Source of the DNA: Polyangiales bacterium
Lineage (GTDB): Bacteria; Myxococcota_A; Polyangia; Polyangiales; Ga0077539
Length of the DNA: 64,000 nt
Assembly: GCA_044229975.1 (NCBI GenBank)
Contig: JBGARZ010000006.1
Location: 1-64,000 of the forward strand
Direction: 5' to 3'
Part shown: positions 1 to 64,000 of the stretch, piece by piece
Position numbering within the stretch: the first letter of the stretch is position 1
Layout of the letters: the number at the start of each line of letters is the position of its first letter
Translations under genes and position numbers: made by a program
The notes under the pieces: model-generated
Databases searched by the model: none
Seen by the model: the letters and a program-made list of their open reading frames with translations, nothing else
What the model was told of the DNA's origin: nothing

Positions 1-1
1 G

Positions 2-268
2 TACTTACGACTGGATGATCCGATCTTCGATCGTCAGGTTTCGCTCCGCGACGCCTACAAGATTCTCGAAGCATTCGTCGTGCAATACAATGAGCGCGGA
101 GAGTCCTCGACCGTCAGCCTTATGTCGGATATCGGCATCCTGGCCGACGGCACGTCGAGCGATCCAGCTCAGATCCGTGACTTCGTTCGCGTTGCAGCAG
201 ATCTTCTTGGTGATGATGTGTTGCGCGCGGTCGCATCCGGCCCCAGCGCTGACCAAGGCAATGATTGA
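2..268 (+). CDS. Cassette 1 hypothetical protein (5' truncated by window edge); near-identical to cassette 2 gene
   Basis: Sequence from position 1 repeats at 571 (570-bp period); frame YLRLDDPIFDRQ...ADQGND*. Confidence 0.7.
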   Translation, partial: YLRLDDPIFDRQVSLRDAYKILEAFVVQYNERGESSTVSLMSDIGILADGTSSDPAQIRDFVRVAADLLGDDVLRAVASGPSADQGND

Positions 269-450
269 CGACACACTGAGCGGTGAACTGGCCCCGCGGA
301 AGAGCAACGGGCGGTCAACGGTCAACGGACAACGGACAACGACTGACGAAAACGAGGAACTCGGGTGACAACGGGCGGCGACAACGAGCGCGGTGGCAAC
401 AGCGACGGACTCTGGCGGACGAGCGCCCGGCGTGAGGCTGTGATCGGCAT

Positions 451-541
451 GTCTAACAAGCCGATGGTGCCGACCGCCTACACCTCACCCGCTGCCAACC
501 CGTCGTACCCGCCGCGGCGGCACATCGGCCAGCCGTTAGAC
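451..541 (+). repeat. attC site 1
   Basis: GTCTAAC-AAG-CCGATGGTGCCGACCGC ... GCGGCGGCACATCGG-CCAGCC-GTTAGAC. Confidence 0.93.
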
Positions 542-565
542 GGGTCAAATTACGGAGAGTCAGCA

Positions 566-826
566 ATGCGGTACTTACGACTGGATGATCCGATCTTCGA
601 TCGTCAGGTTTCGCTCCGCGACGCCTACAAGATTCTCGAAGCATTCGTCGTGCAATACAATGAGCGCGGAGAGTCCTCGACCGTCAGCCTGATGTCGGAT
701 ATCGGCATCCTGGCCGACGGCACGCCGAGTGATCCAGCTCAGATCCGTGACTTCGTTCGCGTTGCAGCAGATCTTCTTGGTGATGATGTGTTGCGCGCGG
801 TCGCATCTGGACCCAGCGCTGACTAA
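566..826 (+). CDS. Cassette 2 hypothetical protein (86 aa)
   Basis: ATG at 566 after GGAG; MRYLRLDDPIFDRQ...SGPSAD*. Confidence 0.75.
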   Translation: MRYLRLDDPIFDRQVSLRDAYKILEAFVVQYNERGESSTVSLMSDIGILADGTPSDPAQIRDFVRVAADLLGDDVLRAVASGPSAD

Positions 827-1020
827 GGCAATGATTGACGACACACTGAGCGGTGAATTGGCCCCGCGGAAGAGCAACGGGCGGACAACGGACAACGGAC
901 AACGGACAATGAGTGACGACAACGAGGAACTCGGGTGACAACGGGCGGCGACAACGAGCGCGGTGGCAACAGCGACGGACTCTGGCGGACGAGCGCCCGG
1001 CGTGAGGCTGGGGTCGGCAT

Positions 1021-1111
1021 GTCTAACAAGCCGATGGTGCCGACCGCCTCCACTTCACCCGCTGCCAATCCACCGTGCCCAATGCGGCGGCACATCGGCA
1101 GGCCGTTAGGC
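1021..1111 (+). repeat. attC site 2
   Basis: GTCTAAC...GTTAGGC, same internal arms, 91 bp. Confidence 0.93.
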
Positions 1112-1143
1112 GGCGCACAGGGCGGCGCTGCTGAGGTTGGTCA

Positions 1144-1497
1144 ATGCCACAGATGAAAAACTTCCGGTTCAATGGAGGTGAAGTCGTTCGACTTGTGCAG
1201 GACCATCCAGGCGATGGCTTGGAAGCCGGCGATTGTGGTCTGGTTTGGGGTGTATACGATATGGAGCCAACCCTGTACGAGGCATCGTTCTTCGACAGAA
1301 ACGGCAACAGCTCAGATATGATGTTTGTGGAGGGGGATGTTGAAGAGGCGCGCAGCAGTGAGTCGCCGTTCGCGGAGAAGATAGAAGAACTTCGTCGCCT
1401 GCTTGACGATTTCGAAGCCAAGCTGCGGAGCGATGAAGCATATGGTCGCCAGACAACACTCGAACCGGCGACCAGCACGCAGCGAAAGGGTAGATAG
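1144..1497 (+). CDS. Cassette 3 DUF4926-like protein (alternative start 1153)
   Basis: VVRLVQDHPGDGLEAGDCGLVWGVY...YEASFFDRNG resembles the DUF4926 pattern. Confidence 0.7.
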   Translation: MPQMKNFRFNGGEVVRLVQDHPGDGLEAGDCGLVWGVYDMEPTLYEASFFDRNGNSSDMMFVEGDVEEARSSESPFAEKIEELRRLLDDFEAKLRSDEAYGRQTTLEPATSTQRKGR

Positions 1498-1628
1498 CAA
1501 GCTACGGAAGATGAGGGCAACCACGTGACGGCAAAGCAGGTGATCGGCGAGACGACGAGCCGTGACGGGCTATGGCTGCCCTGCGACCCGAGTGCGTCTG
1601 CACCGATTCACGGAACTTCGTCCGGCGC

Positions 1629-1719
1629 ACCTAACAAGCCGATGGTGCCGACCGCTCCCAATCCACCCGCCGCCAACCCGCCGCGCCCAATGCGGCGGCA
1701 CATCGGCCAGCCGTTAGGA
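1629..1719 (+). repeat. attC site 3
   Basis: ACCTAAC...GTTAGGA, 91 bp. Confidence 0.92.
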
Positions 1720-1781
1720 AGCTTGGAGAGCGACGGGCGGCGCCCTGCGAAGAGCACGGATCGGGCCACGATCGGTGACCA

Positions 1782-1869
1782 GACGAGCGTCGGGCAACGG
1801 ACAGCGGGCTTCGACCAACGAGTGACGAGCGTCGGGCAACGGACAGCGGGCTTCGATCAACGAGTGACG
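1782..1869 (+). repeat. 42-bp tandem repeat (2 copies plus partial) inside cassette 4
   Basis: GACGAGCGTCGGGCAACGGACAGCGGGCTTCGAYCAACGAGT at 1782 and 1824. Confidence 0.9.
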
Positions 1870-2026
1870 GGCAGCGGGCGACGCACCGCGAAGCCGCAAG
1901 GACGCAAGGGCGCAAGGAGCAGGGCAACGTGAAAGTCAGAGGCGCGACGACGACGGAGGTGTTCGCAATGAGCGAGCGCCCTGCGTCCGGCACCGCCACG
2001 TTTGCGATGCCGTCAGCCTGGAGCAT

Positions 2027-2117
2027 TCCTAACAAGCCGATGGTGCCGACCGCTCCCAACCGGCCCGAGGAACCGTCACCTGATACGTGGCGGCGGCACA
2101 TCGGCCAGTCGTTGGGC
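2027..2117 (+). repeat. attC site 4
   Basis: TCCTAAC...GTTGGGC, 91 bp, divergent central loop. Confidence 0.92.
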
Positions 2118-2125
2118 AGGTATCC

Positions 2126-2605
2126 GTGAATCCAGCGCTTCGAAAACTTCTCGACGACTCGGACGACCCCGAAGGTTGCGAGGTGCCCGGAGAGGACTGG
2201 GCGGCCTTCCCGTACGACGCACTCGCGGCAAGCGTTGGGAAGATTCAGGACACTCTACGCAACGAACTCAATCTGCCGTTTGATCGCGATGGATATGTGC
2301 AAGACGCGTCCTTTCACGACGAACTGCGACGACTTCATCCGGACAGCTTTCGCGCGAAGGGCGTCGTAGCTCTCACTCCCGAGATCGCGGTGCGGTTTTC
2401 GAACTTCGGGCGCCTTTATACGATCTACAGCGCTGTGCCGGACTCTCTGACACATTACCCGGCGGATAGAATCAGGGCAGTGATCGAACTTCAAGGCTGG
2501 AGATATGTGCCAGTAGAAGAACTCGGCGAGATCTACGACGGCAAGAACCGTGCACTCAACAACGGAAGAATCACTTGGTGGATCCGGTTCTTCGATTACT
2601 TGTGA
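2126..2605 (+). CDS. Cassette 5 hypothetical protein
   Basis: GTG at 2126 just after attC4; globular-looking ORF ending WWIRFFDYL* before attC5. Confidence 0.75.
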   Translation: MNPALRKLLDDSDDPEGCEVPGEDWAAFPYDALAASVGKIQDTLRNELNLPFDRDGYVQDASFHDELRRLHPDSFRAKGVVALTPEIAVRFSNFGRLYTIYSAVPDSLTHYPADRIRAVIELQGWRYVPVEELGEIYDGKNRALNNGRITWWIRFFDYL

Positions 2606-2628
2606 ATGTGACGCATGCGACCTGACGT

Positions 2629-2719
2629 GCCCAACAAGCCGATGGTGCCGACCGCCCACACCTCACCCGCTCGCAACCTGTCGCGCCCGCTGCGGCGGCA
2701 CATCGGCCAGTCGTTAGGC
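2629..2719 (+). repeat. attC site 5
   Basis: GCCCAAC...GTTAGGC, 91 bp. Confidence 0.93.
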
Positions 2720-2851
2720 GCGAGAGCGTCAGCCGGACGGCCGATGGACCCGTCGTCTGATAAGTGCTAAGTGAACCGTCGTCGGCAGATGAGGCGCGCC
2801 CCAATGCATCAGACGAAAGTCTGGTCGCTTTGACCGCAGGAGGAGAGGCGA

Positions 2852-3181
2852 GTGAAGCATTGGAGTTCGGATAGCCACGATGAGCGGTTCCTACGTTCCG
2901 CAGAGGCAGCAGAGCGGTACCTATTGGATTGCAAGGCGAAGGCAACCACCCGTCAAGCCTACAAGATGCTGCACGACGAAGCTCTCGCCAGGTTCTATGT
3001 CTTTAACTACCTGCACGGAAGGCCTTTTCTTGCGAGTCGAGAAGCGCTTCTCTGCGAGCTTCGACGTCTGCTGAATGAACAGCCGACGGTTCCGTCAGAA
3101 GCGTTCGATGGCGATCGATTTCGATCGTGTCGTCAAACGTGCATTGAGGGAATTATCCGTCGGATCGAGAGCGACGAGTAG
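2852..3181 (+). CDS. Cassette 6 small hypothetical protein (109 aa)
   Basis: Strong AGGAGGAG RBS upstream of GTG. Confidence 0.7.
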   Translation: MKHWSSDSHDERFLRSAEAAERYLLDCKAKATTRQAYKMLHDEALARFYVFNYLHGRPFLASREALLCELRRLLNEQPTVPSEAFDGDRFRSCRQTCIEGIIRRIESDE

Positions 3182-3311
3182 TCCAAGGAACCTCATTGAA
3201 AGTCAGGCGTGGCACGTCAAGGCCGATGTGGCCAGCGAAAAAACCAAACTCAGACGCACGCTGCGCCAGTAAGTTAGCTTCATGCGTACGAGCGCTGAAG
3301 AGGAGCAAACC

Positions 3312-4238
3312 ATGAATCAACCGTCCTACAAATTCGCTCTCCACAATCCCTCTCGCAATTGCAACTACTATTGCGTCGATCCGTTGGGGGATGGTGGCTT
3401 TGGCGATGTTTGGGGTGGATTTTCGGACACAGGACTGCGCATCGCCGTCAAATTGTGGCGTCCTACGTCCGACCGAAATCGTGACTTGTCCGGATGGCTG
3501 AACGAACAACAGCTTTATCTTCAGTGCATATTGCATCCTTATATTATCTCCAGTTACGACCAATTCGTTTCTCCTGCCGGAGACCTCGTCATTGTAATGG
3601 AACGTGCGGAAGGTAGCCTCGAAAAGCTCGTAACGTCGCATGGCAAGCCTGATGTCCGATTCGTCATGTCAGCGGGAATTCAGATCTGTTACGCCTTGGA
3701 ACACGTTCACGCGATCAATGTAATCCATCGCGATGTTACGGCTCGCAATGTACTTTGGTTCCCGAACGGGATTGTAAAGCTGGCTGACTTTGGAATTTCA
3801 AAGGCGCTACCTACAGGCGAAGACTTCGCGCGTACGCTAATTGGGCTTCCTGGCGCAATTCCACCGGAACTTCTAGAAGCCGGGCGATCAACACCGCAGT
3901 CAGATATCTACCAACTCGGCCTTGTTCTTCTCCACTTGCTACACGGAAGTGCTCCGATTCCGCCGAACATCGAACAGGCTCTGTCGTTGAAAATGATCGC
4001 GGACGGCGTGCCGCGTCAGATGGCAGAAGCATTGATACCGCATCACGGAAAACTCGCGGAGATTGTGTCGATGATGCTCCGCCGTAGAACCGAGTGGCGA
4101 TATCAGTCTCCCGCAGATGTGCGAGCCCACTTACAGGAAGAGCTGAATCGCATACTGAGGGTCGATCAGATGATCGCACAACTGTTTTCGCAGCCACCAC
4201 GACCGTCAGTGCCACCGATCTTCAAGCCACGGAAATAA
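3312..4238 (+). CDS. Cassette 6 Hanks-type Ser/Thr protein kinase (soluble)
   Basis: LGDGGFGDVW, AVK, IHRDVTARN, KLADFG, PPE, SDIYQLG motifs; GAGGAG RBS before ATG 3312. Confidence 0.93.
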   Translation: MNQPSYKFALHNPSRNCNYYCVDPLGDGGFGDVWGGFSDTGLRIAVKLWRPTSDRNRDLSGWLNEQQLYLQCILHPYIISSYDQFVSPAGDLVIVMERAEGSLEKLVTSHGKPDVRFVMSAGIQICYALEHVHAINVIHRDVTARNVLWFPNGIVKLADFGISKALPTGEDFARTLIGLPGAIPPELLEAGRSTPQSDIYQLGLVLLHLLHGSAPIPPNIEQALSLKMIADGVPRQMAEALIPHHGKLAEIVSMMLRRRTEWRYQSPADVRAHLQEELNRILRVDQMIAQLFSQPPRPSVPPIFKPRK

Positions 4239-4272
4239 CGGCTTGCGACCATTCGCGGACTTGGAAAATTGT

Positions 4273-4363
4273 GCCTAACAAGCCGATGGTGCCGACCGCC
4301 CACACCTCGCCCGCTACCAACCCGTCGCGCTCGTTGCGGCGGCACATCGGCCAGCCGTAAACG
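4273..4363 (+). repeat. attC site 6 (degenerate R' core GTAAACG)
   Basis: GCCTAAC and conserved arms, but right core reads GTA instead of GTT. Confidence 0.85.
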
Positions 4364-4385
4364 GGCAACCAAGGGGTGACGTTCC

Positions 4386-5027
4386 GTGTACTATTCTCGG
4401 TTTCGACATCTGGCCATCGAGAGGCAGCAGAGTCCGCCAGAGGCATCCGAAATCGAAGCGATCGAGGCGCTCTTGGGCGCCTCACTGCCCGACTCGTTTC
4501 GAGCGTTTCTTGATGTTGCGAACGGTGGCAGCCTTGAGTACGTCATCGACGTGCCGTTGGGCGGTGGCGGAACGGAGTCGATGTCCTTCGGCGGACTCTT
4601 CTCGACACGAAACGGCACGTTCTGTGACGAGACCTTCCTCGGCGAAATTCGCTCCGAGCGTGAGCGCACCAAGATTCCCCTCGGAGTGCTCCCGTTTGCT
4701 CGCGATGGCGGGGATTCCATGGTCTATCTGGACCTCTCCAGTACCGGCAAAGGTCGGGTGGTTGCATTCGTTCGCGGACTTCCAGAGTGGGCCGGACTGC
4801 GAACGGATTCGGTGTTTGTTGAGTTGGCGCGGTCCTTCGACGAGTACGTGAGCAAGCTCCATCTCGATCGCGCCGACGTCATCCGAAGCCTCGCCGAAGA
4901 CGTGAAAACAGGCGACCATGTTGACGCGACCGAAGAGTGGCTCGATATCGGTATGCCCGGATGGAAAGAAGATGCGGAGTTGAGCACTGCGGTGGGGGCG
5001 GCGCGACGCCGCGTGGTACTCGGATGA
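4386..5027 (+). CDS. Cassette 7 SMI1/KNR4 (SUKH) family protein
   Basis: EIEAIEALLGASLPDSFRAFLDVANGG ... LPFARDGGDSMVYLD ... LARSFDEYV. Confidence 0.88.
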   Translation: MYYSRFRHLAIERQQSPPEASEIEAIEALLGASLPDSFRAFLDVANGGSLEYVIDVPLGGGGTESMSFGGLFSTRNGTFCDETFLGEIRSERERTKIPLGVLPFARDGGDSMVYLDLSSTGKGRVVAFVRGLPEWAGLRTDSVFVELARSFDEYVSKLHLDRADVIRSLAEDVKTGDHVDATEEWLDIGMPGWKEDAELSTAVGAARRRVVLG

Positions 5028-5076
5028 CGAGGCGGATCCAGATGAAGGGCGCGCGGCGTGGTGTGGCGCTTGGCAC

Positions 5077-5167
5077 GTCTAACAAGCCAATGGTGCCGAC
5101 GGCCCCCGCTTCACCCACCACCAACCCGCCGCGCCCGATGCGGCGGCACATCGGCCAGCCGTTAGCA
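5077..5167 (+). repeat. attC site 7 (terminal)
   Basis: GTCTAAC...GTTAGCA, 91 bp. Confidence 0.92.
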
Positions 5168-5571
5168 GGGTTGAGTGGCTGAGCTGAGCGCCGCTTCGCC
5201 CGCAGCGTATCAACCGCCAGCGTGCCGTCGCCCCTCTGGACGGGAGCTCCGGGATTCTGTAGTCGCAGCCTATGAGCGCCGCCACCGACGTGCCGAGTCC
5301 CGACGGCCTGACGATCAAGCAGGCCCGAATCCTGGAGAGCTACTACTCGCTCCGACAGCGCCTTCCCGGTCCGAGCATCGGGAGCCACGAGCTCGCGGTC
5401 GTCGAGGTCGCCGTCCGTCGCGGGGACGGGCGGCGCGGCGACGACCGGGGCATCGGCGAACGCGGTGTGCACGGCGGGCTTCAGAAGACGCAAGGATCCA
5501 CCACCCCCCGTCACCGGCTCACGAAAAAGATTGGTGAGCCGGTTTGCCAGGGTGGAGGCTCAGCACCCGTC

Positions 5572-6780
5572 ATGAACCGACACCCTCACCTCCCCCTTCT
5601 CCGGTGCGCCGCGGGCCTCCTCCTCGTGGGCCTCGCCGCGGGCTGCGGCGGCGTCAGCATCGACGCCTTCGGGCCACTGCCCGACGCCGCCACGAGCGAC
5701 GCTGCGGCCTCGACCGACGCCGCAACCTCCGTGGACACGGGCACCCGGACGGACGTCGGCGCCACGATCGACATCGGCGCCACGATCGACGTCGGCACCA
5801 CGATCGACGTCGGCGCCACGATCGACGTCGGCACTGCGATCGACCGACCGATGGGGCTCGACGTCGTGACGACGCCGGTCGACGCGGCCGGCCCCTTCTG
5901 TCCGGTCGCGCTCTGCGTCACCGGCACGCGTTGCTGTGAGGCGCTGCGCCGGTGCATGCCCGCGGGCGTGCTCTGTCCCGACGAGGCGCCCGACGCGGGC
6001 CCTGCGACCTGCACCGCCAACGATCAATGCCGCGCCGGCGCGTGGTGCCAGGGAAGCGGCTGCGGCACCCCGGGCGTCTGCACCCCGCTCGGCGACATCT
6101 GCCCGTCCACCTACGACCCCGTCTGCGGCTGCGACCGGCGCACCTACCCCAACGAGTGCCTCGCCAACGTCACCGGCGTTCGCGTCGCCACGCGCGGCGT
6201 CTGCCCCGGAACCGACGCGGGCACCGCCGACGCGGGCCCTGCCACCTGCCGCACCAACGCCGACTGCGCGACCAACCGCTACTGCGCGGGCGACGGCTGC
6301 GGCGCCGCGGGCACCTGCGCGGTGCGCCCCGAGGGGTGCACGGCGGAGTACAACCCGGTGTGCGGCTGCGACGGGCGCACCTACGGCAACGCGTGTGGCG
6401 CAGCGAGCGCGGGCGTTCGGGTGGCGACGCGCGGGGCGTGCGTTGTCGACGCGGGCGTGACCGACGCGGGCGCCGCGGCGTGCGTCACGGCCTCCGACTG
6501 CCGCGCGGGCAACGAGTGCGTGTACCCGTCCACCGCGTGCGCCCGATCGGGTGTGTGCACCTCGGCGATCGCGTGCTTCGTCGCGCTGCCGTTCTGCTCG
6601 TGCACCGGCGAGACGTACCGCGCGTGCCGCCCCGACCGGCCGACGAGCGCCAGCGGTGAGTGCGCGGCGACGCCCGATGCGGGGACGTCGTTCTGCGCGA
6701 CGGCGCGCTGCACGGCGACGACGTTCTGCTGCGAGTCCGCGCGGGCGTGCATCCCGCTCGGAACGACCTGCCCGCGCTGA
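5572..6780 (+). CDS. Cys-rich lipoprotein with Kazal-like domains
   Basis: Lipobox LAAGC; YDPVCGCDRRTYPNEC and YNPVCGCDGRTYGNAC; D(V/I)G(A/T)TI repeats. Confidence 0.85.
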   Translation: MNRHPHLPLLRCAAGLLLVGLAAGCGGVSIDAFGPLPDAATSDAAASTDAATSVDTGTRTDVGATIDIGATIDVGTTIDVGATIDVGTAIDRPMGLDVVTTPVDAAGPFCPVALCVTGTRCCEALRRCMPAGVLCPDEAPDAGPATCTANDQCRAGAWCQGSGCGTPGVCTPLGDICPSTYDPVCGCDRRTYPNECLANVTGVRVATRGVCPGTDAGTADAGPATCRTNADCATNRYCAGDGCGAAGTCAVRPEGCTAEYNPVCGCDGRTYGNACGAASAGVRVATRGACVVDAGVTDAGAAACVTASDCRAGNECVYPSTACARSGVCTSAIACFVALPFCSCTGETYRACRPDRPTSASGECAATPDAGTSFCATARCTATTFCCESARACIPLGTTCPR

Positions 6781-6816
6781 CCCCACCGGACGAGCGCGGC
6801 CCGCTCTATCGAGTGG

Positions 6817-7776
6817 TCACCCGACCCTGCGATCGACGGGCCCGAGCGAGCCGACGTCGTCGGGACGCAGAAACGCGCCGCCGCCGATGCCGACGAAGTC
6901 GATGGCCGGATTGCCGCTCGCGATGGCGCGGTCGGCGTACGAACGGGCCCGCGCCGCCCGCTCCGGCTGGTAGCCCAGACGGAACATCAGCAGCAGCAGG
7001 CTGTAGGGCATCAGCCGCGCCGATGCCCACCACTCGTTCACGGCGCCCGACACCACCTGCACCAGCAGGAGCAGGGCCCGCCCCGTCACCCGTGACAACG
7101 ACCGGCGCGCCTCGTCGCGACCGACCACGAAGTCCCACACAGAGGTCCAGCGCCACGCGTCCGTCACCCGCGGCGGCAGCAGGGGCTCCGGGACGTGCGA
7201 CAGCATGATCATCTGCGCCGAGACGTACGCCCAGACGAAGGGGTTGGCCGCCGCGACCGTCGGCGCGAAGAGGGTGCGCTGCGCCGGGTCGAGGACGAAG
7301 AACCGGCAGTAGTACGCGTCCGCACCGAACGAGAGCGCGAGCGTCAGCGGCACCGTCAGCGCCCACCAGAGCAGCAGCCGCGCTTCGAGCGCGACCAGCA
7401 GGTACCAGGCGAGGAGGAAGAGCGCGTACGCCGTGGCGCCGTTGAGCGACGGACCGGACCAGCCGTGCGCCGCCGGGTGCGCGCCGAGGCGGAGCTGCGC
7501 CAGGGCGGCCATGAGGAAGAAGTTCACCGCGGGCATGAACACGGCGTGGCCGAGCCGCGCCCAGATCCGCCGGTGGAAGACCTGAAACAAGAAGAGCTGC
7601 AGGTCGAAGCTGGTGACCGTGAGCTGCGTGAACGGCGCGACGACCAGGAACCCGACGGCCCGCGTATACCAGCGGTGCTTCCCGTCGGGCGGCGCGATCA
7701 GCCAGCCGAACCGTCTCGCGAGCCAGCGCGCCTCCCGCGACGGCGGCACGAACACTTCCATCCCCCCCGACACCAT
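6817..7776 (-). CDS. Membrane protein, possibly Mpo1/DUF962-like
   Basis: Several hydrophobic segments; FQVFHRRIWARLGH and LSHVPEP His motifs; start uncertain (7776 or 7761). Confidence 0.65.
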   Translation of the reverse strand: MVSGGMEVFVPPSREARWLARRFGWLIAPPDGKHRWYTRAVGFLVVAPFTQLTVTSFDLQLFLFQVFHRRIWARLGHAVFMPAVNFFLMAALAQLRLGAHPAAHGWSGPSLNGATAYALFLLAWYLLVALEARLLLWWALTVPLTLALSFGADAYYCRFFVLDPAQRTLFAPTVAAANPFVWAYVSAQMIMLSHVPEPLLPPRVTDAWRWTSVWDFVVGRDEARRSLSRVTGRALLLLVQVVSGAVNEWWASARLMPYSLLLLMFRLGYQPERAARARSYADRAIASGNPAIDFVGIGGGAFLRPDDVGSLGPVDRRVG

Positions 7777-7927
7777 CGCTTCGCCGCCAGGTCCTGCCAT
7801 CGGTCGTGCTCGCTCCCGTACCATTATCGCCGGAGGTCCGGTCGCCGGCCCATCAAGTTTTCTTGATCGCGCCCCGGCGAAATCTCGACGGCGTCCGGCG
7901 GGCTTCGCGAGACGGTACGATCGCGCC

Positions 7928-9286
7928 GTGACCAACGCCCTGGGCACCCTCCGCGACCGGCTGCTCGGCTGGCTGCTGCCCAACGCCAGCGAGGTGCGGG
8001 CGCGCTCGTTCGGGCAGTACTGCGACGCCCGCTTCGACGGCATCACCCGCGCGCTCGCGCTCGGCCTCTTCGTCGGCAGCGTCCTGTGGTGGCCGACGGA
8101 CCTCGTCATCCTGCGCCGCCTGCCGGGGGCGACGGGCCCCTACGCGCGATGGCGGGTGACCGTCGGCGTGGTGACCCTGCTGTACGTGATCGTGCCGCGC
8201 ACGCCGTTCGTCCGGCGGCACGTCCGCGCCCTCTTCGCCGCGCTCACCCTCGTCGGATGCGCGCTCGTCGCGTGGATGCAGGCGCCGCTCGGCGGCCCGG
8301 AGACGCCGTGGTTCCACCTCCTCTACGTGGTGCCCTTCTTCACCCTGCCGCTGCCGCTGCCGCTGCGCGATCGGGTGGCATCCACCGCGGCGCTCTCCGC
8401 GGCCACGCTCGGCGGTTACGTCGTCCCCGTGCCTGCTCACCACGACTCGCCGTTCGTGCCATGGATGGCCAGCTTCTTCGTCGCCACCACGGCGATGAGC
8501 GTGATCTTCGGGCACGCGCTGTTCGAGGCGGTGCGCGAAAACTTCCGCCAGTCCCGCGCCCTCGAAGAGCAGAACGAGCTCCTCGAACGGCGCGTGGCCG
8601 ATCGCACCGACGAGTTGCGACAGCTCGTCGATCACGTCGAGCGGGCTCGCGAGGCGGAGCGCCGGCGGGTCGCCCGCGACCTGCACGACGACCTGGGACA
8701 GGAGCTCGTGGCGCTGCGCTACGCGGTGGCCCGCTGCGACGACCACCGGCGCGACTCCTCGGGCAGCCTGGAGGCCGACCTCCAGGAGGTGCAGGACCAG
8801 GTGAAGCGGATGAGCGCCAGCATGCGCGCGTTGCTCGACGGCCTCCGGCCGGTGGTCCTCGACGAGCTCGGGCTGGTCGCGGCCGCGGAGTGGCTGCTGC
8901 GGGGCACCGAGCGGCGCACGGGCCTCGCGTGTCGGCTGACCCTCGAAGGCAAGGGGCTCGACGCGCTCGACGCCCACCTCGGGGCGGAGGTCTACCGCAT
9001 CGTCCAGGAGTCGATCACCAACGTCGTGCGCCACGCGTCGGCCCGGTCGGTGGAGGTGCGCATCGAAGCGCTCGACGACGCGCTCGACGTCCGCGTGACG
9101 GACGACGGCGTCGGCCTCGGCGACCGACGACCGGACGCTGGTGGGCGCTTCGGGCTCGTCGGGATGCGGGAGCGCGCGGGCGTGCTCGGCGGCACGCTCA
9201 CCTTCCGGTCGCTCCCGGGGGGCGGCACCGAGGTCCACTGTCACCTGCCGATCGTCCGACCACCCGTTGCACAGGAGACGACATGA
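7928..9286 (+). CDS. Membrane sensor histidine kinase (HisKA_3 type)
   Basis: ERRRVARDLHDDLGQ, YRIVQESITNVVRH, DDGVG, FGLVGMRER. Confidence 0.93.
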   Translation: MTNALGTLRDRLLGWLLPNASEVRARSFGQYCDARFDGITRALALGLFVGSVLWWPTDLVILRRLPGATGPYARWRVTVGVVTLLYVIVPRTPFVRRHVRALFAALTLVGCALVAWMQAPLGGPETPWFHLLYVVPFFTLPLPLPLRDRVASTAALSAATLGGYVVPVPAHHDSPFVPWMASFFVATTAMSVIFGHALFEAVRENFRQSRALEEQNELLERRVADRTDELRQLVDHVERAREAERRRVARDLHDDLGQELVALRYAVARCDDHRRDSSGSLEADLQEVQDQVKRMSASMRALLDGLRPVVLDELGLVAAAEWLLRGTERRTGLACRLTLEGKGLDALDAHLGAEVYRIVQESITNVVRHASARSVEVRIEALDDALDVRVTDDGVGLGDRRPDAGGRFGLVGMRERAGVLGGTLTFRSLPGGGTEVHCHLPIVRPPVAQETT

Positions 9287-9903
9287 TTCGCATCTTCCTC
9301 GCCGACGATCACCCGATCGTGCGCCAGGGCGTCCGCCGCACCATCGAGGAGCAGCCCGACATGACGGTCGTGGGCGAGGCGAGCGACGGCTGGCAGGTCC
9401 TCAACGCCGACGACCGCGCCTCGTGGGACGTGCTGGTCCTCGACCTCTCGCTGCCGACCATCAGCGGCATCGAGGTGCTGCGCCGCCTCCACGCCGAGCT
9501 GCCGCGCCTGCGCGTCCTCGTCCTCTCGATGTACGCCGAGGAGCAGTACGCCGGTCGGCTGCTGGCCGAGGGAGCCGCCGGCTACGTGTCGAAGGACGAG
9601 GCCCCCTCGGTGGTGCTGGACGCCATCCGCACGGTCGCGGCCGGGCGGGCGTGGTTCTCGCCCGAGGTGCTCGGCGCGCTGCAACATCGCCGGACGGAGC
9701 AGGCCCACGAGCGGCTGAGCGCGCGCGAGTACCAGGTGTTCACGCTGCTCGTCGCGGGGCGGTCGGTGTCGGAGATCGCGGCCGAGCTGAACGTCTCGGG
9801 GAGCACGGTCAGCAACCACGTGACGAAGATCCGGGAGAAGCTCGGGGCGCGGACGGTGGGGGAGATCATCCGGTACGCGCATCAAGCCGGGTTCCTCTCG
9901 TGA
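9283..9903 (+). CDS. NarL/FixJ-family response regulator (REC + LuxR HTH)
   Basis: MIRIFLADDHPIVRQG, VLDLSLP, LSAREYQVF; ATGA overlap with kinase. Confidence 0.95.
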   Translation: MIRIFLADDHPIVRQGVRRTIEEQPDMTVVGEASDGWQVLNADDRASWDVLVLDLSLPTISGIEVLRRLHAELPRLRVLVLSMYAEEQYAGRLLAEGAAGYVSKDEAPSVVLDAIRTVAAGRAWFSPEVLGALQHRRTEQAHERLSAREYQVFTLLVAGRSVSEIAAELNVSGSTVSNHVTKIREKLGARTVGEIIRYAHQAGFLS

Positions 9904-9997
9904 TCGCCGCCGAGCTCCCGGGCGGGGCGACGTTTGCGCTCGCCGCGGCCGGCGATCCCGCAACGACGTCGCGAACGTCTTCGGGTGTGCTTCGTCC

Positions 9998-11167
9998 TCA
10001 GCCCGGCGTGCGCGTCGGGCAGCCGAAGACGATGCGCACCAGGGCCGTCGAGTTGGCGAGCACGCGGGTGCACGTCGCGCCGTAGAGCACCACCGAGCGC
10101 ATGCCGGTGGAGTAGTCCCATCCGTCGGCGTGGGTGGTGTCGCGCGGGACGAAGCCGTCCGCCCCGCTGATGCTCACGTTGACGCGCGCGGGGTCGACGC
10201 GCGACGGGTCGGCGTCGACCTCGAACTCACAGCTCGCGGTGCGCCCGCGGATGTCACCGAGGGCGTTGACGAGGTCGGCCGCGAAGGTCGTCTCGCCGAG
10301 GGAGTAGTGGCAGTCGTACGCGGGCTGACAGGCCAGGTAGCGCCGCGTGTTGCCCGAGAAGGCCAGGTCGGAGAGGTAGTGGTTGTCCGCGGCCGCGGTG
10401 CCGGCGACGAAGTACTTGAGGGGCGACGGATCGCGGATGCTGCCGAGGAAGGAGGCGCGCACCTCGTTGGCGGCGATGACGCCCCGCTGGTCGCGGCAGG
10501 CGAAGTCGAAGGCGTTGGGGCAGCTCAGGCTGGTGACGCACTCCCCGGTGGGCCGACCGTCGGTGATGAGCACGACGTTGCGCGAGCCGTCGAGGGTGAA
10601 CGAGCGGTAGTAGTTTCGGGTTCCCAGCGCGGCGCAGAGCATGGGCGTACCGCCGATGGGACGCGCACCGTCGAGGGCGCCCAGGATCACCGACCGCGAC
10701 TCGCGGAGCGGCGCGACCGGGACGTTCGGGGTGGCATAGGTCGCCGTGGTGATCGTGGCGCCCGCGGGCGACGAGAACATCGTCAGCCCCACGCGCGTGT
10801 CGTCGTCGAGCTCGGCGAGCAGTCCACGGATGCCCGCCACGGCGCCCGACCATCGGCTCGGCGTCCCCTCCCCCATCGACTCCGAGCGGTCGAGCAGGAG
10901 CAGCAGATTGACCGGTACCCGCCGCGTGGCGGAGACGGCGGTCGCGCACGCCGCGTCGCCGATGAGCAGCGTCCCGCGATCAGCGATGGGGATCGCGTCG
11001 CGCGTGGCCGTCTCGAAGAGGAGCGTCACGTCATCGGGCGCGATCGTGGTGCCGGCGTCCATGGTCGACGGGGTGGATGCCTCGTTGGACGAGCACGCCG
11101 TCAGGACGAGCGCCGCGGCCAACCCGAGGCGCCTGCTCTGCGCGCAGGTCTCTGCAAGGTGTCGCAC
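9998..11167 (-). CDS. vWA-domain lipoprotein
   Basis: Lipobox LTAC; MIDAS LLLDRSESM, GGTP, VLITDGRP; start approximate. Confidence 0.85.
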   Translation of the reverse strand: MRHLAETCAQSRRLGLAAALVLTACSSNEASTPSTMDAGTTIAPDDVTLLFETATRDAIPIADRGTLLIGDAACATAVSATRRVPVNLLLLLDRSESMGEGTPSRWSGAVAGIRGLLAELDDDTRVGLTMFSSPAGATITTATYATPNVPVAPLRESRSVILGALDGARPIGGTPMLCAALGTRNYYRSFTLDGSRNVVLITDGRPTGECVTSLSCPNAFDFACRDQRGVIAANEVRASFLGSIRDPSPLKYFVAGTAAADNHYLSDLAFSGNTRRYLACQPAYDCHYSLGETTFAADLVNALGDIRGRTASCEFEVDADPSRVDPARVNVSISGADGFVPRDTTHADGWDYSTGMRSVVLYGATCTRVLANSTALVRIVFGCPTRTPG

Positions 11168-11273
11168 CTTCCTGCGGACCTCGCCGCGCGCCATGTGGTG
11201 GGGATTGCTCTTCAATCGGGGCATCGTGGTCGCAACGCAGTGCACGACCGGTGCCGTTGAGCTGGCCGAGGTT

Positions 11274-11909
11274 CTACACCTCGGTGCCGCAGAGCCGATC
11301 GAGCCACGGGGAGTTGAGCCCGTAGTTTCCGCGACGACCCGCGTGGTGCTGCGCGTGGCGCGCTGAGCTCAACACGCGACGCCACCAACCGCCCGCCGGA
11401 GCGTCGAGGTGCGACACGACGTTGAGCGCGTAGGCGCCCGCGAAGACGAAGACCAGCGTCTCGACGGAGACCGCGTGGAAGAAGTGCGACGCCAGCGCGA
11501 GCGGAACATAGAAGCCGCTCGACAGCACGGCGGTCTCGACGGCGCCGAAGCAGAGCGACGGGTGCAGCCCTGTCGAGGCGTGGTGCGGTCGATGGAAGCG
11601 GTAGAGCACTCGCGTGTGCAGCAGCCGGTGCCCGACGTAGAACCAGACCTCCCACCAGACGAGACCGATCGCGAGCGTGACGGCCGTGCGCGACGCCGAG
11701 AACGCCGACAGCCGCACGACCCCGAGCGAGAGCGCCGCGGTGAGCATGAGCGCCTCGGCGCCGACGAACTCGACGAGGTAGCGAAGGCCCTTCCGATCGA
11801 GGCGGACGCGCGTCGAAGCGCGGGCGACGACGAAGGCGCCGAGGATGACGAGGTGCCCCGCGAGGAAGGAGGAGGCGGCGACGGCGAAGAGGTTCAGCGG
11901 GCTCGACAT
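11274..11909 (-). CDS. Sterol desaturase / fatty acid hydroxylase family protein
   Basis: His boxes HRLLH, HRPHH, SH, HAQHH and GNYG. Confidence 0.88.
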   Translation of the reverse strand: MSSPLNLFAVAASSFLAGHLVILGAFVVARASTRVRLDRKGLRYLVEFVGAEALMLTAALSLGVVRLSAFSASRTAVTLAIGLVWWEVWFYVGHRLLHTRVLYRFHRPHHASTGLHPSLCFGAVETAVLSSGFYVPLALASHFFHAVSVETLVFVFAGAYALNVVSHLDAPAGGWWRRVLSSARHAQHHAGRRGNYGLNSPWLDRLCGTEV

Positions 11910-12009
11910 GGGACCGACGGCGAAGGGGACGCGCACCGAGGCGCCCGAGTATCAACCCGTGGGGCAAGGCGAGGCCAGCGTCACGGGGCATCGGCGCCCG
12001 CGAGCGGCG

Positions 12010-12111
12010 CGCGTCACCCCACATCGTTACGCGAGCGGCCGTGCCCTCCGCTTCGCTCGGCGTGAGGTGTGCCGGGTCGGCGTGAGTGACGCTACCGATC
12101 GACCGACACCG
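12010..12111. repeat. ~100-bp direct repeat of 14474-14575
   Basis: CGCGTCACCCC(A/G)CATCGTT(A/G)CGCGAGCGGC...GACGCTACCGATCGACCG aligns without gaps. Confidence 0.85.
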
Positions 12112-12120
12112 ACGGATGGA

Positions 12121-12891
12121 TCAGCAGTCGTCGACCGTGCACCGCCCCACGCAGGCGGTCTGCGCCGACGAGCAGTTGAGCGCGGTGCCCGCATCGGCGC
12201 CGCTCGCGCAGGTGCCCTCGCATCGGCTGCCGCAGCTCATCTCGGTCTCGTCGCACGCGGTTCGGCATCTGCCGCTCGTCGTGGTGCAACCTTCGGTGCA
12301 GAGGCCGCAGGCCGCGAGGCAGGCCGTGCGCTGGGCGGCGGGCAGCGTGTTGCAACTCGCGAAGCACGACGAGAGGCTGGGGCAGCGCGCCAGGCAGGTC
12401 CCGAGCGTTCCGCTGCAGGTCAGCCGACACGCCGTGCCGGTCATGTCACAGCCGCGCCCACAGGTCTCCGCGCAGGCGACGCAGCGCGTGCGCCCCTCGT
12501 CACAGGCCGTGACGCAGGCGGGCGACGGACCACACTGGACATCACGCGTCGGCACGTCGACGACCGGGAGGACGTCGGGCGCGGACGCGGCGTCGGATGC
12601 GTCGACGACGAACACATCATCGCTGGCGCGAACGTCTTCGGTCACCGCGTCAGGCGCGCCCGACGCGACATCGCGTCCGACGTCCGGGGTGTTGACGTCG
12701 ACCGGCACGCTCGCGGCGTCCTTCGTCGTCGGAGCATCGTCGGCCGCGCCCGCGTCGGTCGTGGGGGGGTTCACGGCGCCGTCGGTCCCCGGTGCGCCGT
12801 TCGGGTCGGGGCTGCCGCACCCTGCCAGCACGAACAGGATCGTGAGGCTCCCTGCGATGCAGTGCAGTGAGCGAGGCGGACGGCTCGACAT
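12121..12891 (-). CDS. Cys-rich lipoprotein (CxxxC repeats)
   Basis: Lipobox LAGC; D-rich linker; C-terminal CxxxC periodicity. Confidence 0.78.
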   Translation of the reverse strand: MSSRPPRSLHCIAGSLTILFVLAGCGSPDPNGAPGTDGAVNPPTTDAGAADDAPTTKDAASVPVDVNTPDVGRDVASGAPDAVTEDVRASDDVFVVDASDAASAPDVLPVVDVPTRDVQCGPSPACVTACDEGRTRCVACAETCGRGCDMTGTACRLTCSGTLGTCLARCPSLSSCFASCNTLPAAQRTACLAACGLCTEGCTTTSGRCRTACDETEMSCGSRCEGTCASGADAGTALNCSSAQTACVGRCTVDDC

Positions 12892-12894
12892 GGT

Positions 12895-12938
12895 TCTCTC
12901 CTCCAGCGCGTGCCGTGGCGCACGCGCTGGAGGAGAGA
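12895..12938 (-). promoter_or_regulatory. Perfect 19-bp hairpin covering the Shine-Dalgarno of the 12121-12891 gene
   Basis: TCTCTCCTCCAGCGCGTGC / 6-nt loop / GCACGCGCTGGAGGAGAGA; ATG follows 3 nt after the stem on the minus strand. Confidence 0.6.
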
Positions 12939-13232
12939 TAGATCGTCACTGATCCGACCGCAGCGGCAGACGCACCAAACAATGCTTTGCACCGATGGGT
13001 CGGCCGCGCGCGCTCGTGAGATCGCGCGAGCGGGCACTCCGCCGACGAGCGCGTGCCCCTACCGATGATGTCCCCGCGGCGGTCACGCATCTGTCGACGC
13101 GAAGGCAGACGCGGGCACCCAGAGCCTGAATGTCTGCCGGGCCGCACGCATCGCAGGGTGCCGTGGCTGATCGCGGGCGGGTGTCATCCTGACGCCGTCG
13201 GCTCGTCACGCATTGATGCGAGAGGAGAGGTC

Positions 13233-13637
13233 ATGGGAGGCGTGAGGCGTCATGCGCCCTGGTGGGTGCTTTGCGTGTTTGGGTCGGCGTGCGCGCAGGT
13301 GGCGGGTGAGTCCTCGTCGGAGGACACGACGAACTCGACGAGCCCGACGAGCTCCACAAGCACGACGGAGTCGGCGCGCTCCGACGCCGTGGGCGGCGCC
13401 TCGTTCACCTGCACGGGCGGCGTCGATCCTGCGTTGCGCTGTACGACCAACGTCCAGTACTGCGAGCAGACCACCGACGGCAGCACGTCGATCGCCGCCC
13501 GATGCGTGGCGCTCCCGGCGACCTGCTACGACGACCCCTGCGACACCTGCCTGAGCCGAGGACGCGACGAGATCGTCGCCTGCCGCTCCACCCGTTTCCA
13601 GGCGGTTCGCCAGACGACCGTGACGGTCCGCCACTGA
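13233..13637 (+). CDS. Small Cys-rich putative lipoprotein
   Basis: Signal ending GSAC, S/T-rich linker, Cys-rich C-terminus. Confidence 0.6.
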   Translation: MGGVRRHAPWWVLCVFGSACAQVAGESSSEDTTNSTSPTSSTSTTESARSDAVGGASFTCTGGVDPALRCTTNVQYCEQTTDGSTSIAARCVALPATCYDDPCDTCLSRGRDEIVACRSTRFQAVRQTTVTVRH

Positions 13638-13817
13638 GCGCACGGAGGCTCTCCCGTCGGGCGCTGCGTTCTTCTCGGTGATTCACACGAGCGCCCGCTG
13701 TGGCTCGCCCACTGGGACGACGATCACCCGCGGGTTCAAGCGCTGCTTCCGCTGTGACGGTCGACCGCTCGCGGCCACTCCGCCGACGAGCGCGCCTCCG
13801 GCCCGTCGCGCGTGCCC

Positions 13818-14024
13818 CTACCGATCGACCGTCACCGCGCTCCCGCGTGACCGCACCCGCCGATACCCGTAGCGCCTGAAACACCCCCACCGGGACCCTC
13901 CGCCTCCACCACGAAGCGCGTCGCCCGCTCCGAGGTCGCGCGCCACGCCCGGCAGCCACGGCAGCCGCCGATCGACGCCCCACTCGCGCAGCCACCGCGA
14001 CGCCGTCATCCGCGCGTCGCTCAC
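13818..14024 (-). pseudogene. Degenerate duplicate of the 3' end of the 14556-15689 gene
   Basis: Closely matches 14556-14759 with small indels (VSDARMTASRWLREWGVDR...AVTVDR*). Confidence 0.88.
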
Positions 14025-14058
14025 GAGGTCGACTGAACATTGGCGGGCGACGGTTGAG

Positions 14059-14445
14059 CTACGAGACGGCGTAGCCCGTCGCTGCGCGGCGACCGGGTGA
14101 CTTGAACGCGAGCACGATGCGGTCGGCCGGCACGCCGCCCTCGACGAGGTCGGGGGCGATGCCGGTCTCCGTCTGGTCGTGCTGGATCCAGAGCTTGCCG
14201 TCGATGATGTCCACGTGGGCGAGCGTCGAGTGCATGTGGTGGCGCCCGTCCCACCCGACGGCGACCAGCAGATAGCGATCGCGCGTACGGTCAAACACGG
14301 CCTCGAAGCGCAGCGACGACTCTGCGCGCGGACGACGCTCCCACTCGGACAGGACCTTCGTCAGCGCGTCGCGATAGCGGTCTAGCGACTCATCCGCGAC
14401 GAGCGCGGCGCGAACCTCGTCGTGATCGCGGTCGTGGGCGGGCAC
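14059..14445 (-). CDS. xisI: XisI family protein
   Basis: FDRTRDRYLLVAVGWDG...HVDIIDGKLWIQHDQTETGIA..LVEGGVPADRIVLAF; start uncertain. Confidence 0.88.
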   Translation of the reverse strand: MPAHDRDHDEVRAALVADESLDRYRDALTKVLSEWERRPRAESSLRFEAVFDRTRDRYLLVAVGWDGRHHMHSTLAHVDIIDGKLWIQHDQTETGIAPDLVEGGVPADRIVLAFKSPGRRAATGYAVS

Positions 14446-14555
14446 GTCGTTCAGCGTATCGCTGCCGCTGCCACGCGTCACCCCGCATCGTTGCGCGAGC
14501 GGCTGCGCCCTCCGCGTCGCTCCGAGTGAGTCGCGTCGAGTCAGCGAAAGAGACG

Positions 14556-15689
14556 CTACCGATCGACCGTCACCGCGCTCCCGCGCGAGCGCACCCGCCG
14601 ATACCCCAGCGCCTGAAACACCCCCATCGGGACCCACTGCTCCACCACGAAGCGCGTCGCCCGCTCGGGGTCGCGCGCCACGCCCGGCAGCCACGGCAGC
14701 AGCCGATCGACGCCCCACTCGCGCAGCCACCGCGACGCCGTCATCCGCGCGTCGCTCACCTCTCTGCCCCAGAAGAACCCGTCGCTCCCCTTCGCTTGAT
14801 ACAGCGGGAGAATCACCACCCCGTTGTGCGGCGCCACGATGTCCCCGCGCCGGTCGCGCGCCAGCACCTGCCCGACGCCCGCGCGGTCGATGTTGCGAAA
14901 CCCCGGCTCCATCCGGAAGCCGTCCTCGTCGGTGATCGCGCGGCGCGACACCACCTCCAGCACCCGCGGCAGATCACCCCGCTGCGCGTCGAGCAGCACA
15001 CGCCCCGCGCGCACCTCCGGCAGCGCCGCGCCGTCGATCATCCCCGCGCGATCGAGCGCCAGCCACAGCACCGCTTCGAGACTATCCACGGACGCCTCGG
15101 CCGCGTGCTGCCCGCCCTCCACGGTGAACGTCACGCACCCGCGACGGGTCCAGTACTCGCTGAGCGCGCCGTCGATCTGCTCCTCCAACCCGATGATGAC
15201 CGGCAGCGGAAACGCGCCCACGAAGCTCCGCTGCGCCAGCGTGTCCCCAAACAACACGAACGGAACCCCCGCCGCGCTCGACGTGTGCAGATCGGCCAGG
15301 TGCATCTTCCCGCGCGCCCTCGCCATCGCGCCCTCGATCGCGCCCAGCAGCTCCACCTGCTCGCGGTCTTCGGCGTCGCGCTCGCCTTCCGACATCGCGC
15401 GCACCGCCGCGACGTGCGCTTCGCTCCATTGCCGGTTGAGGTCCTTGCCCGCGTAGCGCGCGCCCTGCCGCAGCGCCCCGACGTTGCCCGCAAACACCAC
15501 CAGCTCGCCGCGCAGCACCACGTCGCCGCGCTCCAACCGCGCGAACACCCGCCGCGCCGCCGCGATGCCCGCCGGCTCGTTGCCGTGGATGCCCGCCACC
15601 GCCACGAGCGTCGGGCCCGCGGTGTCGCCCACCACGCGCCCGATCTCGCGTCGGTCGATCTCTATTTGATGGGGTTCAGCGTCTCGCAT
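14556..15689 (-). CDS. Succinylglutamate desuccinylase/aspartoacylase (M14) family
   Basis: GIHGNE, DLNR, DLHT, VEGGQH. Confidence 0.88.
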   Translation of the reverse strand: MRDAEPHQIEIDRREIGRVVGDTAGPTLVAVAGIHGNEPAGIAAARRVFARLERGDVVLRGELVVFAGNVGALRQGARYAGKDLNRQWSEAHVAAVRAMSEGERDAEDREQVELLGAIEGAMARARGKMHLADLHTSSAAGVPFVLFGDTLAQRSFVGAFPLPVIIGLEEQIDGALSEYWTRRGCVTFTVEGGQHAAEASVDSLEAVLWLALDRAGMIDGAALPEVRAGRVLLDAQRGDLPRVLEVVSRRAITDEDGFRMEPGFRNIDRAGVGQVLARDRRGDIVAPHNGVVILPLYQAKGSDGFFWGREVSDARMTASRWLREWGVDRLLPWLPGVARDPERATRFVVEQWVPMGVFQALGYRRVRSRGSAVTVDR

Positions 15690-15729
15690 CGCTCGTGGAG
15701 CCGCGTCTCTAGCACACGCCCCCGAGGCG

Positions 15730-17700
15730 TCACCCTTCCGGCGGAACCGAGTCCGGCCCCGCGTCGTCGCCCGCCAGCACCTTCGACGCGAGCCCGACGA
15801 AGTCCTCCTCCGTCAGCACCGCCACGATGTGCCCGTCCTGCACCACCGGCAGGCACCCGATGCGGTGCTTCTTCATCAGCGCCGTCGCCTCCAGCGTGCG
15901 CGTGTCCGGCGTCACCGTCACCAGGTCACGCCGCATGATCTCCGACACCGGAACGCTCTCCGCCCCCGCCTCGCGCGGCAGCTTCGCCAGATCGGCGAGG
16001 TGCCGTAACACCACCCGCTGCGACACGAGCCCGACCAGCCTCCCCTTGTCGTCTTCCACCGGAACATACCGGATGCGCTCCCAGCTCATCAGGTCGGCCA
16101 CGAGCTCGACCGGGTCGTCGGGCTGCACCGTGAAGATGTCCGTGGTCATGTACTGCGACACCTTGTGATACCCGGTGCGCGCGCTGTCGTTCTCGTTGAT
16201 GTTCGCGAGCTCCCAGTCGCTCACCACCGCGTCGGACTTCTGCCGCGCGATGATCGCCGCCGTCAGCGCCGTCAGCCGCGCGCCGGGCGTCCCCTGGTCC
16301 TTCATGCCCGCGAGCGAGTCGAGCGTCCAACGCGACCCCGTGCGCAGCGAGCGCACCCGCCGATCGAGGATGTCGAGGTACCGCGCGCTGTCCTTCTCGT
16401 CGACCCCAGCGCGGTCGAGGCCCGCCTTCGCCATCGGCAACAACCGATCGAGCAGCAGCGTCTGCGCGAGCACCTCCTCGCCGTCGAACCACCGCAGCCG
16501 CGCGCCCAGGCCATCCCGCGCCGCCGCGTAGAGGTTCGCCCGCGCGTGGACGAAATCCACCCGCCCCGCGATGTCATCCACCGTCGCGCCGAGCTCGCTC
16601 ATCAGGCCGAGCCACAGCGCGCTGCTCGCCACTTCGTCCGCGATGGTCGGGCCCGACGGCAGCACCCGCAGCTCGATGCGCAGGTGCGGCTTGCCGTTTT
16701 CGGAGATGCCGTAACAGGCGCGGTTCCAGCGGTAGATGGTCCCGTTGTGGAGGCGCAGCGCCTTCATGTCCGGCACGCGGCCGTTGTCGAGCGCGGTGAG
16801 GCCGTCCTCTTCGAGCTCGGTGCCCACGAGGGCGCGGAAGCGCGCGACGTTTTCCTTGTAGAGGTCGGTGACGTCGCCGTGCAGCCAGTCGCGCCCGAAG
16901 GACACACGACCGGCGGATTCGCGCAGGTGCATGCCCGGCGTGCGGATGTCACAGGCCTGCTCGAAGAGCGCGATGCGGGTCTCGGCCCAGAGCCGTCGAC
17001 CGAAGAGAACGGGCGAGTTGGTGGAGGCCGCGAGCACCGGCGCGAGCAGGAGCTGCGCGAGGTTGTAGTAGTGGGCGAAGCGCTCCGGCTCGGCGAGCTG
17101 GAGGTGCGTCTGGAAGCTCGCGTTGCACGCCTCGACCATCACCGAGTCGTGCTTGACCACGAGCTCGTCGAGGCCGCGGATGGAGAAGTCGAAGGCCTCG
17201 CCGCGCGCGAACTTCATCGCCCGGCTGAGCGTGAGGTACCGCGGGTTGGGGACCATGTTGTCGAGGCCGAGGTCGGTCTTGCCGATGGTCGGCAGGATGC
17301 CCGCGAGCACCGGGCTCAGCTCCAGGTCGGCGGCGACCGAGCGCACCTTCGCGTAGAGGGCCGTGAGCTGGTCTTCCATCGCGCGCAGACCGCCGCCCGC
17401 GAAGGGCTGCGGGTCGGCGTTGATCTCCAGGTTGAAGAGGCCGAGCTCGGTGGTGAAGTGCGGGTCGTTGGCGCGCTCCAGCACCTTCAGCGCGCCGGGC
17501 GCGGGGTGGTAGGCGCGGTCGACGAGGAAGAGTTCCTGCTCGGCGCCGATGCGGGAGACGCCGCGCTCGAAGGCGTCTTCTTCGACCATGCGCTCCATGG
17601 CGCGCAGGTCGGTGAGCAGCGAGCGCATGAAGCTACGCCGCGACGACCCTTCGAGCTGACCATCGATGTGCTTGTGGTTCCGGGTGTCCTGGCCGCTCAT
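15730..17700 (-). CDS. Glutamate-cysteine ligase (GCS2)-like ligase with C-terminal CBS pair
   Basis: IGAEQELFLVD, TELGLFNLEIN, LHNGTIYRWNR, HLRIELR; two CBS repeats. Confidence 0.9.
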   Translation of the reverse strand: MSGQDTRNHKHIDGQLEGSSRRSFMRSLLTDLRAMERMVEEDAFERGVSRIGAEQELFLVDRAYHPAPGALKVLERANDPHFTTELGLFNLEINADPQPFAGGGLRAMEDQLTALYAKVRSVAADLELSPVLAGILPTIGKTDLGLDNMVPNPRYLTLSRAMKFARGEAFDFSIRGLDELVVKHDSVMVEACNASFQTHLQLAEPERFAHYYNLAQLLLAPVLAASTNSPVLFGRRLWAETRIALFEQACDIRTPGMHLRESAGRVSFGRDWLHGDVTDLYKENVARFRALVGTELEEDGLTALDNGRVPDMKALRLHNGTIYRWNRACYGISENGKPHLRIELRVLPSGPTIADEVASSALWLGLMSELGATVDDIAGRVDFVHARANLYAAARDGLGARLRWFDGEEVLAQTLLLDRLLPMAKAGLDRAGVDEKDSARYLDILDRRVRSLRTGSRWTLDSLAGMKDQGTPGARLTALTAAIIARQKSDAVVSDWELANINENDSARTGYHKVSQYMTTDIFTVQPDDPVELVADLMSWERIRYVPVEDDKGRLVGLVSQRVVLRHLADLAKLPREAGAESVPVSEIMRRDLVTVTPDTRTLEATALMKKHRIGCLPVVQDGHIVAVLTEEDFVGLASKVLAGDDAGPDSVPPEG

Positions 17701-17713
17701 GTCTGGTGTCCCT

Positions 17714-18445
17714 TCAACGAGTCCACTTGTCGAGATACTGGGGCAACATCTCACGCCAGGTGACCCAGTCGTGGTGCCAGTCGGGGCCCCACGAGTCGAC
17801 GTGGTTGGGAATCCCCTGCGCGCCCAGCACACTGGCGAGACCCCAGCTCTCGCCGAGGTTTTCCCACTTCCCCTCCCCCGTCGCGATCTCCAGGAAGCGC
17901 GTCCGCAGTATCTCCAGGTGCCTACCCGACAACCGCGGAACCATGTACAGCGGCGACACCAGCTTGAAGGCCTCGGTCGGCGTGTCGACCTCGATGAAGC
18001 GCATCAGGTTGTAGGTTCCGCTCATGGACAAAGAGCGGTGAAACACGTCGGGCGATCGGCACACCGCGGCCGCGGCGTGGAAGGCCCCGATGGACGCGCC
18101 GGTGGTCCAGATGGGGATGTCGTCGGTGCGACAGTCGGTGTAGATCGCGGGCACCACCTCGTGGCGAATCCACTCGTGATACTGGTGCTGCATCCGCATC
18201 CGGTGCTCGGGTGATCCCTCTTTGTTGAACCACACGCGACCCGCGACGCTGTCGGGCGAGTAGATCTTGATGCGGCCCGCGTCGAGCAGCGGCTGCAGCG
18301 CGCGGATCATCAGGAAGCGCTCGATCTCCTCGGCGTCGCCGCCCGCCGTCGGGAAGACGAGCACGGGCTGACCGACGGTTCCCCAGCGGGCGAGCGTCGC
18401 CTCGCAGCCGATGCGCGGCGAATACCAGCGGGACTTTACGAACAT
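17714..18445 (-). CDS. Putative esterase (alpha/beta hydrolase)
   Basis: GASIGA nucleophile motif, HDWVTW. Confidence 0.88.
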   Translation of the reverse strand: MFVKSRWYSPRIGCEATLARWGTVGQPVLVFPTAGGDAEEIERFLMIRALQPLLDAGRIKIYSPDSVAGRVWFNKEGSPEHRMRMQHQYHEWIRHEVVPAIYTDCRTDDIPIWTTGASIGAFHAAAAVCRSPDVFHRSLSMSGTYNLMRFIEVDTPTEAFKLVSPLYMVPRLSGRHLEILRTRFLEIATGEGKWENLGESWGLASVLGAQGIPNHVDSWGPDWHHDWVTWREMLPQYLDKWTR

Positions 18446-18494
18446 GGGACTTCCTTGCGCGGCTGAGATGCAGTCCGCGGCGCGTCGCTGGCGT

Positions 18495-19730
18495 TCACGG
18501 ACACCCCTGCGCCCGCCACTGCTGGATGCGCTGCCAGAACAGCTCCGTGAAGCGCTCGATCTCGTGCGCCGGGAAGAGCGCCGTCACCTTCTGCCGCACG
18601 GCGTCCTTCGCCTCCGGCGTCGTGAAGAACTCCGACGCCACCTCATCGAGGTGCCCCAGGTGCTTCGCGCAGAACTCCTCGAAGCGCGCCGTCTCCAGCC
18701 GCTCGTCCGCGATCGCCGCGTAGCGATCGAGCTTCTCTTCATACGAGAGGTCCATCGCCGCGACCTTGTAGAAGGGCTCCCAGTCCAGCGTGCGCGGCAT
18801 CTTCCGCTTGGTCGCCGCGCAGAAGATGGTCCACCGCAGGTACGCCTTCACCAGCCACGGGAAGTGGAAGTGCAATGACGTCACCTGCGAGTCGGGACAC
18901 GGGTTCGCGAAGTCGATGGGGTGCCACACGCTGCCCTTCCGCAGCGACTCACACGAGTTGAACTCCCACCCGAAGAACGCGTTGATGGTCAGCGTCACCT
19001 TGCGCAGATGCTCGGAGTCTTCTTTCGACAAGAAGTCCGTCTGCATGGTGTAGCGGTCGTGCAGCGGGGCCGACGGGTCGTACAGCACGTTGCGCGTCTG
19101 CGGCCCGAAGCCGACGGTGCGAACGAAGCGGTCGAAGCCCTCCACCGACGCCTGCGCGTGCATCACCGAGATGTCGCTGTCTTCGTACGCCTTCCACGCG
19201 GACTTCGCGTCGGTCACGCGCGTGACGGCTCTCCAACCGCCGCCGTCGTAGGGCTTCAGGAAGAAGGGCCAGCCGATGGTGTCGCCGATCTTCCCGAGGT
19301 CGAAGAGCCTGGCGTAGCGCTGTAGCGTGGGCTTCACGTCCGGCGACGGGGTGTAGCCCTTCGGCGGGATCATCCACGTCTCGGGGATGGGCATCCCGAG
19401 CTTCATCATCGCGCAGTAGCTGGTGTGCTTCTCGTTGGCCTGGATGCTCCACGGGTTGTTGAACACGTAGAGGTCATCCATCAGGATGCCCTTCTTGATC
19501 CACTCGCGGCTGGTGTGAAACCAGTGCGTGAGCCGGTCGACGACCACGTCGTATTTCACCGGCTGTTGCAGGTTGAAGGGCTCGATGGTCACGCGCTCGA
19601 CGGCGAAGCGCAGCGTGTCGCCCTCGTGGGGGATGCGCAGGTCGAGGCGCTTCATCATGTGCTCGAAGCACAGCGGCCAGCAGAGGTCTGCGCCGAGGGA
19701 GAGCCCGATGTTTCTCGTCACTTCAGCCAT
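18495..19730 (-). CDS. ATP-grasp (RimK/GshB-like) ligase
   Basis: LKPYDGGGW, IDFANPCPD. Confidence 0.85.
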   Translation of the reverse strand: MAEVTRNIGLSLGADLCWPLCFEHMMKRLDLRIPHEGDTLRFAVERVTIEPFNLQQPVKYDVVVDRLTHWFHTSREWIKKGILMDDLYVFNNPWSIQANEKHTSYCAMMKLGMPIPETWMIPPKGYTPSPDVKPTLQRYARLFDLGKIGDTIGWPFFLKPYDGGGWRAVTRVTDAKSAWKAYEDSDISVMHAQASVEGFDRFVRTVGFGPQTRNVLYDPSAPLHDRYTMQTDFLSKEDSEHLRKVTLTINAFFGWEFNSCESLRKGSVWHPIDFANPCPDSQVTSLHFHFPWLVKAYLRWTIFCAATKRKMPRTLDWEPFYKVAAMDLSYEEKLDRYAAIADERLETARFEEFCAKHLGHLDEVASEFFTTPEAKDAVRQKVTALFPAHEIERFTELFWQRIQQWRAQGCP

Positions 19731-19746
19731 CGAAGGAATTCCCCTC

Positions 19747-20889
19747 TCACTCGTAGATGAACATCAGCGGCCCCGGCATCAGCCAGGAGAGGCCTTCGCG
19801 CAGCCGGTCGCGCCAGTTTTCCCAGTTGTGGCCGTCGCGCGACTCGACGAAGCGCACCTCCATCCCCGTGGCGGAGAGCAGCGGCACCATCGACCGGTTT
19901 TCATAGATGAGCGACTCGTACACGCCGCAGCTCACGAACACCCGCTCGCTCACCGTCTTCGGCTGCGCCCGGTACTGGTTGACGAACTCCACCACCCCAT
20001 CGAACAACGGCCCGCGCTTGTTGCGCTTGCCGATATCGGTAAACGCAAACGACCCCGATTGCAGCAGCAGCCGGCCCCAGAAGCCCGGGTAGCGGTACGC
20101 CGTCGAGAAGGCCGCGACGGCGCCGAAGCTCGCGCCCATGAGGCAACGCGCCTGCGGGCGGTCGTAGAGGGGGAAGTGCTTCGCGAGGTGGGGGACGAGG
20201 TCTTCGGTGAGGTAGCGCGCGTGGCGCTCGTTGTTGGCGTATTCCTTCAAGCGATCGGGCGAGTCGGTAAACGCGACGATGACGTCGGGGATTTCCAGCC
20301 GATGGATGAGGTTGTCGAGGATGGTCTTCATCCCCGTGTAGCGCTGGTAGTCGCTGCCGTCGTGCACCACGAGCAGCGGGTACTGCCGCGAGCGGCGGAA
20401 GCGCGCCGGCAGGTAGAGGTGCCCGGTGCGGCGGCCGATGGCGTCGCTGTCGAAGGTGAAGGGCTCGATGAGACCTTCGCGCGAGAGCGGGTCGCGGTTG
20501 GTCCAGGTGGGGTCTTCGTAGCCTTCGCCCTGGAGGACGGAGTTGGCGCCGAAGGGGTCGCGGGCGCGGTTGGGGTTGAGCGGGTCTTCGATCCACGCGC
20601 TGTGGCCGCCGCGGTGGATCTCGAACTTGTACTCGACCCGCGATTTCGCGGGCACCTCCATGATGAGGTACCAGAGGTCGGTCTTCGGGATGTGCGTGAG
20701 GGGGTTGGCCGACTCCAGGCCGAAGATCCAGTGGCGGAGATTCACCGCGTCGGCGACGCCCTGCCAGACGAAGGTCACCGACGGACCCTCCACGATGGGG
20801 CACTGCCGCCCGCGCAGAAACGCCTGCACCTTCCCCTGGTCGGGGCGCGCGTCCAGAAACCTCTCGATGGCCAGCTTGGTCGCGCTCAC
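19747..20889 (-). CDS. Enterochelin-esterase-like alpha/beta hydrolase with N-terminal Ig/CBM-like domain
   Basis: DPLNP, YLP...YPLLVVHDG, GASFGA, GHNWENW; GTGA overlap with upstream gene. Confidence 0.88.
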   Translation of the reverse strand: MSATKLAIERFLDARPDQGKVQAFLRGRQCPIVEGPSVTFVWQGVADAVNLRHWIFGLESANPLTHIPKTDLWYLIMEVPAKSRVEYKFEIHRGGHSAWIEDPLNPNRARDPFGANSVLQGEGYEDPTWTNRDPLSREGLIEPFTFDSDAIGRRTGHLYLPARFRRSRQYPLLVVHDGSDYQRYTGMKTILDNLIHRLEIPDVIVAFTDSPDRLKEYANNERHARYLTEDLVPHLAKHFPLYDRPQARCLMGASFGAVAAFSTAYRYPGFWGRLLLQSGSFAFTDIGKRNKRGPLFDGVVEFVNQYRAQPKTVSERVFVSCGVYESLIYENRSMVPLLSATGMEVRFVESRDGHNWENWRDRLREGLSWLMPGPLMFIYE

Positions 20890-21845
20890 GCCGACGCCCT
20901 CCGCCGCGCCGCGAACGGCACCGTCTTGCCCGTCGCCCGGAGCTGCAACACCCCCTGCGCCGACGAGAACACCCCGTCGCGCCACGTCACCCGCGACCGC
21001 GCCGGGAGCGCGAGGCACACCGCCGGATCGAAGCGTCGCACGAGTCGTTGCACGCGATCTTTCTCGTCGAGGTGGAGCCGCCGCTCGGGCTCCGGAAACA
21101 CCACCACGCCGCGCACGAGGCCGAGGCCCGCGTCGAGCACCTCGCTGGCGCCGGGGCCCTGCGGCGGGGCGTCGTGGAAGAGCACCACGCGCTCGCTGAT
21201 GGCCATGGCGCCGGCCGACCAGGCGAAGACCGTGTGGTTCTGGATGAGGTCGGCGATGCCGAAGAGCACGAGGCGGTTGACCAGCGTCGCGACGTGGCCG
21301 CCCGCGATGGCGACGGCGTCGCAGCCCGCGAGGATGTCGGCGAGCTCGCGCCGGTGGCGGGCGATGGACGGGCGGTTGAGGACGTCCCACCGCGACTCGA
21401 ACTCCGTGCGGATGCGCGCGCAGAGCTTGAGGTGCCACACGTCGAGCTCGCGGATGGCGTCGAGCGACGCCTGCATCTGCTCTTCGAGGATCTCCGGCGG
21501 CGCGGCGCGCTGACGGATGACGCGGTCGGCTTCGAGCTCGTGCTCCAGCCGGATGCGGTAGAAATCCTGGCGGTGACGGAGCGAGCCCTGGCGGTCGCGG
21601 TGGGCGTCGCGCAGCTCGGCGTCTTCGCGAAACACCTCCTCGCCGCGCTGGTGCAAGCGCAGGTTGACGACGCGGCCGTCGAGGTGGGCGGAGAGCTCGT
21701 CGTCTTCGGACTCACGCTCCTGCCAGCCGGCGGTGATGATGGCGATGCGGCCGGTGACTTCGAGCTCGGAGACGGCGGCGCCGAGGGAGGGGTCGAAGCG
21801 CTGGGCGCCGAGGAGCACGACGGCGGGACGCGAGGGTTTCGTCAC
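20886..21845 (-). CDS. Peptidase S51 / class I GATase-like protein
   Basis: IITAGWQERE, IAGGHV, WSAGAM, GLGLV. Confidence 0.78.
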   Translation of the reverse strand: MTKPSRPAVVLLGAQRFDPSLGAAVSELEVTGRIAIITAGWQERESEDDELSAHLDGRVVNLRLHQRGEEVFREDAELRDAHRDRQGSLRHRQDFYRIRLEHELEADRVIRQRAAPPEILEEQMQASLDAIRELDVWHLKLCARIRTEFESRWDVLNRPSIARHRRELADILAGCDAVAIAGGHVATLVNRLVLFGIADLIQNHTVFAWSAGAMAISERVVLFHDAPPQGPGASEVLDAGLGLVRGVVVFPEPERRLHLDEKDRVQRLVRRFDPAVCLALPARSRVTWRDGVFSSAQGVLQLRATGKTVPFAARRRASA

Positions 21846-22023
21846 AGCGGGCGCGCGGACCGTATCAGAGCCCGCGGCGGGTCGTCAGTATCAACAGCAT
21901 GTGGGAAGCAAGCCGAGGGGCCGTCTTGACACCCCACGCGAGCCCATGAAACCCGCGCCCTCCCGCTTCGCGGGGTCGACGAACCGCCCGCGCCAGCTAT
22001 GTTGCCCGCCCCGGAATGTCGTC

Positions 22024-23742
22024 ATGCGCGTTCGCTACCCACGTACCCATCACCTGCCCTGGTCGCCTGGCGCGACCTCGGACGACGTGCGCGCGGCGAA
22101 CCTCTCGGGGCTCGAAGGGGTCGAGGTCGTCGTCACCGAGAAGCTCGACGGCGAGAACACCACGCTCTACCGCGACGGCCTGCACGCCCGCTCGCTAGAC
22201 TCCGCGCACCACCCGTCGCGCACATGGGTCAAGGCGCTGCACGCGCGCGTCGCGGCGCGCATCCCCGAGGGCTACCGCATCTCCGGCGAGAACGTCTTCG
22301 CGCGGCACTCGATCGCCTACGACGCCCTGGAGGGCTTCTTCTACGCCTTCTCGGTGTGGGACGCGGACGACCGCTGCCTGGACTGGGACGCCACCGAGCG
22401 CTTCGCCCGCGACCTCGGCATCCCGACGCCGCCGGTGCTCTGGCGCGGCCGCCTGGACGAGCGCGCGCTGCGTGGGCTCAAGCTCGACCTCGCGCGCCAG
22501 GAGGGCTACGTGGTGCGCGCCGTGGCGGGCTTCTCGCGCGAGGAGTTTCCGCGGCGCGTCGCGAAGTGGGTGCGCAAGAACCACGTGCAGACCGACGAGC
22601 ACTGGATGCTCGCGCCTGTGGTTCCCAACGCGCTCGGCCCGCGCTCGTGCCTGTGGGACGTGCGCGCGGGGTCGACCCCGGACGTAGCCGCGCTCGGGCG
22701 CGTGCTGGATCTGGGCGACGGTCCTTCCGCTGAAGCCGCCGCGCTCGACGCCGCGACCCGCCTCGCGGGCGCTGGGCGCTCGGGCGACGCGCTGCTCACG
22801 GGCGTGCTCGCGGCGCTGCTCCACGGCCGTGCGCGCGCCGAGCTGATGACGGAGCTACCCGCGGTGCTCGGCGTCCCGTTGGCGCGCCGCGTGGGCGACC
22901 TGGTGGGGTTGCACGGTCGGCTGCTGCACGCGTTTCCTGACGAGCGTCGCGGTCGCGGTCTGCGCGAGATGGCCCGCGCCGTCGACGTGGGCGTCCTGCA
23001 CGCGGTCGCCGCGGCGACGCTCGTGGGCCGTGATGACTCCGACGCGGACGATTGCCGCGAGCAGGTCGCGTTGAGTGAGCTGTTCGCCGCGGACGAGGGC
23101 GTGCTCGACGGCGATCCCCTCGCGCTCATCCGCGAGGCGCTGCGCGAGGCGCTACCGGGCGACGACCCGGGGGTGTTCGACCGCTGCGCCGGCGAGGCGG
23201 CCGACGCGTGGGTCGATGGGCGCCTGAAGAGCCCCGAAGAAGCGATCGCGGCGACGTGGCGCCACCGCGACGGGCGCTTTCCGCGGCTGGTCGTCAGCGT
23301 GGGCCCGTCGGGTAGCGGCAAGAGCCGGTACGCCGAGCGCCACGCCGACGGCGCGACGGTGGTCTCCCTCGACGCGCTGCGCGCGGCGCGTGGTGGTCGG
23401 GCCGACCAGTCGACCAACGCCGAGGTGCTGGCCGAGGCGCTCGATCGCCTTGAGCGCCGACTCGCCGCGGGCGAGCGCGTCGTGTGGGACGCCACTTCGC
23501 TCACGGCCCAGCAGCGCGGTCTCCCGCTCGGGATCGCGCGCCGACGCGACGCGCTCGTGACCCTGGCGGTGCTGCTCGTGCCGGCGGCCGAGCTCCGCGC
23601 GCGCAACGCCCGCCGCGAACACGCCGTGCCCGACGAGGTGCTCGCACACCAGCTCGCGCGCTTCGCGCCCCCGTACCCGGGCGACGCCCACCGCGTCGAC
23701 TACCACGACGCCACCGGCGCGCTCGCCGACAGCGCGCGCTGA
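22024..23742 (+). CDS. ATP-dependent RNA ligase fused to degenerate HD region and P-loop (PNK-like) kinase
   Basis: YPRTHHLPWS, TEKLDGEN, EGYVVR, AKWVR; GPSGSGKS, WDATS. Confidence 0.9.
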   Translation: MRVRYPRTHHLPWSPGATSDDVRAANLSGLEGVEVVVTEKLDGENTTLYRDGLHARSLDSAHHPSRTWVKALHARVAARIPEGYRISGENVFARHSIAYDALEGFFYAFSVWDADDRCLDWDATERFARDLGIPTPPVLWRGRLDERALRGLKLDLARQEGYVVRAVAGFSREEFPRRVAKWVRKNHVQTDEHWMLAPVVPNALGPRSCLWDVRAGSTPDVAALGRVLDLGDGPSAEAAALDAATRLAGAGRSGDALLTGVLAALLHGRARAELMTELPAVLGVPLARRVGDLVGLHGRLLHAFPDERRGRGLREMARAVDVGVLHAVAAATLVGRDDSDADDCREQVALSELFAADEGVLDGDPLALIREALREALPGDDPGVFDRCAGEAADAWVDGRLKSPEEAIAATWRHRDGRFPRLVVSVGPSGSGKSRYAERHADGATVVSLDALRAARGGRADQSTNAEVLAEALDRLERRLAAGERVVWDATSLTAQQRGLPLGIARRRDALVTLAVLLVPAAELRARNARREHAVPDEVLAHQLARFAPPYPGDAHRVDYHDATGALADSAR

Positions 23743-23775
23743 CCCGAACCGACACCCGAGAGACGCGGACGAGCC

Positions 23776-26628
23776 ATGCGCACGAGCGAAGAGATCTACA
23801 ACCGCATCCGGTGGGACGCGCGCCTCGACCCGACACGCTTCGTCGTCGGGATCGACATGCACCGGCACGAGCCCAAGCGCGTCGCGCTCGCGGCCTTCGT
23901 TCCCGGCGGCGACGTGCCCTGGCACCGGGTGCTCTTCTTCGAGGCCGACGGCGAGGTCGTGTGGGACCGCCGCGCGGGCATCGACCGCCTCGACCAGTCG
24001 TCGGCCGGGCGCGTGCGTGTGCCGCAGCGTCTGCGCCCGCCCTTCTTCGCACCACGCACAGCCCTGCGCTGGGACCCATCGCGCGCAGCCTGGACGCCCT
24101 CGCAACCGATCCCCCCGGAGTTCGCGCCCGAGGCGGCCGCCCCGCTGCGCGTGCTCACCTGGAACACCCTCTGGGACCGCTACGACGCCGACCGGATCCA
24201 CACGGCGAAGCGCCGTCCGCGGCTCATCGACGCGCTCGCCGCGAGCGACGCCGACGTGATCGCGCTGCAGGAGGTCGAGCGCCCGCTGCTCCGCGCGCTG
24301 CTGGAGAGCGCGTGGGTGCGCGCGGGCTACGCGTCGAGTGACGGGCCCGGCGGCGACGAGGTCGAGCGCCACGGCGTGCTGCTGCTCTGCCGTCCGCCTG
24401 TGCTGGAAGCCGCGACGCACGCCTTTGCGCCGTACAAGGCCGCCGTCGCCCTGACCCTCGCGCTGCCCGACCGCGCCCTGGTCGTGGTGGCGGTGCACCT
24501 GACCAGCGACCACTCGGACGCGCGACGCCGCGACGTCGAGCTCGACGCGCTCCGCGGCGGGATCTCGCCCGTCGACGGCGACCTGATCGTGCTCGGCGAT
24601 TTCAACGACGGCGGCCCGACGCCCGGCGCGCGGCTCGGCCTGCTCGACGCGTGGACGGAGGTGCGCGGCGCCGACGACGAGACGCCGACCTTCGACCCGA
24701 CGGCCAACCCCATCGCCGCGGTCTCGTCGTTGAGCGGTCGGGCGTCGCGGCTCGACCGGGTGTTTGTGCGCGGCACCGACCTGCGCCCCGCGGAGGTCAC
24801 GCTGCTCGGGACCGAAGCCTTCGAGCCGGGGGTGTACCTCTCGGACCACTACGGCGTGCAGGTCGCGCTCGCGCCCGAACGCTCACGCACGGCCGACGAG
24901 GACACGCTGGACCTCCCGCCGACCGCGCGCACGGCCCTCGCGTTCGTGCCGCCGGCGTCCGTGTGGCCTGCGGTGCAGGCGCTGCGCTCGGACCACGACC
25001 CGTCGTTCGACCGCTGGCCGCCGCACGTCAATGTGCTGTTCGGGTTCGTGCCCGAGTCCGCGCTCGACGCCGCGCTGCCGCTCGTCGCGGCCGCCGCACG
25101 CGAGACGGGTGCGTTTCGCGCGGTGCTCGCCGGTGCGCGGGCGTTTGAGCACGAGCGCGACGCGACGGTGTGGATCGACCCGGCGGCGGACGACGCCCGT
25201 CCGTGGGCGCGCCTGCGCGAGGCCCTCGCGCGACGCTTCCCGAAGTGCTCGGGCCGCGCCGAAGGCTACACACCGCACCTCACGCTGGGCCGCACGACGG
25301 ACCCAGCGCGGGTGCTCGCGACGTGGGCGGCGCGCGTCGGGCGCCACGCGGTCGAGGTCGACGAGCTCGTGGTGCTCACGCGGCGCGGCGACGGCCCGAT
25401 GGAGCCGCGCGCGTACGTGTCTCTCGGGACAGGCGTCGTGCGCGTGCCGGAGCGCGAGGAGGCAAACGCGCAGACGGTGGCGGGCGTTGTCGCCGGGGCG
25501 CGCGTGGAGGCGGCGGAGTCGGTCGCGCAGCGCGTCGCCCGCGCGCTGCCCGAGGGCGTGGTGCACGTGACGGGGTCGCGGCGCATCGGGTGCGCGCTGC
25601 CCGACGCGGACCTGGACCTCGTCGCAGCGCTGCCGGGTCCCATCGACCTTGAGCGCGTTGAAGCACGGATTCGCGAGGCGTTTCCCGCGGTCGAGGGGTT
25701 GCGCCGCGTGCACGCCGTGCGTGTGCCCGGGATCGAGTTTCGCGCGCTCGGCATCGACGTCGACCTGGCGATCGTGGACGCGGGGAGCGTCGCGCCCGGT
25801 GAGGCGGTCGCGCGACGCGCGGAGCTGGGCGGTCCCTCGGCCGTGGCCCTCAGCGCGGTGAGCGACGCGGACGCCGTGGGGGAGGCAGTGGGCGCGCGGC
25901 ACGCGGCCTTCGTCGCGCTCGCGCGGGTGGTGAAGGCATGGGCGCGCGCGAAGGGGCTCGACGCAGCGCCCTTCGGGGGCATCCCGGGCATCGCGTGGCT
26001 GGTGCTCTGCGCGCGGACCGTGGACGCGGGGCTCGACCTCCCCGCGCAGCTCGAGCGCTTCTATGGCGCCTGGGCTTCGTGGGATTGGCGCGTGGCGGTC
26101 TCGCTCGACGGAGCGGACGTCGCGTTCGGCACCGCGGACGACCCGCTGCGGGTCGCGACGCCGACGGAGCCCGTGCGGTCGTGCACGGCCACGGTCTCGC
26201 GCGCCGGCGTCGCAACGATCGCGGAGGAACTCTACGCGGCGTGGGAGGCCGTCGCGGCGGCGCGCGCGCGGGGTGGTGATCCCGTGGCCGCGCTGCTCGC
26301 GCCGCCAGAGCTGCACCGGCAGCACGCGGCGTGGGCCGTGGTCACGGTCGAGGGCGACGACCCGGACGAACTGGCGGCGGGCGTGGGCGCCGTGCGCGGC
26401 AAGGTCCGCGCGCTGCTCGCGCTGCTGGAGGCTACGGGTGTGGCCGACGCGCGGGCCTTCCCGCGGCCCTTCGAGGCGACGCGCGGGCGCAAGCGCTGGG
26501 CGATCGGGCTCGGCGCGCGGCCTCCCGCCGCGGACGACCTCGCGAAGATCGCCGCGCGGTGGGACCCCGGAGTTGCGCGGGTCTCGGTCGCCTGGGCCGA
26601 GGGCGGAGCGGTGCCGACGCTGCGGTGA
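23776..26628 (+). CDS. Multidomain RNA-repair protein: MJ1316/DUF504 + EEP + 2H phosphoesterase + poly(A)-polymerase-like nucleotidyltransferase
   Basis: IYNRIRWD...VPWHRV...VWDR; LTWN, LQEV, GDFN, SDH; PHVN and PHLT; GS...DADLD. Confidence 0.9.
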   Translation: MRTSEEIYNRIRWDARLDPTRFVVGIDMHRHEPKRVALAAFVPGGDVPWHRVLFFEADGEVVWDRRAGIDRLDQSSAGRVRVPQRLRPPFFAPRTALRWDPSRAAWTPSQPIPPEFAPEAAAPLRVLTWNTLWDRYDADRIHTAKRRPRLIDALAASDADVIALQEVERPLLRALLESAWVRAGYASSDGPGGDEVERHGVLLLCRPPVLEAATHAFAPYKAAVALTLALPDRALVVVAVHLTSDHSDARRRDVELDALRGGISPVDGDLIVLGDFNDGGPTPGARLGLLDAWTEVRGADDETPTFDPTANPIAAVSSLSGRASRLDRVFVRGTDLRPAEVTLLGTEAFEPGVYLSDHYGVQVALAPERSRTADEDTLDLPPTARTALAFVPPASVWPAVQALRSDHDPSFDRWPPHVNVLFGFVPESALDAALPLVAAAARETGAFRAVLAGARAFEHERDATVWIDPAADDARPWARLREALARRFPKCSGRAEGYTPHLTLGRTTDPARVLATWAARVGRHAVEVDELVVLTRRGDGPMEPRAYVSLGTGVVRVPEREEANAQTVAGVVAGARVEAAESVAQRVARALPEGVVHVTGSRRIGCALPDADLDLVAALPGPIDLERVEARIREAFPAVEGLRRVHAVRVPGIEFRALGIDVDLAIVDAGSVAPGEAVARRAELGGPSAVALSAVSDADAVGEAVGARHAAFVALARVVKAWARAKGLDAAPFGGIPGIAWLVLCARTVDAGLDLPAQLERFYGAWASWDWRVAVSLDGADVAFGTADDPLRVATPTEPVRSCTATVSRAGVATIAEELYAAWEAVAAARARGGDPVAALLAPPELHRQHAAWAVVTVEGDDPDELAAGVGAVRGKVRALLALLEATGVADARAFPRPFEATRGRKRWAIGLGARPPAADDLAKIAARWDPGVARVSVAWAEGGAVPTLR

Positions 26629-26695
26629 CGCGGAGTGTTGCCGCCCGGGCGTCCGAGCCGCTCACATGGCGTGAGTCGTAAACCATGGGTCTTGT

Positions 26696-27000
26696 TCAAG
26701 CGGTCGGTGATCTCGTCCGGCGGGCTCCGGAGTTCGCGTGCCCCCATGAGCCGGGGTGCAGTCGCTCACTCCGGGCTATTTCAGGTCGTCACCCCGCGCC
26801 GCGGGGTTGCAGCGAATTAGCTCGCTTTCACATCTACAATGGGTTCGTGGGGTGAGGGTGTGGCTGCGGAAACGACTCTGGTCCTGCAACCCCGCGGCGC
26901 GGGGTGACGACCTGAAATAGCCCGGAGTGAGCGACTGCACCCCGGCTCATGGGGGCACGCGAACTCCGGAGCCCGCCGGACGAGATCACCGGCCGCTTGA
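26696..27000. mobile_element. REPIN/MITE-like element: 117-bp inverted arms around a 71-bp spacer
   Basis: 26696-26812 is the reverse complement of 26884-27000 with one mismatch. Confidence 0.85.
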
Positions 27001-27066
27001 GTTAGGGGATGTCGGGGTAGAAGGGGCACAGGCGTCTTCAGGGGCCGACGCCGAACTTCAACCTCG

Positions 27067-27672
27067 TCAACCGCCCCCCAGCACCCGCACCCCGAAGTCC
27101 GCCAGCAGCGCCACCACCTTCGTCAGCGGCAACCCGATCACCGCCGTGAAGTCGTCCCCCCGCACCCTCTCGAAGAGCGCGATGCCCAGCGACTCCACCC
27201 GGTACGAGCCCGCGCAGTCCAACGGCGCGTCCCTCGCCACGTAGTCCGCGATCTCCTCGTCACTCAGCGCCCGCATCGTCAACGTGTGCGTGTCCACCAG
27301 CGTCTCGGTGCGACCGCTCGCCCGGTGGTGCACCGCCACGGCCGTGTGCAGCCGATGCTCACGGCCCGCCAGTCGCCGCAACTGCGCTTGCGCCCGCTCG
27401 GCCGTGTGCGGCTTGCCCAGCGCCTCGCCGTCCACCTCGCCCATCTGGTCGGACCCGATGATCACCGCGTCGGGGTACGCGCCCCCCAACGCCTCGGCCT
27501 TCCCGATGGCGAGCGACCGCGCCCGCTCTGCGATGGGCAGGTGCGAGAGCCCCTCCTTCGCCGCCTCTTCGTCGAAGGGCGACGCCATACACGTCACGGT
27601 AAGACCCAGCCGCCCGATGAGCTCGCGCCGGTAGCGCGACTCCGACCCCAGGATCACTGCCCGCGTCGTCAT
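27067..27672 (-). CDS. maf: Maf-family nucleotide pyrophosphatase
   Basis: ILGSESRYRREL, IGSDQ, LGKP, CAGSY, VIGLP. Confidence 0.93.
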   Translation of the reverse strand: MTTRAVILGSESRYRRELIGRLGLTVTCMASPFDEEAAKEGLSHLPIAERARSLAIGKAEALGGAYPDAVIIGSDQMGEVDGEALGKPHTAERAQAQLRRLAGREHRLHTAVAVHHRASGRTETLVDTHTLTMRALSDEEIADYVARDAPLDCAGSYRVESLGIALFERVRGDDFTAVIGLPLTKVVALLADFGVRVLGGG

Positions 27673-28775
27673 GCCAGCGGGTCGTCCACGTCGACCTCGA
27701 CCGCCCGCTGCCGCCGCGCCGCCAGCCGCTCCTGCGCGTACGCCACCAGCGGCTCGACGTACTCGTCGAACTTCGGGCACTCCACCCCGCGCGCCGCGAG
27801 CAATCCCCGCGCGTTGGTGTCCGCGTAGCGCGCCCGCGTCGCGAGCCGATCGACGAAGGCCCGCGGGCTGCGGGTGAGCCGCTCCAACCCCGGCGTGTTG
27901 AGGAGAGCCCGCGTGATGTTCACCGGAACCATTCCCCGCGGAATCTTCCGCCCCGCCACCTGCGCGATGCGCTCGAAGGCCGCGCCCGTCGACGGTGGCG
28001 TCGGGTCGACGATGTGGAAGGTCTTGCCCACCGCCTCGCGCGCCGCGCCCAGCGACACCCCCGCCCTCGCCACATGGTCGACCGGAACCACATGCAACGG
28101 CAGGTCACCCCCCGCCGGCAGCGGCAGCCGCATGTCCACCGGCGAGCTCAGCATCAGCACGATGAAGAGGTACGGCCCGTCGAAGAGGTCGATCTCACCG
28201 GTGCGCGAGTCGCCGACGATCATCGACGCGCGCAGCACCGTCACGGGGAGCGTCGCCATCGCGCGGCGCAACAGCCGCTCGGCGCCGTGCATGGTCTCCT
28301 CGACGTGCGATCGAAACCGCTGTCCGCGGTCGAGCTCGTCCTCGCGCAGGAGGCCCTCCGCGTCACCGAGCGCGAGCACCGAGCTGTACGCCACCACACG
28401 CGGCGCGCTGCCTTGCTCCAGCCCCGTGCGCGCCAGCTCCAGGATCTCGCGCGTCCCCTGGAGGTTGAGCGCCGTGATGGCCTTCTCCTCCACCTCGTGG
28501 CTCGTCGAGTACGCCGCGTGGTGCACCACGTCGACGCGCCGCGCGAGGTCGAGAAACTCCCGTCCCCCGAGCCCCAGGTCGATGGCCGTCACCTCGCCTT
28601 CGAGCAGCTCCACGCGGCGGGCGTCAGCACCCAGCGTCAGCACCCAGCGCTTCGCCTCGTCGAGAAAGCGCGCCCGCACCAGCATCACCACGCGCGCCGT
28701 CGGGTCGGCGAGCACCTCCGTCGCGATGCGCCGCGCGAGCAACCGGGGATAGCCAGTGACGAGCCGCGTGGTCAC
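27669..28775 (-). CDS. Atypical extended SDR / NAD-binding oxidoreductase
   Basis: LVTGYP, DLGL, HAA, NLQGT, IVGDSRTGEI. Confidence 0.85.
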   Translation of the reverse strand: MTTRLVTGYPRLLARRIATEVLADPTARVVMLVRARFLDEAKRWVLTLGADARRVELLEGEVTAIDLGLGGREFLDLARRVDVVHHAAYSTSHEVEEKAITALNLQGTREILELARTGLEQGSAPRVVAYSSVLALGDAEGLLREDELDRGQRFRSHVEETMHGAERLLRRAMATLPVTVLRASMIVGDSRTGEIDLFDGPYLFIVLMLSSPVDMRLPLPAGGDLPLHVVPVDHVARAGVSLGAAREAVGKTFHIVDPTPPSTGAAFERIAQVAGRKIPRGMVPVNITRALLNTPGLERLTRSPRAFVDRLATRARYADTNARGLLAARGVECPKFDEYVEPLVAYAQERLAARRQRAVEVDVDDPLA

Positions 28776-30541
28776 ATGCGCTCCACGACCTCGATGCCCA
28801 GCAGGTCGAGCCCCCGCTTGAGCACCGTCGCCACCAGCTCGCACAGCGTCAGACGCGCGGCGCGCACCGCGGGCTCGGCGTCCTTCACTGTGAGCTCGTT
28901 GTAGAAGGTCGAGAAGGTCCCGGCGAGCGCGAAGAGGTAGTCGCACAGGGCGTGCGGCCGCGCCGTCAGCGCCACCTCCTCCACCGTCAGCGGGAACTTC
29001 AACAACGACATCGCGAGCGCCCGCTCGGCGGGTTCGAGCGAGACGACGGGGCCCGCCACGGCGCCGAGCTCGGCGACCTTGCGCTGGATGGAGCGGATGC
29101 GGGCGTACGCGTACTGGAGGTACGGCGCGGTGTTGCCCTGGAGCGAGAGCGCCTTCTCCCAGGTGAAGGTGACGAGGGTCTGCCGGTCCTTGGAGAGGTC
29201 GTTGTACTTCACGGCGCCGAGGCCGACGACGCGGCCGATGTTGGCGATCTCCTCCTCGGAGAGCTCGACCTTGCCCGCGGACGCCTCGCGGGCCACGTCG
29301 CGGGCGCGCCGCTCGGCGTCGTCGAGCAGCGACTCCAGCGAGACGGCGTTGCCCGTGCGGGTGCCGATGGCCACGCCCTCGGGCAGGCGCATCAAACCGA
29401 ACCAGACGTGCTCCAACTTCGTGGTGACCCCCAGCCTCCGGCTCGTCGCGAAGAGCTGGCGGAAGTGGAGCTGCTGCCGCTCGTCGGTGACGATGACGAT
29501 GCGCGAGGGGTTCCAGGTGGCGACGCGGTAGCGGACGCCCGCGACGTCGGTAGTCCCGTAGAGGAAGCCCCCGTCGGCCTTGCGGATGAGAAACGGCGGC
29601 ATCGCCTCGCCGTCGCGCTCCTTGGTGAAGGTCACGACCACGGCGCCCTGGCTGTGCTCCGCAACGCCCTTCTCCAACAGCTCGTCGACGGTGGCCGCGA
29701 GCTGGTCGTTGTAGAAGCTCTCGCCGAGCGTCACGTCGAAGCTCACCCCGAGGCGCTGATACATGCGCCCGAACTCCACCATCGACACGTCGATGAAGCG
29801 GTTCCAGAGCGCGACGTTTTCGGGGTCACCCGCTTGTAGCTTCACCAGCTCGGCGCGCGCGGACTGCAAGAGTTCGGGCACCGGACCGGCGGGCGCGTCG
29901 TCGTCCTCCTCGGTCTTGACGGGTGCGCCGATGGCCGCGCGCTGGGCCTTCTCCTCCGCGCTGTAGTGAACGTAGATGCGCAGCAGCTCGCCCACCGGGT
30001 CGCGCGCGTACGCGGCCTCGTCGAGGTAGCGCCGCCACGCGACGATGAGCTTGCCGAACTGCGTTCCCCAGTCGCCAAGGTGGTTGTCGGCGACGACGGT
30101 GTAGCCGACCGCGCGCATCGTGCGCTTGAGCGCCTCACCGAGAATGGTCGAGCGCAGGTGCCCGATGTGCATCGGCTTGGCGACGTTGGGGGACGAGTAG
30201 TCGATGACGACGGTCTGGCCCGCGCCGACCGGGCGCAGCGAGAGGGCGTCGCCGACGTGCTCGGCGAGCCAGGCGTCGCGCAGGGTGACGTTGACGAAGC
30301 CGGGCTTCGCGACCTCGGCGGAGGCGACGGCGGGGTGCGTGGCGACGGCGGCGACGATGACGGCGGCGACGTCGGCGGGGTTGCGGCCGAGGCGCCTGGC
30401 GAGCTGCATCGCGGCGTTGCACTGGAGGTCGGCGCGCGGCGACGGCACGAAGGCCGCGGCGGGCGGAGCACCGTCGAGCGCGAAGGATTGCACCAGGGCC
30501 GCGGAGGCGGCGGAAGCGAGTTCATCAAGGAGCGCGTGCAT
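28772..30541 (-). CDS. argS: Arginine--tRNA ligase
   Basis: DYSSPNVAKPMHIGHLRSTI, GDWGTQFG, GNTAPYLQYAYAR, VERM end. Confidence 0.97.
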   Translation of the reverse strand: MHALLDELASAASAALVQSFALDGAPPAAAFVPSPRADLQCNAAMQLARRLGRNPADVAAVIVAAVATHPAVASAEVAKPGFVNVTLRDAWLAEHVGDALSLRPVGAGQTVVIDYSSPNVAKPMHIGHLRSTILGEALKRTMRAVGYTVVADNHLGDWGTQFGKLIVAWRRYLDEAAYARDPVGELLRIYVHYSAEEKAQRAAIGAPVKTEEDDDAPAGPVPELLQSARAELVKLQAGDPENVALWNRFIDVSMVEFGRMYQRLGVSFDVTLGESFYNDQLAATVDELLEKGVAEHSQGAVVVTFTKERDGEAMPPFLIRKADGGFLYGTTDVAGVRYRVATWNPSRIVIVTDERQQLHFRQLFATSRRLGVTTKLEHVWFGLMRLPEGVAIGTRTGNAVSLESLLDDAERRARDVAREASAGKVELSEEEIANIGRVVGLGAVKYNDLSKDRQTLVTFTWEKALSLQGNTAPYLQYAYARIRSIQRKVAELGAVAGPVVSLEPAERALAMSLLKFPLTVEEVALTARPHALCDYLFALAGTFSTFYNELTVKDAEPAVRAARLTLCELVATVLKRGLDLLGIEVVERM

Positions 30542-30573
30542 AGGGGCGCGGAGACTACCACCACGCGCGAGCC

Positions 30574-32202
30574 TCACCCCATGAACGGATACCGCCACCC
30601 CACCGGCGGAACAAACGTCTCCTTCACCGTCCGCGGCGACACCCACCGCAGCAGGTTGAGCGCCGAGCCCGCCTTGTCGTTGGTCCCCGAGGCGCGCCCG
30701 CCGCCGAAGGGCTGCTGCCCCACCACCGCGCCCGTCGGCTTGTCGTTGATGTAGAAGTTGCCCGCTCCCTGCCGCAGCGCCGTCAGCGCGTGCGTGATCG
30801 CCGCCCGATCGCGCGCCCAGAACGCCCCCGTCAGCGCGTACTCCGAATCCCCTCCGCACCGCGCCAACGCCTCGTCGTACTTCGCGTCGTCGTACACGTG
30901 CACCGCCAGCACCGGCCCAAACAGCTCGTCCCGCATGAGCGCGTGCCCCGGGTCGTCCACTCGCACCAACGTCGGCCGGATGAAGTACCCGTCGCGGTCA
31001 TCAAACCCGTGGTGCAGCACCTCGCAGCCGGTGTCATGGAGCGCGCGCTTCACCGCCCCCGTCACCCGCGCGAAGGCACGCTCGTCGATGACCGCACCCA
31101 TGAAGTTGGTGAGGTCTGCGACGTCGCCGACGTTGACGGTCTGCAACACGTCCATCATCCGCGACCGCAGCCCCGGCCACAGCGACGCCGGAACATACGC
31201 CCGCGACGCCGCCGAGCACTTCTGCCCCTGGTACTCGTACGCCCCGCGTACCAATGCCGTCGCCAGCGCGTCGACGTCCGCGCTCGGGTGCGCGAACACG
31301 AAGTCCTTCCCGCCCGTCTCGCCCACCAGCCGCGGATAGCTGCGGTACCGCCCCTCGCCGACGCCCGCGCCGAGCTTCGCCCACAGCCCCCGAAACACCG
31401 ACGTGCTCCCGGTGAAGTGAACGCCCGCGAGATGCCGTGACGCGAGCGCCCGGTCGACCATCGCGGCGGGGTCGCCCATCACCATGTTGATGACCCCGGG
31501 CGGCAGACCCGCCTCGCGCAGGATCTGGAGGATGAAGTACGCGCTGTACATCGCCGTCGCGGAGGGCTTCCACACCACCACGTTGCCCATGAGCGCGGGC
31601 GCCGTCGGGAGGTTGCCCGCGATGGCCGTGAAGTTGAACGGCGTCACCGCCAGCACGAAGCCTTCGAGCGGACGGTGGTCGAGGAGGTTCCAGATGCCGG
31701 GCGACGAGATGGGCTGGTCGGCGAGGATCTTCGGCAGGTATGCGACGTTGAAGCGCCAGAAGTCGATCAGCTCACACGCCGCGTCGATCTCCGCTTGATG
31801 GGCCGTCTTCGACTGACCCAGCATCGTCGCCGCGTTGAGCACCGCGCGGTACTTCGTCGCGAGCAGCTCCGCGGCCTTGAGGAAGATGGCGGCGCGGGCG
31901 TTCCAGGGTGTGGTCGACCACGAGGGCGCGGCAGCGAGCGCGGCCGCGATGGCGTCGTCCATCTGCGACGCATCGCCCGAGTGCCAGTGACCCAGCACCA
32001 GGTCGTGGCGGTGCGGCGACCGCATCGCAACGCGCTCGCCCGACGTCACCTCGCGACCGCCGATGTACGCGCCGACCTCGATGGGCGTCGCCGCCATGGA
32101 CGACAGCGTCCGCAGGAGCTCGTCGCGCTCGGGAGATCCCGGTGCGTACCCCCGCACCGACTCGTTGATCGCCGTCGGAACCTCGATGCTGCTCTCGATC
32201 AT
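30574..32202 (-). CDS. pruA: 1-pyrroline-5-carboxylate dehydrogenase
   Basis: AEIDAACELIDFWRFN, ETGGKDF, YQGQKCSAASR, SGTNDKAG. Confidence 0.95.
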   Translation of the reverse strand: MIESSIEVPTAINESVRGYAPGSPERDELLRTLSSMAATPIEVGAYIGGREVTSGERVAMRSPHRHDLVLGHWHSGDASQMDDAIAAALAAAPSWSTTPWNARAAIFLKAAELLATKYRAVLNAATMLGQSKTAHQAEIDAACELIDFWRFNVAYLPKILADQPISSPGIWNLLDHRPLEGFVLAVTPFNFTAIAGNLPTAPALMGNVVVWKPSATAMYSAYFILQILREAGLPPGVINMVMGDPAAMVDRALASRHLAGVHFTGSTSVFRGLWAKLGAGVGEGRYRSYPRLVGETGGKDFVFAHPSADVDALATALVRGAYEYQGQKCSAASRAYVPASLWPGLRSRMMDVLQTVNVGDVADLTNFMGAVIDERAFARVTGAVKRALHDTGCEVLHHGFDDRDGYFIRPTLVRVDDPGHALMRDELFGPVLAVHVYDDAKYDEALARCGGDSEYALTGAFWARDRAAITHALTALRQGAGNFYINDKPTGAVVGQQPFGGGRASGTNDKAGSALNLLRWVSPRTVKETFVPPVGWRYPFMG

Positions 32203-32310
32203 AGGTGCGTGCACGGTACCAGCGACGGCGTGCGGACGGCGATCCACGGCGCCGCGATTGTGCTGCCACCCGCTTGCGCCACAGACCTCGGCTGCGTTGC
32301 TATCCGGCGC

Positions 32311-34425
32311 GTGAAGACTCCCTCCTGGCTTGCCCAGTCCCTCGCCGTCTCGGCGGTGCTCGCCGCGTGTTCGCCCGAGGACAACGACCAGACCTCCTGC
32401 GGCGCCGGCGTGGTGTGCCCGACCGGCGAAGACTCCGGCGTGCGGCGCGACGTCACGACGGGCGATGGTTCGAGGACCAACGACCTCGGCCGCGACGTGG
32501 GCGTGGTGCGCGATGCCATCCCCATCCGCGAGCTGAGCCGCATCGTCATCGACCCGCCGATGGCCACCATCACCTCGCGCGACGGCGCCACCGCCACGCA
32601 GACCTTCACCGTCGTCGGAACCTTCGACGACGGCACCTCCCGCCCCCTCGCCAACGGCACCTGGTCGCTGCCCACCACCCTCGCCGCCACCGTGGATTCC
32701 GCGACCGGCGTCGTCACGGCCACCGGACGTGCGGGTGGCCTCGTCGAGCTGCGGGTGGAGGTTCCGAGCCCCATGCGCGCGCTCACCGCGACGGCCATGG
32801 TGGATGTTCGCGTCGCCCGCAGCATGCTCGTCGATCGCCTCGTCCCCGACGTCGTCGAGAATTTCGCCCGCCCCGCCGTCGACGACGCCGCGCGCCGGGT
32901 GACGCTGCACTATCCGCTCGATCGCGCGGTGATCCCGAGCAATCTCCCCGCGCCCGACGTGCAGTGGGAGGGCGGCAATTCGGGGGACGTCTACCGCGTG
33001 CGCGTGCAGAAGCCCCACGCCGACGTCTCGGCGTACCTCGCGCACACGGGCTCGGGCTTCGGCTTCCATTGGCTGGTCGACGCGGAGCTGTGGCGCACGC
33101 TGCTGGAGACCGACCCGGCCGCCCCGCTGTCGATCACCGTCGACCGCTGGGACAACGCCGCCAGCGAGCACATCGCCGGCGCGCCCGTCACCCTCAACGT
33201 CGCCCGCGCCGTGCTCTCCGGGACCATCTACTACTGGGACCTCTCGGCCGGTCGGCTCATGCGCCTCGACGCCTTCACGGGCGCACGCTCGCTCACCATC
33301 GCCAACCCCCCGGCGACCACCGGCAACAACCGCTGCGTCGCCTGCCACACGGTCTCGCGCGACGGCCGCTACCTCAGCGCCGAGCTCTGGGGCGGCGACG
33401 AACCCTCCGTCACCTTCGACCTCACCGCCGCCAACCTCAGCGCCGACCCGGCGCCCACCGTGTACGGCCCGACGTCCGATCTCCGGTACCTGTTCTCGAC
33501 CTTCTCGCCGGACTCCACGTACCTCGTGGTCAACCGCGGCAACACCATGCGCCTGCTCGACCGCGCCACTGGTGCCGTCGTCCCGGAGAGCGGCCTGCCG
33601 GCCGATCACGCCGCGCACCCCGACTGGTCGCCCGACGGCATGAGCGTCGCGATGGTCACCAACACCAACGGCGGCTGGGCCGTGGACTTCACCCGCGGCG
33701 ACGTGGCCATCGTCCCGCGGCTCACGGCCACCACCTTCGGGGCGCCGCGCGTCATCCACCGCGGCACCACCGAAGACATGCCCGGCGACGACGTCATCCG
33801 CGTCGACGCGCACCCGACCTTCTCGCCCGACAACCGCTGGATCGCCTTCCAGCACGGCACCAACTCCCGCGGCGGCAACGAGACCGCCCGCTACCCCGGG
33901 CGCCTGGAGATCACCTCGGTGGACTCCGCCGCCGACGCCGCGTCGACCGTGCTCGCCAACGCCAACGGGACGGGCGAGCCCAACTCGTACTGGCCGCAGT
34001 TCTCGCCCTTCGACGCGGGCGGGTACTTCTGGGTGGCGTTCTATTCGAGGAGGGATTTCGGCAACGCGCAGGTCGGGACGCGAGGCACCCGACGACGGCA
34101 GATCTGGGTCACCGCCGTGGCCAACCGACCGACCGCGGGCACCGACCCGTCGAGCGTCCCGTACTGGCTCCCGGGCCAGGATCCCGCGGAGGAGAACATG
34201 TCCGCGTACTGGGCCCCCGTCGCGTGCCGCCCCAACGGCACCGGCTGCGGCGTGTCGTCCGAGTGCTGCTCCGGGCTCTGCGATCGCAACGCCGAAGGGA
34301 TGTTCGTGTGCACCCCGCCGCCGCCCGCCATGTGCCGCCGCGAAGGGACGACCTGCACCACCACCGCCGACTGCTGCAACGGGCTCATGTGCTTCGGCAA
34401 CGTCTGCGGCCGCAACCCGGGCTGA
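32311..34425 (+). CDS. TolB/PD40 beta-propeller lipoprotein with Ig-like and Cys-rich parts
   Basis: Lipobox LAAC; PDWSPDG, PTFSPD, WLPGQD; Cys-rich tail. Confidence 0.85.
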   Translation: MKTPSWLAQSLAVSAVLAACSPEDNDQTSCGAGVVCPTGEDSGVRRDVTTGDGSRTNDLGRDVGVVRDAIPIRELSRIVIDPPMATITSRDGATATQTFTVVGTFDDGTSRPLANGTWSLPTTLAATVDSATGVVTATGRAGGLVELRVEVPSPMRALTATAMVDVRVARSMLVDRLVPDVVENFARPAVDDAARRVTLHYPLDRAVIPSNLPAPDVQWEGGNSGDVYRVRVQKPHADVSAYLAHTGSGFGFHWLVDAELWRTLLETDPAAPLSITVDRWDNAASEHIAGAPVTLNVARAVLSGTIYYWDLSAGRLMRLDAFTGARSLTIANPPATTGNNRCVACHTVSRDGRYLSAELWGGDEPSVTFDLTAANLSADPAPTVYGPTSDLRYLFSTFSPDSTYLVVNRGNTMRLLDRATGAVVPESGLPADHAAHPDWSPDGMSVAMVTNTNGGWAVDFTRGDVAIVPRLTATTFGAPRVIHRGTTEDMPGDDVIRVDAHPTFSPDNRWIAFQHGTNSRGGNETARYPGRLEITSVDSAADAASTVLANANGTGEPNSYWPQFSPFDAGGYFWVAFYSRRDFGNAQVGTRGTRRRQIWVTAVANRPTAGTDPSSVPYWLPGQDPAEENMSAYWAPVACRPNGTGCGVSSECCSGLCDRNAEGMFVCTPPPPAMCRREGTTCTTTADCCNGLMCFGNVCGRNPG

Positions 34426-34543
34426 CCCTTCCACTCGCTGCGTCATGGACGGAGAGGCTTGGAAAGAAGCCCTCGGCCGGGTTGACAACGCGACGCGTTA
34501 GTCTAGACATTGACGCGTCGAGTCAACGACGAAGGTGATGACC

Positions 34544-34972
34544 ATGGAGACGCAATCGCAGGACACGACCTCGAAGACCCGCCTGGAAGCCGCGCGCGAA
34601 GCCGTGCTGGGCTCGCTGGCCCGCGCGAAGGAGACGTTGCAGGTGGCGGCGACGACGGTCCCGGCATGGGCGCGCGACGTGGAGCTGCGGGCGGGTGAGC
34701 AGGCCGACGCGCTGCTCGAACGGGTCGGCCTGGTGCGCCTCGCAAAGGTGAAGGCGACGACGGCGGCGCCCGCGGCGGAAGAGCCCGCGACGATCGAAGC
34801 GACGGCGCCGGCGATCGACGCGACGGAAGAGCCCGCGACGGAAGAGCCCGCGACCGAGCCCGCCGTCGAAGCTGCGACCGAAGCGCCCGCCACGACCGAA
34901 GCGCCTGCCGTGAGCGCGACCACGCCCGCCGAGACGACGCACGACCGCGGGGGCCGGCGCCGCCGTCGCTGA
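34544..34972 (+). CDS. Small helical protein with acidic A/T/E/P-rich tail
   Basis: GAAGGTG RBS-like sequence; amphipathic N-terminal half and EEPAT repeats. Confidence 0.65.
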   Translation: METQSQDTTSKTRLEAAREAVLGSLARAKETLQVAATTVPAWARDVELRAGEQADALLERVGLVRLAKVKATTAAPAAEEPATIEATAPAIDATEEPATEEPATEPAVEAATEAPATTEAPAVSATTPAETTHDRGGRRRRR

Positions 34973-35100
34973 TCGTCGGCACGCGTCGCGGAAGCCGCGG
35001 TCGCGCGCCTCGTCTCGGTTGTTGATTCCAGCGTGGGCAATGGTGTTCGATCGGCGCCGCCGGCCGGTTGTTGCACCGCCGCGCGGGAGTCACGACAGCC

Positions 35101-38094
35101 ATGAGATCACGTCACGTCTGGATTGTTCTGTCGGCCACGCTCGTCGCCATCGCGGGCTGTGATGGTCGAGCGTTGCTCGGTCCACCGACGGTGTCCGGTG
35201 ACGCGGCGGCTGACGTCACCACGCTCACCGACCTTCCGGCCCCCGACGGCGGCAACGACGTCACCACGCCGACCGACGTCCAGCGCACCGACGTCGCCAC
35301 CGACAGCGGCACGGATGGCGGCCTCGTGTGCGGCGCGGGGGAGACCCGCTGCGGCAGCGCGTGCGTCGACGTCGCCAGCGACCCCGCCAACTGCGGCGCG
35401 TGCGCCAACGCCTGTACCGCGGGTCAGGTGTGCAACGCCGGGGCGTGCGCGACGACCTGCGGCGCGGGCCTGAGCGCGTGCAGCGGCGCGTGCGTCGACC
35501 TCGGGTCGAGCAACGACCACTGCGGCGCGTGCGGCACCGCCTGCGCGGGCGGGACGAGCTGTAGCGCGGGCGTCTGCGTGTGCCCGGCGGGGACCACCCG
35601 CTGCGGCAGCGCGTGCGTCGACCTCGCCAGCGACCCGACCCACTGCGGCGCCTGCGCGACCGCGTGCACCGCGGGCCAGGTGTGCTCCTCGGGCGCGTGC
35701 GGCGCGACCTGCGCGACGGGCCTCACGGCGTGCAGCGGCGCGTGCGTCGACACCCGCAGCGACTCGTCGCACTGCGGCGGCTGCGGCGTGACCTGCACCG
35801 GCGGAACGAGCTGCGTCGGGGGTGGATGCGCGTGCCCGGCGGGGACGACCCGCTGCGGCGATCGCTGCGTCGACCTCACCTCCAGCGGCACCGACTGCGG
35901 CGCGTGCGGGACGGCCTGCGCGACGGCCCAGGTGTGCGCCGCGGGCGTGTGCGCGACGACCTGCCCGGCCGGGCGCCTCGCCTGCGGCCGCGACTGCATC
36001 GACGTGGGCTCCGACGCCGCCAACTGCGGCGCGTGCGGGGTGCGCTGCGCCGGCGGATCGACCTGCGTCGCGGGCACCTGCGCCTGCCCGACGGGCCAGA
36101 CGCTGTGCTCGGGCGTGTGCGTCGACCTGCGCACCGACCCCGCCCACTGCGGCGCGTGCGGGACGACCTGCGCGGCGGGCCAGGCCTGCGGCGCGGGCAT
36201 GTGCGGATCGACCTGCGCGGCGGGCACCACGGCGTGCGCGGGCTCGTGCGTCGACACGCGCACCGACGCGGCCAACTGCGGCGGTTGTGGCGTCGCGTGC
36301 ACCGGCGGGACGGCCTGTGTGGCAGGCACCTGCGGCTGCCCGATGGGGCAGATGGCGTGCGGCGGGATGTGCGTCGACACGCGCGCCAGCAACATCCACT
36401 GCGGCTCGTGCGGCAACCGCTGCGCGCCGGGGACGTTCTGCGCCAACGGCGGGTGCGCGTGCAACGAGGGGACGACCAACTGCGCGGGCATCTGCTCCGA
36501 CCTGCGGACCAACCCCGCCCACTGCGGAGCGTGCGGCAACGCGTGCGCCGCGGGGCAGGCGTGCAGCGGCGGCGCGTGCACTGCGACCTGCTCGACCGGG
36601 CTCACCCGCTGCGGCGGCGCCTGCGTCGACACGCAGAGCGACCGCGCCAACTGCGGCGCCTGCGGGACGGCCTGCACCGGCGGAACGGTGTGCAGCCTCG
36701 GGGCGTGCGTGTGTGATCCGGGGCGCACCAACTGCGGCGGCACCTGCGTCGATGCGCAGAGCGATCCGGCCAACTGCGGCGCCTGCGGGCGCGCGTGCGC
36801 GGCGGGCCAGACCTGCTCGGCGGGCGCCTGCGCGGCGGCCTGCGCGGTGGGCCTCACCAACTGCGCGGGCGCCTGCGTCGACCTGTCGAGCAACGGAACG
36901 AGCTGCGGGATGTGCGGTCGCACCTGCACCGGCGGCACCCGCTGCGTGACCGGCGCGTGCCAGTGTCCGGCGGGCCAGAGCAACTGCGGCGGGACGTGCG
37001 TGAGCCAGCAGAGCGATCCGGCCAACTGCGGCGGCTGCGGAACGCGCTGCGGCGCCGGGCGGGTGTGCTCCTTCGGGGTGTGCCTGATGGGCTGCGTTCC
37101 GGGGCAGACCCAGTGCGGCGGCGGGTGCTTCTTCACGCAGGTCGACGAGCGCAACTGCGGCGGCTGCGGCATCGCCTGCAACGCGGGTCAGACCTGCATC
37201 AACAGCCGGTGCCAGTGCCCGGCGGGCCAGACCCTCTGCGGCGGGGTGTGCGTCGACACGCGCACCAACAGCGCCAACTGCGGCGCGTGCGGGACCGCCT
37301 GCATGACCAACCAGCTCTGCTCGGGCGGCGTCTGCGGCGTGACGTGTCCGACGGGCAGCACGGCCTGCGGCGGCGCCTGCGTCGACACCCGCTCCAACGA
37401 CCGCAACTGCGGCGGCTGCGGCGTCGTCTGCACCGGCGGGTCGGCCTGCACCGCGGGCGCCTGCGCGTGCCCGGCGGGCAGCGCCCTGTGCAGCGGCCGC
37501 TGCGTCAACCTCCGCACCGACGCGCTCAACTGCGGCGCGTGCGGGACGGCGTGCACCGGCGGCGCGACCTGCACCGCGGGCGTGTGCGCGTGCCCGACGG
37601 GGCAGACCCGCTGCGGCGCCACCTGCGTCAACACGCAGACCAGCAACGCCAACTGCGGCGCTTGTGGGACGGCCTGCCCGGCCGGCCAGGCGTGCACCGC
37701 CGGGGCCTGCGTGGCGGCCTGCCCGATGGGCCAGACCCGCTGCGGAACCACCTGCGTCAACACCGGCACCGACGAGGCCAACTGCGGCGCGTGCGGCAGC
37801 ACCTGCGCGGGCACCTGCATGGGCGGTCGCTGCACGTGTCCCCTCGGCGAGCAGCTCTGCGGCGGTCGCTGCGTGGGCGTCATCGACGACCCGACCAACT
37901 GCGGGATGTGCGGTCGCGCGTGCCCGACGGGGCAGGCGTGCGTGGCCGGCTTCTGCACGGCGCGCTGCTTCATCCCGGGGCAGACGCTCTGCAACTCGAT
38001 GTGCGTCAACACGCAGGTCGACGCGGCCAACTGCGGGACGTGCAGCAACCGCTGCCCGGGCACCCAGATCTGCCGCGGGGGGATGTGCCGATGA
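35101..38094 (+). CDS. Large Cys-rich repeat lipoprotein (22 Stig1/MXAN_6577-like repeats)
   Basis: Lipobox IAGC; 22 copies of C-x(2)-...CVD-x5-(N/H)CGxCGxxC. Confidence 0.92.
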   Translation: MRSRHVWIVLSATLVAIAGCDGRALLGPPTVSGDAAADVTTLTDLPAPDGGNDVTTPTDVQRTDVATDSGTDGGLVCGAGETRCGSACVDVASDPANCGACANACTAGQVCNAGACATTCGAGLSACSGACVDLGSSNDHCGACGTACAGGTSCSAGVCVCPAGTTRCGSACVDLASDPTHCGACATACTAGQVCSSGACGATCATGLTACSGACVDTRSDSSHCGGCGVTCTGGTSCVGGGCACPAGTTRCGDRCVDLTSSGTDCGACGTACATAQVCAAGVCATTCPAGRLACGRDCIDVGSDAANCGACGVRCAGGSTCVAGTCACPTGQTLCSGVCVDLRTDPAHCGACGTTCAAGQACGAGMCGSTCAAGTTACAGSCVDTRTDAANCGGCGVACTGGTACVAGTCGCPMGQMACGGMCVDTRASNIHCGSCGNRCAPGTFCANGGCACNEGTTNCAGICSDLRTNPAHCGACGNACAAGQACSGGACTATCSTGLTRCGGACVDTQSDRANCGACGTACTGGTVCSLGACVCDPGRTNCGGTCVDAQSDPANCGACGRACAAGQTCSAGACAAACAVGLTNCAGACVDLSSNGTSCGMCGRTCTGGTRCVTGACQCPAGQSNCGGTCVSQQSDPANCGGCGTRCGAGRVCSFGVCLMGCVPGQTQCGGGCFFTQVDERNCGGCGIACNAGQTCINSRCQCPAGQTLCGGVCVDTRTNSANCGACGTACMTNQLCSGGVCGVTCPTGSTACGGACVDTRSNDRNCGGCGVVCTGGSACTAGACACPAGSALCSGRCVNLRTDALNCGACGTACTGGATCTAGVCACPTGQTRCGATCVNTQTSNANCGACGTACPAGQACTAGACVAACPMGQTRCGTTCVNTGTDEANCGACGSTCAGTCMGGRCTCPLGEQLCGGRCVGVIDDPTNCGMCGRACPTGQACVAGFCTARCFIPGQTLCNSMCVNTQVDAANCGTCSNRCPGTQICRGGMCR

Positions 38095-39476
38095 AGGCGC
38101 GACGACGACTGGGCCTCGCGGCCTTCGCGGCCCTCGCGGCCACCGGACTGAGTAGCGGAGAAGCGGAGGCGCAGGTGCTCCAGCGCTTCACGCTGCGCGG
38201 CGAGCTCGGGCTCACGACCATGGTGACGGACGTCCAGCGCGACCTGCTGGGCTACGGCTTCGGCGCGCAGGGGACGCTGCGCCTCGGGTTCTCCATCATC
38301 GACCCGCTCGCGGTGCAGCTCTCGGCGGGCTACTGGCTCTTCCCGTCCGATCAGGGCAGCGGCTTCGGCACGCCCCTCACCGCGGGCCTGCGCTTCGAGC
38401 CCGCCATCTCGACGCTCGGCCGCCTCTTCGTCGACGCCAACGCGGGTGTCGTGCTCACGGGTGACCTCGCCCGCTTCGGCTTCGACGTGGGCGTCGGGTT
38501 CGAGTTCACGCTCAACCGATACATCGCGCTTGGGCCGATGGTTCGGTATGGGCACATCGTCGCCGACAGCACGGCCGACAACCCCACCGACGCGCAGTAC
38601 CTCTCCTTCGGCGTGTCCGTGGCGCTGCGCATCCCGCGCGCCGAGGCACCGCCGCCTCCGCCACCACCACCGCCTCCGCCACCGCCGCCTCCGCCCGATC
38701 GTGACGGCGATGGGGTGCTCGATGGGGACGATGCGTGTCCGACGGAGGTTCCGGGTGAGCACCCCGACCCGGCGCGTCGTGGATGTCCCGCGGTCGATGG
38801 CGACCATGACGGCGTCTTCGATCACGAAGACGTGTGCCCGACCGTCCCGGTCGGAGACATCCCCGACCCCGAGCGCCGCGGCTGCCCCGACGGCGACGCC
38901 GACGACGACAGCGTGCGCGACCACGCCGACCAGTGCCCGCAGGTGCCGCAGGGAACCCCTGGTGACTCCGCGCGACCGGGCTGCCCGGCGCCCGACCGCG
39001 ACGGCGATGCGGTCCCCGACGTGACGGACGCGTGCCCCGATCGACCGGGCGCGCCCAACGCCAACCCGCGGCAAAACGGCTGCCCCGGGCTCGTGGTGGT
39101 CACCGGCGGGCTCATCCGCATCAACCGCCCGGTGTTCTTCGCGACCAACAGCGACCGCATCCTGCCTGGCAGCAACGCCATCCTCCAGGCGGTGGCCGAC
39201 ACGCTGCGGCTCGCGACGCAGATCCGCCGCGTGCGGGTGGAAGGGCACACCGACAACGTCGGTACCGCCGAGCACAACACCGACCTCTCGCAGCGCCGCG
39301 CCGCGAGCGTGATGGCGTGGCTCACGCAGCACGGTGTGGAAGCCGAACGCCTCGAAGCGCAGGGCCTCGGTCCGACCCGCCCGCTGCGGCCCAACCTGAC
39401 CATCGCCAACCGCGCGATGAACCGTCGGGTGGAGTTCCACATCACCGACCCGGCGCCCGCGACCCCGCGGCGGTAG
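38091..39476 (+). CDS. OmpA-family protein: beta-barrel + poly-Pro + TSP3-like repeats + OmpA C-terminal domain
   Basis: Signal peptide; DRDGDGVLDGDDACP repeats; VEGHTD, NRRVEF; ATGA overlap. Confidence 0.92.
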   Translation: MKARRRLGLAAFAALAATGLSSGEAEAQVLQRFTLRGELGLTTMVTDVQRDLLGYGFGAQGTLRLGFSIIDPLAVQLSAGYWLFPSDQGSGFGTPLTAGLRFEPAISTLGRLFVDANAGVVLTGDLARFGFDVGVGFEFTLNRYIALGPMVRYGHIVADSTADNPTDAQYLSFGVSVALRIPRAEAPPPPPPPPPPPPPPPPDRDGDGVLDGDDACPTEVPGEHPDPARRGCPAVDGDHDGVFDHEDVCPTVPVGDIPDPERRGCPDGDADDDSVRDHADQCPQVPQGTPGDSARPGCPAPDRDGDAVPDVTDACPDRPGAPNANPRQNGCPGLVVVTGGLIRINRPVFFATNSDRILPGSNAILQAVADTLRLATQIRRVRVEGHTDNVGTAEHNTDLSQRRAASVMAWLTQHGVEAERLEAQGLGPTRPLRPNLTIANRAMNRRVEFHITDPAPATPRR

Positions 39477-39518
39477 CGCCCCCCGTCAGCGCGGGGGTAT
39501 ACCGACTCCCCCGCGCCG

Positions 39519-40841
39519 ATGGACCTCCAGCGAAAGCTCTCCCGCCTCTCCGCCGCGCGCGCCGCCAAGGCGCCTCCCGAGCCACCGCCCGAACCCGTCG
39601 CCGCTCCTCCTGAGGAGGCCGTGTTCGAGGCGTTGCGTGCGCAGCTCCAGCGCCGACGTGGTCGCCTTGCGCGTGCCTCGGTGGGGGCCGACGTCGCCCT
39701 CTTCCACGACGAGGCGCCGTGGCCCTTTGCGCCGACGGAGTCCGAGCACGGAACCCTGCACCGCTCGCGCACCCGCCTCGACGCGGCGGCGAAGCACGGC
39801 GCCGTCCCGGTGCAGCGTGCGTTGGCGGCGCGTGGTCCGTCGCTCGCGACGCTGTCGTTGGATGCGGCGCTCGGCGCGGTGGACGTCGGGCGCGCGCTCT
39901 TCCTCGACACCGAGACCACCGGGCTGTCGGGCGGATCAGGGACCATCCCCTTCCTCGTCGGCCTCGCGTACTTCGAGGACGACGAGCTCGTGGTGGAGCA
40001 GCTCTTCGTCGATGATCCCGACGCCGAGGCGGCGTTGCTCGCGCGCGTCGCGGGGCGCATCGCGGAGGCGTCGGCGCTCATCACCTTCAACGGCAAGAGC
40101 TTCGACCTGCCGTTGCTACGGTCGCGCTTCGTGTTGTCGCGGGTGGCTGCCCCGACGGCGCCGCCGCACCTCGACCTGCTGCACGTGGCGCGGCGCATCT
40201 ACGGGGCGCGGGTCGATCGCTGCTCGCTCACCAGCCTGGAGCGCGACGTGCTGCGCTTCGAGCGCACCGACGACGTCGCGGGCGAGGAGATCCCCGAGCG
40301 CTACCGGCGCTATCTGCGGGAGGGTGATCGGGCGGGGATCGTCCCCGTGGTGCGCCACAACCTGTGGGACCTGGTGGCGCTCGCGGCGCTGACGGGCGAG
40401 CTCGCGGCGCGCGTGGCGCGGGCGCCGTCGGAGGGGCGCTTCGAGGTGCACGACCATGTGGGCATGGCGAGGACCTCACTGCGGGCGGGCGACGCGGCGG
40501 CGGCCATCGCGCACGCGAGCGACGCGGTGACGCACGGCGAGGCGGGCGCGGGATCGTCGCGCGAGGCGCACCTCATCGCGGCGCAGGCGCACCAGAAGAC
40601 GGGCGACGCGCAGAGCCGGTGTGGTCGGCTGCTGGACGCGCTGGCGCACGCGCCGGGCGACGCGGGCATCCACCTGGAGCTGGCGCGCTGCTACGAGAAG
40701 GACCTGGATGACCCGCACGAGGCGCTGGTGCACGCGCAGCACGCGCACGGGGCGGAGGCGCCGAGCACGCTGGCGAAGCGGGTGGCGCGGCTGACGAAGC
40801 GGTGCCGGCAGGGGGTTCAGTTGCGGCTGCCAGGGTTTTGA
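39519..40841 (+). CDS. YprB/MrfB-like RNase H-fold exonuclease with TPR-like C-terminus
   Basis: FLDTETTGL, TFNGKSFDLP, HLDLLH, HNLWDL. Confidence 0.88.
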   Translation: MDLQRKLSRLSAARAAKAPPEPPPEPVAAPPEEAVFEALRAQLQRRRGRLARASVGADVALFHDEAPWPFAPTESEHGTLHRSRTRLDAAAKHGAVPVQRALAARGPSLATLSLDAALGAVDVGRALFLDTETTGLSGGSGTIPFLVGLAYFEDDELVVEQLFVDDPDAEAALLARVAGRIAEASALITFNGKSFDLPLLRSRFVLSRVAAPTAPPHLDLLHVARRIYGARVDRCSLTSLERDVLRFERTDDVAGEEIPERYRRYLREGDRAGIVPVVRHNLWDLVALAALTGELAARVARAPSEGRFEVHDHVGMARTSLRAGDAAAAIAHASDAVTHGEAGAGSSREAHLIAAQAHQKTGDAQSRCGRLLDALAHAPGDAGIHLELARCYEKDLDDPHEALVHAQHAHGAEAPSTLAKRVARLTKRCRQGVQLRLPGF

Positions 40842-40869
40842 GCGGGCGAGCTCGCCGGCATCGCGGCGC

Positions 40870-42327
40870 TCACAGGTGGAGCGCGGGCGAGGCGACCGGG
40901 CGGTGTCGGTGAGCGGTGAGCACCTCGTCGACGCGCACGAGGCGGCGCACGAGGGACTCGATGGGCTCGTGCACGAGCGTCATGCGAAACGACGCGTGCC
41001 CGCGCGTGATGGGGAGGCCGAAGGCGTTGCCCGGGAGCACCGCGATGCCATGGCGACAGAGGAGCTCGAAGAGCTCGATGTCCGTCCCGGGGAACACCTC
41101 CGGGTCGACGCGCAGGAGGCACACGTTGCCGATGTCGTCGTTGACGCACTCGGAGAACGCCCGCGACTGCCGCACGAAGGCGCGCACGCGATGGATGGCC
41201 TCGCGCTGGAGCAGGACGGAGGCGTCGAGGTTGCGGCGGAAGCGCTCGACGAGGCGCGTGTCGGTGATGCGCTCGAGGGCCTGCGCGCGGTCGATGCGCT
41301 GGCCCCAGCCGAACATGCCGTCCTGGAGGAAGCGCATGTGGTCCTCGGCGAGGGTTTCGCCTGAGGCCTCGACGGCGCGGAGGAGGAGGTTCACGCCGAA
41401 GAGGGCCATCGAGAGGGGGTTGGCGCTGTTCTCGGCGACCCAGGCGTGCTCGCGGCAGGGCTCCTGGAGCCGCGGATCGCCGAACCAGTAGCCGATGCGG
41501 TAGCCCGCGAAGAAGGGCGTGTCCTTCGACGGGCCGTAGAACTTCACCACGTAGTCGAGCCGGTCGGTGTGCGCGAACACCTCCTCGAAGCGCCGCCCGT
41601 AGACGAGCTCCTGGTAGATGTTGTCGACGAGCAGGAAGATGCCCTCCTCCTGGCAGAAGCGCACGAGCGCGCGGAGGTCGTCGAGGCGCTCGCCCTCGTA
41701 GGTGGCCTGCCCCGGATTGTTCGGGTAGGTGAGGGTGATCTGCACCGTGCGGTCGGTCACCGCGGCGGCGATCTCGTCGAAGGTCGGGAGGTAGCCGTTG
41801 GCGGCGCGCGCGTGGACGTACCGCGGCGTGAGCCCGCGCATGTGGCGGTGCTGCGCGGCGCACACCGGGTAGTTGGGCACCGGCACCACCACCTCGGGCG
41901 CGTCGTTGGCCCGCGGAAACACCGCCTTCGGGAGCCGCGCGATGGCGTTCATGACGCCCATGATCGCGCCGGTGGTGCCCGTGCCGCATCCGACGCCCGC
42001 GCCCTCCACGAGCGCGCGGTTGACCCGCTCGCGGTGCGGGCTGTGGCGCTGGAGGCGCGCGTACTCGAAGTACCGGATCAGCGCGCCGAGCTCGGGCCCG
42101 CCGTCGGGCGACGCGTAGCCCGACTCCAGCGCATGGATCGCCGCCACGTCCGAGACGCGCAGCACCTCGGGGAAGTGCCCGAGGGAGAAGTTCATGCAGT
42201 CGAGCGGCGCGAGCGCGTTGCGCCGGTCGAACATCACGCCCCAGTACTGGATCATCCGTTGGTAGGCGTCCATGCGTTGGAGGTCGCCGTCGAATCGTCC
42301 CGCGAGGCTGTGGAGGGTCTGCGTCAT
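40870..42327 (-). CDS. PLP-dependent aminotransferase class I/II-like
   Basis: YPNNPG, DNIY, SKD...GYRIGY, PGNAFG. Confidence 0.85.
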   Translation of the reverse strand: MTQTLHSLAGRFDGDLQRMDAYQRMIQYWGVMFDRRNALAPLDCMNFSLGHFPEVLRVSDVAAIHALESGYASPDGGPELGALIRYFEYARLQRHSPHRERVNRALVEGAGVGCGTGTTGAIMGVMNAIARLPKAVFPRANDAPEVVVPVPNYPVCAAQHRHMRGLTPRYVHARAANGYLPTFDEIAAAVTDRTVQITLTYPNNPGQATYEGERLDDLRALVRFCQEEGIFLLVDNIYQELVYGRRFEEVFAHTDRLDYVVKFYGPSKDTPFFAGYRIGYWFGDPRLQEPCREHAWVAENSANPLSMALFGVNLLLRAVEASGETLAEDHMRFLQDGMFGWGQRIDRAQALERITDTRLVERFRRNLDASVLLQREAIHRVRAFVRQSRAFSECVNDDIGNVCLLRVDPEVFPGTDIELFELLCRHGIAVLPGNAFGLPITRGHASFRMTLVHEPIESLVRRLVRVDEVLTAHRHRPVASPALHL

Positions 42328-42427
42328 GGTGGGCGGTACCCTGACGGAGACGGTCACCCGCTGACGATCACACGACGATCACACCGAACAGGGTGCGGGA
42401 CGTGACGCGCAACGAGGGCGCGGGTGC

Positions 42428-43066
42428 TCACTTCGCCGTGAGCAGCGTCACCAGATCACCCGGCGCGTCAGCCACATGTGTCGGCGCGTGCGCCACCAGC
42501 GCGTCGCGCGCGGTGTACCCCCAGCTCACGGCGATGCTCCGCACGCCCGCCTTGGTCGCCGCCTCCACGTCGCGAACCTCGTCCCCGATGTACACGACGT
42601 CCTTCGCCGCCACGCCCGCCCGCGCCATCAGCCGCGTCAGCGCCCGCGCCTTGCCCGACATGCCGACTCCCCCCGCCACGTGCTCAAACATCCGCAGCTC
42701 ATGCTTCGCCAGGAAGCGCTGGATGTTCTCCGTCGAGTTGGTCGACAGCACGCTGCAACGCACCCCGCGCTCGGCCAGCGCGCGCAGCGCCTCGATGATC
42801 CCTTCGTGCGGCTCGATGGCCTCCACGTGAGCGCGCATCGTCTTGCGGATGGTCGCCACCAGCAGCGGCAGCTTCCAGAACGACACCCCGTGCTCCTTCA
42901 GAATCGCGCTCGCCGGGAGCGCCCGCAGCCGCGGCAGCTCTTCGCGCACGACGGGCTTCACCCGGAAGCGCGGCGCGAGCTGGTTGTACTGCGCCAATAC
43001 GAAGTCGAGCGAGTCGGCGATGGTCCCGTCGAAGTCGAAGATCGCGATGGTCGGTGACGTGCTCAT
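42428..43066 (-). CDS. HAD-family hydrolase
   Basis: FDFDGTIADS, IGDEVRD, WGY. Confidence 0.93.
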   Translation of the reverse strand: MSTSPTIAIFDFDGTIADSLDFVLAQYNQLAPRFRVKPVVREELPRLRALPASAILKEHGVSFWKLPLLVATIRKTMRAHVEAIEPHEGIIEALRALAERGVRCSVLSTNSTENIQRFLAKHELRMFEHVAGGVGMSGKARALTRLMARAGVAAKDVVYIGDEVRDVEAATKAGVRSIAVSWGYTARDALVAHAPTHVADAPGDLVTLLTAK

Positions 43067-43069
43067 CGC

Positions 43070-45568
43070 TCAACCCACCGCGCCCGTTGCCATCTCGCCG
43101 CGCACCCGCGCCAGCAGCGCGCCCGCGTCCGGAATCGCCGCGTCCGTCAGCACCGTCCGCAGCCTTCCCCCGCGCGTGAAGTACGTCACGCACGACGAAG
43201 CCCGGTTGCCCCGCAGCATCACCAGCATCTCCTCCAGCACATCCGCCCCCTCGCCCCCCGCGTCGGCGACGAAGCCCGGTGCGAGCCGATCGAGCGCCTC
43301 CATCGTCCGCGCCAGCCCCGCGTCGTCACCCTCACCGCGCTGGAGCAACCCCAGGTTGACCCACGCGCCCACCCGCGACGGGCTCATCGTCACCGCGTGC
43401 TCCAGATCACGCCGCGCCTCCACCCGATGGCCCAGTCGACGGTGCGCCTCGCCCCGATACACGAAGGCCGTCGGACCCGGTGGACCCGACACTTCGATAC
43501 CGCGCTCCAGCACCGCCAGCGCGTCCTCGCAGCGCCCCTCCAGCACCGCCACCGCCATCAACCCGATGAAGGCCCAGCGCGAGCGCTCGTAGCTCGCCAG
43601 CGCCCGATCGAAGCACCGCCGCGCCTCGGCGTACGCGCCCCGGTAGAGGTGCATCTCGCCCTCGTAGTTGTAGGGCTCCGCCGCCCCCGGGTACGCCGCC
43701 CTGATCGCCGCAAACTCCCGCGCGCCCTCCGTCGCATCGACCGTGCTCGTGAAGCGAACCAGCGCCCGCTTCGATCGCACCCGCGCGGAGGTCGTCACGA
43801 AGACCCGCGCGAGCGTTCCGTCGGGGCGCACCACCGTCGGCGTCCACGATCGGTTGCCCCGCAGCGCCGCGAGCCCGCGCGCGAAGAGGGCATCGTCATC
43901 AGCCGGGATGTCCGCGCTGCCCAGCGCCACCAGCGCCGTGACCGTCTCCCGCAGCGAGCGATCGGGTGACCCCGCCGGGAGTCCCCGCCGGGCGCGGATG
44001 ACGTTCTTGACGAGCTGACCCGCGACGTAGGAGGCGCTGTCGTCGCTGAGCTCGCAGCCACGCGCGGCCTCGCGGTGCGCCTCGTCGAGCGACCCGAGGT
44101 GCATCAACGCCTCGGCCCGACCGATGACCGCCTCGGGGTCGCGCGGGTCGATCTGCATCGCGACGTCGAACTCCCGCAACGCGCCCGCGGCATCACCCGC
44201 CAGCATCGTCGCCATCCCACGAAGCACCCGCGCCGCCCCGCTCTCCGGGTGCGATCGCAGCACGTCGTCGGCGCCGGCCAACGCTCCGGCGAGGTCACCG
44301 CGCCAGGCGCGCAGCGTCGCGACGGCGGTGAGCGCGGCCTCGTCGTCGGGCGCCACAGCGAGCACACGCTCGTAGAGGGCGACCGCGCGATCGTAGAGGC
44401 CGAGCGCGCTCGCGAGGGATGCGGCGGTGGGCAGGAGGTCGGCGGCGATCCCGTCGTCGCGAGCGGTCACCGCGTCGAGCAGCGCCCTCGCGTCGGCCTC
44501 GCGTCCCACCGACCACAGCACCCGCGCCGCGCGCAGACGCAGCTCGTCGGAGTCGCCACCGAGCTCGATCGCCGAGTGCGCCCATGCCGCAGCGCCGGCC
44601 TCGTCGTGGAGCTCGGCGAGCAGCGCGGCGCCGGCCATGCGAAGCGGCGCGTGCGAGGGGAAGCGCGCGACCGCCGCGTCGAGGCTCTCGCGGGCCTCGT
44701 GAAACCACCCCATGCGGCGCTGAACCTCGTAGCGCATGCACCACGCGGGCAACGTGGCGGGAGAGCGGGCGAGCAGCGCGTCGAGCGCCTCGACGGCGCG
44801 CGTGGGCGACTGCTGGCAGAAGTGGATGAGCGCTCCTGCGAGGGCCACGGCGAGCGAGTCGGGCCCGGCGATCGCGGCGACGGAGAGAGCACGGCGAGAC
44901 TCGTCGCGACGACCCTCGGAGGCGTGGTCGAGGGCGTCGAAGAGCGATGGGAGCGCGGTAGCGGTGGACGGCGCGCGGAGGTCGGCGGCGAGGAGATCGT
45001 CGAGGCCGACGCCGAGCGGGCCGAGGAAGCTCAACAGGGTGCGCGGATCGCGGGTGACGGGCGGGCGCGGCAGCCACTCGGGCGAGTCGGCGATGTCACC
45101 CGCGGGCGTGGCAGCGGGCACTTCGGGCGGCGGGCGCGGCGACCAGTCCTGCGCGTCGGCGGGGTCGCCTTCGGGCGTGGGCGCAGGCAGCGGAACAAAA
45201 GGCACAGTCGTGGCCACGACGGGCGGCGGAGGCGGCGCGACGGGAGCCGCGAGGACGGCCCAGCGCACGTCGGGTTCGAGCGCGCGCACCGACGTGAAGA
45301 CGCTGGCGACGAGCGGGTTGACGACGGCGGCGCCCGCGGAGGCCCGGACGCGGATGGCGAAGTGGGCGGTGACGAGGCCGCCGTCAGCGGGCGTTCGGCG
45401 GGAGAGGCGCACCTCGGCGCGCGCGCCCTCGACGTGCTGGTAGCGGGCCTCGATGTCGGCGCCGCGGATGTCGGCGCGAACGAAGCGCCACCCCGGCGGG
45501 AGCGTCGGGGCGACCATGCGCCGGACCAAGGCCTCCTGACCTCCGAGAATCATCGCGCCTGCGCTCAT
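43070..45568 (-). CDS. TPR-repeat protein
   Basis: Multiple TPR-like helices (AWVNLG, YRGEAHRRLG); Pro-rich linker. Confidence 0.8.
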   Translation of the reverse strand: MSAGAMILGGQEALVRRMVAPTLPPGWRFVRADIRGADIEARYQHVEGARAEVRLSRRTPADGGLVTAHFAIRVRASAGAAVVNPLVASVFTSVRALEPDVRWAVLAAPVAPPPPPVVATTVPFVPLPAPTPEGDPADAQDWSPRPPPEVPAATPAGDIADSPEWLPRPPVTRDPRTLLSFLGPLGVGLDDLLAADLRAPSTATALPSLFDALDHASEGRRDESRRALSVAAIAGPDSLAVALAGALIHFCQQSPTRAVEALDALLARSPATLPAWCMRYEVQRRMGWFHEARESLDAAVARFPSHAPLRMAGAALLAELHDEAGAAAWAHSAIELGGDSDELRLRAARVLWSVGREADARALLDAVTARDDGIAADLLPTAASLASALGLYDRAVALYERVLAVAPDDEAALTAVATLRAWRGDLAGALAGADDVLRSHPESGAARVLRGMATMLAGDAAGALREFDVAMQIDPRDPEAVIGRAEALMHLGSLDEAHREAARGCELSDDSASYVAGQLVKNVIRARRGLPAGSPDRSLRETVTALVALGSADIPADDDALFARGLAALRGNRSWTPTVVRPDGTLARVFVTTSARVRSKRALVRFTSTVDATEGAREFAAIRAAYPGAAEPYNYEGEMHLYRGAYAEARRCFDRALASYERSRWAFIGLMAVAVLEGRCEDALAVLERGIEVSGPPGPTAFVYRGEAHRRLGHRVEARRDLEHAVTMSPSRVGAWVNLGLLQRGEGDDAGLARTMEALDRLAPGFVADAGGEGADVLEEMLVMLRGNRASSCVTYFTRGGRLRTVLTDAAIPDAGALLARVRGEMATGAVG

Positions 45569-45647
45569 AGCGGTCTTCACGGCGCGCGACCAGACCACCC
45601 ACCCATCGACACGCCGCGCCCCGTGGTGCTCTCCTCCGCGGCACCCC

Positions 45648-47123
45648 ATGGCCCTCGCACCCATCGACCGCCTCGCCCTCCTCACCGCCCCGCAGGCCGC
45701 CGCGCTCCGTGCGCGCTTCGTCGAGGTCCGCTACGACGAGTCCGCCATCGGGCGCGGCGAGTCCATCGCAGGGACCCAGTTCGATGCCCTGCGGCTCCCG
45801 CTGGTGCACGACGCGCTCCGCCTCGACGACGCGCCCGCGAGCGACCTCGCGCTGCTCTTCGCCTACTACGCCGGCGTCACCCGCGAGCGCCTCGACCGCG
45901 CCCTCACCCCCGCGCTCGCCGCCCTCGCGCTCGACCTCGGGCTCGTCACGCAAGGCGACGACGGCCTCGTCCGCTCGCCCTTTCTCCTCATGCCCTTCGT
46001 CGGGTTGTGGCTCCTGTCCGATCCGCTCTCCGACGACGGCGATGCCGTCATGGGCCCCGGCCCCACCACCAACCAGCTCGCCCGGCTCGTCCCGTGGCGC
46101 TGCCCTCCGTCGGTGCTCGACGTCGGCTGCGGCGCCGGAACCCTCGCCCTCCTCGCCGCCGCCCGCGGCAGCACCCACGCCGTCGGAACCGACATCAACC
46201 CCCGCGCCATCCCCATGGCCCGCTTCAACGCCGCGCTCAACGATCTCTCCGCGGAGTTCTTCGCGGGCGACCTCTACGCCCCCGTCGGCGACCGCCGCTT
46301 CGACCTCATCCTCTCGCAGCCGCCCTTCGTCCCGAAGGCGCCCGAGAGCCGCGACGTCGTGTACCTGTACGGTGGGTCCTTCGGCGACGAGCTCGCCCTC
46401 TCGCTGCTCGCGCAGACCCCCGCCCGGCTCAACCCCAACGGCCGCGCGCTGGTGCTCCTCGACACGCCCATCCGCCCCGACGCTCCGCTGCACGCGCGGG
46501 TGCGCTCCGCCATCGGCGACGCCCCCGTCGACCTCGCGCTGTTCACCACCGCCGGCATGTCGCCCGACATGGTGTCCATCGGGTACAGCGCCCGCTCGCT
46601 CGTCGACCTCGACGCCTACGCCGTCGACGTGCGACAGCACCGCGCGCACCTCCACTCGCTCGGGGTGACGGAGTTCACGCACGCCGTGGTGATGCTGCTC
46701 GCGCCGGGCGGACGCTTCACCATCACCCTGCCGGTGCGCTCCCTCGACGCGCTCGACGGCGACTCGCTGGAGCGCTGGAGCGACGCCATCGACCTCGCGT
46801 CGGGCGACGACCACGCGCTGCGCTCGGCCGCCCTCCAGACCGCGCCGGGGTTGGTGTTCGTCGAGGAGCGCGCGACCCCCGACCGCAGCATCGAGCCGAA
46901 GTGGTGGGTGCGCGCCGAGCGCGGTGTGGCCACGAGCCGCGAGCTCACCGAAGCGAGCTGGGCCCTGCTGGAGTGCGTCGCCACGACCGCCACCGTCGAC
47001 GAGGCCATCGCGGCCTACGCCGAACTCTGCCAGGCCACACCCACCGAGGTGCGCCCGCAGGTGCTCGGCTTCGTGCGCGAACAGCTCGCCAAGGGATTGC
47101 TCGTCCGCGCCTCCGCGGAGTGA
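45648..47123 (+). CDS. Class I SAM methyltransferase (HemK-like) with C-terminal PqqD-like segment
   Basis: VLDVGCGAG, TDINPRA, DLILSQPPF. Confidence 0.88.
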   Translation: MALAPIDRLALLTAPQAAALRARFVEVRYDESAIGRGESIAGTQFDALRLPLVHDALRLDDAPASDLALLFAYYAGVTRERLDRALTPALAALALDLGLVTQGDDGLVRSPFLLMPFVGLWLLSDPLSDDGDAVMGPGPTTNQLARLVPWRCPPSVLDVGCGAGTLALLAAARGSTHAVGTDINPRAIPMARFNAALNDLSAEFFAGDLYAPVGDRRFDLILSQPPFVPKAPESRDVVYLYGGSFGDELALSLLAQTPARLNPNGRALVLLDTPIRPDAPLHARVRSAIGDAPVDLALFTTAGMSPDMVSIGYSARSLVDLDAYAVDVRQHRAHLHSLGVTEFTHAVVMLLAPGGRFTITLPVRSLDALDGDSLERWSDAIDLASGDDHALRSAALQTAPGLVFVEERATPDRSIEPKWWVRAERGVATSRELTEASWALLECVATTATVDEAIAAYAELCQATPTEVRPQVLGFVREQLAKGLLVRASAE

Positions 47124-47156
47124 GCTACCCGTCGAGCGGCGGAGGTACTACTACCC

Positions 47157-47699
47157 GTGGCCATGCTCGCCGTTCACCTCCCCTCGCTGGCGCGGAAGTA
47201 CCGCGCGCTCCTCGCGCTGCGGGCCGAGCACGCGCGGGACGGCGTCGCGGCCGACCGTGAGCGATTGCGGGCGTTGGCGGCGGAGTTTCCGGGTGCCTTG
47301 CGCGAGCTCGACGCGCTGCCCGTGGCGGAGATGGAGGCGCGCGTCGCGGCGCTCGAAGCGGGCGGCGACGCGGCGCCGTGGATGACGGCGATGGCCGGCT
47401 ACCACGCGCTGATGCGAGCGGCGCTGGCGATCAAGCGGGCCTACGCCGCGGGCGAGACGGCGGAGGGCGAGGCGGTGCGCGCGGCGGTGGAGTCCCTGCG
47501 CGCGGAGTGCGGGATCACGCTGGACGGTGACGACCTCACGGCCATCGCGACGCCGCCGCGCGGGAGGGTCGGGGTGTTCGTGTTCGGGCGGCTGGGGCGG
47601 GCGCTCGGGCGCGACCCCGACGAGCTCTGGCAGGCGATGTTTCCGACGAGCCGCGCAGACCGCTTCGCGCCGCTGGACAGAGGGATGAGCGATGAGTGA
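47157..47699 (+). CDS. Hypothetical protein
   Basis: GGAGG RBS; operon-like spacing. Confidence 0.7.
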   Translation: MAMLAVHLPSLARKYRALLALRAEHARDGVAADRERLRALAAEFPGALRELDALPVAEMEARVAALEAGGDAAPWMTAMAGYHALMRAALAIKRAYAAGETAEGEAVRAAVESLRAECGITLDGDDLTAIATPPRGRVGVFVFGRLGRALGRDPDELWQAMFPTSRADRFAPLDRGMSDE

Positions 47700-48588
47700 C
47701 CCGGTGGATTTCGACGACGTGGCGGGCGAGCGGGCGGCGCTCGACGCGCTGTCGCCCGCGCTGGACGAGCGGCTCTACGCGCGATGGATCGCGGGGCCTG
47801 CGCCCCTGGCGGCGGGCGCGGCGCTGGTGCGGCGGGGTGACGTTCGGGCGACGCCGGGGGTGCTGGGCGCGGCGGTGTTTCTGGCGGCGGACGACCTGGC
47901 GACGCTGCGCTCGGCGGGCGCCGCGGGCAGCGACGCGCTGGCGGCGGTGATGCTGTGCACATGGACGCCGGTGGCGCAGCGGGTGGCGGCGGCGGAGGCG
48001 CTGGCGGGCGCGACGGTGACGTCGGCGATGTACGCGGCGCTGGCCGAGGTGGTGGCGGGGCCGAAGGTTCCGGTGCGGGCGTCGGCGGAGCGGGTGCTGG
48101 CGGACGTGGCGCCGCAGGCGGCGGGCGCGACGCGCGAGGCGGGCGAGCGGTGGCGGCTCTACGCGAAGCAGATGCGGGACGGGAAGCGCAACCCACTGCA
48201 ACGGCAGGAGCTGCAACGGGCCATCGCGGCGGCGGACGTGCACCCGGTGGTGGGGCTGCTGCTGGGCGACGACGGGGGCTTCCTGGCGGGGGTGGTTCCG
48301 CCGATCGACGACGCGGCGAGGGGGCCGTTGTTGCCGTACCTGATGGCCGCGGCGCGCACCGACCAGGAGGCGTTACGGGGGAAGGTATTCGGCGTGTTTC
48401 AGCGACGGTGGCGCGAGGTCGCGGCGGGCACGCTGTCGGCGCTGGCGCGGACGCCGTTGAAGGCGCGCGAGGCGGGCACCGGGGCGCTGGCGGTGCGGGC
48501 GTTGGTCGCGATGGGCGACGCGGAGGCGGTGGCCGCGGCGGCGGCGTTCGGCGGGGCGGCGGCGAAGGCCGAGGCGACGAAGCGGTAG
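47692..48588 (+). CDS. Hypothetical Ala-rich protein
   Basis: Overlaps the upstream stop; consistent codon bias. Confidence 0.65.
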   Translation: MSDPVDFDDVAGERAALDALSPALDERLYARWIAGPAPLAAGAALVRRGDVRATPGVLGAAVFLAADDLATLRSAGAAGSDALAAVMLCTWTPVAQRVAAAEALAGATVTSAMYAALAEVVAGPKVPVRASAERVLADVAPQAAGATREAGERWRLYAKQMRDGKRNPLQRQELQRAIAAADVHPVVGLLLGDDGGFLAGVVPPIDDAARGPLLPYLMAAARTDQEALRGKVFGVFQRRWREVAAGTLSALARTPLKAREAGTGALAVRALVAMGDAEAVAAAAAFGGAAAKAEATKR

Positions 48589-48636
48589 GGCGACGGGCGC
48601 GTCGCTGTGCAGTGAAGTGCTGTCGTGCCCCTCGCG

Positions 48637-49806
48637 CTACGGCGCGCCGCACATGCCGGGCACCGGGCCCGACGTGGTCGCGAGGACCAGCGCGCGCACC
48701 GCCTCGAAGCCGACGCCGATGCCGATGCCGCCCGCGGGGTTGTCGCACGAGCGCTCGCCGTTGCGCGCGGGGGTCGCCATGTCGGCGAAGCCCTGGATGA
48801 GCGGCGCGAGCGCGTCTCGCAACTGCATGAGCGCAGGCACGGTGGTGATCGTCTCGATGAGCTCGGTCTGATCGATGTAGCCACCGAGGTTGCCGAGCGT
48901 TCCGCTGGTCTCGGTCAGCGACACGCGGAGCTGAGGGGCGCGGAGGTGGGAGGTGCCGCCGAAGCCGAGCGCGAAGGGCAAGGCGCTCGTCGCCGTGGCC
49001 GCGACCCGCAACCGTCCGCGGACGATGCTGCCGGTGAAGCGCAGGCGCGCGGAGCCCGGATCACCCGCGGTCGTCAGGTGCCGGTTGTCGATGGCGTACG
49101 GCTGCCGCGGCTGACCGATGCTCGCGCACTCCGCGAAGAGCGGGCGCGCGTCCGGGTAGAGGCTCACTGTCACCGCGGGGTCGTCGAGGTCGGGTCCGAG
49201 CGTCCCGTCCACATCGGCGACGCGCAGGAGGATCAGCCCGCGCCCCCGCGAGGACCTCTGGCCGGGGCACGCCCCGACGTTCGTGCCCTGATGGAACTGC
49301 TCGAAGAGCTGGGCGACGTTGGCGTACTGGTTGTCGACGCCGCCCTGGCAGCCTGATCCTCCGGTGCAGCCGTCGCGGTTCTGATCGGGGTCGACGGTCG
49401 AGACGTAGTCGCCGTGCGAGCAGTCCTGGGCGGCCTGCGTGGAGGTGATGCTCGGAGAGAAGCGACCGTCCAGGTTGAAGCCGTAGAAGCCGCGGGTCGA
49501 TGGAGGCTCCGCGTACTGGTCGACGACGAAGCGGTGGATCACGAAGTCGTAGGTGCGCGGATCGGCCGGGGGGACCGCGCCCGGTGACGCGTCGGGGACG
49601 TCGGGGACATCGGGCGCTCCGCCGTCGTCAGTCGACGCGTCGGCGGACGAGTCGTCGCGGCACAACGCTTCGCCGGGGGGAGCTGCGTCGCCGAGGTCGA
49701 AGAACGAGAAGCCCTCGAAGTTGCAAACGACAACGGGGTGGCAGCCACCCAGCAGCGCGCAGAGCGCGAGCGATCCGATGCGTGTGTGCGGCCCCTGCGG
49801 TGCCAT
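48637..49806 (-). CDS. Hypothetical lipoprotein
   Basis: Lipobox LGGC; GFNLDG and GGVDNQ segments. Confidence 0.75.
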   Translation of the reverse strand: MAPQGPHTRIGSLALCALLGGCHPVVVCNFEGFSFFDLGDAAPPGEALCRDDSSADASTDDGGAPDVPDVPDASPGAVPPADPRTYDFVIHRFVVDQYAEPPSTRGFYGFNLDGRFSPSITSTQAAQDCSHGDYVSTVDPDQNRDGCTGGSGCQGGVDNQYANVAQLFEQFHQGTNVGACPGQRSSRGRGLILLRVADVDGTLGPDLDDPAVTVSLYPDARPLFAECASIGQPRQPYAIDNRHLTTAGDPGSARLRFTGSIVRGRLRVAATATSALPFALGFGGTSHLRAPQLRVSLTETSGTLGNLGGYIDQTELIETITTVPALMQLRDALAPLIQGFADMATPARNGERSCDNPAGGIGIGVGFEAVRALVLATTSGPVPGMCGAP

Positions 49807-49918
49807 CCGCGACGACGGTGTGCCCAGTCAGCGTCTGGCGTCAAAGCCCCTGGACGTCGCCGCGCAGGGCCGCCATCGCTTCCCAACACATCCCGGCGCT
49901 ACCATCGCCGCCAGACCG

Positions 49919-51379
49919 ATGCGCACCAAAGCCACCGCTGCACCGCGACGTCGTCCGCTGCTCGCCGTCCTGCGCTTCGTCCTCTCGTTTCTCTGGCTCG
50001 CGCTCGTCGTCGTCGCACCGCTCGTCGCCGCCTGGGTCGCGTCGTCGCTCGCCGCCCACGCGGGCGCCTCGACCCGGCTCGCGCTCGCCTCCGCGCTGCT
50101 CGTCTTCCCCGTCGTCCCGCTGCTCTGGGAGGCCGTCGCCGCGTGGCGCCGCTCCCGACGCCCCGCCACCGAGCGCTTCCTCACGCTCTCCGATCGCCTC
50201 GTGCTGCGCACCCTCGCGGTGAGCTTCGTCTTCGTCGGCGCCCTCCTCGCGCGCAGCCCGCAGCGCGCCTTCGAGGCCCTCAACGGACGCGGCGACTGGA
50301 TGCTCGACGGCCGCCACGACCGCCGCGCCGAGACCGCCCGCCGCGGCCTGTTCTGGGTCGCCACGAAGTCCGCCTGGCTCTACCGCCTCGCCAACGCTCC
50401 GCCGCCGCGTCCGCAGCCGCTCCCCGAGCGCGAGGTCGCCCGCGTCGACCCGACGCCGTCCGACACCGAGTCCGCCACGGCGCCAGTTCTACCGCCTCCG
50501 CCGCGCGACCCGCACGCGTGGCCCTGGCCCGACGACGGGCCGCACGCCGCGGTGCTCGCGCTCACGCCCGCTGACGAGACCTCGCCCGAGGCTGTCGGCC
50601 GCTTCCTCGCCGCTCACGAGCACGACCAGTGGCACCTCGCCCGCGCGGTGCACGACTACGTCGCCGACCGCATCGCCTACGACGTCCCCTCGTACCGCGC
50701 GCACCGCTATCCCCCGCAGGACGCCGAGACGACGTTTCGCACGCGCCTCTCGGTGTGCGCGGGCTACGCCGCCCTCTTCACGGCCGTCGGTCGCGCGGCG
50801 GGGCTCACCGTCGAGACCGTCGTAGGCCGCGCGCGGCACGCGGTCACCGACGGCATGGGCGAAGGCCACGCCTGGAACGCCGTGAAGCTCGACGACCACT
50901 GGTACCTCGTCGACACCACCTGGGACGCGGGCGGAGTCGACGCTCAGGGCTTCCACAAGCGTTACGGGACCAGGTATTTCCTGACGCCCCCGGAGGTCTT
51001 CTTCTCGAAGCACTACCCCGACGAAGATCGCTGGCAGCTCCTTCCGGTTGTGCGCACGCCGGGTGACTTTCTTCGCACGCCGCCGCTCCGCCCCGAGTTC
51101 TTCGGATACGGCCTGCGCCTCGTGAGCCCCGACCGCGCCGAGAGCGACGCGCGCTCCTTCGTCAACGTCGTGATCGACAACCCGCGGCACGTCTGGATGA
51201 TGGTCTCCGTCCACCCGGAAGGGGGCGAGGAGACCCGCTGCGAGGTCACCCGTGGAGCGTCCACGACCGCCCGCTGCCCGCTCCGCGGCACAGACCTCCA
51301 CGAGGTCGTGTTCTTCGCATCGAACCAGCGCTACGGCAGCTACGAAGGCGTCGGCTCGCTGAGCGTGCACAACCGCTGA
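49919..51379 (+). CDS. Membrane-anchored transglutaminase-like protein
   Basis: Three N-terminal TM segments; VCAGYA, HAWNAV, DTTWD triad. Confidence 0.88.
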   Translation: MRTKATAAPRRRPLLAVLRFVLSFLWLALVVVAPLVAAWVASSLAAHAGASTRLALASALLVFPVVPLLWEAVAAWRRSRRPATERFLTLSDRLVLRTLAVSFVFVGALLARSPQRAFEALNGRGDWMLDGRHDRRAETARRGLFWVATKSAWLYRLANAPPPRPQPLPEREVARVDPTPSDTESATAPVLPPPPRDPHAWPWPDDGPHAAVLALTPADETSPEAVGRFLAAHEHDQWHLARAVHDYVADRIAYDVPSYRAHRYPPQDAETTFRTRLSVCAGYAALFTAVGRAAGLTVETVVGRARHAVTDGMGEGHAWNAVKLDDHWYLVDTTWDAGGVDAQGFHKRYGTRYFLTPPEVFFSKHYPDEDRWQLLPVVRTPGDFLRTPPLRPEFFGYGLRLVSPDRAESDARSFVNVVIDNPRHVWMMVSVHPEGGEETRCEVTRGASTTARCPLRGTDLHEVVFFASNQRYGSYEGVGSLSVHNR

Positions 51380-51532
51380 CGCCGCAGGTCGCGCCGACCT
51401 CGCGCGAGTTGCGCCGAATCTGCTCAATCACCACAACCACCCGTGCCACGAAACGCGCTCAACGCCGCGCGGGCACGATCGCTGCTCAAGGGACACCTCG
51501 TCCTTCCCCACTTCCAACGAGGTCTAGATCCC

Positions 51533-52750
51533 ATGAAGCATCTCGCGCGCACTCCACTCGTCACCGGCGCTCTCGTCGCAGCGCTCGCCGCCGCCTGCGG
51601 ATCGTCCTCCAGCGCCGTCGACTCCGGCGCTCCCGACACCGGGACGACGACCGACGCGGGCACCACCACCGACGTCGGGACGACCCCTGACGCAGGCACG
51701 CGGACCGACACCGGAACGTCCACGGACACCGGCACGACCACCGACGCGGGCACCGACACCGGGATCCCCGATGCTGGCACCAGCACCGATGCCGGAACCG
51801 ACGCGGGCCCCCAACAGCCCGGTGCGATGCGCGTCGCCTACGTCGAATACACCGCGGCGGGTCGCCCGCTCCTCTGGGTGCAGCGCCCCGACGGAACCGA
51901 CCGTCGACAGCTCCACTTCACCGGCATCGTCGACGACGTCCCCGAGCAGGACCCGTCCGCGCCGACCGTTACCGACGACCATGTGCGGAGCGTTCATCAG
52001 CTCGCGTGGAGCCCGGATGGTGTGCACCTCGCGGTGGTGGTCTCGACGGCCATCGACCAGGGCGAGGTGGTGGTGCTCGACGCCGACGCCGGGGGCGGCG
52101 CGGTCGTCAGCTACAACGGGCAGTACGTGATGCCCGCGCTCGACTGGTCGGCCGACGGTCGCAAGCTCGCGTTCGTGATGAGCACGCAGCCGCGCGCCCG
52201 TGGCCTGGAGCTGGTGGTCTCCGATGTCCCCGCGCACCGCTGGCGACGCGTGACCACGGGCGCCAACCTGCGCGGCGTCTCGGTGCAGCTCCGCTTCGTT
52301 CCTGATGGCAACACGGTCATCGTGTCGCGCGTCGAGGACCAGGGGACCTCGGCCCCGTGGGACTGGCACTCGACGCTCCTCCGCGTCGACGTCGCGACGG
52401 GTGTGCGACCCACCATCGAGACCCTCTTCACGGGGCGCATCGACGCCATGCGCCGCGACCTCACCGCCGTGTACGCGATGCGCAACCGCACCGACGGCGG
52501 CGGCACGCTCGTCGCGCGCGGCATCGAGATCAGCAGCGCCGACTCGGTGGTCGCCGACAGCCCCACGCTCATCTCGGCGGCCGCGACCCCGCGCGACGGA
52601 ACGCTCCTCCTCACCCACGACGCCCGCAGCGCCGGCAGCACCGACAACGCGTTCCAGTACCGGGTGGTGCGACTGCCCGACGACACGACGCGCATCGATG
52701 TTCCGCCCGCGGTCGAGCGCATCGCGGTGTGGGTCGACCCGACGCCGTAA
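51533..52750 (+). CDS. TolB-like propeller lipoprotein
   Basis: Lipobox AAAC; D(T/A)GT repeats; WSPDG, WSADG. Confidence 0.8.
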   Translation: MKHLARTPLVTGALVAALAAACGSSSSAVDSGAPDTGTTTDAGTTTDVGTTPDAGTRTDTGTSTDTGTTTDAGTDTGIPDAGTSTDAGTDAGPQQPGAMRVAYVEYTAAGRPLLWVQRPDGTDRRQLHFTGIVDDVPEQDPSAPTVTDDHVRSVHQLAWSPDGVHLAVVVSTAIDQGEVVVLDADAGGGAVVSYNGQYVMPALDWSADGRKLAFVMSTQPRARGLELVVSDVPAHRWRRVTTGANLRGVSVQLRFVPDGNTVIVSRVEDQGTSAPWDWHSTLLRVDVATGVRPTIETLFTGRIDAMRRDLTAVYAMRNRTDGGGTLVARGIEISSADSVVADSPTLISAAATPRDGTLLLTHDARSAGSTDNAFQYRVVRLPDDTTRIDVPPAVERIAVWVDPTP

Positions 52751-52768
52751 GGTACTGTCCGCGGCGCC

Positions 52769-53701
52769 ATGCGCCCCATCGGTCTCGCGCTCCTCGCTCC
52801 GACGCTCGTCCTCGCCTGCGCTTCGGCGCAGCGTCCCACTGCCTCACAGCCCGCGCCGCGCTTTCTCCGCGTCACCGAAGGGACCACCCTCCGAACGCGC
52901 GCGGACGACGGCGCGCCCGGCGTGACCGTCGCGGGCGGGGCGACGTTTCGGCGGGTGCGGGCGCGCGGTGAGTGGGTCGAGGTGGAGACGCTCGCGGGGT
53001 CGCGGCAGTGTGTTCCGGTGCTGCGAACGCCGCGCGGGATGCGGCTGCGGTTCTTCGTGCGGGCGTCGTCGGTGGGGCCGGTGCTGGCGTCGTCGATGAG
53101 CGCGTCGGGGCCGCAGGGGTCCCTCGCCATCGAGCCCGGTGTCGCAGTGCGAGAGGGCGCGGAGCTCGTTCATGCGGGGCTGCGGCTCACGCTGGCGAGC
53201 GCGCCGACGACGGCGATGGATCACCCCGCGCCGCAGACACTTCGCGTGGAGCCGAGCGCCGAGCGACTGGCGCCGGGCACGCGGGCGACGCTCCCGGAGG
53301 GAGCGCGCGTGGAGGTGGGGCGCGACGTTCCGGTGTACGTGCGGTCGCGGCGGGCGACGGGGGATGGCGCGCGGGTGACGGTGGCGACGCCGTGTGTGCG
53401 CTTCGAGGCGGTGGTTCCGGCGGAGGCGGTGCTGCCCGCGATGGAGCTCGAAATGGAAGACCGCGGTGACGAGCCGGCGGGCGCGCGGTGGGTGGTGCGC
53501 GAGGGGGCGCGGCTGCGCTGGGCGGACGGGAGTCCGGCGGGGCGCGCGACGGCGGCGACGCGGCTCAGCGACGAGGGAAGGGCGAGCGAGGGGGCGCGGT
53601 GCTTCCGGGTTCCGCTGCGGATGGTGGGCGGGGTGCCGGGCACGGCCGCGGTGGAGGCCGAGGTGTGCGCGGCAGAGGCGGACGTCGCGCGGGTGGAGTG
53701 A
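52769..53701 (+). CDS. Hypothetical lipoprotein
   Basis: Signal ending VLAC. Confidence 0.65.
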
Positions 53702-54346
53702 GCGTGAAGGTCATCGGACGCAACGATCCGTGCCCGTGCGGCAGCGGGAAGAAATACAAGAAGTGCTGCACGCCGAAGTTCGACCCGGCGCCGACGCAGA
53801 GCCGCGGGGAACTCGGGCCCGACGGGAAGTCCTGGCAGGGCAACGTCTCCAAGGACAACGCGCAGACGTTTCGCGAGAGCTCGCGGTCGAACGATGCCGC
53901 GCGCGCTGATCGAGGTGGTCGACGCGCACAGCCACCTGATGGAGGCGAACGAAGGCGGCGCCGAGGTGGCGATCTTTGCGAGCGCGGAGTTCGTGCTCAG
54001 CGACCCGGTGGCGGCGATCGCGGCGTTGCGGGCACGGGCGCCCGAGCTCGACCTGAACGAAGGGGCGGAGGGAGTGGCGTTCGAGTTCACGCAGCCGTCG
54101 AAGCCGGGGCAGCGGTCGCCGCTCAGCCGCATCGAGGGGCGTCGAGTGCAGGGGCTGGTGACGATCGAGGGCAACAGCCTTCTCGCGACCAGCGGCGCGC
54201 TCAGCATGGCGGCGAAGCTGATCGACGCCGTGCTGGAGGCGCTGCCCGAGCGCCCGCAGCTGGAGAGCGTCGTGTGGACGAGCCCGACGCTGTCGCGGGA
54301 GTGGTCATGGCGAGCCGCGGACGAGCCGCTCGCGATGCATTGGTGA
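53698..54346 (+). pseudogene. SEC-C motif protein, apparently frameshifted near 53880-53895
   Basis: [18 protein letters not shown] in one frame; protein-like continuation (53894-54346) in another frame. Confidence 0.55.
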
Positions 54347-54386
54347 CTGGAAGATGGCGGGTGAGGCGGGCGGCGGTGGGCTGGGA

Positions 54387-55138
54387 GCCGGGGTTCACCG
54401 TGCAGGCTCTGCGCTCGTCGGGCTCGGTTCACCCCGGGCAATGGCAGGGGGTCACCCCATCGCTTTGCGATGGGGTTGCAGGCAGCAGAGGCCGCTACTT
54501 CACGGCCAGTTTATCGCCGGTTGTTGGTGTGGGAGATGGGGGACGGCATCGCTCCCACTCGACGAGGGTTGTTCCGTCGGCATGGTGACGTCGCTGGTCG
54601 ACGATGTATCGCTGAACGACCTCCAGTTCCGAGTCACGAACCGAAAAGACTCCGTAGCCCGCCTGCCACGCGAAGCCGTCGACGTGGAGGGTGCGGGAGA
54701 TGAAGGAGGACGTGACGACCTTCAGGTCACGTACCAGGTCGGCCACGCTCGTCGTGGTGTGGAGTCCCACCAGCACATGAACGTGATCCTCGACGCCTCC
54801 GACCGCGATCGGCACGCAGTCCCGACCGCGGCAAAGGCGGCCAAGGAGCCCGTGAACGCGCGCCGCTCGCAGCGTGTCGAGCACCGCCCTCCGCCCCTTC
54901 GTCGCCCACACCAGATGAACATACAACCGCGCGTACACTGCACTCATGACGCGCTATCGAGTTGACCGCGTCGGAGGTTGAGCCGCGCCCGCATTTCGGT
55001 GCGCCCCACCAATCTCTGCACGGAGACAGACCTCCGCCTTCCCCTGCAACCCCATCGCGGAGCGATGGGGTGACCCCCTACCATTGCCCGGGGTGAACCG
55101 AGCCCGACGAGCGCAGAGCCTGTACGGTGAACCCCGGC
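54387..55138 (-). mobile_element. IS200/RAYT-like element with 96-bp inverted flanks
   Basis: 54387-54482 and 55043-55138 are reverse complements (4 mismatches), each with internal hairpins. Confidence 0.88.
54495..54947 (-). CDS. tnpA: IS200/IS605-family Y1 HUH transposase
   Basis: [13 protein letters not shown] (HUH), [15 protein letters not shown] (catalytic Tyr). Confidence 0.93.
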
Positions 55139-55153
55139 CCTCCGCCGCTACCG

Positions 55154-56875
55154 CTACCGCGGCCGCGGGTTGCGGTACACCGATACGATCGGCACCCCAT
55201 CGTGCACGGCCACGTAGGCCGTCGCAGGTGAGTCGTAGGCCGTCCAGATCTGATAATCGACTTCGTTCATGTGCAGCTCGTGGTGCACGATGGCGAAGAC
55301 CCCTTCGCCCACCTGCCACACCGGGTGCATGTCCGTTCGCAATCGCCCGTCGCGCTGCAACATCTCGAAGGCGCGCGGCGTCGTGTCGTGGATGTACACG
55401 CCCGCGTTCTGCTCCGGTTGTCGGTTGAACCACTCCGTCAACGAGCCCGTCGTGAAGCCCCAGAATTGTCGGTTGAGGCCCATGTCGGCCGCGCCCGGCG
55501 CGCCGCCCGCGATGGGGGTGTAGTTGCTCAACCCGAACGGATGCGAGTGCGCGCTCTGCGCGATCGGCGGCAGCACCACCAGCGCCCCGAGCACCGCCGT
55601 CACCACGCCCTCGCGCTTCACCCGATCGCGCAGCAGCTCTTCCAACAACGCCGCGACCTTGGTGAAGGCCACGCCCGCAAACAGGGCGAGGAAGGGGTAC
55701 GCGGGAAACCAGTGCTTGGTTCCGCCGAAGATGGGGGTGTTGCGCGAGAGCCACGGCGCCATCGGCACCATGAACCCCAGAAACACCAGCGACCACGTCC
55801 CGCGCGGGTCGTCGCTCTTCTGCGCGTCGGCCCACGCGCGGACGCGCTTGATGGGCAGCCACCCGAAGAGCCCGCTCGACTCCCGCAGCATGGTCGGGAA
55901 CATCACGATGAACCCGATGAGCGCGAGCAGCAGGGTGATGCCCGGCACCGTGAAGAGCATCATCCCCCACGAGTACATTCGCGGAAACGGCGGATGAAAC
56001 CAGTTATATCCCATCCACTCCATGTTGTAATAGGCGTGGTGGAGGTGGAAGCCCGCGTACTCCTGAAAGCGCCCCGGTCCGCCCGCGGGCGTCGAGAGGG
56101 TGTCGAACCACATCCACGGCCACAGCGCGACGAACACCAGCGGCCCCAGCACCGCCATGGAGATGAGCCCGAGCGGAACCGGGAAGTTTCCGCGCGCCGC
56201 GTCGCGCCGCATGTCTCCAGCGCGGGTGAGCACGAAGTGCGTCACCACGAGAAACGGCACAAACCACGCGTTGTGCTTGGTCTCCAGCGCGAGGCCCCAG
56301 GCGAGCCCGGTGGCGAGGGCCCAACCGATACCGCCCGAGAGCGACCGCCAATAGGCGTACAGCACCACGACCCACATGGTCATGACGGGCACGTCGAAGC
56401 AGTCGAGGTGAGCGTTGTAGAAAACCCGCGGCATGAAGGCGAGGGAGATGGCCGCGATGAGCCCCGCGCGGGTCGAGTGCGCGCGGTGTCCGAAGATGAA
56501 CGTCACCCACACCCCGAGCGCGCTCATCACCATTCCAGGGAAGCGGAAGCTCAGGCCCTCGGAGGTGATCCAATGCCACTTGTTGTGGAGGAAGAGCCAT
56601 GACAGTCCGAAGAGCGACTTCATGAGCGAGGGGTGTTCGTGGTTGGCCTGCCACGCGCCGTCGATGGCGCCGCGGGTGAGCGCCTCGCGGCGGTTGTGCA
56701 GCAGCAGGTCGAACCAGTTGGCGTAGGAGGTCGCCGCGTCGAAGTAGAAGCCCTCGTCGCGGGCGTAGCCCAGCGTGCGCGCCGTGCGCACCAGCACGAT
56801 GAGGTACACGAGCGCCAGCAGCGCACCGAGGCAATGTGGCTTGAGCGCCGTCCAGAGGCGTTGGGCGCGCGTCAT
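55154..56875 (-). CDS. GT-C (ArnT/PMT-like) membrane glycosyltransferase
   Basis: RDEGFY, HEHPSLMK, many TM segments, ETKHN. Confidence 0.85.
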   Translation of the reverse strand: MTRAQRLWTALKPHCLGALLALVYLIVLVRTARTLGYARDEGFYFDAATSYANWFDLLLHNRREALTRGAIDGAWQANHEHPSLMKSLFGLSWLFLHNKWHWITSEGLSFRFPGMVMSALGVWVTFIFGHRAHSTRAGLIAAISLAFMPRVFYNAHLDCFDVPVMTMWVVVLYAYWRSLSGGIGWALATGLAWGLALETKHNAWFVPFLVVTHFVLTRAGDMRRDAARGNFPVPLGLISMAVLGPLVFVALWPWMWFDTLSTPAGGPGRFQEYAGFHLHHAYYNMEWMGYNWFHPPFPRMYSWGMMLFTVPGITLLLALIGFIVMFPTMLRESSGLFGWLPIKRVRAWADAQKSDDPRGTWSLVFLGFMVPMAPWLSRNTPIFGGTKHWFPAYPFLALFAGVAFTKVAALLEELLRDRVKREGVVTAVLGALVVLPPIAQSAHSHPFGLSNYTPIAGGAPGAADMGLNRQFWGFTTGSLTEWFNRQPEQNAGVYIHDTTPRAFEMLQRDGRLRTDMHPVWQVGEGVFAIVHHELHMNEVDYQIWTAYDSPATAYVAVHDGVPIVSVYRNPRPR

Positions 56876-57888
56876 CGGACGTCCCCCTCGTAGCAGTAGT
56901 GGCGCATCCCGGGGTTCTCGGCGCGGATCTCGATGGAGAGCTGATGGGGTCGGTTGTCGGCCCATTGATGGGTGTCGATGTCGAAGGTCTTCCAGCCTTC
57001 GCCGTCGTGGTGCACCGAGCGCCCGGCCTCGTTGCCGTCGATCATCAAGCGCAGCTCGACGGGGCCGCCCTGGTTGCCGAGGTCGTCACCGCGCTCGGCC
57101 TCGTACGCGATGCCGTGATGTCCGTGGAAGGTGTTGCCGATGGGGACATCGCGGAAGCGCGTGACCATCGCGCCGCCCGCGATGGGGTGCGACCAGATGC
57201 AGCGGCGACCGCGGTGTTGCATGTCTTCGATGATGGTGAGGCCGATGTAGTTCCAGCCCTCGGGGGAGCAGAAGAAGCGGTTGGGCGAGGCGAGCGCCCC
57301 CTGGCCGAGGCCGCCGCCGCCGACGAAGGTTCCGGTGTGCCAGTCGCACGCGGCCGGGGTGTCGTTGATGAGCCGAAAGGCCTCGGCGTCGGGCGGGTGC
57401 AGGTGCTCGATGAGGTCGTAGCGCACGGTGGCGGGCGCGGGGTTGACCAGGGTGCGAACGGTGATGCGACCGAAGTCCTGGTGGGCGGTCTCGCGCCAAC
57501 CACGCAGGTCGGGGTTTTCGCCGCCGCGGATGGTGGCGACGAGGGCGCGGCGGTAGCGCGTGGCGTCGGGGCGCGCGGCGTCGGCGAGGGGAATGTCGGC
57601 GGCGAAGTACTGGCGCGCGAGGGGGTCGGTCCAGAGGGGCGCGGAGGTGACGAGGTCGCCGGGGCGGCGCTGCGCGTGGATGTACGACGCGGCGGCGCGC
57701 CAGTGGGCGGGGGTGGGGACGCGGGCCTGGATGACGAACTGCGCGACGAGCTCGACGGCGGCGAGGAGCGGGATCGCGAGGGCCGCGCGGCGCCAGCGGG
57801 GGTGCGGGGAAGAGGGCTGTTCCACGGGGGCGGCGGACTCTAGTCGGAGGGCGACGGGGAGCACAACCAAAGGGGTGGGCGACCTCAC
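56872..57888 (-). CDS. Hypothetical membrane-anchored periplasmic protein
   Basis: One N-terminal TM segment; overlaps neighbouring genes by 4 nt on each side. Confidence 0.7.
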   Translation of the reverse strand: MRSPTPLVVLPVALRLESAAPVEQPSSPHPRWRRAALAIPLLAAVELVAQFVIQARVPTPAHWRAAASYIHAQRRPGDLVTSAPLWTDPLARQYFAADIPLADAARPDATRYRRALVATIRGGENPDLRGWRETAHQDFGRITVRTLVNPAPATVRYDLIEHLHPPDAEAFRLINDTPAACDWHTGTFVGGGGLGQGALASPNRFFCSPEGWNYIGLTIIEDMQHRGRRCIWSHPIAGGAMVTRFRDVPIGNTFHGHHGIAYEAERGDDLGNQGGPVELRLMIDGNEAGRSVHHDGEGWKTFDIDTHQWADNRPHQLSIEIRAENPGMRHYCYEGDVR

Positions 57889-58256
57889 ACGGGCGGAAGC
57901 CACCCCGCGAGCCGCACCGCCCACACCGCCAGGAAGGCCACGCCGAACACCGTGAGCACATGGCGCACGTAGCGTTCCCAGAGCGGGTGACCCGGTCGCA
58001 GCGTGGCGGCCAGGACGATGGCGAGCCCGAGCGCGAGCGCCGACGGCAGCGCCAGCGGGTGCAGCGTGACGCTGCCGTGGAGGTCGCCGCGCAGCAGCCG
58101 GAGCGAGGCGCGGGTCATGCCACACGCGGGACAGGGGTGTCCGGTGGCGATCTTCACCAGGCAGGTGCTGACCGGGACGAACGCGAGGAGTGAGCAGATG
58201 AGGGCGGGAGGGACGATGGGCCCCAGGCGGCTACGAATGACCGACCATGGGGCCAT
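57885..58256 (-). CDS. DUF2752-family membrane protein
   Basis: C...TGHPCPACGMTRA...LHPLA. Confidence 0.85.
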   Translation of the reverse strand: MAPWSVIRSRLGPIVPPALICSLLAFVPVSTCLVKIATGHPCPACGMTRASLRLLRGDLHGSVTLHPLALPSALALGLAIVLAATLRPGHPLWERYVRHVLTVFGVAFLAVWAVRLAGWLPPV

Positions 58257-58268
58257 TGGAGAGGGCGT

Positions 58269-59243
58269 TCAGCCGATGTGCTTGGCTTCCCAATCCCACT
58301 GATTGGACATCGCCCACGGGGTGTAGATGCCGCCAGTGCACATGATGAGCACCGTGTTGAGCAGCCACATGCCGAAGAACCCGCCGGGGTCTTTCTGGAA
58401 GCGGAAACCACGGCCCGAGATGGACGTGTTGTTCCAGTAATATTCGAGCAGGTTGTTGTGATACCAGGGGAAGTAGATGCCGAAGGTCAGGCCGGTGAGA
58501 ATCGAGCCGATGAGCCAGATGCCCAGGAGGCCGCCGCCCTCACCGGTGAACTGGAGCCGTTCACCCTGCACATCGACCTGCGAGAGAATCCAGTGGTGGA
58601 GCTTGCACGCAAACCACGGGCTGTAGATGCCCATGGTGCAGTACACGAGCAGCAGCGGGACGATGATGACCCCGAAGAGGCCGCCCGCCGTGCCGTGATA
58701 GGTGCAGCGCTTGCCCTCGATGGTGACGTTGGACCAGTAGTACTGGAGCATCTTCGTCGCGCCGTGGAGACCGGCCATCAAGAGACCGGCGAAGAGCGCG
58801 AGGCCCAGCACCCCCATCAGCGCGATGCCGGCCCCTGAGGGCTGCCCGCTGCTGTCGCGCGTGGCCGCCATGACGCCGCCCATACAGACCGCGCCGCCGA
58901 TGTACACGCCCATGAGCGGGAGCATCACGCTCACCAGGTACACGGCGAAGAGCGAGCCGCCGGCGCCGCCGTAGTTCACGCGCGCGCCGCCCATCATCGG
59001 ACCGCCGCCCGCCGCGAAGCCGCCGCCCGGAGGCGGGCCGAAGCCACCCGCGCCCGGAGGCGCGCCGAAGCCGCCGCCCGGAGGCGGACCGAACCCACCA
59101 CCACCCGGAGGCGCGCCGAACCCGCCGCCGCCCGGAGGTGCCCCGAAGCCACCGCCGCCCGGAGGTGCCCCGAAGCCGCCGCCAGGGGGATACCCGGCGG
59201 CCTGCATCGGACCCAGCCCATTGCTACCTGGAGTCTGCATCAT
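58269..59243 (-). CDS. YjgN/DUF898-family membrane protein with GGGFG(A/P)PP repeats
   Basis: Repeated T(M/F/G)GIY.PW motifs; Gly/Pro-rich N-terminus. Confidence 0.85.
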   Translation of the reverse strand: MMQTPGSNGLGPMQAAGYPPGGGFGAPPGGGGFGAPPGGGGFGAPPGGGGFGPPPGGGFGAPPGAGGFGPPPGGGFAAGGGPMMGGARVNYGGAGGSLFAVYLVSVMLPLMGVYIGGAVCMGGVMAATRDSSGQPSGAGIALMGVLGLALFAGLLMAGLHGATKMLQYYWSNVTIEGKRCTYHGTAGGLFGVIIVPLLLVYCTMGIYSPWFACKLHHWILSQVDVQGERLQFTGEGGGLLGIWLIGSILTGLTFGIYFPWYHNNLLEYYWNNTSISGRGFRFQKDPGGFFGMWLLNTVLIMCTGGIYTPWAMSNQWDWEAKHIG

Positions 59244-59438
59244 TCCGAAAAACCCTCCGTGTTGAGACTGCGCGTGTCGTGTGTGGGACGTCCGACGATC
59301 AGGGTCCGTCGGGAGACGGCGCAGGTTACAGCACGGTACGCCGTGGCGCGGAAGACCCTCCCCCCGACGACGCGTCATTCCCTGACAAACCTGCGACCGA
59401 CCTGTGGTACCGCTCAGCGCCGGAGGGCCTTGGACCCA

Positions 59439-60077
59439 ATGGACCGCGAACAACGACGTGCGCAGATCTTGACCATCGCCGCGGAGGTCTTCGCGGAGAA
59501 GGGCTATCACGACGCCAAGATCGACGACATCGTGGCGCGGGCCAAGGTCGCGCGAGGCACGTTCTACCTGTATTTCGAGGACAAGCGCGGCATCTTCGAG
59601 GAGCTCGTCAACGGCTTCGTGCGGCAGCTCGCCGAGACCATCGAGCCCATCGAGACCGTCCCCGAGGCCGACCCGGTGCGGGTGATGAGCGAGCTGCGCA
59701 CCAACCTCGTGCGCCTCGTGCAGCGCTTCGTGGCCGAGCCCGCCATGGCCAAGGTGCTGCTCTCCGCCGCCGTCGGCCTCGATGCCGAGTTCGATCAGCG
59801 ACTGCTGGCGTTCTATGAAGAGATCGCCGACCTGCTGGAGCGCTCGCTCTCGCAGGGGGAAGACGCCGGGCTCGTGCGGCCGGGGCACCGGCGCATCTGG
59901 TCGTTCTGCCTCACCGGGATCATCAAGGAGCTGCTCTACCAGCTCATCCTGCGGCGCGCGGTGACCGAGCCCGAAGAGCTCGTCGACGCCATGATCGACC
60001 TCGTGGCCGACGGGCTGTTTACGGATCCAGCGCGGGCGGCGGTGCGGGCTTCGATCGACCGACGCGCCACGCGATGA
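59439..60077 (+). CDS. TetR/AcrR family regulator
   Basis: FAEKGYHDAKIDDIVARAKVARGTFYLYFEDK. Confidence 0.93.
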   Translation: MDREQRRAQILTIAAEVFAEKGYHDAKIDDIVARAKVARGTFYLYFEDKRGIFEELVNGFVRQLAETIEPIETVPEADPVRVMSELRTNLVRLVQRFVAEPAMAKVLLSAAVGLDAEFDQRLLAFYEEIADLLERSLSQGEDAGLVRPGHRRIWSFCLTGIIKELLYQLILRRAVTEPEELVDAMIDLVADGLFTDPARAAVRASIDRRATR

Positions 60078-61086
60078 CCGTCGCGATGAGGGCCACCACC
60101 CCCACCGCCAGCCCGATGCGCCCATCGAACAACGACACCGCCACCGTGATGCCCGCCGCGATGACGGTGATGACCACGCGGTCGACGAGGCGGATACGAT
60201 CACGCTGCGCGATGGCCGTGCGCACCTCGGCGAGCTGACGCTGAAACGACGTGTTGGCGGAGTCGCGCGCGCGGCACTGGGCGAGCAGCTCGGCGGCTTC
60301 ATCAAGGGCCCCGCGCTCGCGCAGGGCGACCACGAGGTTGGTCATCGCGGACGGCAGACCCGGGCGGATGCGCAGCGCCTCGCGGCTGGCCGACTCGGCC
60401 TCGCGGTAGAGGTGGAGTTCGAGCGAGGCGTACCCGAGGTTGGCCCACGCGGCGTAGTGGTTGGGGTCGAGGCGGATGGCCTCGCGCGCGGCCTCGGCGG
60501 CCTCGGGGAAGCGCCGACGCTCGGTGAGCAGCCACGCGAGGCGGCCGAAGCCGGAGGCGCTGTCGGGTTCGAGCTTGATGAGCTCGCGGGTGATGGCCTC
60601 GGCGCGGTCGTAGTCCTTGAGGGTGCCCAGCACGCGGGCGGCCATTTCGAGCACCACGCCGTCGCGCGGGTCGAGCGCGAGCGCGCGGTCGATGGACGCC
60701 TTGGCTTCGTCGAAGCGGGAGACCTCGACGAGGCTGAGCGCGCGGCGGATCTGGTAGCGCGCGAAGTCGGGCTCGAAGGCCAGGGCGCGCTCGATGGGCG
60801 CGAGGGCGTCTTCGTAGCGGCCCATGCACTGGAGCGTAAAGCCCGCGAGGTAGTGGGCGTACCCGGTGCCGGGCGCGGCGCTGACGGCGGCCTGGACGGA
60901 CTCCCACGCGGCGTCGTAGCGGCCGGCCCCGAGGCGGGCGCGGGTGAGCAGGATGAGCGAGTCGGCGTCGGTGGGCGCGGCCCCGAGGGCGGCGCGGGCC
61001 TCGCGCTCGGCGGCATCATAACGACCCAGGTCGAGGGCCACGCGGGCGCGCTTGCGGTGCCTCTCGGCGACCTCGGTGGGGGTCAT
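60019..61086 (-). CDS. TPR protein with C-terminal membrane anchor
   Basis: Regular TPR repeats; two C-terminal hydrophobic segments. Confidence 0.85.
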   Translation of the reverse strand: MTPTEVAERHRKRARVALDLGRYDAAEREARAALGAAPTDADSLILLTRARLGAGRYDAAWESVQAAVSAAPGTGYAHYLAGFTLQCMGRYEDALAPIERALAFEPDFARYQIRRALSLVEVSRFDEAKASIDRALALDPRDGVVLEMAARVLGTLKDYDRAEAITRELIKLEPDSASGFGRLAWLLTERRRFPEAAEAAREAIRLDPNHYAAWANLGYASLELHLYREAESASREALRIRPGLPSAMTNLVVALRERGALDEAAELLAQCRARDSANTSFQRQLAEVRTAIAQRDRIRLVDRVVITVIAAGITVAVSLFDGRIGLAVGVVALIATVIAWRVGRSKPAPPPALDP

Positions 61087-61135
61087 GCGCCGTGTCGTAG
61101 CAGAGACGCCCGCGCGCAACCACTACCCCGGCGGC

Positions 61136-61804
61136 CTACGGCTTCGTGGCGAGGTAGACCACGAAGCGGGCGCTGACCCGGGAGGGGTGCTCGCAGGTGA
61201 CGGCGAAGCCCGCGCGCTGGAGGCGCTCGACGTAGCTCTCGACGCGCGCCTCGGCCCAGATGGCGAACACACCACCCGGGCGCAGCGAGGCGAAGGCGCG
61301 CTCGCAGGCGATGGTTCCGTAGAGGGGGTCGCGGGGGCGGGTGCGGGCGTCGGGGCCGACGTAGAGGTCGATGACCACGGCGTCGAGCGTGCCCGGGGAG
61401 GTGCTCGCGGCGCGGAGGGCGTCGGCGAAGTCACCGACGGTGACGGTGACGCGCGGGTCATCCACGGCGCCATTGGTGACCGGGGCGATGGGGCCGCGGC
61501 ACCACGCGACGATCACCGGGTTGAGCTCGGCGACCTGCACCGCGGCGGTGGCCGGGAGCGCATCGAGGACAGCGCGCAAGGTGATCGCCATGCCGAGGCC
61601 GCCGACCAGGACACGCGGCGCGGGGCGCTCGGCGAGGCCGCGGCAGGCGAGCGTTCCGAGGGCGACTTCGGAGCGGCGGTCGGCGCTGTTCATCAGCATG
61701 CGGCCGTCGATGGTGATGAAGAAGTCGCGGTCGCCGCGGCGCTGGAGGACGAGCTTGCCGTCGGGCGTCGCGGCGGTGTCGAGGGTGACCAGGGGGAGGC
61801 TCAT
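61136..61804 (-). CDS. Spermidine-synthase-like SAM-binding protein
   Basis: MLMNS...SE..L, VLVGGLGMAITL, AELNP. Confidence 0.85.
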   Translation of the reverse strand: MSLPLVTLDTAATPDGKLVLQRRGDRDFFITIDGRMLMNSADRRSEVALGTLACRGLAERPAPRVLVGGLGMAITLRAVLDALPATAAVQVAELNPVIVAWCRGPIAPVTNGAVDDPRVTVTVGDFADALRAASTSPGTLDAVVIDLYVGPDARTRPRDPLYGTIACERAFASLRPGGVFAIWAEARVESYVERLQRAGFAVTCEHPSRVSARFVVYLATKP

Positions 61805-61855
61805 ACGGCGGGCCGTAGTACCCCATCGCGGAGGGGTGTGTCCTATGATCGGGCG

Positions 61856-63544
61856 ATGGACGAGTCCGCCGCGCGAGAGGACGACTTCGACCGGGTGATG
61901 GCGCCCGCCCAGCAGGCGCGCTGGCTGGTCGAACCGCACTGGCGCGACCGCGACGGGCAGCGCCCCGGCGACGCCGACTGGCGCGAGCGGGACGCACCGC
62001 GCTTCGAGCGGCTGCGCGCGATGAAGGTGTGGCCCGAGGTGGAGGACGTGCTGCGGTGGTACCTGCACGCGGGCGTTCCGGCGGCGCGGCGGAGCGAGTG
62101 GGCGTACTGGAGCTGCCTCTGCGTGCCCGACTCCGAGGAGGTGATGACCCTCGCGGAGATCTACGTGGGCGCCGAGCTCGTGTGCGCGGCCGTCATCGAG
62201 GACGACCTGGCCTTCACGTTTCATTTCGCGCTGAGCCTCGCGGACGTCGCGCGCTTCACCCAGCGCCCCAACGTGGACGTCACCGAGCTGCGCCCTCTGT
62301 CCGGCAAGGACGTCGAGGTGACCGTGCGCGCCGTCGGCCGCGACGCCGCGGTGTCGGTGCTCGACGACGAGGTGGTGATCCGCGCGCTGCGCCGCAACAA
62401 CCTGGAGCTGGTGCGCGCCGGGCGCTGCGTCGCCAGCGATCGGCACAACATCGTGCTCGCCGACGCGCTGCTGCTGGAGCCCGGACTGGTGCTGGTGCCT
62501 CCACCGGACAGCGACGCGTACAAGGACCTGGTGCCCCGCAAGGCACCGTATCGCGGGCCGACGAAGCTCGACCCGACGCTCTCCGTGGACGACGCGCTCG
62601 CGTTCGTCGACGGGCTCATCGTGGCGAGGCAGTACGACGCGGCCGTCGACGCGCTGCAAGATCTCGGGGACCGCCTCGACGCCGTGCACGACGGCGCGAT
62701 GGTGACGCGCCTCGAGAAGATCGCGCCGATGCTCATCGAGCCCGGGCGCTTGCGGGCGGCGCTGAGTTCGATCGTCACGTACCACTCCGACCGCGGCGAC
62801 GACGCGCGGGTGTTCGAGTGGCTGCCGCGGACGAAGGCTGCCTTCGAGGGCTCCGAAAGCTTCGACCAGATGGCGGTGATCACCGCCGTGACGGGGCGCT
62901 CGCACCGCCGCACGGGGCACCCGGCGCGAGGCATCGAGCTGCTGTCCCGCGGGCTCGCGAGCTTCACCGAGGTGGGGAGGACGCAGGTCGGGACCATGGC
63001 GGCCTTCACCATGGAACTGGCCCGCTGCTACACGGCGCTCGGGGACTTCGGGGCGGCGCGCGAGCACCTCACCACGGCCCTGCGCTCGCTCAAGGAAGGT
63101 CACCCGCTGCGGGCAGCGTTGTGGTGCGCCATCGCCGAGCGGCACCAGCGGGAGCGCGACCTGCCGCCCATGCGGTCGTCCCTGGAGGAGGCGCTGGCGG
63201 GGGGCGAGACGTTGCTCCCGCGCGCCGAGTTGGCGCCGCTGCTCGCCGCGGTAGGCTGGTGCGACGAGCGGCTCGACTTCCACCACGTCGCCGTCGAGCA
63301 CTACACCGAGGCGCTCGCGGGCCTCGCCGACGGCGCGAAGGTGGGGCTGCGGCGGGGCGTTCTCGCGGGGCTGGTGCGCTGCCTCGACAAGCAGGGGAAG
63401 CGCGCGGAGGCCGATGGCTACCTCGCGCGCGCCGAGGCGCTGGAGGGCCTCGCGTGGCCCGTCGAGGGCGAGTGGCCGCTCGACGACGTCATCGAGCTGT
63501 TGCTGCAAGCGGCCTGGCTCGACGACGACGAGCCCGCGGCGTGA
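61856..63544 (+). CDS. Hypothetical protein with C-terminal TPR-like repeats
   Basis: Long biased ORF; helical repeats in the C-terminal half. Confidence 0.75.
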   Translation: MDESAAREDDFDRVMAPAQQARWLVEPHWRDRDGQRPGDADWRERDAPRFERLRAMKVWPEVEDVLRWYLHAGVPAARRSEWAYWSCLCVPDSEEVMTLAEIYVGAELVCAAVIEDDLAFTFHFALSLADVARFTQRPNVDVTELRPLSGKDVEVTVRAVGRDAAVSVLDDEVVIRALRRNNLELVRAGRCVASDRHNIVLADALLLEPGLVLVPPPDSDAYKDLVPRKAPYRGPTKLDPTLSVDDALAFVDGLIVARQYDAAVDALQDLGDRLDAVHDGAMVTRLEKIAPMLIEPGRLRAALSSIVTYHSDRGDDARVFEWLPRTKAAFEGSESFDQMAVITAVTGRSHRRTGHPARGIELLSRGLASFTEVGRTQVGTMAAFTMELARCYTALGDFGAAREHLTTALRSLKEGHPLRAALWCAIAERHQRERDLPPMRSSLEEALAGGETLLPRAELAPLLAAVGWCDERLDFHHVAVEHYTEALAGLADGAKVGLRRGVLAGLVRCLDKQGKRAEADGYLARAEALEGLAWPVEGEWPLDDVIELLLQAAWLDDDEPAA

Positions 63545-64000
63545 GCCACTCCGTCGACGAGCTCGCGAGCCTCCTTCGTGGGCGACGCGTCTGCGTGCTC
63601 ACCGGCGCGGGCGTGTCCACCGACTCCGGCATCCCCGACTACCGCGGTCCGCTCACCCGCGCGAAGGCGCGCAACCCCATCCAGCATCGCGCGTTCATCA
63701 CCGACCCCGCCACGCGAGCCCGCTACTGGGCGCGCAGTGTCCTCGGGTGGCCGCGCTTCCGGGCCTTCGAGCCCAACGCCTCGCACCACGCGCTCGCCTC
63801 CCTCGAAGGCGCCGGGCTGCTCACCGGGCTCCTCACGCAAAACGTCGATCGCCTCCACCACAAGGCCCGCAGCCGCGACGTCATCGAGCTGCACGGCGCC
63901 CTCCACGAAGCCCGCTGCCTCGACTGCGGCGCGACCGAGACCCGCGACGCGCTCCAGCAACGATTGCTCGCGCTCAACCCCGGCGCCGACACGCGCACCC
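63541..64000 (+). CDS. Sir2-family NAD-dependent deacylase (3' truncated)
   Basis: Manual translation: LTGAGVSTDSGIPDYRG, TQNVDRLH, ELHG, CLDC; GTGA overlap. Confidence 0.93.
   Translation, partial: MSHSVDELASLLRGRRVCVLTGAGVSTDSGIPDYRGPLTRAKARNPIQHRAFITDPATRARYWARSVLGWPRFRAFEPNASHHALASLEGAGLLTGLLTQNVDRLHHKARSRDVIELHGALHEARCLDCGATETRDALQQRLLALNPGADTRT

Follow-up and report, generated by a model that had tools for sequence, protein, structure and literature searches.

Mini-ORFs in attC sites are already known in principle. A short ORF in attC has been described as relieving the block caused by the attC hairpin (Jacquier et al., 2009, as told in PMC8876359). According to the available text of PMC11511950, leaving a 3′ UTR untranslated makes downstream expression 4-fold lower and translating through it restores expression 2-fold; the same text reports, against a relay reading, that deletion of attC from class 1 cassettes rarely alters downstream expression. 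At issue are the expression of promoterless cassettes far from the integron promoter and the purpose of gene-less cassettes.

Here, we describe an attC family whose sites hold one reading frame open and whose attI sites carry an ATG joining the same frame; judged from sequence, ORFs in this frame (relay ORFs) probably carry ribosomes to the next gene. The family displays depletion of stops in this frame, phased leader and trailer lengths, avoidance of fusions and return to the frame in gene-less cassettes. The window, which is the whole 64,000-nucleotide stretch analysed from a Polyangiales bacterium contig, contains an array with these features (all on the + strand):

2..268, +, cassette 1 gene, 3′ part, truncated at the contig start; duplicates the cassette 2 gene
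261..368, +, middle ORF in a T-poor trailer, without SD; its own stop overlaps GTG 365
365..826, +, relay ORF, SD −5.9, running through attC1 in frame 0 into an in-frame fusion with the cassette 2 gene
451..541, +, attC1, crossover after 535
566..826, +, cassette 2 gene, 86 aa, own SD (−6.6)
831..938, +, middle ORF, duplicate of 261-368, without SD; its own stop overlaps GTG 935
935..1156, +, relay ORF, SD −5.9, crossing attC2; its stop overlaps the second ATG (1153) of the cassette 3 gene
1021..1111, +, attC2, crossover after 1105
1144..1497, +, cassette 3 gene, DUF4926-like (E 2.6e-6, slightly short of the Pfam cut-off)
1525..1932, +, relay ORF, SD −6.1, crossing attC3 into a gene-less cassette; GTGA end on the next relay start
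1629..1719, +, attC3, crossover after 1713
1714..2111, +, cassette 4, gene-less relay cassette, T-poor (11% T); crossover-to-AAC length 317 nt (2 mod 3), with a single GTGA step
1929..2129, +, relay ORF, SD −6.3, crossing attC4; its stop overlaps GTG 2126
2027..2117, +, attC4, crossover after 2111
2126..2605, +, cassette 5 gene, 159 aa, hypothetical
2629..2719, +, attC5
2852..3181, +, first gene of cassette 6, 109 aa, with a strong SD of its own (−10.0)
3312..4238, +, second gene of cassette 6, with a Ser/Thr protein kinase domain
4273..4363, +, attC6, core altered to G↓TAA (arrow, crossover)
4386..5027, +, cassette 7 gene, SMI1/KNR4 family
5024..5182, +, relay ORF beginning on the SMI1 stop (ATGA) and crossing attC7 at the array end; second ATG (5042) has SD −5.9
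5077..5167, +, attC7, last site; fold no better than shuffles

Frame 0 denotes the NKPMV reading frame through attC, and frames 1 and 2 the other two. The family-wide set holds 275 unique attC sites of one family; stop gains were counted along a spanning tree of 232 sites, exits were analysed in 117 dereplicated cassette heads and entries in 107 tails. Genes were called with our own composition-based caller with an SD bonus, which is not a standard caller; it replaced longest-ORF calling, which had put 44 of 139 calls on the antisense strand. The assembly yielded no 16S 3′ end, so SD scores refer to a generic anti-SD.

The seven attC sites lie where the initial annotation had placed them, and the ORFs that it named (261-368, 365-826, 831-938, 935-1156, 1525-1932, 1929-2129 and 5024-5182) have the claimed ends and no internal stops. 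The stop-start overlaps that it reported are all present (GTGA at 365, 935, 1929 and 2126; ATGA at 1153 and 5024), and the ORF starting on the GTGA at 365 does run through attC1 in frame into the cassette 2 gene, ending at 826; such fusion to the next gene is rare in the family. Its start for cassette 3, ATG 1153, is sound as an ATGA overlap; as the gene start, ATG 1144 is likelier (anti-SD duplex, −6.3 vs −2.2 kcal/mol), which would put the relay stop 10 nt into the gene. Cassettes 1 and 2 arose as, or form, a tandem duplication of 570 bp (25 differences in 535 nt), so the chains from 261 and 831 count as one observation. Relative to its duplicate, the cassette 1 gene has TAA changed to CAA at 254, which shifted its end to 268; the cassette 2 product has no matches in Pfam or NCBIfam. 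Because the relay starts at 365, 935, 1525 and 1929 each have an SD-like site of their own, the upstream links at 261 and 831 may be dispensable. The GTGA overlap of cassette 5 is also present in two other copies of that cassette. At attC5, the frame-0 ORF (2615-2770) has neither SD nor hand-off, its stop at 2770 being far short of the gene at 2852, and junctions 5 and 6 of the array show no hand-off to the next gene. By itself, the window is little proof of the frame claim.

The sites measure 83 nt from AAC to GTT in 7/7 cases, with core boxes RYYYAAC ... GTTRRRY in which AAC and GTT are found at six of the seven (attC6 has GTA) and the flanks are near-consensus. Depending on position, 131-140 of 147 closed cassettes show pairing of the R″ box with the head of the same cassette. 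Bottom-strand folding agrees with the attC pattern, a hairpin with extrahelical bases, an unpaired central spacer and a variable terminal loop: a full hairpin is predicted at four sites, an inner stem only at two and none at attC7, the end of the array (z −3.9 to 0). An IntI above the TIGR02249 cut-off heads an array of the same attC type, with attI, on C4, another contig of the same genome. The window contig has seven attC and no intI over the cut-off, the array itself being cut by the contig start. The C19 recombinase was rejected as IntI, as it falls below the IntI cut-off and adjoins a transposase-like ORF. The same cassettes recur in different arrays; a search of viral contigs gave no match.

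As had been claimed, the NKPMV frame has no stop ahead of the crossover at any of the seven window sites. Inside the sites the other frames are also open (+1 stop-free in 7/7, +2 in 6/7), and are closed mostly by the core boxes (TAG of GTTAG at 5/7 sites, TAA of TAAC at 6/7). A constant frame at the G↓TT crossover was also proposed; at attC6, frame 0 terminates at the crossover because the core is G↓TAA, and this site is probably a poor recombination substrate. Across the family, stops inside attC occur in 8, 20 and 54 of the 275 sites in frames 0, 1 and 2, respectively. Along the spanning tree, 5 frame-0 stop gains are observed against 18.7 expected (P 2e-4), compared with 30 against 29 in frame 2; frame-1 gains are mildly depleted as well (11 vs 19.8, P 0.024), which counts against a relay reading. 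None of 2,488 matched sense-triplet trios has a ratio as low as the 0.27 of frame 0, and one central-spacer column supplies a third of the frame-0 expectation. Metagenome-only sites yield merely 4 frame-0 gains against 9.2 expected (P 0.047). Length variants shift the frame in 24 of 40 cases; 10 of the 16 in-frame variants share one length (86 nt) and are closely alike.

A functional product, be it the peptide encoded across attC or an ORF antisense to the gene-less cassette, might be suggested by the motif, which is constant in translation, and by antisense ORF 1631-2101, which spans cassette 4. This is highly improbable: selection on the peptide was rejected because the loop lacks a third-position excess (entropy 1.18/1.05/1.01) and the synonymous fraction is 0.28 vs 0.33 under the null, and a consistent antisense ORF was rejected because no bottom-strand frame is open throughout the gene-less family. 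The relay peptides themselves are likely irrelevant.

On the entry side, an open frame-0 start near the previous stop is found in 41 of the 107 tails vs 17 and 14 for the other frames, and a start tightly on that stop in 21 vs 9 and 6. Trailer stops are distributed 27/59/40 among the frames (p 0.002); held-out counts are 6/12/7 (p 0.29, not significant). Of 53 long trailers, 14 have an SD-led open start in frame 0 vs 3 and 4 in the other frames. Enrichment of ATG/GTG six bases ahead of AAC was set aside as evidence, as base pairing explains part of it. Of 12 intI-anchored attI sites (two of 14 intI loci, one interrupted and one class 1-like, were excluded), 11 end in a frame-0 ATG at the crossover, with an SD of −4 or better in just 3/12; this ATG may be an integrase-binding preference.

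On the exit side, the first stop past the crossover overlaps ATG/GTG about half the time whichever frame is read (84/169, 71/158 and 74/162 heads in frames 0, 1 and 2), which bears out the earlier caveat that RTGA overlaps arise readily by chance. In the family-wide tabulation of frames and stops at attC junctions, as proposed in the initial annotation, stop depletion and phasing are found, and overlap frequency counted irrespective of genes is at chance. The frame-0 ORF ends −12 to +13 nt from the gene start in 52/117 heads vs 22 and 24 for the other frames (McNemar p 2e-5 and 2e-4), and exact stop-start overlap with the next gene occurs in 22 vs 7 and 13. Fusion to that gene is avoided in frame 0 (5/26 vs 53/91, p 7e-4), also for Pfam-matched genes (1/8 vs 9/14 and 9/12). 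Gene-start phase is 26/41/50 (p 0.023); this bias is modest, since it is visible only at 117 heads and the first 77 were uniform (23/25/29, p 0.70). Metagenome-only clusters agree (phase 3/12/16; tight or near ends in 17 vs 3 and 8 of 31), as do 64 genes validated either through Pfam or because they fill their cassette (near ends 29/13/14). Exact overlap shows no frame bias among the 34 genes with a Pfam match (5/4/4) or among 19 own-genome heads (1/1/3), and the length of all closed cassettes has no bias mod 3 (36/28/31). In 42/117 heads the frame-0 ORF terminates >12 nt ahead of the next gene.

Open frames and overlaps might be a by-product of fixed-length conserved attC, a C-rich top strand, T-poor repeats and frequent GTGA, arising without translational selection. 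The RTGA overlap rate of about 50% in every frame fits this, as do an attC strand skew accounted for by recombination needs (as described in the text available of PMC5027507), a T at −5 that pairing to the head of the same cassette accounts for (89 vs 60 shuffled) and the weakening of effects in long genes with high scores (44 heads: near 13/7/11, tight 4/5/5, phase 15/15/14). It predicts neither the frame-specific phasing of non-homologous leaders and trailers nor a fusion avoidance limited to frame 0, and we consider it unlikely. Alternatively, the frame might be translated while selection merely ends the ORF early or avoids N-terminal fusions, with no downstream gain. Fusion avoidance is indeed the most robust exit signal, frame 0 stops earlier past the crossover (median 54 vs 100 and 90 nt) and most downstream genes come with an SD of their own; such damage limitation would, however, favour stops in attC and trailers, where they are depleted, and leaves the SD-led starts feeding the frame unexplained, which makes it quite unlikely. 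A relay of ribosomes to the next gene is the preferred reading.

The relay pattern is most complete in gene-less cassettes, a set defined only after having been seen, in which 19 of 20 T-poor copies return to frame 0, along with 4/4 later found behind attI. Thus, 23/24 copies of the cassette 4 family (216-377 nt) bring the frame back via 0, 1 or 2 stop-start overlaps, the step number matching length mod 3, and three restore it by a second overlap after a length shift. Return rates expected under the nulls are 0.38 for random indels, 0.43 for heptamer slippage and 0.14 for shuffling (P ~0.004-0.008 with kinship allowed for). The last relay start has an SD in 12/18 gene-less cassettes, compared with 12/69 other ATG/GTG. 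Among other dereplicated closed cassettes, a complete tight-overlap chain occurs in 7/92 vs 8 and 10 on entry in the other frames. The T-poor heptamer repeats also occur outside arrays in relatives, as a by-product would allow; restoration in 23/24 copies, three by a second overlap, is not predicted by it. These cassettes could instead be promoters, spacers or RNAs as in Vibrio, with an inherited, incidental chain: Vibrio gene-less cassettes often bear promoters (10.1101/2023.11.21.568050, in the text available), and four distinct copies here directly adjoin attI. The search for sigma-70-like consensus promoters gave 0 in window positions 1-5400 vs 1.4 in shuffles, Rfam gave no credible match and the chain outlasts 15 spanning-tree edges with indels, which makes this very unlikely. 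Gene-less cassette heads are also found on 11-17 of 100 gene cassettes, so that gene-less cassettes may be scaffolds for new cassettes; insertion of genes into relay scaffolds was rejected, head and tail occurring together in 1/100 (not significant).

In the relay reading, ribosomes would come in at an SD-led GTG/ATG of the trailer or by re-initiation on the previous stop codon. Translation of short relay ORFs through each attC would then unfold the hairpin predicted for the RNA (about −31 to −42 kcal/mol), whose loop is 51% C. Termination at or near the next gene start would favour initiation there, and the message would stay ribosome-covered whatever the cassette order, with less polarity from Rho termination or decay; Rho is present. 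The initial annotation envisaged coupling through any cassette order, as a universal plug. The counts across the family favour a selected frame that does not depend on order and is common to attC and attI; 'universal' is too strong, as the relay is partial, involving ~20-45% of junctions per side and being nearly complete only in gene-less cassettes. A fuller plug-in standard is a tentative possibility: attI would give the ATG, every attC would pass ribosomes in one frame, leaders would receive them, and gene-less cassettes would exist solely as ribosome carriers, mending length shifts by an added or dropped stop-start step. With one frame in attI and attC, expression would depend only in part on the order of the cassettes, a second code would be laid on a recombination site thought to be constrained chiefly by DNA structure, and gene-less cassettes would gain a non-promoter function.

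Like the CALIN and sedentary chromosomal integron arrays described in the text available of PMC4889954, the window array is a homogeneous attC cluster with diverse, mostly unknown genes. CALIN have, by definition, two or more attC and no intI nearby; the window array starts at the contig end, beyond which a neighbouring intI may lie. Vibrionaceae superintegron gene-less cassettes, as described in 10.1101/2023.11.21.568050, likewise have no gene and may tune downstream expression; those are described as acting as promoters, whereas the present ones are T-poor, keep a stop-start chain by which the frame is restored and, in the window copy, lack any sigma-70-like site. ORF-11, ORF-17 and ORF-18 of attI1 (as told in PMC8876359) similarly place a non-functional peptide over the crossover to couple translation to the cassette. 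ORF-11 begins upstream, has an SD of its own and usually terminates at the core-site TAG (frame 1 here); the present attI do not fit that pattern, as their ATG ends on the crossover G and reads frame 0, as the attC ORFs do, mostly without a good SD. The attC short ORF of Jacquier et al. (as told in PMC8876359) is closest, in that an attC-crossing ORF is proposed to bring ribosomes on by termination-reinitiation; in the present family, too, an open ORF spans attC between the previous stop and the next start, with partial penetrance. That ORF is described for individual class 1 cassettes, whereas here starts usually lie upstream in the trailer and one frame is kept in 275 chromosomal-family sites, and signs of selection are seen in the sites as well as in leaders and trailers.

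Judged from sequence comparison, the shared reading frame through attC is a real feature with signs of selection across the family, yet it is partial, and the universal translational plug proposed in the initial annotation is not sustained, since the relay of short ORFs crossing attC is itself partial. The ORF coordinates and start/stop overlaps on which that proposal rested were all correct on recheck. By itself, however, the window is weak evidence for a shared frame. Its cassettes 1 and 2 duplicate each other in tandem, and frames 1 and 2 (relative to frame 0, the NKPMV frame, in which the crossover lies on a codon boundary) are likewise open within most window attC, being closed mostly by the core boxes. 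There is no hand-off at attC5 or attC6, attC7 is the array end, and for cassette 3 position 1144 is a better start than 1153. Shine–Dalgarno (SD) strength at starts 365, 935, 1525, 1929 and 5042 resembles that of called gene starts (about -6 kcal/mol); no SD was found at 261, 831 or 2615.

The window is the beginning of contig C23 of a 10 Mb assembly of about 71% GC, and its seven attC, all of one type, lie within the initial 5.2 kb. Genome-wide, 39 attC of this type are spread over several arrays; contig C4 encodes an integron integrase scoring above the TIGR02249 cut-off, and a rho gene was found. In an order sample, the motif occurred in 21 of 30 same-family genomes and 1 of 270 others; motif-carrying records are labelled mostly Polyangiales, Myxococcales or Myxococcota. 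On contig C19 (about 433300-436000), a XerD-like recombinase and a transposase-like ORF immediately precede an array whose first cassette is a copy of window cassette 2. A cassette in a relative (L228:13196-13726) matches the Arr rifampin ADP-ribosyltransferase family. The predicted fold of attC1 (451-541), like that of every attC of the family, has a strongly asymmetric central spacer (2 unpaired bases versus 5 opposite), which on the L'-R' side looks longer than the 5-nt spacer given for VCR (PMC2727003). One attC (L226) is 210 nt, with a palindromic insert within the loop. Immediately past the window's array end lies a Cys-rich protein with Kazal-type domains (5272-6780), and 35325-38064 holds a long array of Cys-rich coding repeats of 123 or 129 nt each.

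Sites were collected from the genome itself, 100 genome loci, 119 metagenome loci and regions of relatives, yielding 452 junction records and 275 unique attC, 232 of which are 83 nt. Among the 275, stops occur in 8, 20 and 54 sites (frames 0, 1 and 2). With the 232 sites placed on a spanning tree, observed stop gains were 5, 11 and 30 versus 18.7, 19.8 and 29 expected, and the frame-0 ratio of observed to expected was below that of every one of 2,488 matched sense-triplet trios. A single spacer column contributes a third of the frame-0 expectation, and depletion was weaker in metagenome-only sites (4 versus 9.2). The attC peptide shows no conservation at the protein level, and changes in attC length take no account of the frame, with 24 variants shifting it and 16 preserving it.

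Redundancy among leaders (after the crossover) and trailers (before attC) was removed by BLAST clustering. Gene calls relied on a home-made score of amino-acid composition that adds a bonus for an SD and is blind to crossover frame; clusters with a usable gene (117 of 164 heads, 125 of 164 tails) were kept and the rest dropped. On the exit side, next-gene starts fall 26/41/50 in the three phases relative to the crossover, and ORFs end within -12 to +13 nt of the gene start in 52 of 117 heads in frame 0 versus 22 and 24 in the others (precisely at the start in 22, 7 and 13). Fusion to the next gene is found in 5 of 26 possible frame-0 cases versus 53 of 91 in other frames. Shuffling leaders at fixed length retains 46 near ends, whereas randomising length modulo 3 lowers them to 29, indicating that what counts is the length of the leader. 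The pattern recurs in metagenome-only clusters and in 64 genes validated by Pfam or cassette-filling (near ends 29/13/14). The signal is carried by short leaders and short genes and is flat in 44 high-scoring genes; exact overlap is flat among Pfam-matched genes and in the genome itself, and 42 of 117 frame-0 ORFs terminate well ahead of the next gene. The caveat in the initial annotation that RTGA overlaps arise by chance was borne out: overlap of the first post-crossover stop with ATG or GTG is similar in all frames (84/169, 71/158 and 74/162 heads).

On the entry side, previous-gene stops show phases of 26/51/34 with core-box stops excluded (P = 0.012), and stops within trailers number 27/59/40. 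Open starts close to the previous stop are found in 41, 17 and 14 of 107 trailers (frames 0, 1 and 2), with exact overlap in 21, 9 and 6; shuffles gave 34 and 28 near and 17 and 11 exact. SD-led open starts in 53 long trailers number 14, 3 and 4. Held-out trailer counts run in the same direction but are not significant.

Window cassette 4, which lacks a gene, is a member of a T-poor family, defined after the cassettes were seen as closed cassettes of <420 nt and <14.5% T (n = 20). In 19 of these 20, frame 0 entered at the crossover is handed on through an unbroken chain of stop-start overlaps and reaches the next attC in frame 0 again, with steps matching length: none at 0 mod 3 (1 cassette), one at 2 mod 3 (15) and two at 1 mod 3 (3/3); the sole failure is 2 mod 3. 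Overlaps lie at positions 99 to 290, and TAATG replaces GTGA in one copy. When the 19 are entered in frame 1, one comes back to that frame; when they are entered in frame 2, none does. Null expectations for the return to frame 0 are 0.38 (random indel), 0.43 (heptamer slippage) and 0.14 (shuffle); restricted to 15 tree edges with indels, P is 0.004-0.008. Four further distinct copies, found later immediately after attI-like sites, all obey the rule. SD motifs precede 12 of 18 last relay starts versus 12 of 69 other ATG/GTG, and no antisense frame is consistently open across the family. T-poor repeats are present outside arrays too, so the evidence is the restored frame, not composition; a complete tight chain is rare in other cassettes (7/92).

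Outside arrays, T-poor heptamer tracts and palindromic repeats are scattered in L260, L261, L274, L275, L281, L283 and L286 (30 matches apiece in two relatives), with a longer repeated element common to L274, L281 and L286. Relay-type sequence is often first behind attI (L315:623, L238, L045/L258, L176, L117 and C4 about 247880), which suggests frequent recent insertion or an array-head role. Among 100 dereplicated gene cassettes, 11-17 have a relay-type head and 1-3, including window cassette 3, a relay-type tail, with both in one; a link to cassette formation is possible, but not significant.

Of 14 loci read upstream of intI, 12 had a usable attI site. An ATG at the crossover terminates 11 of the 12, although upstream sequence differs, and the called crossover agrees with the first attC core box in 4 of the 5 loci having the first attC in view. 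The leader would therefore be read in the same frame after attI as after attC. SD support for this ATG is weak (3/12), and it may reflect an integrase-binding preference for these bases. In a relative (L035, homologue of window 254-270), an attI-like ATG/GTT junction follows the cassette 2 gene, in place of the ATG of window ORFs 261 and 831; the trailer could be a cassette that was joined on at a secondary site. At least two direct repeats resembling core sites lie upstream of attI in L001, L297-L303 and L311 (about ten copies in L302). In one family member (L304), what matches intI is the remnant of a class 1-like integron, which may have been acquired or may be a contaminant from binning.

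What the sequences establish as patterns is a frame bias, phasing, the avoidance of fusions, chains that restore the frame, and the attI ATG. Mechanistically, ribosomes would translate the relay ORFs and thereby unfold the attC RNA hairpin (predicted -31 to -42 kcal/mol). Rho loading occurs on untranslated C-rich RNA, and the attC loop is 51% C; a translated relay might shield the message from Rho or decay and might aid initiation at the downstream gene. Since an SD of its own is present at most next genes, obligatory coupling is less likely than relief of polarity.

Full-text searches, mainly of non-subscription papers and judged by title or abstract start, found no description of a family-wide attC/attI frame or of frame-restoring gene-less cassettes. 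Within that scope, neither relay cassettes lacking a gene nor an attI ATG in the shared frame was found described. Mini-ORF coupling at attC and attI is already known (PMC8876359), and the shared frame is a variant of it.
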